From Octopus vulgaris (lineage: Eukaryota): 64,000 nt of DNA. The stretch covers positions 92,876,001 to 92,940,000 of the forward strand of contig OX597814.1 in NCBI GenBank assembly GCA_951406725.2, given 5' to 3'. The notes under the pieces are model-generated. The model worked only from the letters and a program-made list of their open reading frames with translations. It had not been told where the DNA came from and ran no database searches. This document shows positions 1 through 64,000 of the stretch, one piece after another. Position 1 is the stretch's first letter. Each line of letters begins with the position of its first letter. The position numbers and the translations under genes are program-made.

Positions 1-679
1 CTACTCACTCAGGAATGTATATGTTGGCTGCAGTCATACTAAATGCACTATATCTGAAGAAAGGTAGGATGGTCATAACTGGAATGTCTTTGATTATAGA
101 TCTGCTCAATAAGAGATGACCTAGGAATTGCCCATTAGCATTCAACTTATTCTGTGAAATGTAATGCTTAGTTGTTGACATTGTTTTGATTTAATCATGC
201 ATTATCTCTTTGCTTTGAGACAGTGATGACGTGACCGTTTATTTCTAAAATGACATTATAAGGTAGGTGTGAGAAGTCGGATCTGGCTAGCTTCAACATA
301 AAACCAGTAACAATCACATAAATATACTATCATTTAAAACAATGTCACACTCAAAGATCATGTTTGTGTCATTCTAATTCTCAGCACATTTGTTATTGTT
401 GATGTTAAAACTGAGGCCAACCCTGATCAAGCAGGCTTATGATAAAGACATTCAAACCAGGGACTGTCTATCTCGTAGATGTATGTAGGGCTATAGTATC
501 TAACATGTCCTTCGTTTTTAAAGCTGGTAGGCTGTGATATGATATTTGAAGCTGTTAATAGATCATGTGGTTACATAGAGATTCTTACAATAATGATAAG
601 AGAGTTCTTGAAGTGGAAAACTATTCTGAGCACATTAGTATCAAAAACACATTTGAAAATAAATAAATGAACTACATAC

Positions 680-752
680 ATTTTCGATCAAAATGTGAGG
701 ATATTACTCTTTCAGAAGAATCCTTTTGTTCTGCTAACTTAGTCTCAATTGC
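680..752 (-). CDS. TXNDC16: TXNDC16-like exon ([24 protein letters not shown])
   Basis: actttcag acceptor, gtatgt donor, phase 0 to 1. Confidence 0.65.
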
Positions 753-2236
753 CTGAAAGTATTTGTAAAGAAAATAAACATTTATACAAAAACAAAATTA
801 TAAAAAATAACGACACACATACATATGTATGCCATATCACAACTCCTTAATGGCATTTGCTAGTGAGTGTCATCATAACATACAGCTTGTCTTGGGATGT
901 CAGAGCCCATCCCTCTCCGGGACTGACCACAATTGATTTATTCTAGAAGGAGAGATAGACAGAAAGAGTTCAAGAAAGAACAGCATTGACCTCAGTACAG
1001 GGCTAGTATTTTATTCATTGACACCAAAAGAATTAAAGGCAAGGTTGGCCTCAGCAAGATTTAAACTTAAAGCACAAAGCATCAGAATAAATGCTGCAAA
1101 CCAATTTATATGACATCTCTATCAATTGAGATTTATATATATATATATATAATTATGTGAAATAGAAAGATGAATAATCTTGTAGTAGATTAATCAAAAG
1201 TTTAACCGATACCTTAGTAGCAAAAATCACAGCAGTAAACAGCACGGTTGGAGGTACAACCATATGGTGTTGCAACCGTGCGTTGGTGCGGATAATTGAA
1301 ATTAAAATATTATTGGTGAATTGAAGAAATGGAGCTGAACGCAGATTGAACAGAAATCGTTTTATTTCATTCTCCACGTGTTTCGCCATGGGCTCTTAGG
1401 AGTCTAGTTCGATTTGTTTTTGCTCTGCCTCTGTTCTGTTTTTGTTTTTTCCAACGGATTTCCTATTTTCTTCCTGAAGAGAAAGACACAATATGGTCCC
1501 ATTATTCAATCGGATTTTGGTAAATTGTGCCTTTCGAAACACGTATAGAATGAAATAAAACGATTTCTGTTCAATCTGCGTTCAGCTCCATTTCTTCAAT
1601 TCACCAATAATATATATATATGATTGATTGATTGATTGATTGATTGATTCCAGTTCCAGCCTATGAGCTGTGGCCATGCTGGGGCACCGCCATTTGGTGT
1701 TGCTACTTGGTTTCACTTCATGGAGGCTTTCTAGCAACTGCTATTTGGTGCATGAGAGAGTTCGATGCAGCTGCCCTCATCTGCCCCTCCTGCCGTGAAG
1801 TTGGTTCATCTGGGACACCTGACAGGAAGAGATCCAGCTTCATTTTAAAGACATCTGTATATATATATATAATTATTATTATTATTTGAGGGAAAAGGAA
1901 AAAGGATTCAATTTAGAAATACTAAATCAAATTCCACACAATATAATATATATATAAAATATTAGAAAAAAACCACCTTTTATCAATTCAAAATGAATAA
2001 TTAAATTACACCATCTAGAAAATTACATATAATAGAAAAGTTAAAATTAAAATAACAATTAAAAAGTAAAGATTAAATAAATTACAAAAATAATATATAC
2101 ATTATATTATTTTTGTAATTTACTTAATCTTTACTTTTTAATTGTTATTTTAATTTTAACTTTTTATTATATGTAATTTTCTAGATGGTGTAATTTAATT
2201 ATTCATTTTGAATTGATAAAAAGTGTTTTTTTTCTA

Positions 2237-2322
<86 letters not shown>

Positions 2323-5079
2323 GGTAAAGACCTGCTTCAGTCATGAATGACCATGGTATTGCACCTAGAAAGTTACCCTCTGAGGCACAAGTCTGGGCAA
2401 AGTTGTTTATGGAAGACCACCAGTCACCAATGCATACCAACCTCCCCTCTCCATGCTTTTAATGTTATCCAAGGGAAAGGCAAAGGCACCAAAAAACCTT
2501 TTCCATTCGTTTGTTCAGTTTGGTCACTTTTGACTTTTTCGTTGTTGTCACTCACATTGCTGCCCACTTTTTTGCCGTTTTTGTATATTTTTATACATTT
2601 TGGGATACTTACCCCACGTGTTCCGAGAGTTAAAAAGGTCGAGTTGTGTCCCCTAGACAGTCTGTAGAAAATGTGTTGCATATAAAAAGCTTAGATTCTC
2701 GACCCATGTTGAATTTATCGATTTTTTTTTCAGAACTGGGGGAACTTTTCGAAATTTTCGCTGCGTTAGTTTTGAATTATGACATTGGGCTATGTGTGTG
2801 TCAAGTTTCATCAGAATCGGTTGAAAGCCGTGGTCAGGGTGAGGGTACAACCTGACAGACACACAGACAGACAAACTGCTGTTTATATATAGAGAGATTA
2901 CTGTTATTTCTTTATTTTCTGCAAACAAAATGCACAAAAAAGCTACACGTTTGCATTATGTTATGTATACAATGATAATAAAGTACGTTACCGTATACAT
3001 TTTTACAAACTAAGGATGTTATATAGACCTCCTTGACTCAAGTTAGAGAAGGGATGTGTACCATACACAAGGTTTAGGTTTTTCAGAGGTACAGCCCCCT
3101 GAAAATCCCTTGCATATTATACTCAAGGGCGGACTATACTCGCGGATTTACGGTATATATATATTCTGTGGAGTGGTTGGTGCTAGGAAGGGCATTCAGT
3201 TATAAAATGTTGCCAAAACAGACTCAGAATCATGGTGCAGCTCCTGTCAAACCAGCCAACCCATACCAGCATGGAAGGAAGAGATTAAACGATGATGATG
3301 ATGATAGTCAATATGAAATACATGTCCACATATGCATAATTTTGTGTGTGTGTGTGTGTAAATTTAATGCACAAGATATGGATTTAATGACACATACACA
3401 CCTAAAAAGCTCATAAAAAAGCTCCTTTAATAAATTTGGTTACAAACCACATAGTAAACCTAGAAAAAGCAAGGGAATGTAATGTAGTGTCTGATACAGT
3501 CCAAATCCAATAAATCCAATTGGTAATGATTATTACATTTGAAGTATATAATATATAAAGAAAGACAGGAGGCTTAAAATAAATATATTTCACTAGTTGA
3601 CATCCATATCGCAACAATCATTTTGCAGCCTTTATCATAGAGAAACAATTTATTTTAGTGAATAATAAATAATAAAAAAAGCTTGCTTATCAGACAAAAG
3701 AATATTATGTTTGCTGTGATTCATTAGCACAATATATATATCCAAATGCAGAGAATAGAAATATAAGTAATGAGAATAATGGCAAAATATTTTAAATCAG
3801 ATAATATGAATGACTATAATTATAGGTAATCCAAATAATATTAAGAATGGAAGAAAAAATAATTTATATAAGATTATTTTGTGGTTTAACCCCACCTTTC
3901 AGTCTAAATGTTGCTTCCAGTGCAGCAAAAAAGTTATTCCAAGCTATAGATAAACATTTCCTTAACCCTTCCGTTACCAACCCGGCTGAAACCGGCTCTA
4001 GCTCTGAGTACAAATGTCTTGTTTGCATAAGTTTTGAATTAAAATCTGCCACCAAACCTTAGTCACTATTTATGTTCCTAACACTAGCTGAATGATACCT
4101 AAGTTATTTTACTAAATATTTTGTTATATTTAAAGTAATTGAAAGAAACACAGAACATCTCAAAATAAATACAGTAACGAAAGGGTTAAATCTAGCTCAT
4201 ATCATAAGATTTTCAATAAACACACAGTCAGCTGTCCCTACTGGTCTCTATTTTCTATCATGTGTAGCAAGTTCGCTATGTTGTGTTCTATCCACTCCTT
4301 GATATTGCCAAACCAGGATTTTCTCTGTCTGCCTCTCTTTCTCCCTCCCTCAGTTGTGTCCTGAAGAATAGCTTTGGATAGAAATTGTGGCAGGATACCT
4401 GACTGAATGAGGCAAGCTTTCATCTTTTTACATATGCAAGGAGTGGTCCCTGTCTGCCAGCACATTTGTTGACTTTGTGCCTGACAAATTTGTTCATTTT
4501 CTGCTCTATGTACAAAATGTGTAGCAGCCTTCTGAAACACGTGCTGAAATGTCTGGATTTTATGCTCCCTGTCAGCTGTAAGAGTCCAGCCCTCATACTC
4601 ATACAGAAGGATCAAAGCCATCAGGGTCCTGTACACTATGAGTTTTGCGGGAAAACTAATGGAATTGCTTTTTCGTGTGTTATTCAATAACACACACATA
4701 TACACATTCACAAATATATACACATGGTATAAACAATCTTATAAGAAACTAAATGTTATTACATTATCATCAATGTCCATCTTTTGGATTGCTTTTAAGA
4801 TGGAAGGAACTTCAATATTTTGTTGAAATATTTCATCATAGCAAACTCCTTTGATTTTCAATCCTGACCACAAGTTGTAAGATTTACAATGAAGTAGCCA
4901 AACAAGTCTTCTTTTATTTTGAGTAGATGACTCCCTGGAAAAAATACAAAAAACAAAAAACAAGAAAAAAAACCCAAATAAATAGATAATATAGAAATAA
5001 AAAATGAATTTTATGCAATTTTATTTCATTGAATTTTATGTCTATCACTGTTTGAGTTGCCAATTAGTGGTTTTATCTC

Positions 5080-5135
<56 letters not shown>

Positions 5136-5276
5136 CATATATATAATGATAAGAGTAAATAATTTCTATAAAGGCTTTTAAAAAAAACCCAATTATTTAC
5201 TGGTAGAATTCGGTATGTAAATATAGCCGATTACCGGCATAGTTCTTTATATATATTGTGGTTTTATCTCTAATTA

Positions 5277-5322
<46 letters not shown>

Positions 5323-5608
5323 ATATACATATAAATTAATTAGAGATAAAACCACTATTAGGCAACTCAAACAGTGATAGACATGAACCAAAACATAAAA
5401 AACAAAAAATAAATATGATTAATATAATATATAATATATAAAATATATATATAAAATATTAAATTCAAAATTTAAATTATTAAAATTTTTAATTTTTAAA
5501 TTTATATATATATATATTTATATTAATTTATATTTATTTGTGAAATTTGATTTAATCCTAAATCTAATTTTTCCCTGTAAGTTTGGATATACTCCCTAAT
5601 ATTATTAT

Positions 5609-5656
<48 letters not shown>

Positions 5657-6427
5657 GTATATGTGTGTGGCAGGGTATTGCAGTAACCCTGTGTGTAGGT
5701 TAGTGTTGATATAATAGACTACCCATCAAAGACTAGTGTTGATAATATTGACAAACCTACTCCCTCAAAACTGCTAACCTAAATCAGAACCAATTATTTT
5801 ATGTATTCATAAAGTATTTACATAAGTATTGACAACTGGGAATGAAACATGTTTCTTTCCATCAATTCTGATGACCTCCCCCAGAAAGTACTTTTAGAAT
5901 ATTATCAGTTCCATTAAAAACACATTCTTGCTTGTAGTTGACACTTTTTTTTTCCTTTGTAGCTATTTAAGATAGAACAGAAAGTAAGCCCCCACCTAAG
6001 ATTTTCTTTATTTACTAATGTTGGAGAAAACAAGTGAAACAATTGCTGTACCATGTTTTTCTAGAGTTAGCAGAAAAGGTGGGGTCCATCTGTTCAAGGT
6101 ATATCTATTAATTGCTGTATATACTTATTTCCATAAAAAAAGAATGCTTAAATGAATATTTAGGGAAAAAAATATGTGGGGCAAAATCCTCTCATGGTAA
6201 ACAAATCTCTCTCATACAAAATATTCACCATAGTTCACAAAATATATATTCTATAGGTACAAGAGTGGCTGTGTGGTAAGTAGCTTGCTTACCAACCACA
6301 TGGTTCCAGGTTCAATCCCACTATATGGCACCTTGGGCAAGTGTCTTCTGCTATAGCCTCAGACCAACCAAAGCCTTATAAGTGGATTTGGTAGACGGAA
6401 ACTGAAAGAAGCCTGTCATATATATAT

Positions 6428-6471
<44 letters not shown>

Positions 6472-9218
6472 ATTTGTGTGTGTGTGTGCGTGTGTGTGTT
6501 TGTTCCCCAACATCACTTGACAACCAATGCTGTTGTGTTTATGTCCCTGTAAAAGGTTCGGCAAAAGAGACTAATATAATAAGTACTACAAGAATAAGTC
6601 CTGGGGTTGATCTGCTTGACTAAAGACAGTGCCCCAGCATGGCCACAGTCAAATGACTGAAATAAGTAAAAGAGTATATGTAAACAAGTTGCTGCCTTAG
6701 ACTGTAATGCATTATGTATGTCTTTTCATTGCATCATCACAGTGATAAACCTTGTCAACTTGGTTAGCCTCAGCCTGCTGTGTTTTGTAATATGTATAAC
6801 CTTCAGAACACCTTTGTATCATTTGCAATATGAAAATAATCTATCTATGATACAAATAAAGTACCAAGTCTTATGAATTGATATTTAGTGATTTCATCAT
6901 AGAATGGCTATCATCTGATAAAACAAAGCAATTGTCATGCATGCATATATAGCTCTGACCAGCTTTCAAAACTTTCACTCCACATAGCATGGCTAATACT
7001 ATAATATTATAATTCTCCTCTATAACTGCCAAACCATCCACAATACAACAGTAATGTTAATGTTGGCATTCTGCTACAGTCAATAGAGGAGTACATATAT
7101 GCCTTCATTTCTTATTTTATTGAATTTATGTTTGTTAACCCTGGCAAAGATAGCTTTGACAAAACTGGGTCATAAATAGGGATAATTCCCCATTTAGGCA
7201 GTAGTGGCTCTTTATTTTTAAATACAAAGTAGAGGGCTCTTTATGAATGTCTTATCATAAAGCTCATGGAAGCATATGGAAGAAACTTAAGTCACAGTCC
7301 AATGGCTGAAACATGTAGAAAGCAAAATAAAAAATTAATAATAATATGGGATGTATATATTAATAATTGAAAATATATCAAGTTCTATGATAGCACTATA
7401 CTTACTTCAAATCACTAACTACTTGTATACTGTTTGTCAAGATAAATTCTTCTGTACCATTATTTTGATATGCAGCTTCCAAAAATGTTCTTTGTTCTAT
7501 GAAAGAGAGATGATAATCATGATTGCTATTTTATTTATGAAATTTTAGTCTGTTTGAATTACCACGAATTACCTTTTTGAATTACCATAGAAGCCAGAAA
7601 AATGAAGCAGTATAGCAGCTGCTGATCCCCTACTGAACCTCTACCAAGGCATTCCAACTATGACAGTCTCAGCTTTTTGGAGTTATGTAGGGCTATATTG
7701 TGTCTTCATGAAGACGTAATGGCTCAGTGGTTAGAGTATCAAGATTACAGTTATGAGGTTGTGAGTTCAATTCCTGGATTGGGCTGTGTTGCATTCTTGA
7801 ACAAAACACTTTATTTCACATTGCTCCAGTTCACTCAGCTATAGAAATGAGTTGCAATGTCACAGGTGCTAAGCTGTAATCAGCCTTTGCTTTCCCCTTG
7901 GACAACATCAGTGGCGTGGAGAGGGGTGGATGGTATGCATGGGTGACTGCTGGTCTTCCATAAAGAACCTTGCTCAGACTTGTGCCTCAGAAGGTAACTT
8001 TCTAGGTGCAGTACCATGGTCATTCATGTCTTTTACTCCTTACTCCTAGGACTATATTATATAACGTGTGTCCTTTCCTTAATAAAAACAATGGGACACT
8101 GTGTATGAGTATGAAGCTATATTTTTAGAGCAGCATTGATAAGAAGTTTGTTTCTTAGTTATGTGGTTTCAGGTTCAGTCCCACTATGTGAAACCTTGGG
8201 TCAGAGTCTTCTACTATAGCCCTGGGCTGACAAGAGCCTTCAGAGTAGATTTGGTTGATGTAAACTGTAAGAAGCTTATCATATATATATATATATATTG
8301 TTTAAAACTCGCCAAGAAAAATTTTGAAACCACCTGATGAATGACTGCGACTCAAAAATTTAAAGACAGCAGGCAGGAAACGATCGTAGTGGATATTAAA
8401 TATATTTTTTAATAATTGTTACATATTTAAATAATATAAATTAATCATATGTATTGGCTTAAGTCTTTCATTGTTTGATTTGCCTAATAGTGGTTTTGTC
8501 TCTAATTTAATATAATATATATATATATATATATGTATATACATATGCACAGATGCACAGAGCAAGTTTACTGTACTCCTTTTATTGATTTTTCTATATA
8601 ATATGTCTTCCAATCCAGAACAACACTTGCCTGTATGTAATAGACTCAATGTGATACTTGCAACAGTAAGCAAGTCATTCACAAACCTTTCTGAATTTTG
8701 CTTAAAGTGGTTTCAAGCAACATTAAGAGTACAAAAGAAATGAATAAACTAAGCAATAAAAAAGAAAGAGAATTCACTGACCAATTGAATCCGGATATAA
8801 GAAATATCCCAAAACAACATTTTTTAAGTCCTGACATCTTACAATAATGTTGATACGTTCATCTTTGGTACGGATTTTATGCAATTTCTGTTTCAGTAAC
8901 ATCCTGTCAATATAAAATTATATATTTTTATTATTTATTATATATATTATTGTTTAATTGCTAGATACTCTTTTACTTTTTTACTTGTTTCAGTCATTTG
9001 ACTGTGGCCATGCTGGAGCACCGCCTTTTAGTCGAGCAAATTGACGCCAGGACTTATTCTTTGTAAGCCTAGTACTTATTCTATTGCCGAACCACTAAGT
9101 TACTAAGTCTCTTTTGCCGAACCACTAAGTTACGGGGACGTAAACACACAAGCATCGGTTGTCAAGCAATGTTGGTGGGGAAGGACAAACACAGACACAC
9201 AAACATATACACACACAC

Positions 9219-9250
<32 letters not shown>

Positions 9251-10447
9251 CATCATCATCATCATTAAGGAATAACATAAATAATATATAAATATATGCT
9301 TACATACATACATGTACATACCTACATGTACATGTATGTATGCATATATTTATATATTATTTATATTATTCCTTAACGATGATGATGATGATGATGATAT
9401 ATATATATATAATATATATACGACAGGCTTCTTTCAGTTTCCATGTATCAAATCCACTCACAAGGTTTTGGTCAGCCCAAGGCAATAGTAGAAGACACTT
9501 GCCCAAGGTGCCACACCGTCGGACTGAACCCGGAACCATGTAGTTCGTAAACAAGCAACTTACCACACAGCCACTGAATACATTATATTATAATATCATT
9601 AGAACAGACAGTTTCATGGAAAGAAAGTATGGTGTCTTTTATCAATTATTTTTACTTGTTTTTGTCACTGGATTGTGGCCCTGCTGGAGCACCACCTTGA
9701 AAGGTTTTGTTGACCACATCGATACCAGTATTTATTTTTTGAAGGCTGTTACTCATTCTGTCTATTTATTTTGGTGAACTGCTACATTGCAGGGATGTAA
9801 ACACACTAACAATGATTGTGAAGCAGTGATAGACAAATACACACACATACACACACACACATACATACATATATTTTTGATGGATTTCTTTCAGGTTCCA
9901 TCTACCAAATCCAATCACAAGGTTTTGGCTGACCAAAGGCTATTGTAGAAGAACCTTGCCTAGGGTGTCACAGTGGGACTGAACCCAGGAACATGTGGTT
10001 GGGAAGCAAACATATTACTATACAGCCACATGTCCATTAAGAAAATAAGAGCTGGTTATCAAATAAATGTAGGTGTTTTAGAACATGAAAAGCAATTGTG
10101 TGGGGGGGGGAGGTCCACGCATTTGTGTGCATATGTGTGCATCATCATCTAATATCCCTTTCCATGTTGGTATCTGTTGGATTTTTCAACAAGATCTAAT
10201 GTGTTGGAGGGCCATGTGATGTTCCAATTTCTGTTTAAGCATGATTTCTATAGCTTGATTCTCTTCCTAATGTCAGTTTGCCACCAATTTTGCAGAGTGT
10301 ATTGAGTGCTTTTTTTCTATGGCACCATTACTTGTGTGGTTGCCTTGCAACTTGCAAGATTAAATGGCTTTAATAAGACTCCTATAATAGGAGAGAGGGC
10401 ATGATTATACTCAGTAAAGTTATGAGGAACAATGAAGTATGAGAGGA

Positions 10448-10485
<38 letters not shown>

Positions 10486-12031
10486 ATAAATCTCTAAGCG
10501 AGGTATAAACAGTAACTGCTCTGTAATATAAGCGGGACCAGCCATCTGAATGTGGCTAGGGACAGGGCGGGGTGGTGGAGGTGTTACTGATGCATTTAGC
10601 CCCAGGCGACTATAGACGTCACCAGGAGAGCCAACACCATCACGGTGTCCTTGCTAGCCTGCAGAGGGAGATCAGCCTCCCCGAAGATACGGATGCTACA
10701 CACGGACCGGTTTCGAGGTGGTCGCCTCTCGTCAGCGCATGGCAAGCACCGTTCTTCGTTGAGGGACTTCCTCTACAGGTTAGAAATATATAGATTTTCA
10801 CTGTAAACACAGTCACTGGCGTCGAAAATCTGTTCGATAACAATAATAAATCTCTAAGCGAGGTATAAACAGTAACTGCTCTGTAATATAAGCGGGACCA
10901 GCCATCTGAATGTGGCTAGGGACAGGGCGGGGTGGTGGGGGTGTTACTGATGCATTTAGCCCCAGGCGACTATAGACGTCACCAGGAGAGCCGATACCAT
11001 CACTGTGTCCTTGCTAGCCTGCAAAGGGAGATCAGCCTCCCCGAAGATACGGATGCTACACACGGACCGGTTTCGAGGTGGTCGCCTCTCGTCAGCGCAT
11101 GGCAAGCACCGTTCTTCGTTGAGGGACTTCCTCTACAGGCTAGAAATATATAGATTTTCACTGTAAACACAGTCACTGGCGTCGAAAATCTGTTCGATAA
11201 CAATAATAAATCTCTAAGCAAGGTATAAACAGTAACTGCTCTGTAATATAAGCGGGACCAGCCATCTGAATGTGGCTAGGGACAGGGCGGGGTGGTGGGG
11301 GTGTTACTGATGCATTTAGCCCCAGGCGACTATAGACGTTCCCAGGAGAGCCGACACCATCACGGTGTCCTTGCTAGCCTGCAGAGGGAGATCAGCCTCC
11401 CCGAAGATACGGATGCTACACACGGACCGGTTTCGAGGTGGTCGCCTCTCGTCAGCGCATGGCAAGCACCGACGAGAGGCGACCACCTCGAAACCGGTCC
11501 GTGTGTAGCATCCGTATCTTCGAGGAGGCTGATCTCCCTTTGCAGGCTAGCAAGGACACCGTGATGGTGTCGGCTCTCCTGGTGACGTCTATAGTCGCCT
11601 GGGGCTAAATGCATCAGTAACACCCCCACCACCCCGCCCTGTCCCTAGCCACATTCAGATGGCTGGTCCCGCTTATATTACAGAGCAGTTACTGTTTATA
11701 CCTCGCTTAGAGATTTATTATTGTTATCGAACAGATTTTCGACGCCAGTGACTGTGTTTACAGTGAAAATCTATATATTTCTAGCCTGTAGAGGAAGTCC
11801 CTCAACGAAGAACGGTGCTTGCCATGCGCTGACGAGAGGCGACCACCTCGAAACCAGTCCGTGTGTAGCATCCGTATCTTCGGGGAGGCTGATCTCCCTT
11901 TGCAGGCTAGCAAGGACACCGTGATGGTGTCGGCTCTCCTGGTGACGTCTATAGTCGCCTGGGGCTAAATGCATCAGTAACACCCCCACCACCCCGCCCT
12001 GTCCCTAGCCACATTCAGATGGCTGGTCCCG

Positions 12032-12080
<49 letters not shown>

Positions 12081-12297
12081 AATCTCTGAGCGAGGTATAA
12101 ACAGTAGCTGCATGACATCGTGAAGTATATTTGCCACTTAAATGTGGCTAACCCTTTAGGGTCGATGCTACTGTAGCTTGTAACCCCAGGAGGCACAGAA
12201 AGTGTGTCAATAGCCAGGTGGAGGAGGTGTCCTCCTGAGGCTACAAGCTACCGTAGCATCCACCCTTAAGTGTTAGCCACGTTTAAGCGGCAAATAT

Positions 12298-12349
<52 letters not shown>

Positions 12350-13118
12350 CATACATATATATACACACACGCTTTAGTAAGTTTGTAACCCAGAAAGAGT
12401 AACAAAATAGACACTATTCTGTGAGTGAGTGTGTGTGCATGTGCGTGCATATCTACATGTGTGCGTGTGTGTCTTTGTGCATGCTCATGCATCTAAAGTA
12501 CTTGTTTTGTTAAGTCAAAATGCAGCAGTTGTTACAGAAAGAGAGACTGGGGGTGAAGCAATAGAAAAATCAAGGCAACAAATATGTGGATATGGTAAGT
12601 AATGTTACAATCACCCAAATATAAATGTACTTTTATTTCTCTTTTGTACACTCAAACATTTATGTTCACATGCTTGAGAAGACACATCGAGCTGATTAAA
12701 ATTGAGGTCGTAGCTGGTGCCAGTGCCATGCGAAAGGTATCCATGCTAGTAACACGTAAAAAGCACCAGTGCCAATGACATATAAAAGACATCTGGCACA
12801 CTTATAAGGTGGTTGGCATTAAGAGGGGCATCCAGCTGTAGAAACCAAAACAGACTGGAACCTGGTTCATCTCCTCAGTTTACTAGCTCCAGTCAAACCA
12901 TCTAACCCAGCGTCTCTCAACCGGGGTTCCCTGGAACCCAAGGGTTCTGCAAAAAGTTCCTAGGGGTTCTGCGAGAAAGAGTGAGATAAGTTAATGCTAA
13001 TTTCTTGAATGTAATATTACTATACATGTACAACATATTATTGGTTATTGTAATTGTAATATTGTAATATAGACATCATCCTATCTAACCCATTATGATT
13101 ATCAAAAAAATATAACAA

Positions 13119-13186
<68 letters not shown>

Positions 13187-13193
13187 ATGTATT

Positions 13194-13275
<82 letters not shown>

Positions 13276-14758
13276 CGTATGTATGATATTTACCACATGA
13301 ATTACGATGAAAAAAATATGAGAAAGATATGGTGTATAATTTTTGTGCAGGGTTCCTTGAGACATGTAATTTATTTTAAGGGTTGCGCAAGGGTAAAAAG
13401 ATTGAGAAACACTGGTCAAACCCATGCCAGCATGGAAAACGGATGCTAAATGATGATGATGATGATGATGATGATGATTGTGACACAGTCAAATTTAGAG
13501 ATACTTACTTCAGCCCTGCTGAAACTAATGAGTTCATGTTCGACACAGCACTTGTTGGTATACGTTTGACATCATTTTCACTGCAATTGTAAAATCCAAG
13601 ATGAATTACAAAGAAGAATAAAGCAGCAAGCTCTGGCAGAATTGTTATTGAGCCAGACAAAATGGTGAACAACATTTCTTTCAAATCTTTATGCTCTGAG
13701 TTCAAATTCTGCTGAGGTCGACTTTGCCTTTCATCCTTTCAATGGGGCTCTTTAAAATAAATACCTATTTCTTTATTACCCACAAGGGGCTAAACATAGA
13801 GGGGACAAACAAGGACAGACATAGGTATTAAGTCGATTACATTGACCCCAGTGCGTAACTGGTACTTAATTTATCGACCCCGAAAGGCAAAGTCGACCTC
13901 GGCGGAATTTGAACTCACAACGTAACGGCAGACGAAATACCACAAAGCATTTTTCCCGGCATGCTAACACTTCTGCCAGCCACCGCCTTTAAAATAAATA
14001 CCAGCTGAACATAGGGGTGAGGGATTGTAAAATTCTTCTCTCCTACCCCTAAAATTGCTTCTCTTGTATCGAAATTTGAAAGAAAATAAATAGTTACAAA
14101 CAAGAATATTGGTTTCAAATTTTAGCACAAGGCCAGTAATTTTGGGAGTATTAGTCAATTACATTGACCCAGTATTCAACTGGTACTTATTTTATTGACA
14201 TTCCAAAAGGATGAAAGGCAAACTCAACCCCAGTGGAATTTGAACTCAGAATGTAAAGATGGATGATATGCTGCTAAGCATTTTGCTTGGTATGCAAATT
14301 CTACAATTTTACCGTATTGCCACCTTCATTACAAACAGGAATACTAATGACCTGTGGAGTGAAGTCATTATATTTTCTAAATATTCTGTAAGATTTATAG
14401 TCAAAAATTACAGAAATGTTAACCACATTTCTGATGATTTTATGGCTTCAGTTACAACTCTTAGAAAAAGAAATGATAAAGAAGTAATAAGAATTTTTTA
14501 AAATAGTTCTTTTTACTTAGTTTTTACACAAAAAAAATTTTTTCGTTGTTTTCCTTGCTTCAGTCATTGGACTTCAACCATGCTGGAGCATCGCCTTGAA
14601 CAAATTGAGCAAGTACTTATTTTTCTAAGTGTGTTACTTATTCTATCAGTCCCTTTTGCCAACCCAATAAGATACAGGGAGGTAAATAAATTAACACTAG
14701 TTGTCAAGGGGTGAGGATAAGGTACAAACACAGATGTAAAGACATGCACACACACATA

Positions 14759-14789
<31 letters not shown>

Positions 14790-16611
14790 ATAATATAATA
14801 AACAATAAAACCTTACTTGTATATGTAGACATTGTAATCAACTTTGTTATCTTGACATTTCTCAGCTTGAATATTTGAACAGTTCACCTATAAAGAACAA
14901 GTATACACACATGCATATATATATATGTATGTATATTAGGCCAAATGAGATAACAAGTCCAAGGCTTTGAGGAGTTTTCAGGACATTTATAATGAAAGTC
15001 TTACAGCTGTTTCTGGGATATTACGGTTATCCCTTCATTAGAGACGGTGTGTGTGTGTGTATATATATGTATGTATATAGCTAAGGAAGTGCTATGGCTA
15101 GACTGTGGTTAAACTCTTGCTATTATAATGATATGAGTGAGGAGTGTAATGTGGGTTTTGTTTTAGCATGCATATATATATATATATTAGACAGAATGCG
15201 ATAACAAATCCAAAGCTGTGAGGAGTTTTCAGGACATTTATAATGAAATAGTCTTACAGCTATTTCTGGGATATGGACATCCCTTCATCAGAGACAGTGT
15301 GAGAAAATATTTGAGCTCGAATTATTGTGGAAAAGGAGGAGATAGGGAATATAGAGGAAAACAAGAGAATGAAAGTAGAAATAAGATATATAAAGATATT
15401 GTAGTTGCAGTTCCATTATTTGAGGAAAATGGTGTATAGAAGTGGTAAAAAAGTTTCCTGTACATGGTATGTTATTTCAAATAGCAGTTCATGTTTAGCC
15501 ATTTCAAAGTATGGAGCCATATATATATATATGCTTCCTTCTCCTCCACAACACTATTCTTCCTCTGCACCCTTCTCTTCTTCTTCTGCACTGCTTCTCC
15601 ACTTCTTCTGCACCCCTCCTCCTCCCGCCTTCCTTTCCCCCTTCTCCTCCTATGCTTTCTCCTTCTCTTCAATATACTCTTAAGTTATGCACAACAAGCC
15701 AATAAAACACTCATTACCTATGCAGGAAATATACATGGATCGTTAATGATCCTGACAAAGAGTGACAGGTGTAAAATGGTCAATTATTCCAAGTGAGTTG
15801 TATCATTGTTGTTGGTTCTGTTCCAAACTAATATAATCTTTTCTAATCTATGCACAAAGCCTGAAATTTGGGGGGAGGGGGGCAGTCAATTAGATCAACC
15901 CCAGTATGCAACTGGTACTTAATTTATTGAGCCTGAAAGGATGAAAGGCAGAGTTGACCTTGGCGAAATTTGAACTCAGAACGTAAAGACAGACAAAATA
16001 CCGCTAAACATTTTGCCCGGCATGCTAACGTTTCTGCCAGCTCATTGTCTTTCCATTCCAAACTAATATAATGGTTCCAGATATCTCAGGAAATTTCTTA
16101 GAGTCAATGTTTAGCTACAATTTCAAAGTAGTAAGTGACTGAGAGATGAGAAAGATCTGTCTCTGAATAAGTTACTAATTCATCTCAAGTATCATTTTTA
16201 CATTGATATGTTTCAAGACAGCTGAGCAAAAAGGAGAGCTGCAGTGTCATGTTTATTGCTCTTATACATAATGAAATACCTCTGTTATCTAATATCATGT
16301 GTGTGTGTTTGTGCATACGTGCATGTGTGTGTGTCTGCGTCTGTCTCTCACTATCAGTTGATAATTAACTACACCAAGGTATAAACAAACTTGAAACTTA
16401 CAATGCCAACTTTGAAATTGTATTTCAGTAAGACATTTGCTGCCAAATCATATTTTACCAAGAACTTTTGTGTTTCAGTATCTGGAATGGAAATAAAAAA
16501 TGAAAATTAAAAACTATTCAGCTATGCTAAACCAATTTTGGTAAATATTTAATTACATCACATCATCATCATCATCATCGTCATCGTCATCGTCATCACC
16601 AACACCATCAC

Positions 16612-16665
<54 letters not shown>

Positions 16666-16756
16666 AATCATCATCATCATCGTCGTCGTCATCATCATCA
16701 TCATCATTATCATTATCATCATCATCACCACCATCACCACTATCACCCCCACCCCC

Positions 16757-16788
<32 letters not shown>

Positions 16789-18518
16789 TCTGTGTTTTAA
16801 ATTTGGGTTTTGTCTGTTAACAGGGATGGCAGGATCTACCTCAATGCCATCGCAACCAAGGTAGGCAGGTGCATCTCACCCCAACCTTTAGGCTGGCAGG
16901 CTGGTGACCATTTTCCTTTGCTATCATGAGGCCTTTTTGGAGCAGGATTTTCTACAGGGAGCATGCTATAGCTTACCCCCATTACTCCAATTAATGTTCC
17001 CCATTCATTAACCTCACATCATAATATTTCCATGCTTCTTTCTTTTTCATTGTCACAGAGGGTAGGTGAGACAATGTCATTTCAGACACATTGTTCTCCA
17101 GTGAAGTTCAGCATTATGTGAATGTACAGTTATGAAATTTGGAAAACTTAATACTTCTCATTGTTTCAACTGGCAAAATTAGTGTATCAGCCAATCTCAA
17201 CATATTTACTTGGCTACTTTAATCTGCTTTCTCATTTCAAGCATCATCATCATAATTTAACAGGAGTGGCTGTGTGGAGTGCGCAGGAGTGGCTGTGTGG
17301 TGTACGCTGGAGTGGCTGTGTGGTAAGTAGCTTGCTTACCAACCACATGGTTCTGGGTCCAGTCCCACTGCGTAGCACCTTGGGCAAGTGTCTTCTACTA
17401 TAGTCTCGGGCCGACCAAAATCTTGTGAGTGGATTTGGTAGACGGAAACTGAAATAAGCCCATCATATATATGTATGTATGTATATATATATATGTTTGT
17501 GTGTCTGTGTTTGTCCCCCAAACATCGCTTGACAACCGATGCTGGTGTGTTTACGTCCCCGTAACTTAGCAGTTCAGCAAAAGAGGCTGATAGAATAAGT
17601 ACTAGGCTTCCAAAGAATAAGTCCTGGGGTCGATTTGCTCAACTAAAGGCAGTACTCTAGCATGGCCACAGTCAAATGACTGAAACAAGTAAAAGAGTAT
17701 AAAAGAGTAAAAGAGTATCCATTTTCCATGCTGGCATGGGATGCATAGTTTAACAGGAGCTGACCAGCTGGGGAGCTGTCCAGACTCCATGTGTCTTTTG
17801 TGACATGGTTTCTATGGCTGGATGCCCTTCCTAATGCCAACCCCTTTACAGCTGGGTTCTGGGTGCTTTTCATATGCCACTGGCATGCAGCACCGGCATG
17901 AATGCATTTTACATGGCACTGGCACTTGTAAAGGTCAAGCCAGTATATATATGGATGGTCTTTACTAATTGATAACCCATATTTTTTTATGATAATATGG
18001 CTTTCTATCTCTCTTTTCTTCATAATTTCAGGCCTGTATTAGTCCTTGTAACCCGATAACTTTACAACCATGTTATCTAGTTAAGTATACACAATGATGG
18101 ATAGATAGATAGATAGATAAAGAGAGAAATAGGCAGACAGACCGAAAGGAAAGAGAGGGAGAGAGAGGAAAAGAGGGAGAAAGAGAGGGAGAGAGAGAGA
18201 GGAGAAGAGAGAGGGAGGAGAAGAGAGAGAGGAGGAGAGAGAAATGTAGAGTTATGCAGAGAAAAAATAAGCAAAGAGAAATGTATTGATGAGTAAAAGT
18301 GACAAAGAGAGAGAGAGAGGCAGAAAATTTTTTAAAAAATAGAAAAAAAATGACATACCTGTATAGAGAACATAGTACAACATGCGAGGACGTCCCTCTT
18401 CCTCAAATTTTGCTATATCTTGTACATGCTCAGTATATTTCATTTGCAGATTAATAGTTGCAGAAACATTTTGAAACAATATCCCAAACAGAACTGCTAA
18501 AGCAAACATCTTTAACAT
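680..18518 (-). CDS. TXNDC16: TXNDC16/ERp90-like thioredoxin-domain ER protein, spliced gene, 3' part continues off the left edge
   Basis: Eight GT-AG exons read by hand with matching phases (18359-18518, 16402-16481, 14817-14887, 13509-13580, 8782-8903, 7406-7496, 4763-4934, 680-752). They give [20 protein letters not shown] (signal-peptide-like)...[44 protein letters not shown]...[17 protein letters not shown]...[22 protein letters not shown]...WLLHCK. This is collinear with my recollection of the vertebrate TXNDC16 N-terminus (VAKVNC, FPTDTLFDVNAIV, HRAVMEAAFVYG...FVLTTE, YFFHCK). No CxxC motif seen. Confidence 0.8.
1464..1557 (+). ncRNA. Degenerate type I hammerhead motif in a Penelope-like pLTR remnant
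   Basis: CTGAAGA (1474-1480), 12-bp stem II gaaagacacaat/attgtgcctttc, GAAA-cacg-TA. Stem I is imperfect. 1535-1613 is inversely repeated at 1307-1385. Confidence 0.55.
1955..2243. repeat. AT-rich near-perfect palindrome (~145-bp arms) between (TA)n tracts
   Basis: aatattagaaaaaaa...caccatctagaaaattacat...aaaaataatat is mirrored by atattatttttgtaat...atgtaattttctagatggtg...tttttctaatatt. Confidence 0.85.
2490..2899 (+). mobile_element. Non-autonomous Helentron/HINE (DINE-1-like) 3' portion
   Basis: aagtttcatcagaatcggttg core, (GACA)n microsatellite and tttatatatagagagatt terminus, typical of HINE elements. Confidence 0.55.
3962..4189. mobile_element. piggyBac-type MITE (TTAA-CCCT...AGGG-TTAA); further copies at 18639-18866 and about 45648-45850
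   Basis: Terminal inverted ccctt.cgttac/gtaacgaaaggg with TTAA flanks; three similar copies in the window. Confidence 0.8.
4238..4645 (-). mobile_element. RTE-type LINE ORF 3' fragment (degenerate)
   Basis: LYEYEGWTL...[29 protein letters not shown], an RTE C-terminal motif. Confidence 0.8.
4763..4934 (-). CDS. TXNDC16: TXNDC16-like exon ([18 protein letters not shown]...QKMDIDDN)
   Basis: ttttccag acceptor, gtaata donor, phase 2 to 0; lies within ORF 4739..4963. Confidence 0.8.
6264..6675 (+). mobile_element. tRNA-derived octopod SINE with internal microsatellite; many copies (e.g. 8980-9575 -, 17310-17716 +, 19820-20310 -, 44617-45017 +, 47685-48135 +, 52000-52350 +, 54170-54575 -)
   Basis: gtggctgtgtggtaag...ggttcagtccc A/B-box-like head, ccttgggcaagt core, (TA)n/(TG)n spacer, tail cagcatggccacagtcaaatgactgaaacaagtaaaagag. 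Confidence 0.85.
7406..7496 (-). CDS. TXNDC16: TXNDC16-like exon ([30 protein letters not shown])
   Basis: ctttcatag acceptor, gtaagt donor, phase 1 to 2. Confidence 0.85.
8330..8392 (+). ncRNA. Type I hammerhead motif (degenerate base of stem II)
   Basis: ccac CTGATGA ...ctgc/gcag... GAAA cgatcg TA gtgg; palindromic stem III ACGATCGT; element lies between (TA)n tracts. Confidence 0.65.
8782..8903 (-). CDS. TXNDC16: TXNDC16-like exon ([41 protein letters not shown])
   Basis: ttgacag acceptor, gtcagt donor, phase 2 to 1. Confidence 0.8.
10694..10748 (-). ncRNA. Type I hammerhead ribozyme (copy 1)
   Basis: Minus strand: UGCU-ugc-CAUGCG [CUGACGA] GAGG-cgacca-CCUC [GAAA] CCGG [UC] / CGUGUG-u-AGCA. 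Intact core, stems I and II, palindromic stem III (ACCGGU). Predicted cleavage between 10705 and 10704. Confidence 0.85.
11054..11108 (-). ncRNA. Type I hammerhead ribozyme (copy 2)
   Basis: Identical to copy 1, offset 360 bp. Confidence 0.85.
11414..11468 (-). ncRNA. Type I hammerhead ribozyme (copy 3)
   Basis: Identical to copy 1, offset 720 bp; abuts the inversion junction. Confidence 0.85.
11816..11870 (+). ncRNA. Type I hammerhead ribozyme (inverted copy, stem III variant GAAACCAGUC)
   Basis: tgcttgccatgcg CTGACGA gaggcgaccacctc GAAA ccag TC cgtgtgtagca; one substitution breaks the stem III palindrome. Confidence 0.75.
12076..12302. mobile_element. Diverged relative of the 360-bp monomer terminus, itself folded back
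   Basis: Begins taataaatctctgagcgaggtataaacagta, like the array terminus. Internal inverted arms about 12123-12195 and 12228-12301. Flanked by (TA)n. Confidence 0.7.
12908..13413. mobile_element. hAT (Charlie-like) MITE with internal (TA)n, inserted in a SINE-like repeat
   Basis: Termini cagcgtctctcaacc / gattgagaaacactg. Confidence 0.65.
13509..13580 (-). CDS. TXNDC16: TXNDC16-like exon ([24 protein letters not shown])
   Basis: ttgcag acceptor, gtaagt donor, phase 2 to 2. Confidence 0.8.
13760..13990 (-). mobile_element. Second tRNA-derived SINE family (copies at 15840-16050, 57065-57300 and others)
   Basis: Minus strand: ggcggtggctggcaga...gagttcaaattccgccgaggtcgactttgcc...ggggtcgataaattaagtaccag, repeated across the window. 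Confidence 0.8.
14817..14887 (-). CDS. TXNDC16: TXNDC16-like exon ([23 protein letters not shown])
   Basis: ctttatag acceptor, gtaagg donor, phase 0 to 2, thioredoxin-fold VNC motif. Confidence 0.85.
14998..15045 (-). ncRNA. Core-mutated copy of the 15251-15295 hammerhead (CTAATGA)
   Basis: Minus strand: gtct CTAATGA agggata-accgtaa-tatccca GAAA cagctg TA agac; part of a ~110-bp duplicate (about 14936-15050 vs 15186-15300). Confidence 0.55.
15251..15295 (-). ncRNA. Minimal type I hammerhead motif
   Basis: Minus strand: gtct CTGATGA agggatg-tcca-tatccca GAAA tagctg TA agac. Confidence 0.7.
16402..16481 (-). CDS. TXNDC16: TXNDC16-like exon ([27 protein letters not shown])
   Basis: ttccattccag acceptor, gtaagt donor, phase 1 to 0, open frame. 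Confidence 0.85.
16556..16788. repeat. (CAT)n/(CAC)n trinucleotide microsatellite
   Basis: Direct reading; explains the poly-Met ORF. Confidence 0.95.
18359..18518 (-). CDS. TXNDC16: TXNDC16-like first coding exon (signal peptide); exon acceptor at 18594
   Basis: Acceptor ttacag|G at 18594, ATG at 18518, hydrophobic [20 protein letters not shown], donor ACAG|gtatgt (phase 1). The frame is open back to the acceptor, so an upstream start is possible. Confidence 0.75.
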
Positions 18519-18927
18519 TGCAAAAGCTAGCCAGTTATTTTGGAATATTTTCTTTATTCTGCACCAGGTTTTATCAAACTGCTTCACAAAGGACCTGTAA
18601 ATCATAAATGTTTTCTTTATTATTTAATATATATTTGTTTAACCCTTTCATTACCAACCTGGCTGAAACCGGTTCTGGCTCTGAGTACAAATGTCTTGTT
18701 TTCATAAGTTTTGAATTAAAATCTTCCACTAAACCTTAGTCACAATTTATGTTCCTAACACTAGATTAATGATAACTAAGTTATTTTACTAAATTCTTTG
18801 TTATATTTAAAGTAATTGAAAGAAACACTGAACATCTCAAAATAAATACAGTAATGAAAGGGTTAATACTTAAAAAATATACACCATGGAAATTTCAAAT
18901 TGTAATGTAATGCTCCCAGTAGTTTAG

Positions 18928-19760
18928 AGGTGGTATCAAAAAGTTCCAGGTCTAGTTATGTTTAATAAAAAATAACTTACTTACCTAAGTTTTAGCATTA
19001 TCTCTTTCGAATTAGTCACCTTGCACAGCAACATACTGGTTCCAGCATTTCTGCCACTTTTGAAATCTGGTCTGGAAGTTGTTTTCCATAAGTGAGTTGA
19101 AGACCTTCTGCGATTCGCTCTGGATCTTAACATCAGTCATAAAATGGCAACTTTTGACTGAGGTCTGGCGAACCAGACTCCAATCTGATCTGGCAGAGTT
19201 TCTACAGTTGGATGCCCTTCCTAGCGCAACCACTCCGAGAGTTTAGTGGGTGCTTTTACGTGCCACAGGTATGAGGGACAGTTAGGTGGCACTGGCAATG
19301 GCCACACTCAAATGGTGCTTTTTATGTGCCACCTGCACAGGAGCCAGTCCAGCGGCACTGGCAACGACCTTGCTTGAATGTTGTCAAAAAAGAAATTATG
19401 AGCATGCTCTTAATTGGGCTGCAGCTCCATGATGCTGTTTGAAGCACCTGTGCCACTCGAAACATTGCATACAACCCATTGCCTTGTCACCGTAAGCTTA
19501 CCAAAGAATGCTTGATGTCTCTGTAGCAGACTTCACAAGTTTAGTGCAAAATTTCGCTTCCTGTCCAGGACAAAATTGCAGACTACAACATACACATGAT
19601 CACAAAAACATTAATTTCATGACTTGTGAAGTAAACACAGAGATGTCACTCAGCATACTTCCTCTTGAAGGTCACTGCTAGCTCTCACTGCACATGCAAT
19701 TGTATGCTATCGTTTGTTGGCATGCTATAGAACTGGTCTGGGAACTTTTTGATACCACCT
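18928..19760. mobile_element. Mariner-like non-autonomous element interrupted by a SINE-like insert
   Basis: TIRs gaggtggtatcaaaaagttcc / ggaactttttgataccacct; remnant FQKWQKCWNQYVAVQGD resembles the mariner transposase C-terminus. Confidence 0.75.
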
Positions 19761-20122
19761 TGTATATTATATAAATGACAGGCATTCCCAACTTATTGCA
19801 AAACACTTTTATACTTTTACCTGTTTCAGTTATTTTGACTGTGGCCATGCTGGAGCACCACCTTTTAGTTGAAGAAATTGACCCCTGGACTTACTCTTTG
19901 TAAGCCTGGTACTTATTCTATCAGTCTATTTTACCAAACCACTAAATTATGGGGACGTAAACACACCAAAATCGGTTGTCAAGCAATGGTGGAGGGACAA
20001 ACACAGACACAAAACACACAAATATATGCATACATACATACATACATACATACATACATACATACATACATACATACATACATACATACATACATACATA
20101 CATACATACATACATACATACA

Positions 20123-20185
<63 letters not shown>

Positions 20186-22869
20186 GACAGTCTTCTTTCA
20201 GTTTCCATCTATCAAATCCACTCACAAGACATTTGCCCAAGGTATCACGCAGTGGAACTGAACCTAGAACCATGTGGTTGGAAAGCAAGCTTCTTACCAC
20301 ACAGCCATGCCTGTGCCTACAGCTGAACATTTGAAACTCATTTTGTAACACAGAGTTCCATAACATAAAAAGTAATTCTGGTACTCCATTGGCTACAACG
20401 ACAAGGATTCCTGTTGATCCAACCAACAGAACAGCCAGCTCATGAAATCAACATGCAAGAGGCTGAGCACTCCACTGACTGCAGCAATGTGAAATAAAGT
20501 GTCTGGCTCAGGGACACAATGCACTGCTGGGAATCAAACTCATAACCTTACGATCATGAGCTGAATTCTCCAACCACTAAGTCATGTGCCTTCATGGAAA
20601 CTAACAGATTCTCTCAAATGCCCCAACAACTCTCTAGCATGGTAGCCAGAGTAAGAATGGGTTGGAGAAACTGCATAGAATTATTACATCTAGAAGCAAA
20701 AGGCTTTGTTAGTTAATAAAACAGTTATGCCCATTTCTGTATTACTTTTGGTACAACCATCTTACAAACACATCTACCCATCTTATTTCTTTATTGCCCA
20801 CAAGGGGCTAAATATAGAGGGGACAAACAAGGACAGACAAAGGGATTAAGTCGATTACATTGACCCCAGTGCATAAATGGTACTTAAAAGCTGTGAGTTG
20901 GTATGACAAATAACAATTTTGAAAAAAAAATTAAAAGTCCATTTACATATTCATATAGAATATATAATATAGTATATATATTTTTTAATAAAATGAAATT
21001 TTCCAGCAATACTGGTATCATTTAAAAAGAAAAAATATCAGAGGCAAATTTATTGGCATGGCTGCTTGCTAAGTTATTTTTTAAAAATATTACTTTAACA
21101 AGTTCCAGATCACAAACGATGGTATATTTCTCAAAAGTAATTTTTTTCCAATGTAATTATAATGTTCATCATCAAAACGTATGAGGAGACAAAATTGAGG
21201 TGCATAAAATATCTGCCCCATCCCAATTTTTTCTACATTAAATTCCAAAATGATTGTAATCTACATCATCAGAGGGATATTTGTTGAAACTTCCATTAAA
21301 AAAAAAAAAGTAATTTTCAAAAAGCTTTGAGAAAACAAACTTGGGATGAAGAACAATTCTGTAATTATGCTCGAGAGGGAATTCTGGTTTAAGCACCCCA
21401 TATAAACCAGCATAACATTTTTCTTTTTTAAAGAAAATTTTGCAAATTTGTATTCTACACATCATACAAATATGCAAAACAAAAAATGTGTATGTGATTT
21501 AAGGGCGATTTAGCTGTTGTTTTTTGCACATCCCACGACCACCTGATACTTTCCTTGTTTCTTTGTCCCTTTGACATGTATTAATATTTTTCAACTTTTT
21601 TCTAATCATAAACACATTTAATAGAATGATAATGCCCCCAAGAATGTTCCATCACTGGGATTTAAGCAATAAAATTCAAACTGTCTGTATTTTAAACACT
21701 GATTTTTTTTTTTTTCAAATTGAAAAAGAGTAGAATTTTAAGATTTATGATGGGAATGGGTTTAAAAACTTTTATTATTTTTTTTTTTTTTTCATAATCG
21801 AACAAATTCCTGTGTGTAGAACACAAATTCACAAATATTTTCTGAAAATTCACTAAAATAAAAAGGTTATGATGGGTTATATTGTATGCTTAAACCAGAA
21901 TTCCGCAACGCCGGATATTTTGGATAATATGATTCTGGACACACAGTATCTGAATAAATGGCGTAATAATTACGGCTGGAGCACATTTTATCCTAATTTT
22001 GATTAATCAGAGTAGATCTCAAGTTAAACAGCAGCAACAACAACAGCAACAACAGATAAAAGACATTTCATATTGTGATCATGGCTATGATGTGTTTGAA
22101 ATAAAAGACGGGAGAAATGATGATGGGGTGAAACGTCTTTTATCATAGCTTTGTTAGAAAAAGATGGAGCTGGAATTTAATAACCACCAACACAAGAAGA
22201 AAATCTTAATTAGGTAATGTTTTCTGTTGCAAGTTTAGAAGTGTTTTTTGAAGACAAGACTTTGTTTGCTTACCTTATTTTATCTTGATCCAGTTAAGAC
22301 TAATGCTGAGTCGTCCCTCGGGTTGTTATTGCTGTCTCTTTATATTTCTGTCACCAATGAAATGGCTTCTATAGAAAATTGTTATTTTTTACTGCAGCAC
22401 TTGAATGCCCTTTTGTGCGATTATGTTTGGTTTAATGTACGCAATTGCTGTTGTGTGTGTGTGTGTGTGTACATACTAACGGCGTACGTAGGTACGTATG
22501 TCATTATTCAGTTTTACTTCAAGATTTCTTGCCAATAGAGAAAGAGCCGGCTTCTAACCTAGATCCAAGGCTCTTTCATTGGAATCTCAACATCAGAAGG
22601 GTATTTTTTATGTATGTATGTATGTATGTATGTATGTATGTATGTATGTATTATGTTGGCTTCTTCTGTAATTAATCACTTATATTCTTCCTCCAAAAAA
22701 GGTTGTTGGTTTCTAACAAACATACAAATTTCCATCTTTGGAATGTAGATAACGAAAAAAAAGGTTACATTTTAAACCTGAGAAAAGTCTTGCATAGTTT
22801 TACTGTTCCGCTTACATATTGTATTTGTAATGCGCAAATCCGTTGGTTGATTTCTTTTTCGAAAATCCA

Positions 22870-23520
22870 AGATTATCTCAACTGACAGTTAGTCTTTTAC
22901 TTTCAAAACCAAGTACTCCAATTATTATTGGTATAAACGTAAATTTGTAATCTGGATATAGAAGCTGAAGGTTGCAAAGCAGTTGTCTATAGTAATATTC
23001 TCTCTCTTTGATTTTCAAAGAGACATTCTCATCAGCAGGACAAGCTGATTGCTGTAACAGTACATACTTTTTCTTGTCTGTCCCAAACAACAATATCTGG
23101 CCTGTTATGCTTACTTTTAACAGATGTTTTGATGGGAATGTTTCATCAGTATTCTTTGTGTTGATATTTGTGCACGTATTCAATAATGGGGATTCTCTAT
23201 ATTTATTCCAGGACAGACTTTTTTTCTGAATGGCATTGTCATAGTTTTTGTGACAACGTCGTGTCGCATAGAGAGGTAGTACTTTGATGTCAATTTTGGG
23301 CTGCTGCTAATTACATGTGTGATGTCTTACACAGAAATATGACATAATCTACATTAACGGTTGCATATTGGAACTCCAAGGGCTTCACAGTCTCTTTTGT
23401 GGGTCAGGTATTTTGAAGCAATCTCCTGTTCTTGGATTGCAAAGGCATAGCCTTCAAAGTGTGATATGATGTAGCGGTCACGAATCCAAGAGAGGCTTCG
23501 CTTCATGTCAATGTTACTAT
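22870..23520 (-). mobile_element. RLE-type (R4/Dong-like) non-LTR retrotransposon 3' fragment
   Basis: Degenerate GYAFAIQEQEI, zinc-knuckle region DITHVISS...RHDVV, NRPDI and CPAD...K...Y...PIIIGVLG endonuclease motifs. Confidence 0.75.
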
Positions 23521-23599
23521 CTTCTTTAGGTGTATGTATGTATGTATGTATGTATGTACGTACGTATGTATGTATGTATGTATATATGTATGTATGTAT

Positions 23600-24645
23600 G
23601 TAGCGACCTGAGGTTGTCGATTCCTTCGTCTACCTTGGAAGCTCTGTTCAAAATGATGGAAATCTTGATACAGAAATACAGCTGTGAATTCATAGGGCAG
23701 CAAAAGCATTTGGTGGCTTGGAGTCACGAGTTTGGTGCCAGTAACATATAAATAAGAATACAAAGCTGGCTCTTTACAAATCATTTGTCTTACCAACCCT
23801 GTTGTATTGCTGTGAAACTTGGACTTGTTATGAAAGGCATTTTAAATTGTAAGAACAATTCCACCAAAAATGCCTTCATCGCATATTAAACATTAAATGG
23901 AGTTCTTTTACTCCAAACACAGATGTCCTTGCATCTGCAGGCAACACCTCAATTAAAGCTATGATTTTGAGGAACCAAATGAGATGGTGTGGCCATATTG
24001 TTCGAATGACAGATGAACGCATGCCGAAACAGCTGTTTTATGGTGAGCTTGCAAAGGGTAAAAGCTATTGGTGTAAACCTAAAAAAAAGTTTAAGGATGG
24101 CATAAGGACTACTATGAAGTCACTTGAAATGGTTCCAAAAGATATAGAAACTCTTGCTTCGGATCGAGTTGGATGGCAAACAAAAGTGTGGAGTGGAGTG
24201 AAAGCATTTGAAGAGGCCAAGATAATGCAAGTAAGACTCAAAAAAGATCTAAGGAAGAATTTAACGATCGAGAAGGTGAATGATAACGACCTTTTTGTGT
24301 GCACAGTCTGTGACAGACCAAGCCTGTCTTTTGCTGGCCTCAAATCTCATCTGCGAACGCATGAAAAATGAGCCCCCACCAACTATTCTGCCTATATGTC
24401 TGCAAACCTTTCAATGCAGTGTATGCCAGAAGGTTTGCAAACCCAACGGAGGCTCAAAAGATATTTTAAGATCCACAAAGATCAGAACTTATCTGCAACT
24501 CTTGGTGGTCCAAATCAGATGTGCAATCTATGTGGGTGTCTTTTCAGATCATTGTCTGGTTTAAAAAGCCACATCAGATGCCATGATAGTGCTAAGGTGT
24601 AGGTACAGGAGGTGGTCAAACTCTGCATAAGAGTAGACAACCACC
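23600..24645 (+). mobile_element. RTE-clade LINE 3' fragment ending in C2H2 zinc fingers
   Basis: LLYCCETW..., QMRWCGHIVRMTDERMPKQLFYGEL, CTVCDRPSLSFAGLKSHLRTH, CNLCGCLFRSLSGLKSHIRCH; flanked by (TATG)n. Confidence 0.85.
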
Positions 24646-25039
24646 ATGTATGTATGTCTCTTCTATTTTTTAATTATCATAAATCTTCTATTGAGGAAGA
24701 AACCAGTTTCCAACAAAGATACAAAGCTCTTGCATGCATGCATGCATGTATGTATGTATGTATGTATGTATGTATGTATGTATGTATGTATGTATGTATG
24801 TATGTATGTATGTATGTATGTATGTATGTATGTATGTATGTATGTATGTATGTATGTATGTATGTCATTATTTAGTTTTATTTCAAGATTTCTTGCCAAT
24901 AGAGAAAGAGTCGGTTTCTAACCTAGATCCAAGGCTCTTTCATTGGGATTTCAACATTATCAACAGGGTATTTTTGTATGTACGTATGTGTGTGTGCGTG
25001 TATGTATACGTGCAGATTTGTAAGTTTTGTTTTATAATC

Positions 25040-25897
25040 AAAATCAAATCAAATCAAATCAAACCAAATCAAAATAGATGAACATCAATGGAATTTGTAT
25101 CTTTGTGGTACCAGTACCGGTGGCACGCAAGAAAACCATCCGAACGTGGCCGTAGCCAGTACCGCATCGACTGGCCTCTGTGATGTGGGCACATAACAAA
25201 CACCATCCGATCATGGCCGTCCGCCAGCCTCATCTGGCACCTGTGTCGGTGGCACATAAAAACACCAACCGAAGACCCGGCAGGACTAGTCAGGCCATAA
25301 CCCGTGGCCCCTACCTGGGACGTAGTCAGTCCACCTGTGCATACCTTCCTTCTTGTGACACTTGTGAAGACCTGTTGAGGCAAGTGAAAATCAAATCAAA
25401 TCAAAACAAATCAAAATAGATGAACATCAATGGAATTTGTATCTTTGTGGTACCAGTGCCGGTGGCACACAAGAAAATCATCCGAACGTGGCCGTAGCCA
25501 GTACCGCATAGACTGGCCTCCGTGCTTTGGGGACGTAACAAACACCATCCGATCGTGGCCGTCCGCCAGCCTCATCTGGCACCTGTGTCGGTGGCACATA
25601 AAAACACCATCCGAGCGTGGCCGTCTGCCAGCCTCGTCTGGCACCTGTGTCGGTGGCACATAAAAACACCATCCGAGCGTGGCCGTTCGCCAGCCTCGTC
25701 TGGCACCTGTGTCGGTGGCACATAAAATCACCCACTACACTCTCGGAGTGGTTGGCGTTAGGAAGGGCATCCAGCTGTAGAAACACTGCCAGATCTGACT
25801 GGCCTGGTGCAGCCTTCGGGCTCCCCAGACCCCAGTTGAACCGTCCAACCCATGCTAGCATGGAAAACGGACGCTAAATGATGATGATGATGATGAT
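25040..25897 (+). repeat. Tandemly amplified composite SINE-like repeat with (TGA)n tail, ~340-bp outer and ~60-bp inner repeats
   Basis: aatagatgaacatcaatggaatttgtatc at 25073 and 25415; ggcacctgtgtcggtggcacataaaa repeated; tail ggaagggcatccagctgtagaaac...catggaaaacggacgctaaatgatgatg. Confidence 0.8.
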
Positions 25898-26279
25898 GTA
25901 TGTCTTCTCATGCATATAGTTGCATATCTACATATGCTTATGTATGTATGCATGTATGTATGTATGTATGTATTTTTCATGAAGTTATTAAATCGCATGA
26001 CAATAGTAATAACAAATGCGTTTATGTGATATTTTTGTCCAAGAGGCAAGTTGCCCTTTGTTGTAGTTTTAATCCATTTTTTGTTTGTAACAATCAGTTT
26101 CCATTTTTGTGAAATTTTTGACAGGACAAGTCACCTTTAAGAGAAAAATTACTGCTTTAAAAATTAATTTTATTCGAATGAATGAAAGCAACATGCATTA
26201 TGTGTTGACAGAAGTCAGCATCACTAATTAAAGAAGGATTCCGATGACATGCAATGGAAAATCAACATTTTTTCAGTTA

Positions 26280-27025
26280 AAGGTGTTTTTCCATATCCAA
26301 TAGAGGAGGATATGTTAATTAGTCAAAATGCTTCTTAAATTAGGAATCCATACCTATCATTCTTACATACTATGATTATATTCAGTTTGATGAGTCGAAT
26401 ATTTTTGTGAAAGAATTTACACCGGAGCAGAAAGTCTAATTAAGACCTAATTAACGATCTAATTAAAGATTCCTTATTGTCTTCCAATACCTGGGATGTT
26501 TCTTAATTTCTTCCTTCCATGTTAACTGGGTCTAAGACATGTTTCTATGTTGCATTCATCACGTAGCTTGAAAACAGTGTTTCTGTATGTTGCCTCTTAA
26601 TTAGTGTATAGTGATTAGTAGAAAATGCTTCTTAAATTAGAAATCCATACCTAAAATGGTTCTTAAGTGACATGAATAGATTCAGTTGGGTTTAGTGAAC
26701 ATTTCTGCGAAGTAATTGATGCTGGAGCAGAAAGTCTAATTAATTTCTAATTTCGTGTCTAATTAAAACTCCTTAATTTGTTTTTCCATACCCGTTTTTT
26801 CTTAAGTTTTCATTTAAGTATCACTTGCGTCTAAAGAGTAATAGTCAATGTAATTCATTACTGGAGCTTAAAGTCTAATTAAATGAATTATTTATGCAAG
26901 TTGATTATCTCAAAATTAATTAATCCATACCTAGGCATACTTAAGAATCACGTTTCATGGTATTAGGACCATTTGTACACATATTGTGCCCTGCTAGTAT
27001 TTTGGAGCTTCAAGTCTAATTAAAT
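26280..27025. repeat. Diverged ~140-160-bp tandem satellite
   Basis: aagtctaattaa at about 26432, 26731, 26870 and 27011; atccatacct at about 26346, 26643 and 26923. Confidence 0.6.
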
Positions 27026-29160
27026 CAGGACTGGCTCCTGCGTTATATCAAAGGTTTATTACTTTACGTATATCGGGCTTAAGTCGCCAGTTATTTCTGT
27101 TTAGTTCATTCAGATTCGTTTAACACTCATTGCAGAGATTCTTTTGTTGTTCTTTCACCGGAAGTCCTTTTCATTGCTGACCAACTTCCTAGCTAGCCCA
27201 CAGCGAAGTTCCTGTCTACAGTTCGCCTGTCATGAATCCTACCCTACATAGCTCCTCCACCCCACAGAACTGCTGACTCTCATTGGAAATGAGAAGGCGT
27301 TTTAACTGTCCTGCCCATGCGTGTGGTTACTCGATTCTTTGGTGGCTGTTTCATGTCAAGGGTTGGTGTGATCTGCCTAGGGCGGCCCCTGTTTGATGGC
27401 TGGGCTACCTGAACGGGGAGATGGACTGGTTTCACTCTATCGTTGGAGACTGTGTCTTGTCATCCACTAATTAGGAGTTGGAATGTTTTATCTCCCGGAT
27501 GTGACTTGATATGGACCATCGTGGGATGGCTGGAGGGGTTTTCGTCATCTGTCACGTCTAACGAACACAAAGTTAGCCGTGTGGAGGTCATTTGGTATGG
27601 ATGATCTGGGTGTATCGTGTGTCGACATGGGAGCAGGGCGCAACTGGCCCACGCTGTCTCTCAGTTGAGCAAGGTACCTTTTGACATCCAGGTCTGACTT
27701 CGTATTCGGAAGGAACTTTCCTGGCACTGTTAGAGGGGCATCATACACTATTTCCGCGGAGCAAGTGTTGAGATTTTCTTTTGGGGCAGTGCGGATTCCC
27801 AGCATCACCCATAGGAGTTAGTCAATCCAACTTGGCCCATTAAGTCTGGTTGTCAGGGATTCCTTCACTAATCCATTGGTCTGTGGGTGGTAGGCTGTTG
27901 TGCGGTTCATTGTGATTCCGAAAAGGTCACACATGTCGTTCAACAGCTTTGAGGTGAACTGTGGACCCCGATCGGATGAGATGCTGTCTGGGACACCGAA
28001 ACGGGTGACCCAGTTTGAGATGAAGGCTCAGCTGGCTTCCTGTGTTTCCGTGCTGTGGAGAGGGATAGCCTCAGGCCAACGGATATAGTGGTCTATCAAA
28101 GTCAGTAGATGCGAGCAACCCTGTGAAGATGGTCTATGTTGACATAGCTGAATCGAGTCTGAGATGGTTCATAGTTGCCGAGGGGTGCTTTGGTGTGTTG
28201 ATGGACCTTGGTTTGTTGACAAGGGATGCAGGCCCTGGTCCAGTCCCCGATTTACTTGGCCATACCGTGCCAGATAAATTTGCTTGACAGCATCCGCCAT
28301 GTGGATTTAGTACCTGGGTGGGAAAGTCCGTGAATGACGTCGAAAATTTTCTTGCGCCAGTCTGATGGGATGATCAGTCGTGGCTTTCCAGTGGGTTGTG
28401 CCGTTAAAGCCAAAGTGTACATCCTGCAAAGAAAGTGATGTAATGGCAGTGCGGGAGGCCCTGATCTTGTCATCTGTCTGTTGGGTTGCAGCCATAGATT
28501 CATAATCCAAGCCTTCCGTTTTTGGTGCTAAGTAGGGGTGAGAGCAGGTAGGAGCACGAGAGAGTGTATCGAAACTGGGTCCAAGCTGACATATGAGGAT
28601 GGAACAGCATGGTTGCTTGGGCCAGGGCTTGTTTTTTGGATTCGAAGGCTGAAGTCATTGTACTATCCCACTCCACCTGTCTTTTTGAACCCTCTTTTGA
28701 CAGTGCCTTGTATAGAGGTTTCATCACTCTTGCTGCAGAAGGGATGAAGCAATGGTAAAAGTTTACCATGCCCACAAATTGATGTAGAGCCTTGCTTGTA
28801 GTTGGGGCATGGAAAGAATAGGATAGCTTTCACTTTTTCTGGCAGGGTGTAGCGCTGGCACTTGTGATTCAATGTCTTAAGAAGTCGATTTCTGTCGCAC
28901 TAAAAACGCATTTGGCAGGGTTGATTACTAAAGCATACTGTTCCAGCCTATCAAAAAGTGTTACTAGGTGCTTCTTATGAAGCTCTGCATTTTGGCCTGC
29001 AATAAGGATATCATCTAAGTTTGCAAATACAAAATTGAGACCTCTGCACAGTGTCCATGAGGTGTTAGAAGGGTTGTGCTGTGTTTTTCAGCCCAAAGGG
29101 TGTACGTGCAAACCAAAAGGAGTGATCACAGCGGTTTTTGGTACATCATCATCTTGTAAT
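27025..29160 (-). mobile_element. Degraded Ty3/Gypsy (CsRn1-like) retrotransposon: RT, RNase H, integrase, PPT and 3' LTR
   Basis: DDVPKTAVITPFGL, LDDILIAG, GMVNFYHCFIP, IHGLSHPGTKST, SDRGPQFTS, LGIRTAPKENL. Purine tract followed by TGTAGGG at 27248; AATAAA near 27055. Many frameshifts. Confidence 0.88.
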
Positions 29161-29163
29161 GGT

Positions 29164-30002
29164 ATTACAAGACATACCTGCAGCTGCATGTGGCTGAGAG
29201 ACTGTGGAAATATCAGCTGGTAAGGTATAAGGGACGGACGTACTGCCTGACCAGGTTGGGATTCAGGTTGAATTCAGCACCGATGATTATGGCGACAATT
29301 CTCAAGACCATCATGGGAAAGGCTGACAAAGTGAAAAGAGCCACCAATTCCTATATCGATAACATTCTGGTGGATGAGAGCATAGTGTCGGCAAAAGAGG
29401 TCATAAGCCACCTGAAGAGTTTTGGGCTAACCGGAGACAATGGAGGGAGGAGCTGCCCTGGGACTCAAGCTACGGAGAGACAAGGCTGGCGTGTTAGTGT
29501 TTCAGAGAGGGAATGAGATCCAAGAACTGGGTTTAAAGACGAGCAGGCAGGAACTGTTTTCTGTGTGTGGGAAGCTGCTGATGACACTACCCGATTGTAG
29601 GATGGCTCTGGACGGCATGCAGCTTCATCAAGAGGTGAGCTGGAGTGAGGTGGAGTGATAACGTGGGCGAGAAGACAACCGCCATAATGCAAGACGTCTT
29701 GGAGAGGGTGACTGCGGAGGACCCAGTAAGAGGAAACTGGTATGTGCCCAAATTGAAGAAGGGGATTGTGTGGTGTGATGCCAGCAGCATAGCGACGGGA
29801 GTTGTCCTGGAAATTGGAGGTGTCGTGGTGGAGGATGAGGCCTGGCTTAGGAAGAAGGACGACTGCAACCTCATCAACGTGGCGGAGCTCGATGCCGTAC
29901 TGAAAGGGCTGAACCTGACCCTGTGGTGGGGGCTGCGTACCATCGAGATTCGGACCGATTCAACTACTGTACATAGGCGGGCGGGATCAGTGATCACAGG
30001 CA
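29164..30002 (+). mobile_element. Second Gypsy-type pol fragment (RT and RNase H) in opposite orientation
   Basis: YLQLHVAERLWKYQ...YCLTRLGFRLNSAPMIM...SYIDNILV; WCDASSIATGVVLE...INVAELDAVLKGL...TDS. Confidence 0.8.
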
Positions 30003-30299
30003 ACCTTCAGTCTTTTATTACTATCTATTTGAATATACTACAAATGAAGTGACTTCTATTGAAAACTGGTATTTCTAGTTTTTGCAACACTTTTGAATAG
30101 GTTATTGTATGCTAACAATTGGTTTTATGATTATAGCTTTTTTACAAACATACATGAATACATTTTTGTGTGGTGGACTATTCGTAAAGCTATTAAATCT
30201 CTTAACAACAACAAATCATTTAATTTCAAGATATTCCAAACAGTTTTTCAGCTTTATCATTTACATTGTTTGACAATGTTAATAAACTAATGTATTACA

Positions 30300-30872
30300 T
30301 ACTAGCAGTATAGCCCGGAGTTGCTCAAGTTTCTCTTTTTAGTTGCGCTTAAAACGGCAGACTTTGATGTCGCGTTAACAAAGTTCTGACATAGTTTCAA
30401 TCTATGAATAAAAGTATAGTGTGGCGATGCTCGAGTTTGCTTTGAATGTGCTGCAAATGTGTAATGCCAACTTCAATTGTTGCTATTGTTGGTTAATATT
30501 CCTTCTATTAACATTATGGAGAAAAAAATTACCCGTAGATTTAAAGCAAAATGAAGCTCAAGTTTCGAACTGCACTGAAAATCTATTAAGAAGCTAACAC
30601 TGCAACAGTATTCATTAAGAAAATATACACAGCAGTAAAAAAATCGTAAAAAATAGGGATTTTCAGAGGAAAAAGCACCTTTTTGATGGAAAGAATTTTT
30701 GGTCTTAACATGGTCCGATTTGAATTTTTTCTTCTACAGAATGAAGAGCAAGCCTTCTTCTATCATATTCTCAATTTTGGTCAACTTGCACCGCAGGGTC
30801 TTGGAGGAGATAGTGTTTGTTGAAGGCTACCAAACCTGCCACACACACACAACTTCAGCTTTATAGATATTA
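30300..30872 (+). mobile_element. Non-autonomous Helitron/Helentron-like element
   Basis: 5' actagcagtatagcccggagttgctc; 3' (CA)n-aacttcagctttatagatat. Confidence 0.55.
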
Positions 30873-30933
30873 ATTCATTCATAAACACAGTTAATATAAG
30901 GCAATATATAGTACAGTCGTTGATGAAATATGG

Positions 30934-31640
30934 TTACAGCACTTCACGATAGACAACGTTCGTTGTTCTTCCAGATGGAGCCAAAGCGAATAGGTTGTTC
31001 TGACTACCGACTCGGGAACATCCAACGTATAATTGTCCATGTAAGAAACATGGCTCCTGCAAATGAAGCCCTGCCACAGATAATGTCTGACCCTGTGATT
31101 TGTTTATGGACATGGCAAATGCAACACGTAGGGGAAACTCTGTCCTGAAACAGTAGGGTGCATCAGCTCCTGATGTCGTAAGTATAATCTTAGTTATTAA
31201 AACGCCCTCTCCCTTTCCACAACCGGAAAGAATTTTAGCATAAATGTTATCTGTTATTTTAGTTATTACAAGCTTTGTTCCGTTACAAAGCTTAGGTGGA
31301 GTGATATTTCTCAGAAGAATAACGGGACATCTTTCTTTGAGGGACAGTTGATGTTGAGGTAGCCCGGGAACATCAAGATCATTCAGATATTCAATTGTAA
31401 ATTTGGTGTCATCACGCCGGTCTACATTTGAATTAACTGACGTAAATGTTCTGATATTTCCAGGAAGGCTTTCAAGTAGCTGTTCATTTATACTGGAAAT
31501 AATAGCATTTGTAGGAGCTAATACAGCCCTTTCACATAGCCAATTGTGATTTCGGCAATTCTGTTGAATGTTTGGAAAAACGGATGCCTTTAGATCCTCT
31601 ACATTTTCAACCACCTCTTCGATGAAAACAAGCGAAATAT
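30934..31640 (-). mobile_element. Helitron RepHel PIF1-helicase C-terminal fragment
   Basis: WLCERAVLAPTN, GLPQHQLSLK, PVILLRNITPPKLCNGT, FPLRVAFAMSINKSQGQTL, HGQLYVGCSRV, TTNVVYREVL*. Confidence 0.92.
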
Positions 31641-32892
31641 ACACTGCCAGAAGTTCTTGTTGACAAACAACAGCAGTAATTTTATTCAGCTGAATACACG
31701 TCATTGATTGGTTGAAATTACTGAAATAGGCCAACTTTAACGTGAAATAACTTCGTAAATATAAGCTTTTCTCAAAAACGCTAAGAGTAAAAGATGTTTT
31801 ATATGACACATTCTACCAGTGTCCGAAATTTTAAAGTGTTTAGTTTAAAAAAATCATTTTTTAAATCTGTCGGTCAAAAGGTAAAGATCCAACAGATGTA
31901 AAACAACATGTAGTAAACGAAAATGGAAAAAAAAAATGCACGCTGATGAACGGGGAGAGGACTCGGAAAATTCACGCGATCAGTCTCACAGGATCCGAAA
32001 ACTCAACATTAACACCCGGTCACAAAAATGAAAAAAAAAAAAAATAGTGTAATAGGTGTAAAATAATGTGTAGTAAAAAAGAATTGCGCTGACGAACAGG
32101 GAAATGGCGAGAGGACTCGAACTTTCCCGATGTGAATTTTCCGAATTGTTCCCCCCCCCCCACTCACGTTCGCCAGTGCACATTTTTTTTTTCATATCTG
32201 TTTACTACGTGTTATTTTACACCTATAGCACTTTTTTTTTTTCCTTTTTGCTCAGGTCAACATGGATACGAAGAAAAACTGCACCGCATCCGTCCAGAAC
32301 CGCCGAAATGGCAAGAGTGGAGATGCAAGCCTTCAACACTGCGATTAATGGAGTGCCAAAACTTTTCTTTTGTAGGAGGCAAGAACATTCAAGAAAACCA
32401 TATCATGAGTTTACTCATGGTGTCTGACCGAGTGCCTAGCAGTTAAGCTTCTAATCACAACTATGCTGTCAATGACATATCAATATCATACAGTGTTGGA
32501 CAGTAAGCTGGCAGAATCGTTAGCACATCAGTCAAAATATTTAGTAACATTTCATCTTCATCCATCTGTATGTTCTTAGTTCAAATTCAGCTGAGATCGA
32601 ATTTGCCTTTCATCCTTTCAGAGATCAATAAAATAAGACCCAGTTGAACATTGGATTAGATGCCCTCCCCCAAAATCTGAAATGTATTATACAGAATCTG
32701 TATCTGTGTTAATTTTCATGTCATATACCAATAATAAAGCTTTCATGAACTTTTAATTCTGAGATTTTTATATTAATACAGTTAATTCGTTGTTAACAAC
32801 TAACAGTATGTGCAATACACGTTGTTTTATGAGATTTCAATGGCGCATTTATTCATTGAATAATTTGGAAGTATTTGGTTTGTGTAATATAT

Positions 32893-33514
32893 GGGGGTGC
32901 TGAAAAGTTCCTGGCTTTGGGTAAAATATATATATGTATATATATATGATCAGTTATGATTTTATTGAACATGTTCAGTTCTTAGATTCACTCTTATTGC
33001 AGTAGTCCTTCAGTTTTTCGGATCTTTTCGGTTTGAACGGCAGTTTTTTAAAATAATTTCCACGTAACTAAACACTTTTAAACTTCGTATACTGGTAGAA
33101 TGTGCTTATAAAACATCTTTTTCTCTTGGCTTTATTGAGAAAATTCTATAGTTTCTAAGATACTTGTTTTTTTTCTTCAATTTCAATCAATCAATGACGT
33201 CTATTGAGGTAAAAAAACATTCCGTGCCATATGAATATGTCCCTCGTTTAAGAAACAGATTGGGTTTATTTACATTTGTGAAGAAAAAAAAAAGACCCTT
33301 CCCCCACCCCTAACCCTAAAACAGATTGAAATGCAATCGATCGATACTAGGGTCATAATTATGGGTGACAATTTCATATGACACCGCTAGAAAAAACTGC
33401 CGTTCAAACTGAAAAGATCCGGTTTTTCCGAGACCTGTATAAGAACTTGGAAATTTGGACCTCCAACCAGGCCTTTTTGTGACACCCTTAAAGCAGGAAG
33501 TTTTCAGCACCCTC
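32893..33514. mobile_element. Mariner-like MITE containing a nested 28-bp-TIR MITE (33021-33419)
   Basis: Outer gggggtgctgaaaagttcctg / caggaagttttcagcaccctc; inner gatcttttcggtttgaacggcagttttt / aaaaactgccgttcaaactgaaaagatc. Confidence 0.8.
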
Positions 33515-34118
33515 ACATATGTGTAGTGTGAGGTGTTTTACTGGTTGTAGTATCAGTTATATCTGTCAAGGTGAATTCATTTTTGCAACATTCTGTTTAG
33601 TCTAACATGTCTGAATATTCATTATTGACTAGTATTAGTTTAATTCTTTCGATTTTTCATTTTTCTTTCTAAGCATCATTTGTTGGTGGACATTTAAAGA
33701 TTTGTTACAGAAGGTATTTCACTAGAAATCCCCAAATCAGAAAGAATGTAAGCTCTCATCAGTTGTTGATCTATAAAGCTCAAATAAGACCAACATTAGA
33801 ATGCTAGTGAAATTGCTGACTACATTAAAGTAAATAAATACAAATCTGGCTGATTAGCAAACACTCACCAACATATTGAATCCAGTCAGTTATAGAGATA
33901 CTAAATCTACGACAATGTCTCCTGCTTCTCTCAAATAGCTAATTATGTACTTCTTCCAACTAAATTCATCTGATGTACCTACCATTACATCATTCTACCA
34001 CCACCACCACAAAATACTTTTCTGAAACATTCTTCTTTCAAACTGCAACCCTTCGGAACTCCTGCTTTACAGAGAAAAAGTTGATTCACCGGCTGGAATA
34101 TATTACTTGAGCAATAGA

Positions 34119-35266
34119 CATCATCATCATCATTTAACGTCCGCTTTCCATGCTAGCATGGGTTGGACGGTTCAACTGGGGTCTGGGGAGCCCGAAAGCT
34201 GCACCAGTCCAGTCAGATCTGGCAGTGTTTCTACAGCTGGATGCCCTTCCTAACGCCAACCACTCCGAGAGTGTAGTGGGTGATTTTATGTGCCACCGAC
34301 ACAGGTGCCAGACGAGGCTGGCAGACGGCCACGCTCGGATGGTGTTTTTATGTGCCACCGACACAGGTGCCAGATGAGGCTGGCAAACGGCCATGATCGG
34401 ATGGTGTTTGTTACGTGCCCACAGCACGGAGGCCAGTCGATGCGGTACTGGCTACGGCCACGTTCGGATGGTTTTCTTGTGTGCCACCGGCACTGGTACC
34501 ACAAAGATACAAATTCCATTAATGTTCATCTATTTTGATTTGTTTTGATTTGATTTTATTTGATGTTGATTTTCACTTGCCTCAACAGGTCTTCACAAGT
34601 GTCACAAGAAGGAAGGTATGCACAGGTGGACTGACTACGTCCCAGGTAGGGGCCACAGGTTATGGCCTGACTAGTCTTGCCGGGTCTTCGGATGGTGTTT
34701 TTATGTGCCACCGACACAGGTGCCAGATGAGGCTGGCGAACGGCCACGATCGGATGGTGTTTGTTACGTGCCCACAGCACGGAGGCCAGTCGGTGCGGTA
34801 CTGGCTACGGCCACGTTCGGATGGTTTTCTTGTGTGCCACCGGCACTGGTACCACAAAGATACAAATTCCATTAATGTTCATCTATTTTGATTTGTTTTG
34901 ATTTGATTTTGATTTTCACTTGCCTCAACAGGCCTTCACAAGTATCACAAGGAGGAAGGTATGCACAGGTGGACTGACTACGTCCCAGGTAGGGGCCATG
35001 GGATATGGCCTGACTAGTCTTGCCGGGTCTTCGGATGGTGTTTTTATGTGCCACCGACACAGGTGCTAGATGAGGCTGGCGAACGGCCACGATCGGATGG
35101 TGTTTGTTATGTGCCCACAGCACGATGGCCAGTCGATGCGGTACTGACTACGGCCACGTTCGGATGGATTTCTTGTGTGCCACAGGCACTGGTACCACAA
35201 AGATACAAATTCCATTGATGTTCATCTATTTCGATTTGATTTGATTTTCACTTGCCTCAACAGGTC
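34119..35266 (-). repeat. Second tandemly amplified copy of the composite SINE-like repeat (~330-345-bp units, about 3 copies)
   Basis: tttcacttgcctcaacagg at 34571, 34915 and 35246; reverse complement of the 25040-25897 family. Confidence 0.85.
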
Positions 35267-38047
35267 ATAATTTCTGCCCTGATTTTAATAATGAAGCTGT
35301 GAACACTCACTATATACACTTGTTTCATTGCTAAAATATTACAAGATAGGCATGAATACTCCACAATCACATTTTATCTCCTTTTCAATGTTACATCCTT
35401 GGTATTTATAGGCCAAGTAAAAAACAAAGTTGAAACATGCAAAAGTTGGAGTAAGATATTGGTATAAAATGGAATATAAGCCAATTAAATAAAAAAGAAA
35501 AAGAAAGTGTGTGTATATAGGTTTTTATTCCAGAATCATTTACAAGATCTTTCTCTGATGAAAGAAAAGAACCCTACCCTACTGGGTTTTGATATCACAA
35601 AGGTTCTAAACAACAGAATAGTCAATATATTATATATCTTTCTCAGTTAGCATTCTACAAATATTACCTTTATCAGAAAAAGAAGCTGAGGTGGGTGATT
35701 AATTAAAATATATTATGCATCACCAGTATTCTGTAACTGATGGGCTAAAGTATAGTATAAAAGCTATTTCTTCCAGACACAAACAATTCATTCACAAACA
35801 TATATTGTCACTGACACAAACTCACAAGCAATCTGTGGTGGGAAGAGAAGGGGAAAAAAGAAATATAATAAACCCCTAAAATTTTGCTTCAAAATTAAAA
35901 TTCTAAGTATGCATGTGTGGGGAAAGATATGTAAATGCTTAAGTCAGTCGTAATTTTTAAAATGTTCGGTTCCAAGACTGATTGTCCTGTTTTAAGTTTG
36001 ATGAATTTTCACTTTTCACACTAGAGTAACAAATGAAAATACAAAATGAGTACAATATAAATTTCTAACAGATGTCAACCTAGACATCGGTTATAAATAC
36101 AAATGATAAGATATTACTAAAACAGTAGGTTTCCACAATTACTTAAAAAAAGCCTACTGAAGTTTTAGATACAATATTTCTGAACTCGGAATATAAAGGG
36201 ACCAATAAAACATCCTACTTGCTGTGCTGCTGGATTCTCCATTAATTTTAATGAACATTTTATGTAGCTCTCAGGTTGGATCAGTTGACATGATATATGA
36301 CAAGGCTAGACCATTAAATTATAGACATAATCCATACTACAGGCTTCTATGCAGTTTCCATCAGGCCACTTTTACTAAGACTATGTCAAAAGATAGCCAA
36401 AATGACATGCAGTGGCAGGAATCAGGAAATCACAAAGTGAACTTAATCACTTGGCCATGCCTGTGGTCACTTTATCTTCTAACTTACCATCCTCCTCAGC
36501 AAAGTAGTAATGTTATTAATAAGTTTCAAAATTTGGCACAAAGTCAGCAGTTTTTGAAGGGAAGATGGAAGCTGATTACATCAACCCCAGTAATCTGATG
36601 GTGGTTATTTTATCAACCTCAATGGGATGAAAGGCAAAGTGAACCTTGGTGGAATTTAAACTCAAAACAAAGACAGACAGAATGTTACTATGTATTGTGT
36701 CCAGTGTCCAAATGATTCAGCCATCTCACAATCTTGAGTAACAATGATAATAATAGCGATTTCTAACATAGTTACAAAGACAAGTTTATGAAATGTTAGA
36801 GTTAATTTCAGTTGATGTCTGTACAAGACATGATCTTACGAGACGAGAGTTATAAACCAGCTATAAGTGGGTATGAATTGAGAATATATGGCGACAAGAT
36901 TAAATACTGTGAGATATTTAGTCCAGTATACTATTGGTTCTGTCAATCCACTATTCTTACTAACAATAATTTCCAACATCAGCACAAAGACACAAATATT
37001 AGAGTTGGGTACAATGGTTAGTTAGACTCCCATATTTGGCTACTATTTAATAATTACCCCGGAACATGAAAGACCAAGTCAACCTAAACCATAACTTGAT
37101 ACTGCAAGTACTACTATTTTCACTAATTCACGGCTCATAATAATGATTTTTAGCAGAGTAAAGCCAAAAATTTTGAAGAGGGGCTAGTCAGTTAAGCCAT
37201 CTCAATACCTGATGGATATTTTATTTTATCAATCCCAGAAAGGAAAAGTTGACTTTAGAGGGATTTGAACTCAGAGAATAAAGAATTGGAGCAAATACCA
37301 CAAGGTATATTGTCCAATGTTCTGACAATCCACAGTCCTTACTTTTAATTATGATAATAATAAAAAGCAGCAGCATAGCAATCTCCTGAAAATACATATT
37401 AAAAATATAAGTTACAAATTTCCAATGTGATCTCTTTTCGAACAACACACACTTGCACCATTAAGATAGTCCTGATCCAATTTTTACTCAATTGAATTAA
37501 GTAACAAACATAATATTGGGTATATTTAAACTGATAATCAATATAAAAATGCCACAAAAAAGTAAACAAATGCATGGCAATTACCTGTATTTATCCCCCC
37601 CACCCATAATTTTCTCGTTATTCAAATACCTATATCAGTATTTAGTTTAAATACACAAAATATATTCTCTGATGAATGAAAGTCTTAAAATCGTTTATTA
37701 ATGTGTGTGATTTGTTCAGAAAGGCTTTTTGATCACAAAAGACAATGTCAGGTGCAAAAATATTGTAAATTTTCCTCTAAAACTATTTCAGTGCAGATAT
37801 CTGCTATACCTGGATTGTGACCATGAGATGAACATCACATTCATATATAACAGAGAGAGAAAAAAAAAAGGGAATAAATATGATTATATATAAATAGTAT
37901 CGTTGCTAGACATTATTTGTTATATAGCCAGTTCACAACATGATCTGGATAAGAAGGACAATCACAAGCTAATGCAACACGACATTAGGATTCAGTAATA
38001 ACTAGCAAAAGGTGGGTATCAGAAAGTAAAGAATATGTATATCACAG

Positions 38048-38180
38048 CTAGACAGCATGAGATGGAACTTTGATAGGCTTTAATGCATCCACTTGCCAAG
38101 CCCGGATGTTTTCAAGAGCTTCATTTAATTTGTTGCACCATAAAATGCGTTCTTCTTTGGTGTCTGCAGATAACATATGT
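38048..38180 (-). CDS. ANLN: Anillin last coding exon ([29 protein letters not shown]...AV*)
   Basis: ttttcag acceptor, PH C-terminal helix, TAG stop. Confidence 0.95.
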
Positions 38181-41100
38181 CTGAAAATAGAGGAGTCAAA
38201 TTTTAATTTTCTCAGAATAATCTAAATAGATATTTATACATAGTCTTTTAATGAAAGTATTGTGTGTGCAAACATAAAAACAGAGAGAGAGAGAAATTCA
38301 GATATGAAATAAGACTGGTTAATACATACCTGATTGTAGCCATTGTGTGATGTTTTCGAGTGACCAATGTGTCTTCTTCTCCAGCCCGAAGTGGTCTTAC
38401 AGTACACATCTCAAATGTGTTTGGTCGAGCACAGATATCTCGTGAGATTAGCCCAACTTTCTCAGTGATACATCTCTTTAGGTCAATGTAACCAATAGGA
38501 TCCTGGAGATAAAAAAACATTTTTATACGAACAGTTTTGTTTGATTGTTACAATGAATTCTGGAACACATAGCTGTTAAGTACAGTTTGAAAGACGAGTA
38601 CTCTTCTATAACACCAATAACATGTTCTTGAAGACAAGAGTTTCGTTAGCTAACAAACAGATCAGGTCTAAGAAATTCAACATGGTTCATCTCAGTATTG
38701 TTAAGTAGCTATTTTGCTATTCTGTCTATGGTTAAGAACAGTACTTAGAGCAAGTATCTTCAACAACTAACACTTCAGATCAACCCAAACCTTGTGAATG
38801 AATTCAGAAGACATGAAATGTATAGAAGGCTGTTGGATAGAACTGCACCTGTATTTCAAAGACCCAGCCTTATTACACACTGTGTCGTGTTGGCTCTGCT
38901 GGACATTTACATTATATCACATACAGCCACATATTCAAGGAATAAATAAACTGGGAAACTCCAGTTTGAAACCAACACGAGATCAAGAATTAAAGCAATG
39001 CCAAAATAATATATATATATATAAAATTTTGCTTAGGCATAGCCATACTAATGGCCTGGCATTAAAACTCAATATATATATGCTTCAGAAAAAAAAAGCG
39101 TCAGTTGAGTACGGAGCAGTAATAAGAGATTAGATAAATGACATGGAAATAAGAAATTATGGCATGAACTTCAATAGCATACAACTGTTTCTGCTATAAG
39201 ATGCAATGCATTCATAACTGAGTGTTTGTGTATCACTCTTTAGCAGTGGTTCTCAACCTGTGGTCTGTGGATCCCTGGTGGTCTGCTAAGGTAGTACTGG
39301 GGGTCCGTGAACTAAATTCAAAATTTCATACACACACACACACACAAGGATAGGCATATTAAAAGAGGTCCATGAGGAAAATGCATTTAAATAAATGGGG
39401 TCCTTGGTAGTGACAAAGTTGGGAACCACTGCTCTATAGCTTCAGAGTTTCAAAAATGAAGTGCAGTTTTATTTGGGAAAGCATTACCATCTGAAAAAGC
39501 ATAAATATATGTAGTAAATGAAGGAGTTGGGATACTTGTGTATAATTGTTTTTCGACTCTCATAAATACATTCTTTTACACTTTCTCATTGTTTTGGATT
39601 CTATCATTTTCTCTCTAACTCCATTCCCAAGTGTATTCTTACTCATTTTTTTACTTATTTATATTAGTGTAGAAACTCCGTTTGGTGTACAAGATTGCAA
39701 GCTATGGACACATAAGAGGTGCAGCAGTATCACTGGAAGACTAATAGAGAAAGTAGTCTTTACATGTAGCAGATATGCAGGTACATTAAACATCAGGAAA
39801 GTACAAAAAAATAGACTCCCTCAAATATCAGTAGAAGACAGTTTCCATTACTTAGGTGACCAAGTTAGTAGTTGGGGTGATTGTTCCAAAAGCATAGCTA
39901 CTAGAACAGGTTGGGCAAAGTTCAGAGAGCTACTACCTCTGTTAGTAACGAAGGGCCTCTTCGTCAGAGTGAAAGGCAGATTCTGTATAAACAGACATGT
40001 GAGACGTGGGCTGTGACTACTGAGGATATGCAAAGGCTTGAAAGAAATGAAGCCAGTATGCTCTGCTGGATGGGTAATATCACTGTGCATATACAACATT
40101 TTGTCTGATGCATCAACAATTCTGCCAGCTCTCCATTAATAATTAAAAAGGTATAACAAATTCAATACTTCCTCTTAGCAACATTTCAAATGTAGTCATT
40201 ATCAAATTTATATTCACTTTCCATGCTGGAATGAGCAGAACAGTTCATGATCCAAGTCATTTTTAGTGGGGAGCCACTGCTCTCACAGACTGGTGCTCAT
40301 GTATGTAATTTTGGCTTGGTTTCTACAATTAAGATGCCCTTCTATCACCAATCCCATTCACTTTACAGAGTATACCAAATACATTTTCTCATGGTGTCAG
40401 TACAAGCTAATAAGTCCTTGGTAAAATACGAGTTCAACCTTACAGTAGAAGTATAAATCACAAAAATCAAATAAAATAATTGACTAGCTAAGACTACTCT
40501 GAGGAAATCATAAGGACTTAAAAACAAAGAAAAAAACAATTACCTTTCTGTTTTCATCATCTGGATATTTCCAATATTTCATTTTGTTTCCAGAAAGAAC
40601 ACACCAACGCCTATGCCAGGCACCTAACCCACTTACATCTTCAAACATAGTCTGGAAATGAAATTGATTAAAAAAACAAAGAGAAAAAAACTATTATATA
40701 ATTCTGTAATATTAGGCATTACATAAACTTTTCTTAAATCTAGATCAAAAAAACATTAACCTTTTAGCATTTAAACTGGCCATATCCAGTCAAAATATTC
40801 CCTGTTTTGGGTTCAAACTAAAAAAGGTAAAAAAAAGTAAAGTTCCTTCTTAGTTCATACCAACTCATAAGGGCTGGTTTCCAAGGCATATAGATTCCTC
40901 ACTTGGACAGGACACCAGTCTGTTGCAGGAATACTTACTTCCATCAGCTGAGTAGATTGGAGCAACGTGAAATGAAATTTTTGTTCAAGAACACAACACA
41001 TTGCCTGGTCCAGGAATCAAAACCACAATCTTCTGATCATGAGTCCAACACCATAACAACATGCGTACACATGTTCAAACTGGCAAGATTTGGCCTCTCA

Positions 41101-44100
41101 CCCCTATCCTACAATGTCATTTTAAGAATAAACAATCACACCATTGAAATCTCAAAGCTACATGATAATGCATAATTAACTCAAAACAATGTAAATTTAT
41201 AAGCATTACATTTGACAGAATCTGAATGCTGAAGGGTTCTGTTGGGGCAAGTGAAATCGAAATTGGACCAAATCTGATGACTGGCACCTGTGCCAGTGGA
41301 GCGCTAACAGCTCCATCCAAGAGGGATCACTGCCAGAGCAGCTGTCTGGCTTCCGTGCCGGTGGCACGTGAACAAAACATTTGAGTGAGGTCGTTGCCAG
41401 TGCTGCTGGACTGAATCCTGTGCAAGTGGCACGTAAAAAACACCATTTCAAGCGTGGCCGTTGCCAGCACCACTAGACTGACCCTCGTGCCGGTGGCACG
41501 TAAAAGCACCCACTACACTCTCGGAGTGGTTGACGTTAGGAAGGGCATCCAGCTGTAGAAACTGCCAGATCAGATTGGAGCCTGGCACAGCCATCTGGTT
41601 CGCCAGTCCTCAGTCAAATCGTCCAACCCATGCTAGCAGGGAAAGCGGACGTTAAATGATGATGATGATGATTTTAGACCTATACGTAAAATATTGTAGT
41701 TTAGGTCCAAGTCAGCTCAAATGTAATCATTTTGTCAGGTTTCCAATGTTTCTAGGTCTCCATTATCTAGCAAGCATTTTCTTAAAAGCAGACTACAATT
41801 TGAATTAGACTAGGTTATTATGTCTCATAATATTCCTATTTTAATTAGTTGTGAAAAATTATCAAAATAAATTGAGATCTAGTGATTACTAATGACAGAT
41901 GTTTCTGAAAGCATGTTTTAATACTGTTTAACAAATGCTATAATGCTTGGTTATGATACATCTTATATCATTTGAAGCCCTCATCACTATTAATCCAGTT
42001 TAAATATCAGGAGACAGAATTTGTAATTCATGCTTACTTGATAAAAGGGATCCTACATCAAAGATTTCTTGAATAAAAAAAAATTATGTAAAGAAACTAA
42101 TACAATTATTTCAACTGATGTTAAAAGAAAGAAAAGCTATATTTTACTTTTGTAACAATAACTATTTTTCTACTGAAAATGCTGTTTGATTAACAAGATA
42201 GATTCAGAATTGGAAAGGTCTATTTTGTTTGATAAGGTCCTCTTTAACCCTTTAGCAATCAGATTATTCTGCCAGATGGTTTGAATTAATCAGGAATTAT
42301 CTTCTAACTTCATGATTTTGATTATTTGAGAGTTTATTTTTAGAATAACATTGTAAGATAGGTGTGAGAGGCCAGATCTGGCCTGTTTGAACATAAAACA
42401 AGTAGAATATTTGGGCTGGATATGGCTTGTTTAAACACTAATGGGTTAATAAATAAATAAATGGCTCAGCAAATCAACTTACCAGAAAGCCACTCTCACT
42501 AACATTGGTTTCCATGTTGCATTTCATACGGAGATAAATAGATCCTATCAAAGGGGCATCATAAGGAACCTGATGAAGAGGAACAAAACTTTAGAAATTT
42601 CAAAATTAACAATCATTAGCTAATATTTTTTCCCTTTTAAATTGAAACTGTAAACATGAGCAGAATTAACCCTACTGATCCTAAGTAGACATGAAAGTAA
42701 ACTACCTGTTTACATCCTTTTAACCTTTATGCATTCATAAAGTGACTGGAAATAGAAACTAGATTCTTTGGGAATATTGTAAAATACACAAGATTGGTGG
42801 ATGGCAGAATTGTTCACTGTTAAACAAAATACCATGTGAAACTTTTATATCTCCTAAATTGATTTTAAACCCCAACAGCCGGAGTTTACTTTTCACTTTT
42901 TTGAGAAGGTTGATATAAGTACTAGTGTAGGAGCTTGCTTTAGCCCTGCATAACCGAGATTTGAAACCAAATCTATACACTTGTTGCCTGTCAGAAGACT
43001 GTCTGATTTCTTTCTCATTAATCTCCCAGCATGGAGATAAAACAATAGAATCAGACAGTATTATGACAAGCAACAAGTGTGTAGATTTGGTTTTGAATCT
43101 CAGTTAGGCAGGACTAAGCAAGCTTCTACACTAGTAAAATACTGGATTGAATGTAATCAACTTATATTCTGACCATAACCTAAATCTGTGGTTTTAAGTC
43201 AAAAAACTAGAAATCAACATTATGTAATAAGACTGATATTTATTTGTAGTCTTTTAAATTGGTCAAAAGAGTGTCCATGGCTATTGCAAGTTCTTCCAGA
43301 CTGATGACACAAGTGGTAAATGAGGTTCAAGTTAAATACTGGGGGTAAAAATGTGAGTGAAGAAATTATTCCAGGGGACCAATATTTTGGTGGGGAATGA
43401 ATGGATCAAGTATTTAGAGCGTTATTTAAGTAAGACACAGTAAGAATGATAGAAAGAGAGACAGGTAGAGTAAGCAGGCCTGGGTGGCAAAGATATGTAG
43501 TTGGCTAATTTAGAGAAGTAGAGGCCAATAGAGTAATAGAAAAGGCTAACTCGGTCCATAGTGAAGCTATTTTTATCAATATTTGACATTTTCAGAGTGG
43601 TAGACCAGGTGAGAGTAAAGCTGCTGCTGTGAATCGAAGTAGGACCTGCTGGGTTGCTGGAAACTGAAAGAAGAAAAATGTATGGAAATAAGCCAGTAAT
43701 AAACATCACTAGGGTTATGAACTACAGACATCAATCATCATCACAGTCATCATCATGCATGTATGTTTTCTATGCCAGCCTGAATTGACTTGGTCATCAC
43801 AGCCTGTGCAAAGTTACTGTCCCATTAGGTATGGCCTAGGGACCACACACTTGTCTGTTTCATTTCGCAGGTTTTTCTGCAGCTGGATGTCCTTCCTAAC
43901 ACCAACCACTTTACAAAGTATATTAGATGCTTTGAAATATTTTTTATGGCACAAGCACTAGAGAGGTTGCCATCTCAACAAATCAAGACTAAAGGTCAAA
44001 ACCTACACATATCAATAACCACTTTGTAGAGTATACTGGGAGCATTTTTTTGAGACATCAGGACTAGAGGGGTTATGTCAATACCAAAACTAAAAGGTTC

Positions 44101-47100
44101 TCTTAACCCTGTCTTTTCGTTACATTCAAATCCTACATTAGCCCTTCACATGTTCTCAAGGTGGAACATAACTGCTTCCTCTAGTCTGCCTGACTAACCA
44201 AAGAACAGGTCTCATCAGACCTGTTCTTTGATTCATATTTTAGAAAAACAGCCACTGCCACATCCATGCAAATGTGAAAAAAATTAACTCCAAAACAAAA
44301 ATTATGTAGGCAGTTAACCAAATATTAGATACTAAATTTATACTAGTATTAGTAACAACCATGACTGTGTGATAAGGGAGTTTGCTTCTTAAATATATAA
44401 GTTCAGGTTCAGTCCTACAGTATGACACTTTTAGCAAATGCCTTCTACTGTAGTCCTAGGCTAACCAAAGCTTTGTGAGTGGATTTGATGGATAGAAACT
44501 GAAAGAAACCTGTTGTATGTTCCTCCTTGACATTGTTGTAATAGTTGTAAATGAGTTTCATCATCATACAAGTAATGTCATTCATTTCCAACCTTCTATC
44601 ACATATGAAGACGTAGGAGTGGCTGTGTGGTAAGTAGCTTGCTTACCAACCACATGGTTTCGGGTTCAGTCCCACTGCGTGGCACCTTGGGCAAGTGTCT
44701 TCTACTATAGCCTCGGGCTGACCAAAGCCTTGTGAGTGGATTTGGTAGACAGAAACTGAAAGAAGCCCGGCGTGTGTGTGTGTGTGTGTATATATGCGTG
44801 TGTATGTGAATGTTTGTCCCCCCAACATCACTTGATAACTGATGTTGGTGTGTTCACCTCCCCGTAACTTAGCGGTTTGGCAAAAGAGACCAATAGAATA
44901 AGTACTAGGCTTACAAAGAATAAGTCCTGGTGTCGATTTGCACGACTATAGGCGGTGCTCCAGCATGGCCACAGTCAAATGACTGAAACAAGTAAAAGAG
45001 TAAAAGAGAGTAAGAGTATATCTGATCATATTACTTTGTCTTGAAACAAAAGTTGGTCAGTAACAGGAAGGGCATCCAGCCATAGAAAATCTGCCTCAAC
45101 AAATTTTATCCGACTCACTGAAACATGGAAAAGTGGATATCAAAATAATGATGATGTTGATAATTTTAGGACAAGTGTTCTCAGCAGACTAGATTTGATA
45201 CCAAGTTTAAATTCCTGAAAGTAACTATTAATATTACAACTCATTTCTCCTCCACTGATAATCCAAAGCTAAATGAATTTTTATCTTAATCCTATGGTAG
45301 CATGATCAAATAGTAATTGTTTGCAACTGGATATTCTTCTTAGTGTTAATCATTGAACCATAAAGCAGAATGGAATTGTTAGGCAAACTGAATAACAAGA
45401 TTTGAATTTAACTAAGTAGTCATCTCAGTAACAAAAAGAAAAAAAAAACCCCAAACAGTTATTTGCTATCAATATGACTTACCTGGTAATATAGGCGGTG
45501 CTTTACATTTCTTGCTCTTTTTCTTTTTGCAGCTTCTATCTTTTGACAATTTCTGTAATACAAGATACTTCAATTAAATTCCAAAACTATAATGAAAAAT
45601 CTAAAATGAAATTAAATAATCCCCCCATAATTTATTTAGCAAAATATTAACCCTTTCATTACCAACCCAGCTGAAACTGGCTCTGAGTACAAATGTCTTG
45701 TTTTCATAAGTTTTGAATTAAAATCTTCCAAACTTTAGTCACAATTTATGTTCCTAACACTAGCTGAATGATAACTAAGTAATTTTACTAAATTCTATGT
45801 TATATTTAAAGTAATTAAAAGAAGCACAGAGCATCTCAAAATAAATACAACAGCTGATGTATTTCTATCAATAGGTCTAGCACACTCACTGTTGAAATCA
45901 ACAAAATATATGATTATAGATACAAGGAAATAAAATTTTCTTTTCTACTTCACAATGTACATTAGCTTTTAAACCTATATTTTGTTTGTTAACACAAAAA
46001 TCAAGTTTTGAAATTCAAAATTAATATCTAATTTCACTATTTCAAAAAACTTTTCTTTTGAGCACAATAATAAATTTGCTTCAATGTTATTTCACTATTC
46101 AAGCTACAAGGTACACCAATATAATTTGAACATATAAAACATGCTTTTTTCTATAAAATAGAGTTACTTTGCATTTACAAGTCACTTAAAGTCCTTTAGT
46201 TAGTATAATACATTTAACATACTATTAATTTGATTTTATTCCAAATATTCATTTAACAATAGAAAAGTACAAAAAAAATAATTATGAATTTTCTTGGACA
46301 AGATTAATGACATACTGGTTTCCTGAGTAGAGAAATAAGAAATTAATAAAACAGACCTAATCCAAATTTTTCTCTTTATCAAACAATCAATGATTGAAAA
46401 GAGAAGGTAAAATGTAGTTTTACAAATCAGCAGTCAACCAAGTGACAAACTGGTTTTGTATGTAGAAGAGTTGTCACAAATTTTGAGATATGTAAGAGGA
46501 ACGAGTATGTGCCATAGGAAATTAAGACAAAATATGGAATCAGCTAAAAAGAGTTTTTGCAAAAGCAATAGAAAAAAATTTTGTTAGCAATCCTAACCAT
46601 TTCATAGAGCTCCAAAGTAACTTGAAATTTTGATGTAATATCTGTCATTTTTATCATGTTTGGAAAGTCCAAACTTCCTCTGACCATTGGATCATGTGTT
46701 GACATAAGCTGAGTGGTAAACACCTGAGGACCATTACGGAGGAGTATAACATAGTAGAAAACATTCAGATCTGAAGAGAGACGAAAATATAAAAAGAAAT
46801 AGATATGGGTATCAAATAATTCAAATGTAAAGAAATAATAAAACTGATGTCAAATCCCAGGACAATACCATTTATTGCAATAGTTCAAAACAAATTATTT
46901 ACCCCAACAGTACTAATTGATACAGATTTAAAACTTCAAAAATAAGTATTTATCTTCATTATTGAAATGTCCCCTTTCTCATGCTTGTATGGGCCAAAAG
47001 AAATTTAAAGCTGATTTTCTATGGCTAGATACCCTTTCTGCTGTCGACCCTCATCTGTTTCCAAGTAAGGGAATATTTCTTGGAGTCCTTCAAGCATAAC

Positions 47101-48180
47101 GGCACACTGGCCAAACATGTTGCTACAGAAGTTTGCAAAGAAATGACACAGCATATATATTATAGGGACATTCAGTTTTCAGCTAGCTAAGGATGTCAAG
47201 ACAAGACAAACACAAGCAAACATGCACATGCACACACAAGCATACATGTATATGCACACACAAGCATACATGTACATGCACACACAAGCATACATGTACA
47301 TGCACACACAAGCATACATGTACATGCACACACACACACACACATACAGTACATGCATGCACACACACACATACAGTACATGCATGCACACACACACATA
47401 CAGTACATGCATGCACACACACTATTATACATACAGACTTCTCTTAGTTTCCATCTATGAAATCCACTCCAAGAGTGTTTGGCCCAGGACTATAATAAAT
47501 GCCTAAAGTGAGTGCAGTGGGATTGAACCTGAAACCACTTGGTTGTGAAGTGAACTTAAGCGCACAACCATGTAAAATTGTAAAAATACACAATTAACCC
47601 ATTGTTAGTGCACCACTGAAGTATTCCAAAGTATCATTTTTGGATGGGTTCCGTGAAGGATGGAAAGATTTAAACTAGACGTCACTGTGTGGTAAGAAGC
47701 TTGCTTCCCAATCACATGGTTCCAGGTTCAGTCCCACAGCATGACACCTTGGGAAAGTGTCTTCTACTATAGATTGGGATTGACCAAATCCTTGTGAGTG
47801 GATTTAGTAGCCAGAAACTGAAATAAGCCTATCGTATATAAATATGTGTGTGTGTGTGTATGTCATTGTCCCCCCCCCCCCCAATCACCACTTGACAACT
47901 GGAGTTGGTGTGTTAATGTCCTCCTTAGTGGCTTGGCAAAAGAGACTGACAGAATATGTACCAGGCTTAAAAAAATAAGTACTGGGGTCAATTCCCCTGT
48001 AACTTAGCAGTTTGGCAAAAGGAACCAATAGAATAAGTACTAAGCTCACAAAGTATAAATCCTGGGATTGAATTGCTCGACTAAAGGCGGTGCTCCAGCA
48101 TGTCCACAGTCAAATGACTGAAACCAGTAAAAGAATAATCAAGCTATCAAAGTTCTCCTTTAGCTATACTGTTGGGTGGG

Positions 48181-48231
<51 letters not shown>

Positions 48232-48240
48232 AAGAGAGAA

Positions 48241-48273
<33 letters not shown>

Positions 48274-51200
48274 ACTCTTTAGCATTCTTATTACTCTGTC
48301 AAATACAATGCTTCATTATTCACATTATTTTTAATAAATCGTTAATCAGTAAAAATAATTAAAAAAAAAGAGTGTAAAACATAGTTTTACAAATCAGCAG
48401 TCAGCCAGGTGACAGACTGGTCTTGTATGTAGAAGTGATTTCACAAATTTCCCAGAGAAATGTGAGGAGGAAGGAGCATGTGCCAAAGGGAGATGGGATA
48501 AAATAAGGAACCAGCAAAAAAAATTTTTTTTGCAAAAGCAATTAATATTAGAAAAAAAATATATTAGCAATCCTAAACATTTCATAGAGCTCCAAAGTAA
48601 CTTGAAATTTTGAGATTTTGAAGATGATGATGATCATCATTTAATGTTCGTTTTCCATGCTAGCATGGGTTGGACGGTTCGACCGAGGTCTGGTAAGCCA
48701 TGGAGGCTGCAGCAGGCTCCAGTCTGATTTGGCAGTGTTTCTACAGCTGGATGCCCTTCCTAACGCTAACCACTCTGTGAGCGTACTGAGTGTTTTTTAC
48801 GTGCCACCAGCACAGGGGCCAGAGGAGGCTGGCAAACAGCCAAGATTGGTTGGTGCTTCAGACAGTGCTTTTTATGTGTCACCGGCACGGGTGTCTTAAC
48901 TACAATTTCCATTTGATTTTTATTTTGATGTTGGTTTTGACATACTTGACTCAATAGGTCTCCTCAAGGTGATTGTTTATTCTTAGAATGTGTGTGACAT
49001 GCCAGATCTGACTAGCTTGAATGTAAAACAAGTAGAATATTTGGGCTGGGTATGGCTGGTTTAAATTGTAATGGGTTAAGTATCTCTACCAAAGACTTAA
49101 CACTACATTGTTTATAAAATGTGAAATATTGCTCACTAAGTTAGTTTATTATATTATTTAATAATTATGTAGCTGTTTTATTGATAAGAAAGGGTTTTAA
49201 AAAAGTGGTCTAAATACTTAGTGTACTAGCTTTCAAATATCATGTGTTTAACCACTTTGATACCGACCTGTCTGAGGCTGCTATGGTTCTATGATAGAAA
49301 ATTCTGTTTTTGGGTACTTATAAGTATCAATACTTTATAGAACTTTTTGTGAAGTTATATGCCAAATACCTGCTTAATGATGGAGAAGATAGTTATTTTA
49401 GTAAATTTCTCCAAATACTTATTTTACAAATTGGAGCAGAAAGTATTTTGTTGGTAATATGGTCACAAAAGAGTTAGCATATCAAACCGAAAAGTTGAAG
49501 TTGGAAGACATAAAAGACAAACTGGTTCATGCCACTATTTGAAGGATAAGAATAAATGTAAATAAAGTTAATTTCAAAAGAAATTTATGGAAATGACTAC
49601 TTTCACTATAAGATTAATGTACTTGTGTTCTACACTATAGTCTATGACAAAACTTTTGCAAGAGAAATAACTTTCTTAGCAAAGACAAAGGGTATGTCGT
49701 AGACGAAAGCAAACAAACTTGACTGCCTACCATACACTGTGCTCAGTCTGCTAACAAAGTCTTTTTTTAATGGTAGTCGGATGTCACTTATAGCCAAAGT
49801 TCCTTTAGTGCCAGGCCCAAAAGGATTCAAACAGTTGGAAGTTTTCAAACGCTGAATTTCTTCTAGATATGCTCGGCGCTTCTGACCTGAAATAAGAAAA
49901 CAACCAGCTTAATACAGTTTTTCTAAACCCTGCAAAAGAAGTTAGAAGGCTAGGCCTCTACCCAGGCCTTTTGCAGCACCCAGCCCCCTTGTATATAAAA
50001 AAAGACATGATCACACTTGCTTGACATTTATAATTAACATTCATCAATGCTGTCATTTTTTTTTGGTTTTTTATTCAATAATGAAATTGTACCCATGAAA
50101 GCATGTTGCCTAGTAGTTAGTTTGTTGCAATCATGGAAGATTGCAGTTTCAATTTGTGGACTAAGTGGCACATTGTGTTCTTGGGCTAAATACATCATTT
50201 CATGTCACTCCAGTTCACTTAGCTGTAAATGAGTAACCCTGCAACAATGTCCCATTCAGGGAAAATGCTGCAACTTCATCCCTCTCAGTCACTTATACAC
50301 CACAGAAACCAGGTAATCATTCCTAAGAGTCCCAGGACTCAAAGCAGTAATGTCCAGGGATTATTACCATCAAAGCAAGTGTGCTCACTGGTTAAAAAAT
50401 ACATAGAGAGTCAATAAAAAATACATAGAGAGTCAACATACAGGCAATTAAAAGTAACTTGTGGCATTCTACTTGCTGGGCCGAACCACTGAAATTGGAG
50501 CCTTCAGTGCAGCACTGATTTAGTGCATTGCTGGTTTGCAAAATTACAGTCTGTTCAAGGGATACCTGATTACTGAGTTGCTAAAATAGAAGAAAAAGAA
50601 AAAAAAAATGATTATAGAATAAATTTTTAACCCTTTAGCATTTAGATTACTCTATCAAATGTAATGTTTATTTATTCACAGTTTTGAATTAATCATGCAT
50701 TATCTTGTAGATTGTGATTTCAATGATGTGAGTGTATAATTTAACAATGACATTGTTGGGTAGGTGTGAGAGACTAGATCTGACAAGTTAGAATGTAAAT
50801 AAAGTAAAAAATTGGGGCTAGATATGGCTGCTTTAAATGAAGAAAAGTCAAATTACTATTTACATACAACCTACAACAGAAGTCATTTGGTCAGTTGTCA
50901 GGTGAAAGTAATAATTTTACACCCTGTAACAGGAATGGATACATGTGATTAAGAAGTTTATTTCCCAAGCACAGGGCCTTGGAGTCAGCCCTACTATGTG
51001 GTTCCTTGGGCAAGTGTCTTCTACAATAGCTTGGGATGACCAAAACCTACTGAGCATATTCAGATTTAGTTGATGGAAACTGAAAGAAGTCCATCATACA
51101 CATATATAAAATGTGTAATAATAGTCAATATAAATTTTTGATTGGTTGGCTGGTTTTCTACAGTCACATTTTACATCATATAGTGAAAGGATGAGAAAAT

Positions 51201-54200
51201 AAAAGAGAGTTAACATAAGAGATGCAGCATGAATACACATTCTAAGCTTGGTGGCAGACAATGAGTAAGCGAACATCTCACACACACACACACACACACA
51301 CACAGTGGGTCAGTATGAATTTTCATAATATTAAATCAAAATGGAGGATAATTTGTTTTTAATATTTTTTTAAAATTCACAATTTACAACTTCAGTGAAC
51401 AAAGAGTTTGCTGTTCCAATCATAAAAACTTCCAATAACAAAATGCATCAACTAACCTTTATCCTTTCTAATATACTCTTACGACTATCCTCCTTCGGAG
51501 TCTCTCTTTCCAGTTCTTCTTCACTGCTCATAGGACGGCTATTTCGTACAATTTTTTGAACAGGTGTAGTGTTGTTACTGAATCTGTTAATTAATAATTA
51601 GTGTATCAGAATTAATAGATAAAAGATGGCAATTATTGACAGAGAGTATTATAAATTCATCATTATTTAACGTCTGTTTCCCATGCTGGCATGAATTGGA
51701 TGATTTGACAGGGAACCCAGCAAGGTTGCATCAGGCTCCGATGTCGTCTTTGGCATGGTTTCTATGGCTCGATAACCTTCCTAATACCAAGCACTTTACA
51801 TGCTACTGGCACTTGTAACGTTGCCATGAAAATTTGCAAGGTATAAAAGCTTTATGCTTTTATTAGAAATGATGGAACTGGACTGGTTGAATAGTTAAAG
51901 CATCAGACAAGTATTTACACCAGCTCTTCAGATTGTAAGTTTAAACTTTTCCTTCCCAAGGTTGAGAGAAAAAGTATATTAATATCAGGTGCAGGCATGG
52001 GGCTGTGTGGTAAGAAGTTTGCTCCCCAACCACATGGTTCTGGGCTCAGTCCCACTGTGTAACACTTTGGACAAGTGACTTCTACTTTAGCCCCAGGCAA
52101 ACAAAAACCTTGTGAGTGAATTTAGTAGATGGAAACTAAAAGAAGTCTGTCATATGTGTGTGTGTGTGTGTGCACGTGTCTGTTCACCACTGCTTGACAA
52201 CCAGTTGTTTGATGTCCTCCATAGTTAAGCAGTTCAACAATAGAGAGAGTGAAAAAAAAAATGAGTCCTGGGGTCAAGTCATTTGACTAAAGATTTTTCA
52301 AGGCAGTGCCCCAGTATGGCTACAGTCTAATGACTGAAACAAGTAAAAGATATGTAACAAAGTACTGGGATCAATTTAATCTACTAATTCTCCTCCAATA
52401 ATTTTTGACCTCGTGTCAATTGTGAGAAACAATTATCATTGGTTTGCACTGTGATTGGTGTTAGGAATGGCATCCAGCAGTAAAAACCATGCCAAAACAG
52501 ACACAGAAGTATGGTGCAGTCTTCTGCCTGTCCAGCTCCTGTCAAACAGCTCAACCCATGCCAGTATGGAAGGAGGACATTAAACAATGATGGTTGTTAT
52601 TATTAAGGTGGGAAACTGACAGAATTTTTAGAGTACTGAACAAAATGCCTGTTCAGAATTCAAATCCAGCTGAGGCCAACTTTGCTTTCTATCCCTCCAA
52701 GGTTGATAAAATAAAGTACCAGATTATCAACTAATCCTCTCCCTTTAAATTTGCTGGTCTTGAGCCTAAATCAGAAAGTATTAACTTGACACAGCTATGC
52801 AGCTTACCAGTCCTTATCAAACCATCCAACCCATACTAGCATGGAAAGCCAATGTTAAATGATGACAAACTGGCAAATCAGTACTGGACAAAATGTCTTG
52901 TATATCTTCTAGAACTTTACACCTTGAGTTCAATTCCAGCTCAAGTCGACTTTACATTTCATCCCTCTGAGGTCAATAAAATGTGCTACTCAAGTACAGG
53001 GGTCGATATAATTGACTAACATCCTCCCACTCAAAACTACACCCCTTGAAACAATGTGGCAGGGATGTGGGTATGTGTGTGTAAACAACTGGGCATTTCT
53101 AGTTGGCTGGAATGATTACTGTAACTGATTTATGATACCCTTCTAATCGCTTACCATGCAACCACAAAAAATTATCATCCAAGTCAACTGTCACCAACAG
53201 AATGAACATACAGTGTCCATAAAGTCATGGCGCCATTTAAAATACTTGTATCTTCATAACTATACATGACAGAATTTGAAAAAAGGATAAGAAAGAAGGA
53301 CCAAAACTTTTTATTCACCTTGTTAATTTTCAACATCATCATTATCAAAATCAATCAACATCAATGGAAATTGTAGCTGTTTTACCAGCACCGGTGGCAC
53401 GTAAGAGAACCATCCCAATGTGGCCGTTGCCAGCACCGCCCTGACTGGCCTCCGTGCTGGTGGCACGTAAAAAGCACCCACTACACTCACAGAGTGGTTG
53501 GTGTTAGGAAGGGCATCCAGCCATAGAAACGTTGCCAGATCAGACTGGGCCTGGTGCAGCCTTCTGGCTTCCCAGACCCCAGTTGAATCGTCCAACCCAT
53601 GCTAGCATGGAAAGTGGATGCTAAACGATGATGATCATTACTTATATAAAATGAAATACGATTCAGTAGTTCTCGGAAAACACTTTCCAGCTGATTTTCA
53701 GTAACACCTTCAATTGCATCAGCTATCCTTGTTTTCAAGTCTTAGTTGAATGAACAATACTCTTCACATGTCCCCATAAAAAGAAATCCAATGGAGTCAA
53801 ATCTGGTGAATGTGGAGGCCAAAACAATGGTCCACCACTTCAAATCCATCTGTTAAGAAATTTCTCATTTAAAAAACTGCTTAAAGTGACAAGGTGCACC
53901 GTCTTGTTGAAAACTCTATTCTCTATCAGTTCTAATTTTTTAAGCTTAAGAATGAAGAATTTTTGGAGCATTGCACCTTGACTTTATGGTCAATCTGTAT
54001 TTTAACCAATGATAAACAAAGTTACAATGAAATCCAAAGACCAATAACTTACTCTCAGCCAATAACATGGGACATTATTTGTCAACATTTCATCCTTATG
54101 TTTAAGAGGCTCTAAGCAACATTCGTTTATTTAGGGAAAGTCTTATAATTACCAATGCCAATGATACAGTACTCTTTTATTCATTTCAGTCATTCTGACT

Positions 54201-55859
54201 GTGACCATGCTGGGGCACCATCTTAAAGAGTATTTTAGTCAAGGAAATTGATCCCAGCACTTACTCTGCGTAAACTCAGTTCTTATCCTATCGGTCTCCT
54301 TTGCCCAAAGGCTAGGTTACAGGGACATAAACGCACCAACATCGGTTGTCAAGCAATGGTGGGAGTGTTTGTCATAAACACCAACACAAAGACACACACA
54401 TACAAATATATACATATATATACAATGGACTTCGTTTTGGTTTCTGTCTACCAAATCCACTCACAAGGCTTTGGTTGGTCTGAGGGTATAGCAGAAGACA
54501 CCCAAGGTACCACGCAGTGGGACTGAACCCAGAACCATGTGGTCGGTGAAGCAAGCTTCTTCACCTAACAGCCAAGCCTGAGCCAATATAAATAAAAAAT
54601 TTTTAAAAACTCTACTGAACGAAAGAACATTACCTTTTTGAGCGATACATGCTAATACTGTACATCAGAGGGCTTCTCTTGCGCATCACCACATCATCAT
54701 CTGTTGTAGTATCATCATAGCAACTGTCTGTACAAGTGGCTAACAAATGACTGCCACGCTTGTTCTAGTAAAATAAAAATAAATAATCAAGAAATATAAA
54801 CAAAGGCTATGTTAAATATAACAAAATTCATTCCTTCACAAATCTTAAAAGTGGTTATTGTTGAGTCAACTCCATTAAAATATAACTGTTTGGGAATATT
54901 CTACAGGATTCTGTTATATTTTATTCTTTTACTTGCTCCAGTCATTTGACTGAGGCCATGCAGGAACATCGCCTTGAAAGGGTTTTAGTTAAACAAATCA
55001 ACCACAGAACCTATTTCTTAAGCCTAATATTCTATTGGTCTCTTGATGAACCACTAAGTTACAGGGACATAAACACACAAACATTGGTTATCAAATGGTG
55101 GAGACAAACACATACACACATTGAGACATACATCAATGTATGTATGTGTGTGTGTGTATATATATATATATATACATATACACACACACACACAACAGGC
55201 TTCTTTCAATTTCCATCTACCAAATCCACTCACAAGGCTTTGGTCAGCCCAAGGCTATAGTAGAAGACACTCAAGGTTCCACGCAGTGGGACTGAACCCA
55301 AAACCAAGCTGCTTACTGTATTCATGTTTTGAACTGCATAAGTATATTGAAGTAGCCATGTATGAATGCACATCATAATCATTTAATGTTCACTTTTTTC
55401 ATGCTAGAATGGGTCAGATGAAACTTGTTGAGGCAGATTTCCTATAGCTGGATGCCCTTTCTGTCACTAACTCTGACTGGTTTCTAAGATAGTAACTCTT
55501 CACAAGATTGTAAACAAAAGACTACTTGCATGATGGTGACATGCATTTGACAACTACCATGCCAAGTGAAGACAAAGAGACAATAACACACACACACATT
55601 CATAGTGACTAGGTGCATGGACAGGTGGTAGAATGTTGGGCTCACAATTGTGAAATCAGCTAGATTCCTGGAATGGGCAGCAAACATTTCATTTCAGATT
55701 GCTCAGCAATCATTTCGACATCTGACATGTGACACACTTGTGCACCTGTACAGCCAACATTGATTTGATGGAGGGTGTGAGCTTATATGAACACATTTGA
55801 TCATTGGTGTGGTTGTTATGCAAGAAATTACAGAACACTCATCTGTTAATAAAAAAGTT

Positions 55860-55906
<47 letters not shown>

Positions 55907-58900
55907 CAGTTAGAGGGTAAAATAGCCCCATTAAAGGATAAAAATATATCCAATGAATTACTGGTTCATTGCCTAGTATGTTTTTGTGAATAGTGATATT
56001 CATAAAAAAATAAGTATAAATCTTGGTTTATTCAAAATAAAATTCAGAAAATGGAGTTGTAGCATTAATACAATTCATCAACTGCAAAAATCCAACATAC
56101 TCTCTTACAGTTCAGATTATATTAATGCTACATCTCCATTTCCTGAATTTTATTTTGTATATATATATATATATATATATATATACCATCATTTAACATC
56201 TATATTCCATGCTGGCATGGGTTGGATGGTTTGACAGGAACTGGCAAGCCAGAGGACTGCACTGAGCTCCACTGTCTGTTATGGTATGGTTATTTTTTTG
56301 ACAGGTGAATGGCCTTCCTAATGCCAACCACACACACATACAGGCATTTTTTCAGTTTCCATCGACCAAATCCACTCACAAAACCTTGTTTGGTCTTGCG
56401 CCATAGAAAACACTGGTGCAAGGTGCTGTGCAGTATGATAGAACCTAAGAAGAATGGGACAAAAAAAAAAAAAAAAAGAAAAAAAAGAAAAGAAAAAGAA
56501 AAAAAACCATCACTAACAGCTGATTGAATTGGGGTTGTTTGGAGTCTATTGTCATCTGTATCTGAGTCCAAAGCATCATCAATCAAGTCGTCCACACTTG
56601 TGGTTCCCATAGATTCCATCTCATCACTATCGTAATCTTCATCCAAAGTGTCGTCAGTGCTGTCTATATTATCATGGGGCTGGTATTTGCGATTTTTGTT
56701 TTTTTCCAAATGCTGTTGGCGTTTGCCCAGTTCAATAATATTAGTGGAGCTTTCTGTTTGCAGAGAAAGCTTATATTGTTGACGCACAGATTCTGGCACG
56801 AAGGCACTGATGCTGACATCATCACTCTCATCATTGTCGGGATGGGACATGCTGTTGTGAGCAGCTGCAGCACGGCACAGGGCTTCGTTCTCTTCACTGC
56901 TGGAATAATAATCGTCCTCAAAATCTTGCTCCATGTACTGTAAGTCTTGACGAGATTCGAGGGTTCTTTCTGCATCAGTCTCATCACTGATATCATCAAT
57001 GCTGGATTCTTGATAACTGTAAATAAAGAAAAATAAGCAAATTAAATAAGCAAATAGGTGAAATACCTATTTCTTTACTACCCACAAGGGGCTAAACACA
57101 GAGGAGACAGACAAGGACAGACAGACGGATTAAGTCAATTATATCGACCCTAGTGCGTAACTGGTACTTAATTTATCGACCCCGAAAGGATGAAAGGCAA
57201 AGTCGACCTCGGTGGAATTTGAACTCAGAACATAACGACAGACGTAATACCGCTAAGCATTTCGCCCAGCGTGCTAACGTTTCTGCCAGCTCACCGCCTT
57301 TAGTGAAATACCACTAAGCATTTCATCTGGCATGCTAATGATTCTGCCAGCTCATCGCCTTCTAAAGTAATAAAAATAATAGTAATTCTACAATAGGCAT
57401 AAGGCCTAATAATTTTTGTTTCAAATTTTGGTACAAGGTCAGCAATTTTAAGGGAAAGGAGTTAGTCTATTACATTAATCCCAGTGCTCAACTGGTACTC
57501 TGTCTCTCATCCTTTCAGTGGTTGATAAAATAAATTGACTATGGTAGGACTTGCATTCAGAACAAAGAGCTGGAAGAAATGTTGCAAAGCATTTTCCAAA
57601 ATGCTAACAATTCTGCCAGATCATCACTTTAAGAACAATGATATCTGATTTAGGTACAAGGCCAACAATTTTGAGGGAGGGATGCTTTTTGATACCATCA
57701 GCCCCAGTACATGACTGGTACATTATTTTACTGACCCTGGAGGGATGTTTTGTGCATGTCACTGTGGTCCCACACTATCAAGTTTGATTTGATTACTTCA
57801 CCACAAACCTTCATTGATTCGAAATGTCTTCTATGAGTATGGTTCAACAATAATTCAGAACAGTCTTTCAACCAGAACTGTTAGCATAGTGGACAAAATG
57901 CTTAGCGGCATTTTATCCATCTTTATGTTTTGTGTTCAAATTCCACCATGGTCAACTTTGTCTTTCATCCTTTCAGGAGCAATAAAATAAGTATCAATTG
58001 ACCACTGGTATAGATTTAATCGATTTACCTATTAGATTAAAATTGTTGGCTATGACAAAATTTGAAACCAATATTAAGGAAGTGCAAGATAAAAAAAAAC
58101 AAATTTGTAAAACAGAACACTTACTTTCCATATCCATAATAGTCATCTGAACTTTCAAAGCTGTCCTCAAAATGAACTTGCTTAACTACACTCTTCAAAG
58201 GAGTATCCCCTGGATTTACTAGAGCAGACTTCTTTTCGGGGACTGCAGAATTCTGAGGGGCTGCAACCAGTTTGAATATACTACTGCTCTCCCCAGCAGT
58301 AGTCACCTTGGAGCTAGTTGCAGAGGTGGTTGTTTTGCTTTGTCCTGGTAGTGGTGGTGGTGGTGGCGGTGGTATTCCACTTGTTGCTACCATCTGTCCA
58401 GTCTTGTTTTCATTAGGTACAGTTGCTAGAGGAAGAAAATAATACAAATTGTAACATCAACAAGAGCTGATATTCCAAGGAACAGTAACACACTTCTTTT
58501 TTTAACCATATTACAATGAATGGTTTTGTTTTGTTTTTACAAATGAATCTAAAGGGATGGAACAGTGACTATGATCTTTGCAATTCCCCTAAAACTTGTA
58601 GATCTGAAGATGAGTAATCTGGGAAAGTAAAGACTGGTTTAAATGTGGTAACTGAATGGTGAGTTACAGTAAGGGTATTGAAAAGAAGACATAGCCAGTT
58701 GCATACCATCTGTATTGTGATGGTAAGCAGCTGGCTATCTCAAAAGCAATAAACTGTAAAATTAACAGCTAGATAGATAATGTGTACCATAGCCAAGAGA
58801 TACATATATTTAAGGTTATTTCCAAAATTTCTATTGATAGCTATAATCCACATTCATTCCACCACCATTCCCAGTTTATAGAACAGGTATCAAAAACACG

Positions 58901-60648
58901 AAGTAAAATTCTTTAAAAGTAATAATACTCACCAGAAGGTTCACTGATATCACTTTCTTGGTTAGATTTCTGCAACATAAAATTAAAAAAAAATTAAATT
59001 AACCCACATTTTATATATATATATATATATATATCATCATCTGGAGAGCTGTATCAGGCTCATAAATATATATATATATATATAGTTGGCTGAAACAGTT
59101 GATACCACTCACATGTTGTCTTCACACTCTGGCATTAAAACAATTTTATGCTAAGATACTTAATTATGGTTAAAGGTATGTATGGCAAGGAATTCATAGA
59201 CAGTTGTTAAGAATGTGAAAAAATTAATCCTCACATCAAGATGTTGATATTATAAGTAACAGTAATATAATTTATGTAAAAAGATTTTCTTCGATGGAAG
59301 TAATTATTGAAGAAGCCTTAATGACTTTTTATTTTGAAAACGTAATATTAAATCAAAATATTTCGGTCCTCAAACAGATATTGACCTGAGTCAAAATTTC
59401 TGTAATATTTTGGTAACTTATTTGCTTTATCTGTCAAGTTACAGCAAAACCAGCTTAGCATTCAAAGTAGGGGCCCATCACGTTGCACTGTTTGAAGCTA
59501 CCTTCCTGCCACTTCTCCCATCTCACACTAATACCAGTTCTCCTTTGAAACAAAAAACTCCTTCACTGAAGCTTCCACCTCCTCTTGATTGATGAAGTTT
59601 TGCGAGCACAGGAAGTGAACAAAGGACTGATACGAGTAATAATCTGAGGGAAATATTTTTCTGCAATCCTAATGTGCATAAGCTGTGGTTAAGCAAGGGC
59701 CAGCTTCCAGAATCTGTTGCCAAATTGGGTGTTTCAATCATAAGGCAATGCTCTGCATTTGTTGGAATTATGAGGGGATAATTCTCTACAAATTCACTCT
59801 GGATAGTCGAACCATTGATGCCAACCTATACTCAGAACAGCTGGAGTAGATGTAAGCCATTGTGTGGCAAAAATGCCCAACATTAGTCCAACACAAAACA
59901 AGCAAGACAATAAGACATCATACCATTTGAATTACCCAGAATAAACTGAGAACTTGAGGGAATAAAACTGATGCCCCACCCAGCATATAGTCCAGACCTA
60001 GCTCCCTTGGATTATTACTTGATCCGATCTATGGCTCACTTCCTGCACTTGTGATGCTTCATCAACCAAGAGGAGGCGAAAGTTTCTGTGAAGGAGTTCT
60101 TCACCTTGAAGGACAGGAAATGGCAGAAAGGTGGCTTCAGATAGTGCAGCACGATTGCCTCTACTTTGAACACTAGGCTGCTTTTGTTTGAACTTGATAA
60201 ATAAAGCAAATAAGTAACCAAAATATTGCAAAACTTTTCACTCAACACAACAGATTTACTAAATTTGTAAACCACTTGCATATATCTGTCATTTAGCATG
60301 TTTTGTCAGCTTTCAAAAGTAATGTGCAGAATACAGTACAAACACAGCATTCTTTTGGAGTCAAATGAACATACTTAGACAGCAGAGAAAGAGAGAGAGG
60401 GAGAGAAAGAGAGAGTCATTAATTTGCTAAACTTATTTACCTTCTCCGAAGGTAACTTAATATAGCATTTTCAAAGCTTAGTTAGTAACTGTACTGACAC
60501 AATGAAAAACCCCAGATAAGAAAAACAAAAGATGAAATTATTCAACACAACAGAGTTGATAAAGGGAAAGCAAATTTTAATGGCAGAAGAATGCAAGTTA
60601 AAAAATAGAGGACAACATAGATGAATATAAATATAAAAGTACACATTC

Positions 60649-60683
<35 letters not shown>

Positions 60684-62302
60684 TTCCAATGGAGCCATGG
60701 TGCCAATTCTTTGCAGGGGAGGTACAAAATCACTTAAATTGTAACTCTCAACAAGCCAAAGAGGAATCCTCTATGTTGTTGCTCAACTTACTAGAAGTAG
60801 CAGTCAAATCTCCCTCAAACTATACTTTATTGCCTTAAAAAAAACATTGCCAATGCAGTCCATTGCATAAAAGTAAATATATAAAAACATTCACAGCTGG
60901 AATGCTTTTGATGAAGGCAAACTTAGGATAAACATCAATTCTAATTATAATATACAATATTAATTGATGAAAAAGTAAGAAGACACTCACCACAGTGTTA
61001 TCTTTTAAGATACCATTATGCCATCGATTTTCAAGTACTTTCAGCTCAGCCATTCGTTCCTGTCGAATTTTTTCAGCCATTGAATGAGTGGTGGTACTCT
61101 GTTGAGTTTCAAACAAGCGCTGTTGAATAGCTTTCATGGCACAGCTGGCTTTTGAAGGGCTCAGAGGCTTAGATTTAGATTCAATAGAATTGGATCTGAC
61201 AACAGGAGATTCGAATTTCCTTGACATTCCAGGAGATTTGGGAATATTTGCAGACACTGGTCTCGAAGGTGTTGTAGTAGGACAAGGTAATGTAGTACCT
61301 TTAGGCTTAATCATTTTGTTGGATTCAGTACTCCCACTGGCAGTCACCTGTTCCCATGCAGACATGCGAGCATTTACTGGATAAGCAGTTGGTTCTTTCT
61401 CAGTCACCGCTTCAAGAGTGTTGACTTTCTTTTGCCATTCAGCCATTCTTTTAGAAACCGACTGGCTTGTTGGTTCAAAACTCTCACGGCGCTTGTTACC
61501 CTCTTTATTTCTCATATTTACAGGTTCAGCTGCAGGAGTATTATGTGTTGCTGATGATGGTACACTAGACGATACGCTGTTAATCTGCACTGAAGAAGAA
61601 CCTGATGACTGGGAAGACTGTTGATTGCTAAATGCAGATCTGTTTTGTTTTGGTGTAGATGAAATCCCTAGGCTCTTCTCAAGTTGAGCAACTTTTGATG
61701 ACAAGTTCTGGCTGCATCTATTGCCCATAGGGGTAATGGTTTTAGAATTTGGCTGAGTATTTTCACTTTTAGAAGGACTTGCTGGACTTACACAGTTAGT
61801 TTCTGTTGCAGATACTTTCTTTGACCATTTGGCCAATCGCTCAGAGACTGGTTTGTTAGTTGGTTCATCATCTGTGGTTTCTCCTTGAGTAAAGGAATCA
61901 TTAAGCCCCCGAGCATTAACAGGTATTTCACTTGGAATATCCTGCAAATGGTCTTGACCACTACCTTTGGCAGTATAAGGGTTCTTTTTGTTGTTTCTTA
62001 ATGGCTTCTGCTGCCTTGACATTGTCTCAATAGCTGATTCTAAGTCATCACCTGGAATAAAACGTGGAGCAACAGGTGCTGGAGATCTTGGAGTATATGA
62101 AGGACCAGGAGACTTTGAACGCACTGGCAGAGGTGTTGCAGGTGCAGATGCCATGGGTGCAGCAGATTTGGAGCGAGGAGACCTCATATGAGGGGCCACT
62201 GGAGCAGCAGTCCTTGACCGAGAATTTCTAGTTTCCAGTTGCCCCTCAGTAGTCATTGGTATGTCACGTTCCCTGTCAACTAAATGAACTGAGTTGGGTC
62301 GA
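38048..62302 (-). CDS. ANLN: Anillin (actin/myosin/septin/Rho scaffold of the contractile ring), spliced gene, 5' end not identified in window
   Basis: Fifteen GT-AG exons with consistent phases. They contain diagnostic anillin segments: [26 protein letters not shown]...[20 protein letters not shown] (RBD), [13 protein letters not shown] (C2/AH), [26 protein letters not shown]...[16 protein letters not shown] and [17 protein letters not shown] (PH). Stop TAG at 38048-38050. Confidence 0.95.
38330..38502 (-). CDS. ANLN: Anillin PH exon ([11 protein letters not shown]...CARPNTFEM...)
   Basis: ctccag acceptor, gtatgt donor; within ORF 38248..38520. Confidence 0.95.
39244..39431. mobile_element. 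hAT MITE with 8-bp TSD
   Basis: cagtggttctcaac / gttgggaaccactg; TSD ctctttag/ctctatag. Confidence 0.8.
39685..40100 (+). mobile_element. RTE-like LINE fragment
   Basis: [13 protein letters not shown]...[34 protein letters not shown]. Confidence 0.75.
40544..40651 (-). CDS. ANLN: Anillin PH exon ([36 protein letters not shown])
   Basis: tttccag acceptor, gtaatt donor; highly conserved anillin PH motif. Confidence 0.96.
42483..42569 (-). CDS. ANLN: Anillin exon ([17 protein letters not shown]...SGFL)
   Basis: ttcatcag acceptor, gtaagt donor, phase 0 to 0. Confidence 0.92.
43551..43663 (-). CDS. ANLN: Anillin exon ([18 protein letters not shown]...FTMDR)
   Basis: ctttcag acceptor, gttagc donor, phase 1 to 0. 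Confidence 0.88.
45483..45552 (-). CDS. ANLN: Anillin polybasic exon ([23 protein letters not shown])
   Basis: attacag acceptor, gtaagt donor; polybasic loop of the anillin C2 region. Confidence 0.88.
46598..46770 (-). CDS. ANLN: Anillin C2/AH exon ([17 protein letters not shown]...[10 protein letters not shown])
   Basis: tcttcag acceptor, gttagg donor, phase 1 to 0. Confidence 0.92.
48375..48613 (-). pseudogene. Partial duplicate of the anillin 46598-46770 exon 3' end plus its downstream intron
   Basis: Aligns with about 46407-46633; shares atttcatagagctccaaagtaacttgaaattttga exactly; donor changed from gttagg to tttagg. Confidence 0.85.
49731..49886 (-). CDS. ANLN: Anillin exon ([15 protein letters not shown]...[16 protein letters not shown])
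   Basis: atttcag acceptor, gtaggc donor, phase 1 to 1. Confidence 0.92.
50442..50580 (-). CDS. ANLN: Anillin RBD exon ([24 protein letters not shown]...HKLLLIA)
   Basis: tattttag acceptor, gtatgt donor; anillin Rho-binding helical motif. Confidence 0.92.
51457..51583 (-). CDS. ANLN: Anillin exon ([13 protein letters not shown]...SILERIK)
   Basis: ttaacag acceptor (alternative in-frame AG 6 nt downstream), gttagt donor. Confidence 0.85.
53207..54100 (-). mobile_element. Tc1/mariner transposase remnant interrupted by a SINE-like insert
   Basis: [19 protein letters not shown] motif near 53760-53825; [24 protein letters not shown]. Confidence 0.75.
54634..54764 (-). CDS. ANLN: Anillin exon (NKRGSHLL...[13 protein letters not shown])
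   Basis: ttactag acceptor, gtaatg donor, phase 0 to 2. Confidence 0.9.
56518..57016 (-). CDS. ANLN: Anillin acidic exon
   Basis: tttacag acceptor, gttagt donor, phase 2 to 0; overlaps ORF 56290..56934. Confidence 0.85.
58125..58425 (-). CDS. ANLN: Anillin exon with polyproline tract
   Basis: cctctag acceptor, gtaagt donor, phase 1 to 2; within ORF 58121..58447. Confidence 0.85.
58933..58969 (-). CDS. ANLN: Anillin 37-nt micro-exon ([12 protein letters not shown])
   Basis: ttgcag acceptor, gtgagt donor; supplies the phase 0 to 1 change required between neighbouring exons. Confidence 0.8.
59405..60228 (+). mobile_element. Mariner remnant with long inverted ends
   Basis: [20 protein letters not shown] at about 59975-60035; 59405-59600 is inversely similar to 60050-60228. 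Confidence 0.75.
60991..62302 (-). CDS. ANLN: Anillin large exon, low-complexity Ser/Pro/Thr-rich N-terminal region
   Basis: 1312-nt exon inside ORF 60835..62358; poly-T tract plus ttag acceptor, GTG|gtgagt donor. Confidence 0.9.
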
Positions 62303-62498
62303 CTAAATAAGCAAAAAAAAAAAGAAAAAAAAAAGAAAAGAATCATTATGTCTGACACTTAAGACTTATATTTTTTCAAATATTTTTAACATATGTTGTT
62401 TTGTAGCATTATTTTAATATTTTTAACATATGTAATTCTGTTTGCATGGTTTGAATATATCTGCAAATTCAGACACTTACATAAATTTTTAAAGAACT

Positions 62499-63103
62499 TG
62501 TAGTGATCCGACAACGGCGCGCGCTCGCGCACCGCCCATTTGTATTTCGCACGTGTTGGTGCCTTTACCAAGGCACAGAAAGGAAGGCCCCTCTCGCGCA
62601 TGCGCGAACCACCGGTAGCACGACCCTATTGCCTACGTAGCAGTTAGCAAGGCAAGGGGGTCGTAGAACGTTTGACCGCTAGCAGCAGCAGCCAATGACT
62701 TGGGACAGCAGCGATTGAAGGGGACGGACGTATATTTTCTAGCTGTCCAGCTTTGATAGCAGTCGGCCGAATGCCTTTAACCAAATTGTTGCCGACCACA
62801 TTCAACTTCCCTGTTCGACGCCATCTTGAATCCGTTTCTGTTTTGGGCGGCTGGACGATTGTAAATATTACAATCGATTAACTTTCAGCCTTGCGCGCCC
62901 AGAATCAAGGACATCAGATAACACACTTATTGTTATTGTTTACCAAGAAAGAGAATAAAGTAGTTATATGTATATTTTACGTCTGCGTCTTGTTGTTTCT
63001 GACTAGTAGAATTCTGGATTATTAAAGCAACGGCTAGTGAGTGATTGCTTTGTGCACCCCAAAAGTGCACTAGGATATTCTCACTCACACTAAGTTCGTT
63101 TCA
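62499..63103 (+). mobile_element. 5' LTR of a Ty3/Gypsy (CsRn1-like) retrotransposon; internal region continues to the right edge
   Basis: TG...CA boundaries, CpG-rich, AATAAA at about 62954, immediately followed by a PBS. Confidence 0.75.
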
Positions 63104-63104
63104 C

Positions 63105-63122
63105 TGGTGACCCCGACGTGAT
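63105..63122 (+). promoter_or_regulatory. Primer-binding site complementary to the tRNA-Trp 3' end
   Basis: TGGTGACCCCGACGTGAT is an 18-nt complement of the eukaryotic tRNA-Trp 3' terminus. Confidence 0.88.
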
Positions 63123-64000
63123 TCTGGTCTAAAACCAGAGATCACTTATCAACAAAAAAATCCAGTTTTTCTGCGAAGTCGGAACACGATTTAACTCTAC
63201 GCATTCATCTTACGACGATTTGTTTCCGGCCACCACAAACAGTTGTAGAAGGAGCCCCTTTTCTTATTCTACAGCCATGATGACGAACGCCATCAATTCA
63301 TCGATGCTTTTTCTCTGCCTTCGTCATCACCATCGTCGTCTGTCTACTTCACGGCGTCGCTATCTTCGTCGCCATCATCACTAAGAACGATGTTGTCCCA
63401 AGTCCACTACAGTCGCCTTCCACCACCAATGTCGCCTTTCAACACCGTCGACCTCCACCAAGATGTACATAGCAACTCGTGGAAGTTTGGTCCACTTGCC
63501 GTTTGTGCATTAGCACACCAAGAATTCACAGCCCAGCACTATCTACGAGATTTCTTCTGTTCCAGTTAACCTGTCACAGCATTGAAGCCACAACCGCTAC
63601 ACGATATGTGTTCAACCGGCATCTGCATTTTGTGATTTCAACATTTCTGTTACAGAACGAACTGCTATTGTACATCAGGCTATTATAGACTGGTAAACTA
63701 ATTCCATTGTCTGGAATAGCCCGAGAGACATTTTTTCTAAGCGCTGTATTTTTTGTATTTTGCTCGCATTCACCTTGTATGTATTTCTGTCGCACACACG
63801 TACACACACATAAATGCTCTCTCTCTCACATACATACGTCACACATGCTTTTCTCGCTTGTTTGTTCCATGCTAAATTTGCCTTTTGTGGACACCCCTCA
63901 TTTCTATAGACCCTAGGTCGGTCACGTATACATAGAGAGGGTTGTTTGTCCATTATAACGCGCCAGCATGTCATACCTTTGTTCCTGTACGAACGAGGCA

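Follow-up and report, generated by a model that had tools for sequence, protein, structure and literature searches.

The octopus window analysed here (64,000 nt of the Octopus vulgaris genome) harbours at 10482..12033 an insertion that very probably represents a non-autonomous Penelope-like element (PLE), i.e. a non-LTR retrozyme of the octopus genome, which would have moved by the stepwise route set out below. It belongs to a family (hereafter family A) which, judging from the copies compared, is dispersed, young and non-coding; this agrees with the initial annotation, which had assigned the sequence to a young, non-coding, retrozyme-like class with a PLE link and a type I hammerhead whose stem III is palindromic. 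Mobilization of family A by PLEs is very probable because the insertions combine two arms with two distinct 3' ends (A and B), target duplications and ends at (TA)n, and because coding PLEs display the same anatomy. The inverted two-arm anatomy is the strongest evidence for such mobilization. Mussel retrozymes of 350-390 bp (PMC7229834) and a tie between retrozymes and PLEs (bioRxiv 10.64898/2026.07.22.740005) are already known; as far as our literature search reaches, family A extends retrozymes to octopods.

Anatomy of the insertion

The locus comprises two tandem arms of opposite orientation, with RNA-sense 3' ends facing outward and (TA)n on both sides (Table 1). A 360-bp repeat period extends over 10482-11471 on the minus strand (2.75-2.8 copies, 98% matches), and the same 360-nt repeat sequence occupies 11472-12033 on the plus strand, its orientation reversed. 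Hence, of the single tandem array originally proposed for 10482..12033, the head-to-tail order applies to 10482-11471, whereas the remaining 1.6 units form an inverted arm. The other structural claims of the initial annotation stand: the 360-bp monomers are near-identical, TA tracts lie on both sides and there is no credible ORF, the longest ATG ORF being 30 aa in sense and 67 aa in antisense orientation. A TATATA-like box at monomer positions about 50-58 (near 10784-10792, minus strand), directly 5' of the long stem I rod, is found in both family A and its sister family B and is a candidate promoter; a scan with bacterial promoter models, which are irrelevant here, found nothing. Rfam miRNA matches at the locus were rejected as artefacts of the inversion hairpin and TA tracts. 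The separate family B insertion on the right has the tail at its left end only and lacks the hammerhead.

Table 1. Features of the insertion and its surroundings, in window coordinates
Feature	Position	Strand	Details
(TA)n target microsatellite, left side	10449..10481	.	
Arm A, 2.75 head-to-tail 360-nt monomers	10482..11471	-	3' end at site A (monomer position 360); 5' truncated at position 91
44-nt 'tail' between end sites B and A	10482..10525	-	37 nt common to sister family B
Type I hammerhead 1	10693..10750	-	C3 at 10735; predicted cut 10705|10704; palindromic 6-nt stem III
Type I hammerhead 2	11053..11110	-	predicted cut 11065|11064
Type I hammerhead 3	11413..11470	-	predicted cut 11425|11424
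Inversion junction, two 5'-truncated arms meeting	11457..11472	.	real overlap ~1 nt; BLAST over-extension gives 15
Arm B, 1.6 monomers, no tail	11472..12033	+	3' end at site B, a fixed point (about 312-316 of the monomer)
Truncated hammerhead at junction	11472..11511	+	lacks 5' strand of stem I and core start; C17 at 11499
Type I hammerhead 4	11814..11871	+	C3 at 11829, C17 at 11859; stem III palindrome lost through one change
(TA)n target microsatellite, right side	12035..12077	.	
Separate sister family B insertion	12078..12301	.	two short inverted 3' arms (12123-12193 / 12231-12301)
(TA)n beyond family B copy	12302..12363	.	

Predicted hammerhead ribozymes

The hammerhead motif has the core CUGACGA, a 4-bp stem II, GAAA and GUC, a stem I of 6 bp plus 5 bp, and a 2-bp stem III formed by a six-letter palindrome. 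All core residues are present in four hammerheads (three on the minus strand, one on the plus strand), and the three on the minus strand are consecutive and intact; a fifth is truncated at the junction, so that the earlier assertion of a complete type I hammerhead in every monomer applies to four of the five. On the minus strand C17 falls at 10705, 11065 and 11425, a spacing of exactly 360 nt as had been claimed for the cleavage sites, and the position of C17 at 10705 confirms where the first cut had been predicted.

The covariance-model check that had been suggested gave no support: Rfam models produced no hammerhead match at the gathering score or at E up to 10, and none for family B at E up to 1. 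Thus, the hammerhead assignment rests on motif, fold and covariation. The fold z score is -2.73 for the hammerhead region and -2.98 for the monomer taken from cut to cut, both ends of which are brought together on the long stem I rod. In 19 hammerhead sequences of families A and B, 96.6% of stem cells pair, and 5 of the 17 stem pairs display double-sided changes, exceeding all slid controls, although these changes are not independent events, since they mostly reflect one split between two related families. Taken together, the fold z scores and stem covariation indicate that the predicted hammerhead structure is not due to chance. Across the 40 family A loci described below, stems II and III and GAAA are free of locus-fixed variants, whereas loop II has three variable sites. 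According to the energy model, the double hammerhead has -35.7 kcal/mol, compared with -27.2 for two monomers without stem III and -15.4 kcal/mol for two monomers with a single stem III pair.

Family A insertions across the genome

In the 2.8-Gb genome, the best 40 of 1591 candidates yielded 135 family A matches on many contigs, and the full-length matches among them are 93-100% identical. Since these 40 loci were chosen as the best matches to the window copy, they are skewed to young, long, A-ended copies. Their 3' ends are found at two places, site A (monomer position 360 +/- five) and site B (315-320), and 52 of 64 adjoin (TA)4+. Two complete inverted arms make up 24 of the 40 loci (21 clean, 3 with a small extra piece), and without exception their two 3' ends differ, one being at site A and its counterpart at site B, ~44 nt further upstream; in all 24 the tail of about 44 nt is present on one arm alone. 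None of the 40 loci is an A+A or B+B insertion, the others being 13 single A, 1 single B and 2 A plus fragment, and none has an LTR layout. All four A+B loci situated in unique DNA have target duplications (13 bp in L003 and L194, 12 bp in L021 and L191), which implies that both arms result from one event.

The arms reach up to about six units. Among the 21 clean junctions, as defined by BLAST ends, 13 have overlaps of 1-6 nt and another 2 stand at 11 and 15, with 2 flush and 4 gapped; the value of 15 is an over-extension at the junction of the window copy itself. Junctions are near-symmetric in 5 of the 24 A+B loci. Arm B is longer than arm A in 7 of the 24, and fold-back self-priming was therefore rejected as the sole source of arm B. 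Twin priming in L1 elements gives 5' inversions with two outward-facing 3' ends, a target duplication and short junction overlaps. By contrast, the same sequence is present in both octopus arms, each copied from a fixed site of its own. L1-style twin priming on one linear RNA, which predicts A arms that stop at site B, was rejected because not a single one does (0/24).

One further locus, L230 (G000:C4:141582500-141592400), has an identical insertion with its flanks on either side of an N gap and is likely an assembly duplication.

Sister family B

Family B has a monomer of about 358-360 nt with 61% aligned identity to family A. It carries a type I hammerhead of its own, in which stem III is again palindromic, and shares the 37-nt tail. 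An inverted arm is found in 13 of the 29 family B loci that were read (L032-L060, out of 2315 first-look candidates), and 11 of these arms end at 312-317. Family B looks older and more abundant than family A. An old family B-like inverted insertion, L199 (G000:C8:94088021-94091050), is flanked by sequence that recurs in contigs of two sequencing runs from two organisms, and is possibly part of a host transcript. The loose end that follows the tail in the two runs was considered as a coding element and rejected, being traced to this single old insertion.

Proposed mechanism and nature of the template

In the route that we propose, tandem units would be transcribed, and neighbouring hammerheads would pair through their palindromic stem III into a double hammerhead that cleaves at GUC. 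The resulting 360-nt monomers, their ends brought together on the long stem I rod, would be circularized by a host ligase. A PLE RT/GIY-YIG protein acting in trans would then bind the conserved tail region, nick the two strands of an AT-rich target with a stagger of about 12-13 bp, and prime a first cDNA at site A and a second at site B. The length of each cDNA would vary, reaching about six rounds at most, and their truncated ends would then be joined, often through an overlap of 1-6 nt.

Several of these steps have counterparts in published work. Frangieh et al. reported nicking and extension of both strands of AT-rich DNA by a purified PLE protein, with two start sites of reverse transcription that delimit the tail (PMC11167929); by analogy, the tail at 10482..10525 is a putative recognition and RT-start region. 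An inverted 5'-truncated copy and a tail of 30-40 bp, often at one end alone, are described as hallmarks of PLEs (PMC8557442), and circles were proposed as templates for more-than-unit copying by Cervera and de la Pena (PMC4209133; PMC7229834).

The monomer haplotypes bear on the template. Units differ by 1.1% within loci and by 3.1% between loci. For the 31 variants found in at least 4 loci, every covering unit has the variant in 159 of 181 locus-variant cases, the arms of one locus agree on subfamily variants in 104 of 114, and in L180 and L191 locus-private variants are common to both arms. Furthermore, two or more cut sites (maximum six) lie within 17 of the 64 arms, and 5' ends are scattered, with 3 of 64 falling within about 10 nt of the cut site, a pattern that one pass over a cut linear monomer cannot produce. 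The homogeneity within loci and the multi-site arms fit one monomer that was copied several times over, for example a circle, and on this basis we lean towards a monomeric, circular RNA template. Beside 124 singletons, 18 variants are common to some but not all units of a locus, and a six-unit arm (L012:825-2717) has private variants with a period of three; such partly shared variants would not arise from a monomer circle alone and fit either a multimeric template or later duplication or conversion.

One subfamily carries a natural change in the hammerhead core, G8A with C3 unchanged, in all covering units of 5 of the 40 loci and in one arm of a sixth (L182, L183, L185, L188, L193, L209), together with about a dozen linked variants; one of its arms has three units. 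G8A alone would leave a hammerhead nearly dead. Our search found no literature on G8A combined with C3U. The natural core variant on record is the paired U3-A8 (PMC4209133), and in a PLE hammerhead G8C abolishes cleavage, yet insertion in vitro is unaffected (PMC11167929). As a core G8 change can thus kill the ribozyme and spare insertion, cleavage and circles may be dispensable. Accordingly, the G8A subfamily would have spread either because cleavage is not needed or because wild-type RNA cuts G8A copies in mixed dimers.

The same data can be read, at less than even probability, as PLE mobilization from a template that is not a circle, either uncut multimers or a linear monomer with template jumping; the hammerhead would be optional, and homogeneity would stem from short, homogeneous source arrays or conversion. 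The presence of G8A in 5-6 of 40 loci and the periodic, partly shared variants are in line with such a template, as is the finding that PLE uses unprocessed RNA in vitro and that hammerhead mutants insert normally (PMC11167929). However, subfamily variants fixed mostly across both arms (159/181) are hard to obtain by read-through of ageing arrays. Moreover, the contrast between the invariant stems II, III and GAAA and the variable loop II, as well as the covariation of stems between families, speaks against this reading, and cleavage of G8A RNA by wild-type RNA in a mixed dimer would take away the force of the G8A argument. The preferred circular template can be elaborated into double-primed rolling-circle RT by a PLE dimer on the 360-nt circle, begun at two fixed sites, each used for one strand, with G8A as a dead cheater cut in trans and with structural recognition that does not involve a sequence-matched partner. 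This would explain the tail, tandem and inversion by one mechanism; we offer this fuller scheme tentatively.

Coding Penelope-like elements and search for a partner

The octopus genome encodes young autonomous PLEs, namely, open frames of 781 aa and 775 aa with RT and GIY-YIG matches, in many near-identical copies; the RT matches are just below the Pfam cut-off. Based on the C-terminal endonuclease and a cysteine linker, we label these coding PLEs 'Neptune-like'. Of 30 3' ends of the coding RT+GIY-YIG family, 17 have a tail of about 26 nt and 13 have none. The 775-aa family (L141-L170, e.g. G000:C3:5855242-5861227) forms tandem units of about 4.27 kb and inverted pairs, with a second frame upstream of the RT frame. 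It is very young, since the amino-acid identity rounds to 100% for each of the 76 copies scored. Ahead of its two 3' ends lies a hammerhead-like motif in which the core is changed. The order of hammerhead, site B, tail and site A in this family parallels that of family A, except that an ORF comes after site A.

Family A itself has no RT or GIY-YIG ORF. The search for a coding partner drew on a GIY-YIG profile search (148 matches from 150 of 6136 candidates; 30 + 20 loci read) and also took in a Poseidon-like fragment, the 775-aa family and a third GIY-YIG-like family beside L209, read in parts of its units, the fragment of which has no Pfam match. The third family (L240-L268) gave 14774 first-look candidates, and its copies have in common more than 1 kb of TA/TG-rich sequence that follows; it may be a source of the microsatellite-like DNA of the genome.

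In a partial sample of 138 PLE endonuclease loci from several families, none carries the family A tail as its own end. Matches to the tail or monomer occur near these loci in two places, L096 and L156, and both are independent family B copies inserted into TA tracts past the PLE's own end; other tail scores are at shuffle level. The exact tail pattern has 247 matches in the genome against 0 in the control, and at 21 further tail-bearing loci (from the first 100 of the 247 matches) a PLE ORF is never part of the element. The genome-wide check suggested at the outset thus recovered dispersed copies and no coding partner with the tail (0/138). Given the partial sampling of PLE loci, a coding partner may exist, or recognition may be structural.

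These results also bear on whether the arrays could be orphan pseudo-LTRs, i.e. truncated ends of an autonomous, coding PLE. The resemblance of the family A end layout to that of the 775-aa family, where an ORF succeeds site A, is compatible with this origin, as is the partial extent of the genome search. In family A, however, the next monomer begins at position 1 directly after site A, in ORF-free series of up to six units, none of the 40 loci has an extension shared past either end (45-nt flanks), and the two tail matches near the 138 PLE loci are separate family B insertions. An apparent 4.5-kb pair at L230 was rejected, being a duplicated flank across the assembly gap. An origin from orphan pseudo-LTRs is therefore very improbable; in the 40 loci and the 21 further tail-bearing loci the monomer does not occur solely as the terminal repeat of a coding PLE, the arrangement named in the initial annotation as the one that would reduce it to an ordinary terminal array. 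Least probable is a local satellite that expanded by unequal crossing-over, with the inversion arising during DNA repair at a fragile (TA)n tract. The tandem units, the TA tracts at either side and some periodic variants agree with it, but the copies are dispersed on many contigs and have variable 5' ends, and the two fixed 3' ends and the 12-13-bp target duplications in unique DNA contradict it, so that a pure satellite was rejected.

Host gene context and other repeats of the window

The array had been described as intronic, which our analysis leaves unsupported. Exon 60835-62358 is a 99% match to Octopus sinensis anillin, a gene on the minus strand with 13 exon matches within the window (38051-62301) and 3 beyond it; its coding region ends at 38051, 26 kb from the array. 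Among 124 ORFs scanned in window positions 1-38000 and in the preceding 8 kb outside the window (a repeat and complexity filter left 125, of which 121 were included, plus three others; the remaining four were scanned in overlapping form), we found transposon domains, one sub-threshold IBR match and nothing else, and a homologue search for the IBR match yielded none. Short exons or a UTR intron are possible.

Other repeats of the window include a dispersed 343-bp tandem repeat with 62-bp subunits (34335-35247 and 25069-25873; also in L071 and L231), of which the copy at 34335-35247 has a hammerhead core on neither strand. Broken LTR-retroelement pol pieces (RT, RNase H, integrase) and a fragment of a Pif1-type helicase, probably derived from a Helitron, are found at 27821-30049 and 30934-31812.

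Relation to known retrozymes and Penelope-like elements

Family A is similar to the 350-390-bp non-LTR retrozymes of Mytilus in being a short, dispersed, non-coding tandem monomer with a type I hammerhead in each unit, and to metazoan non-LTR retrozymes in its monomer length (360 bp, within their range of 150-450 bp), in the hammerhead motif of consecutive units (three here, at least two being required) and in having target duplications of more than 4 bp and PLEs in the same genome (PMC7229834). It differs in that most long octopus insertions consist of two inverted arms with two fixed ends, whereas the word 'inverted' is absent from the main text of that paper. Furthermore, the GC content of 50.3% (one monomer) is at the upper edge of the retrozyme criterion of GC <50%, and cleavage and circles were shown for those retrozymes but are predictions for the octopus family. 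Xenopus retrozymes are likewise described as non-autonomous PLE derivatives with tandem hammerheads, and 8 of 9 of their dimers did not cleave in vitro (bioRxiv 10.64898/2026.07.22.740005). In that study, which sampled no mollusc, the PLE link comes from sequence similarity and co-occurrence; here it comes from insertion footprints.

Neptune, Poseidon and Naiad PLEs share with family A partial tandems, an inverted 5'-truncated copy, a tail at one end, (TA)n or AT-rich targets and a hammerhead upstream of the 3' end (PMC8557442; PMC11167929). Unlike them, family A has no RT/GIY-YIG ORF, its tail is 44 nt rather than 30-40, and its sequence matches none of the coding PLE families sampled in the octopus genome. 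The non-autonomous PLEs of Chlamys (such as MRC1) also form multicopy head-to-tail insertions, but their 3' ends are generally similar to those of an autonomous family, and they belong to a clade described as lacking canonical hammerheads (PMC8557442), whereas family A has a hammerhead and no coding partner for it was found among the 138 PLE loci.

In Octopus vulgaris itself, 31 recently active Penelope-like families were described in a paper on its repeats, the main text of which does not contain the word 'ribozyme'; the repeat library of that study may hold family A unnamed (PMC13282606). No described octopod retrozyme was found in the literature covered; the supplement of PMC7229834, outside this coverage, could list cephalopods.

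Implications

As for how retrozymes enter genomes, PLEs have been named as a strong candidate, and no more (PMC7229834), and mechanistic work has been called for on tandem, inverted and tailed PLE insertions (PMC8557442). Family A offers a 360-nt substrate with many young insertions, a strict rule of one A and one B end, a measurable stagger and a natural core mutant; the end rule, the stagger and the mutant make the circle model directly testable.

The two-armed copies are 0.1-0.9-kb inverted repeats, and read-through transcripts would therefore form double-stranded RNA. Octopus RNA undergoes heavy A-to-I editing, and double-stranded RNA from two-armed copies would be of interest in this respect.

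Follow-up and report, generated by a model that had tools for sequence, protein, structure and literature searches.

Is the 360-nt unit repeated in this part of the Octopus vulgaris genome a viroid-like RNA circle, or a mobile element of the genome? The initial annotation of the window (the whole stretch of 64,000 nucleotides analysed here) had described its minus-strand monomer as a branched structure that closes across the ligation junction. Our analysis partly confirms that observation and partly supports its interpretation: the fold is real, but the element belongs to a known kind and is a new non-LTR retrozyme family member. It is a young retrotransposon passenger in a genome, bearing Penelope-type insertion marks, and not a viroid. 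We infer that the unit is the monomer of a non-LTR retrozyme with a five-branch body closed by helix I, released by a double hammerhead and inserted by a Penelope-like element (PLE), a reading to which we give a probability of roughly 0.75.

The repeat at positions 10482-12038 consists of two back-to-back arms flanked by (TA)n target tracts, 10449..10482 on the long-end side and 12035..12077 on the short-end side. The long-end arm (10482..11471, minus strand) runs through monomer positions 314-360, two whole units and then 1-223, and the inverted short-end arm (11471..12038, plus strand) through about 332-360, one whole unit (11500-11859) and then 1-179. Tandem Repeats Finder (TRF) reports a period of 360 with 2.8 copies, and the annotated coordinates match exactly the minus-strand monomer that two predicted cut sites delimit, 11064-10705 (10705..11064, with position 1 at 11064 and cut sites after GUC at 11065 and 10705). 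A "tail" segment of about 45 nt (10842..10885, minus strand; monomer 180-223) lies between the two insertion end points, as placed by end counts, and holds the 3' strand of branch P4 together with the hairpin P5 (203-213). The unit has a G+C content of about 52% and is non-coding, as no frame of at least 120 aa overlaps the array; a scan for bacterial promoters, which is irrelevant to this element, gave nothing above shuffles. The 360-bp units occur as arrays on many contigs, and 1694 candidates came from a search of the genome's 227 contigs (2.8 Gb); 40 of them were scored, with 168 matches.

Other repeats and frames lie elsewhere in the window. A 343-bp tandem repeat of 2.6 copies (34335-35247) is built on a 62-bp sub-repeat also found at 25540-25732, and neither matched Rfam at E 2. 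The open frames at 30934-31812 (minus strand), 29465-30052, 23853-24371 and 4238-4738 look like pieces of a Helitron helicase of the PIF1 type, of the RNase H of an LTR element and of LINE ends. Long low-complexity open frames at 60835-62358 (plus strand) and 56290-57066 (minus strand) resemble host exons.

Every part of a type I hammerhead is present at 10705..10735 on the minus strand: the CUGAnGA core, here CUGACGA (330-336), helix II GAGG/CCUC (337-350), GAAA, helix III, an NUH site with the cut after C360, and an open helix I. Read directly from the sequence, helix II has four pairs and helix III is the palindrome ACCGGU (354-359). We aligned 59 distinct whole monomers, taken from the loci collected to that point, and helix II is retained in 58-59 of the 59. 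The core pair 3-8 is C3-G8 in 29/59, U3-A8 in 27/59 and otherwise in 3/59, and so is kept or compensated in 56/59; the same swap has been reported for PLE hammerheads (PMC4209133). As judged from these aligned copies, the core covariation suggests that catalysis is kept. The ribozyme was found on one polarity only. Rfam at the gathering score gave no hammerhead in the whole window, and at E 5 over 10400-12400 it again gave none, with only sub-cut-off miRNA-type hairpin matches at the inverted junctions. Because helix III is minimal, the missing Rfam match is not disqualifying for the hammerhead class.

Folded as a circle, the monomer has a minimum free energy (MFE) of -115.6 kcal/mol, whereas 60 shuffles that preserve dinucleotides average -94.8 +/- 4.9 (z -4.25, 0/60 as good), and the opposite strand reaches z -2.02 (2/60 as good). 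The neighbouring unit (11424-11065) behaves alike, at z -4.13 versus -1.83 on its opposite strand. The asymmetry is larger in the 141-nt junction (z -7.04 on the ribozyme strand versus -3.57 on the complement) and is repeated in a second subfamily (-7.11 versus -3.80) and in a sister family (-8.50 versus -5.41). The inner 230 nt alone are no more stable than shuffles (z -1.53, 17/200). In these models the folding excess resides in a stem of about 43 pairs linking both monomer ends, whose 5' strand lies at 11014..11064 (minus strand; monomer 1-51, including the 3' side of helix I at 1-6), as placed by pair probabilities and pair-keeping variants, and whose 3' strand lies at 10736..10783 (minus strand; monomer 282-329, including the 5' side of helix I at 324-329). 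On the predicted structure, this closing stem is the extended helix I of the type I hammerhead. It is predicted in uncut linear tandem RNA too, across the junction, and therefore offers no proof of a circle. The end-to-end pairing described in the initial annotation is thus recovered by prediction, while the remark that a viroid-like circle would need such pairing overreaches.

Pairings quoted for the stem and the branches varied in how well they fit the window copy. CCGUaUCUUCG (monomer 13-23) does pair with CGAAGAACGG (307-316) at a probability of 0.97-1.0. The segment UGCAGGCUAG (42-51) likewise pairs with 282-291 (mean probability 0.89 over 38-51), but with other letters than those given, its partner in the window copy being CUAACCUGUA and the quoted CUAGCCUGUA belonging to flanking units. 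Inside the stem, the putative family structure has branch P2 at 10993..11009 (minus strand; monomer 56-72), which is degenerate in the window copy and rests on RNAalifold and a cross-family change from C-G to A-U. Branch P3 (10958..10992, minus strand; monomer 73-107) contains the inner hairpin GGUGAC/GUCGCC, which forms in the window copy at a probability of 0.88; the pair 87:95 at its end is broken in 24/59 copies. Branch P4 (10870..10949, minus strand; monomer 116-122 with 189-195) changes from A-U to G-C in the sister family and encloses the hairpin UAGCCA/UGGCUG (147-166); the hairpin annotated as CUAGCCA/UGGCUGG forms here at 0.99. Branch P6 (10792..10831, minus strand; monomer 234-273) carries AGAUUUUC/GAAAAUCU, and its inner hairpin 247-264 is degenerate in the window subfamily. 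The AGAUUUUC/GAAAAUCU pairing has a probability of 0.01 in the window copy, forms in two of three other copies (0.96-0.98) and reaches 0.42 in the third. GACACC/GGUGUC had been quoted from neighbouring units and does not hold for the window copy, which reads GACACA/GGUAUC; across the family, each of its pairs is kept in 57-59 of 59 monomers.

Two of the earlier statements fail. The hairpin GGGAG/CUCCC (monomer 24-39, window 11026-11041) has a probability of 0.00 in 6/6 monomers tested, because the long stem uses both of its strands. The sister family has a counterpart, GGGAAG/CUUCCC, which makes a transient co-transcriptional hairpin possible. Nor are G-U pairs unusually many: they make up 15 of 112 pairs (13.4%), against 11.7 +/- 2.6% in shuffles, with 18 of 60 shuffles as high. 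We rejected G-U enrichment as evidence of selection, its share being no above-chance value.

Substitutions among copies speak more directly to the fold, and compensatory changes are found among the 59 monomers; with the circular fold also better than shuffles, neither result that would have refuted the initial annotation was obtained. All 11 closing-stem variants present in at least four copies keep their pairs (8 one-sided, 3 two-sided), where by chance a single change keeps its pair with a probability of 0.43; the rarer variants include 22 broken types. The one-sided changes are all swaps between Watson-Crick and G-U pairs, which on the opposite strand would be A-C mismatches. The closing helix is paired in 98.9% of cells. 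Variants at positions 4 and 327 preserve helix I in its catalytic register and disrupt pairs in the register of the window copy's MFE structure. The RNAalifold consensus structure is paired in 97.5% of cells, has 9 of 99 pairs altered on both sides and scores above 500/500 shuffles for covariation, a score to be read with the caveat that the structure was derived from the same sequences that tested it. The copies also form about three related subfamilies, which leaves few independent compensatory events, and at each of 87:95, 248:263 and 253:258 there are 23-30 copies that fail to pair. The MFE branches of the window copy itself were rejected as the family structure, lacking covariation support and keeping only 3 of 16 recurrent variants. 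Selection at the RNA level on the minus strand, which the initial annotation had read from the G-U pairs, is thus supported by substitution patterns and strand asymmetry and not by the G-U count.

A sister family, here family 2, provides a second set of sequences for the same body. One of its insertions, short and two-armed, lies next to the array at 12075..12300 (minus strand), with inverted arms and a tail and no ribozyme in this copy; the genome holds 2513 candidates for this hairpin element and 3340 for the whole family 2 unit. Family 2 has its own hammerhead, with a longer helix III palindrome and a helix II that often begins with a C-A mismatch, for which reason its ribozyme may be weaker. 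In a sequence-only alignment it is 58% identical to the window family, and the tail is the best-conserved stretch between the two, at 87-95% identity over 186-228. Nine contiguous family 2 units fold independently to the same plan of a closing stem and P2-P6, with 953 of 1021 cells paired. When the two families are aligned by sequence only, 12 of 18 doubly changed pairs still pair (closing stem 5/10, inner 6/6, core 1/2), against 2/8, 2/15, 5/14 and 6/14 in controls with slid partners. Single changes in the stem and branches break pairs in 22 of 33 cases, partly through one-letter register offsets, and RNAalifold on the sequence-only two-family alignment of the junction recovers only 23 pairs, 6 of them two-sided, with register errors. 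Taken together, the branched body is moderately supported at the family level.

The minimal helix III gives the stem a possible role before cleavage. Most metazoan type I hammerheads have a palindromic helix III of 1-2 pairs and cut as dimers (PMC4209133; PMC7229834), and axolotl HHR_Amex1 resembles the octopus unit in a short palindromic helix III that needs dimers (PMC7229834). For the window array, a double hammerhead is predicted at -186.5 kcal/mol versus -166.9 for two single ones; it is favoured by 12-20 kcal/mol in 4/4 arrays and is the MFE structure in one of the four (L099). In the predicted double hammerhead the two ends of the middle unit pair with each other, the same pairing that the initial annotation had noticed. 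In the window subfamily an inactive, mis-registered core is predicted to be preferred, the active form lying 6.8-11.6 kcal/mol higher in the circle and 7.3 in the precursor. We propose that two neighbouring hammerheads in a tandem transcript would join through the ACCGGU palindrome; the unit between the cut sites, already paired end to end before cutting, would be released as a pre-closed monomer. Its 5'-OH and cyclic-phosphate ends would be held together for a host RtcB-type ligase to close the circle, in which the single remaining hammerhead would cut poorly. Ligation of the RtcB type has been shown in vitro for axolotl and mussel retrozymes (PMC7229834).

How the element enters DNA can be read from its ends. 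In a survey of 50 loci, picked as best matches, 28 are two-armed, and 26 of these 28 end once at 175-185 and once at 218-230; in the other two, one side ends at 212 and 232. Family 2 insertions end at about 176 and at 218-223. Among 5 loci checked whose targets are not pure (TA)n, 4 show target duplications of about 11-13 nt, and the targets, where flanks were inspected, are microsatellite or AT-rich DNA. At one locus (L042:3987-4308) a degraded retrozyme piece alternates with stretches of TA, perhaps because a long microsatellite was misread or misassembled. An inverted arm with a one-sided tail is a mark of PLEs (PMC8557442), in which the tail lies between two reverse transcriptase (RT) start sites in vitro (PMC11167929). 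A Penelope-like RT-endonuclease would likely bind the conserved P4/P5 region and nick (TA)n DNA; the RT would then begin at fixed positions inside the unit, from one DNA end at about 181 and from the other at about 223-228, and run through the ribozyme sites to write the back-to-back tandem arms. A cleaved linear template was rejected, as 0 of 12 arms checked start at the cut site (10 extend upstream of it and 2 start 4-5 nt downstream), and the template was therefore a circle or an uncut multimer.

Four loci (L028, L042, L050 and L105) join the retrozyme to a candidate partner. In each, a retrozyme short-end arm is fused head to head with a 5'-truncated PLE long-end arm over the four shared letters CTGC; the PLE arm (L042:1743-3191, minus strand) carries a frame with a truncated RT, CxxxxCxxC and GIY-YIG (Pfam matches below cut-off), and appears Neptune- or Nematis-like by a motif described in PMC8557442. 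Shared flanks suggest one event copied to four places, and an independent insertion is possible. The PLE family, very young and with whole copies at L164-L171, has 88 scored copies at 98-100% identity, several with open frames of 1310-1312 codons. Its copies stop at either of two 3' ends separated by 57 nt, and six two-armed loci show both, one on each arm, which gives a 57-nt tail; by eye, its pseudo-LTR carries a variant hammerhead-like motif. A second PLE family with 781-codon frames (L179, L184 and others in L173-L202) has a U3-A8 hammerhead-like motif downstream of the frame and is not similar to the retrozyme. BLAST of the retrozyme against 38 loci of the 1312-aa family gave no similarity other than the chimeric event and a separate family 2 insertion, and none against 30 GIY-YIG loci out of 6136 candidates in all, and none of the loci fetched holds a PLE whose pseudo-LTR resembles the unit. 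We conclude that the retrozyme is likely inserted by a Penelope-type retrotransposon enzyme.

Avsunviroidae viroids and hammerhead satellite RNAs have a branched circle of similar size, and their multimers are cut by double hammerheads. Genomic copies could be by-products of a viroid-like RNA replicating from RNA to RNA, and size, hammerhead and compact predicted circle would all fit, as would the cloned mussel circles that matched no database entries (PMC7229834). We consider this very improbable: unlike Avsunviroidae, the octopus element is genome-encoded and has its ribozyme on one polarity only, its integrated DNA copies carry marks of retrotransposition, and 1694 genomic candidates with PLE-type ends and target duplications explain the spread without RNA replication. 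The least probable reading treats the self-complementarity as left over from an old fold-back (inverted) insertion of DNA, without any role as RNA. Every two-armed insertion does create inverted junctions, and the complement of the junction also beats shuffles (z -3.6), but this reading is at odds with the strand asymmetry, with the G-U-tolerant and two-sided changes and with a topology shared by a family that is 58% identical, and the covariation largely refutes it. A more serious alternative, though one we hold to be unlikely, dispenses with the circle: the stem would build a (double) hammerhead or an RT-binding RNA, and the templates of the arrays would be linear multimers that were never cut, as for PLE pseudo-LTRs. 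In linear tandem RNA the stem is predicted across the junction; hammerhead mutants have no effect on PLE insertion in vitro, where unprocessed RNA is the main substrate (PMC11167929), and only one of nine predicted Xenopus retrozymes cut in vitro (bioRxiv 10.64898/2026.07.22.740005). Against it, circles accumulate in coral, mussel and axolotl from retrozymes built in the same way (PMC7229834), and the covarying core points to retained catalysis. Variants within arrays pull both ways. Twelve locus-private variants occur in all units of their locus, six of them in both arms, and would favour one template; 15 variants are common to only some units of an array and, absent later conversion, would be a misfit with a single monomer circle. 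Divergence within a locus (1.2-1.3%) is no lower than that to the nearest other locus (1.1%), and so leaves circular and linear templates undistinguished. Runs guessed to be RNA gave short family contigs only, which cannot show expression, ends, strand, circles or editing.

A different alternative concerns the G-U pairs of the stem, many of which could derive from A-to-I editing of double-stranded RNA, fixed by reverse transcription, and not from selection. Over 49 loci, rare A-to-G changes number 9 on 12 closing-stem adenosines versus 5 on 47 inner ones (binomial p 4e-4) and also exceed T-to-C changes in the stem (4 on 22, p 0.017), and selection is unable to lift a rate above that of unpaired sites. 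The events are, however, not independent, falling on 6 distinct stem sites, and the count omits 57 common polymorphic sites that could not be polarised; family 2 shows no excess (stem A-to-G 5 on 22, T-to-C 7 on 26), and two-sided changes such as A-U to G-C and C3-G8 to U3-A8 demand more than editing. We hold editing to be a tentative explanation, somewhat better placed than a history without circles and still short of an even chance.

The class placement follows the features found. Metazoan non-LTR retrozymes are non-coding tandem units of 150-450 bp with a type I hammerhead, those of mussel measuring 350-390 bp (Cervera and de la Pena, 2020; PMC7229834), and the octopus element combines type I hammerhead units within 150-450 bp, non-coding and dispersed, with duplications longer than 4 bp and a stable predicted circle. 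The retrozymes of PMC7229834 are likewise highly self-paired as predicted circles and have target duplications above 4 bp; their circles were seen by northern blot, whereas the octopus circle is a prediction from DNA. The G+C content lies above the <45-50% given there for metazoan retrozymes, and the octopus fold, unlike theirs, was tested across two families. The main text of that paper makes no mention of octopus, cephalopods, inverted arms or covariation. From non-autonomous PLEs come the inverted 5' arm, the tail at one end only and the microsatellite or AT-rich targets. Pseudo-LTR insertions of PLEs share the inverted 5' arm, a 30-40-bp one-end tail and (TA)n or AT-rich targets, and PLEs also have two internal RT start sites and a hammerhead in the repeat (Craig et al., 2021, PMC8557442; Frangieh et al., 2024, PMC11167929). 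The octopus retrozyme differs in having no ORF, a tail of about 45 nt and no sequence likeness to the pseudo-LTRs of the PLE copies fetched. The same partnership, with retrozymes as non-autonomous PLE derivatives, has been proposed from co-occurrence and pseudo-LTR homology in vertebrates (Li, Clavereau, Pollet, 2026, bioRxiv 10.64898/2026.07.22.740005); in octopus it rests on the footprint that insertions leave and on a single chimera, with no pseudo-LTR homology among the copies fetched. Dimer regulation of viroid and satellite hammerheads, as cited in PMC4209133, offers a parallel for the double hammerhead. Our literature search, in which most matches were judged from their listings, found no report of the octopus family, of retrozyme editing or of chimeric arms.

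Structures of animal retrozymes have mostly been single-sequence predictions, and the mobilising enzyme has been a proposal. The fold described here now has comparative support from two families, and the end-to-end stem is given a concrete role, in which a double hammerhead would release a pre-closed monomer. With a candidate enzyme, an RNA template and two predicted RT starts named, retrozyme jumping becomes testable in the published in vitro PLE assay. A further picture, speculative and in our judgement rather improbable as a whole, is that a host-ligated RNA circle with the two-family fold parasitises an expanding Neptune-like Penelope enzyme that senses the P4/P5 structure instead of a common sequence, and that A-to-I edits of the long closing stem enter the genome through reverse transcription. 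If that were true, a host editing enzyme would steer the evolution of the element toward G-U pairs.
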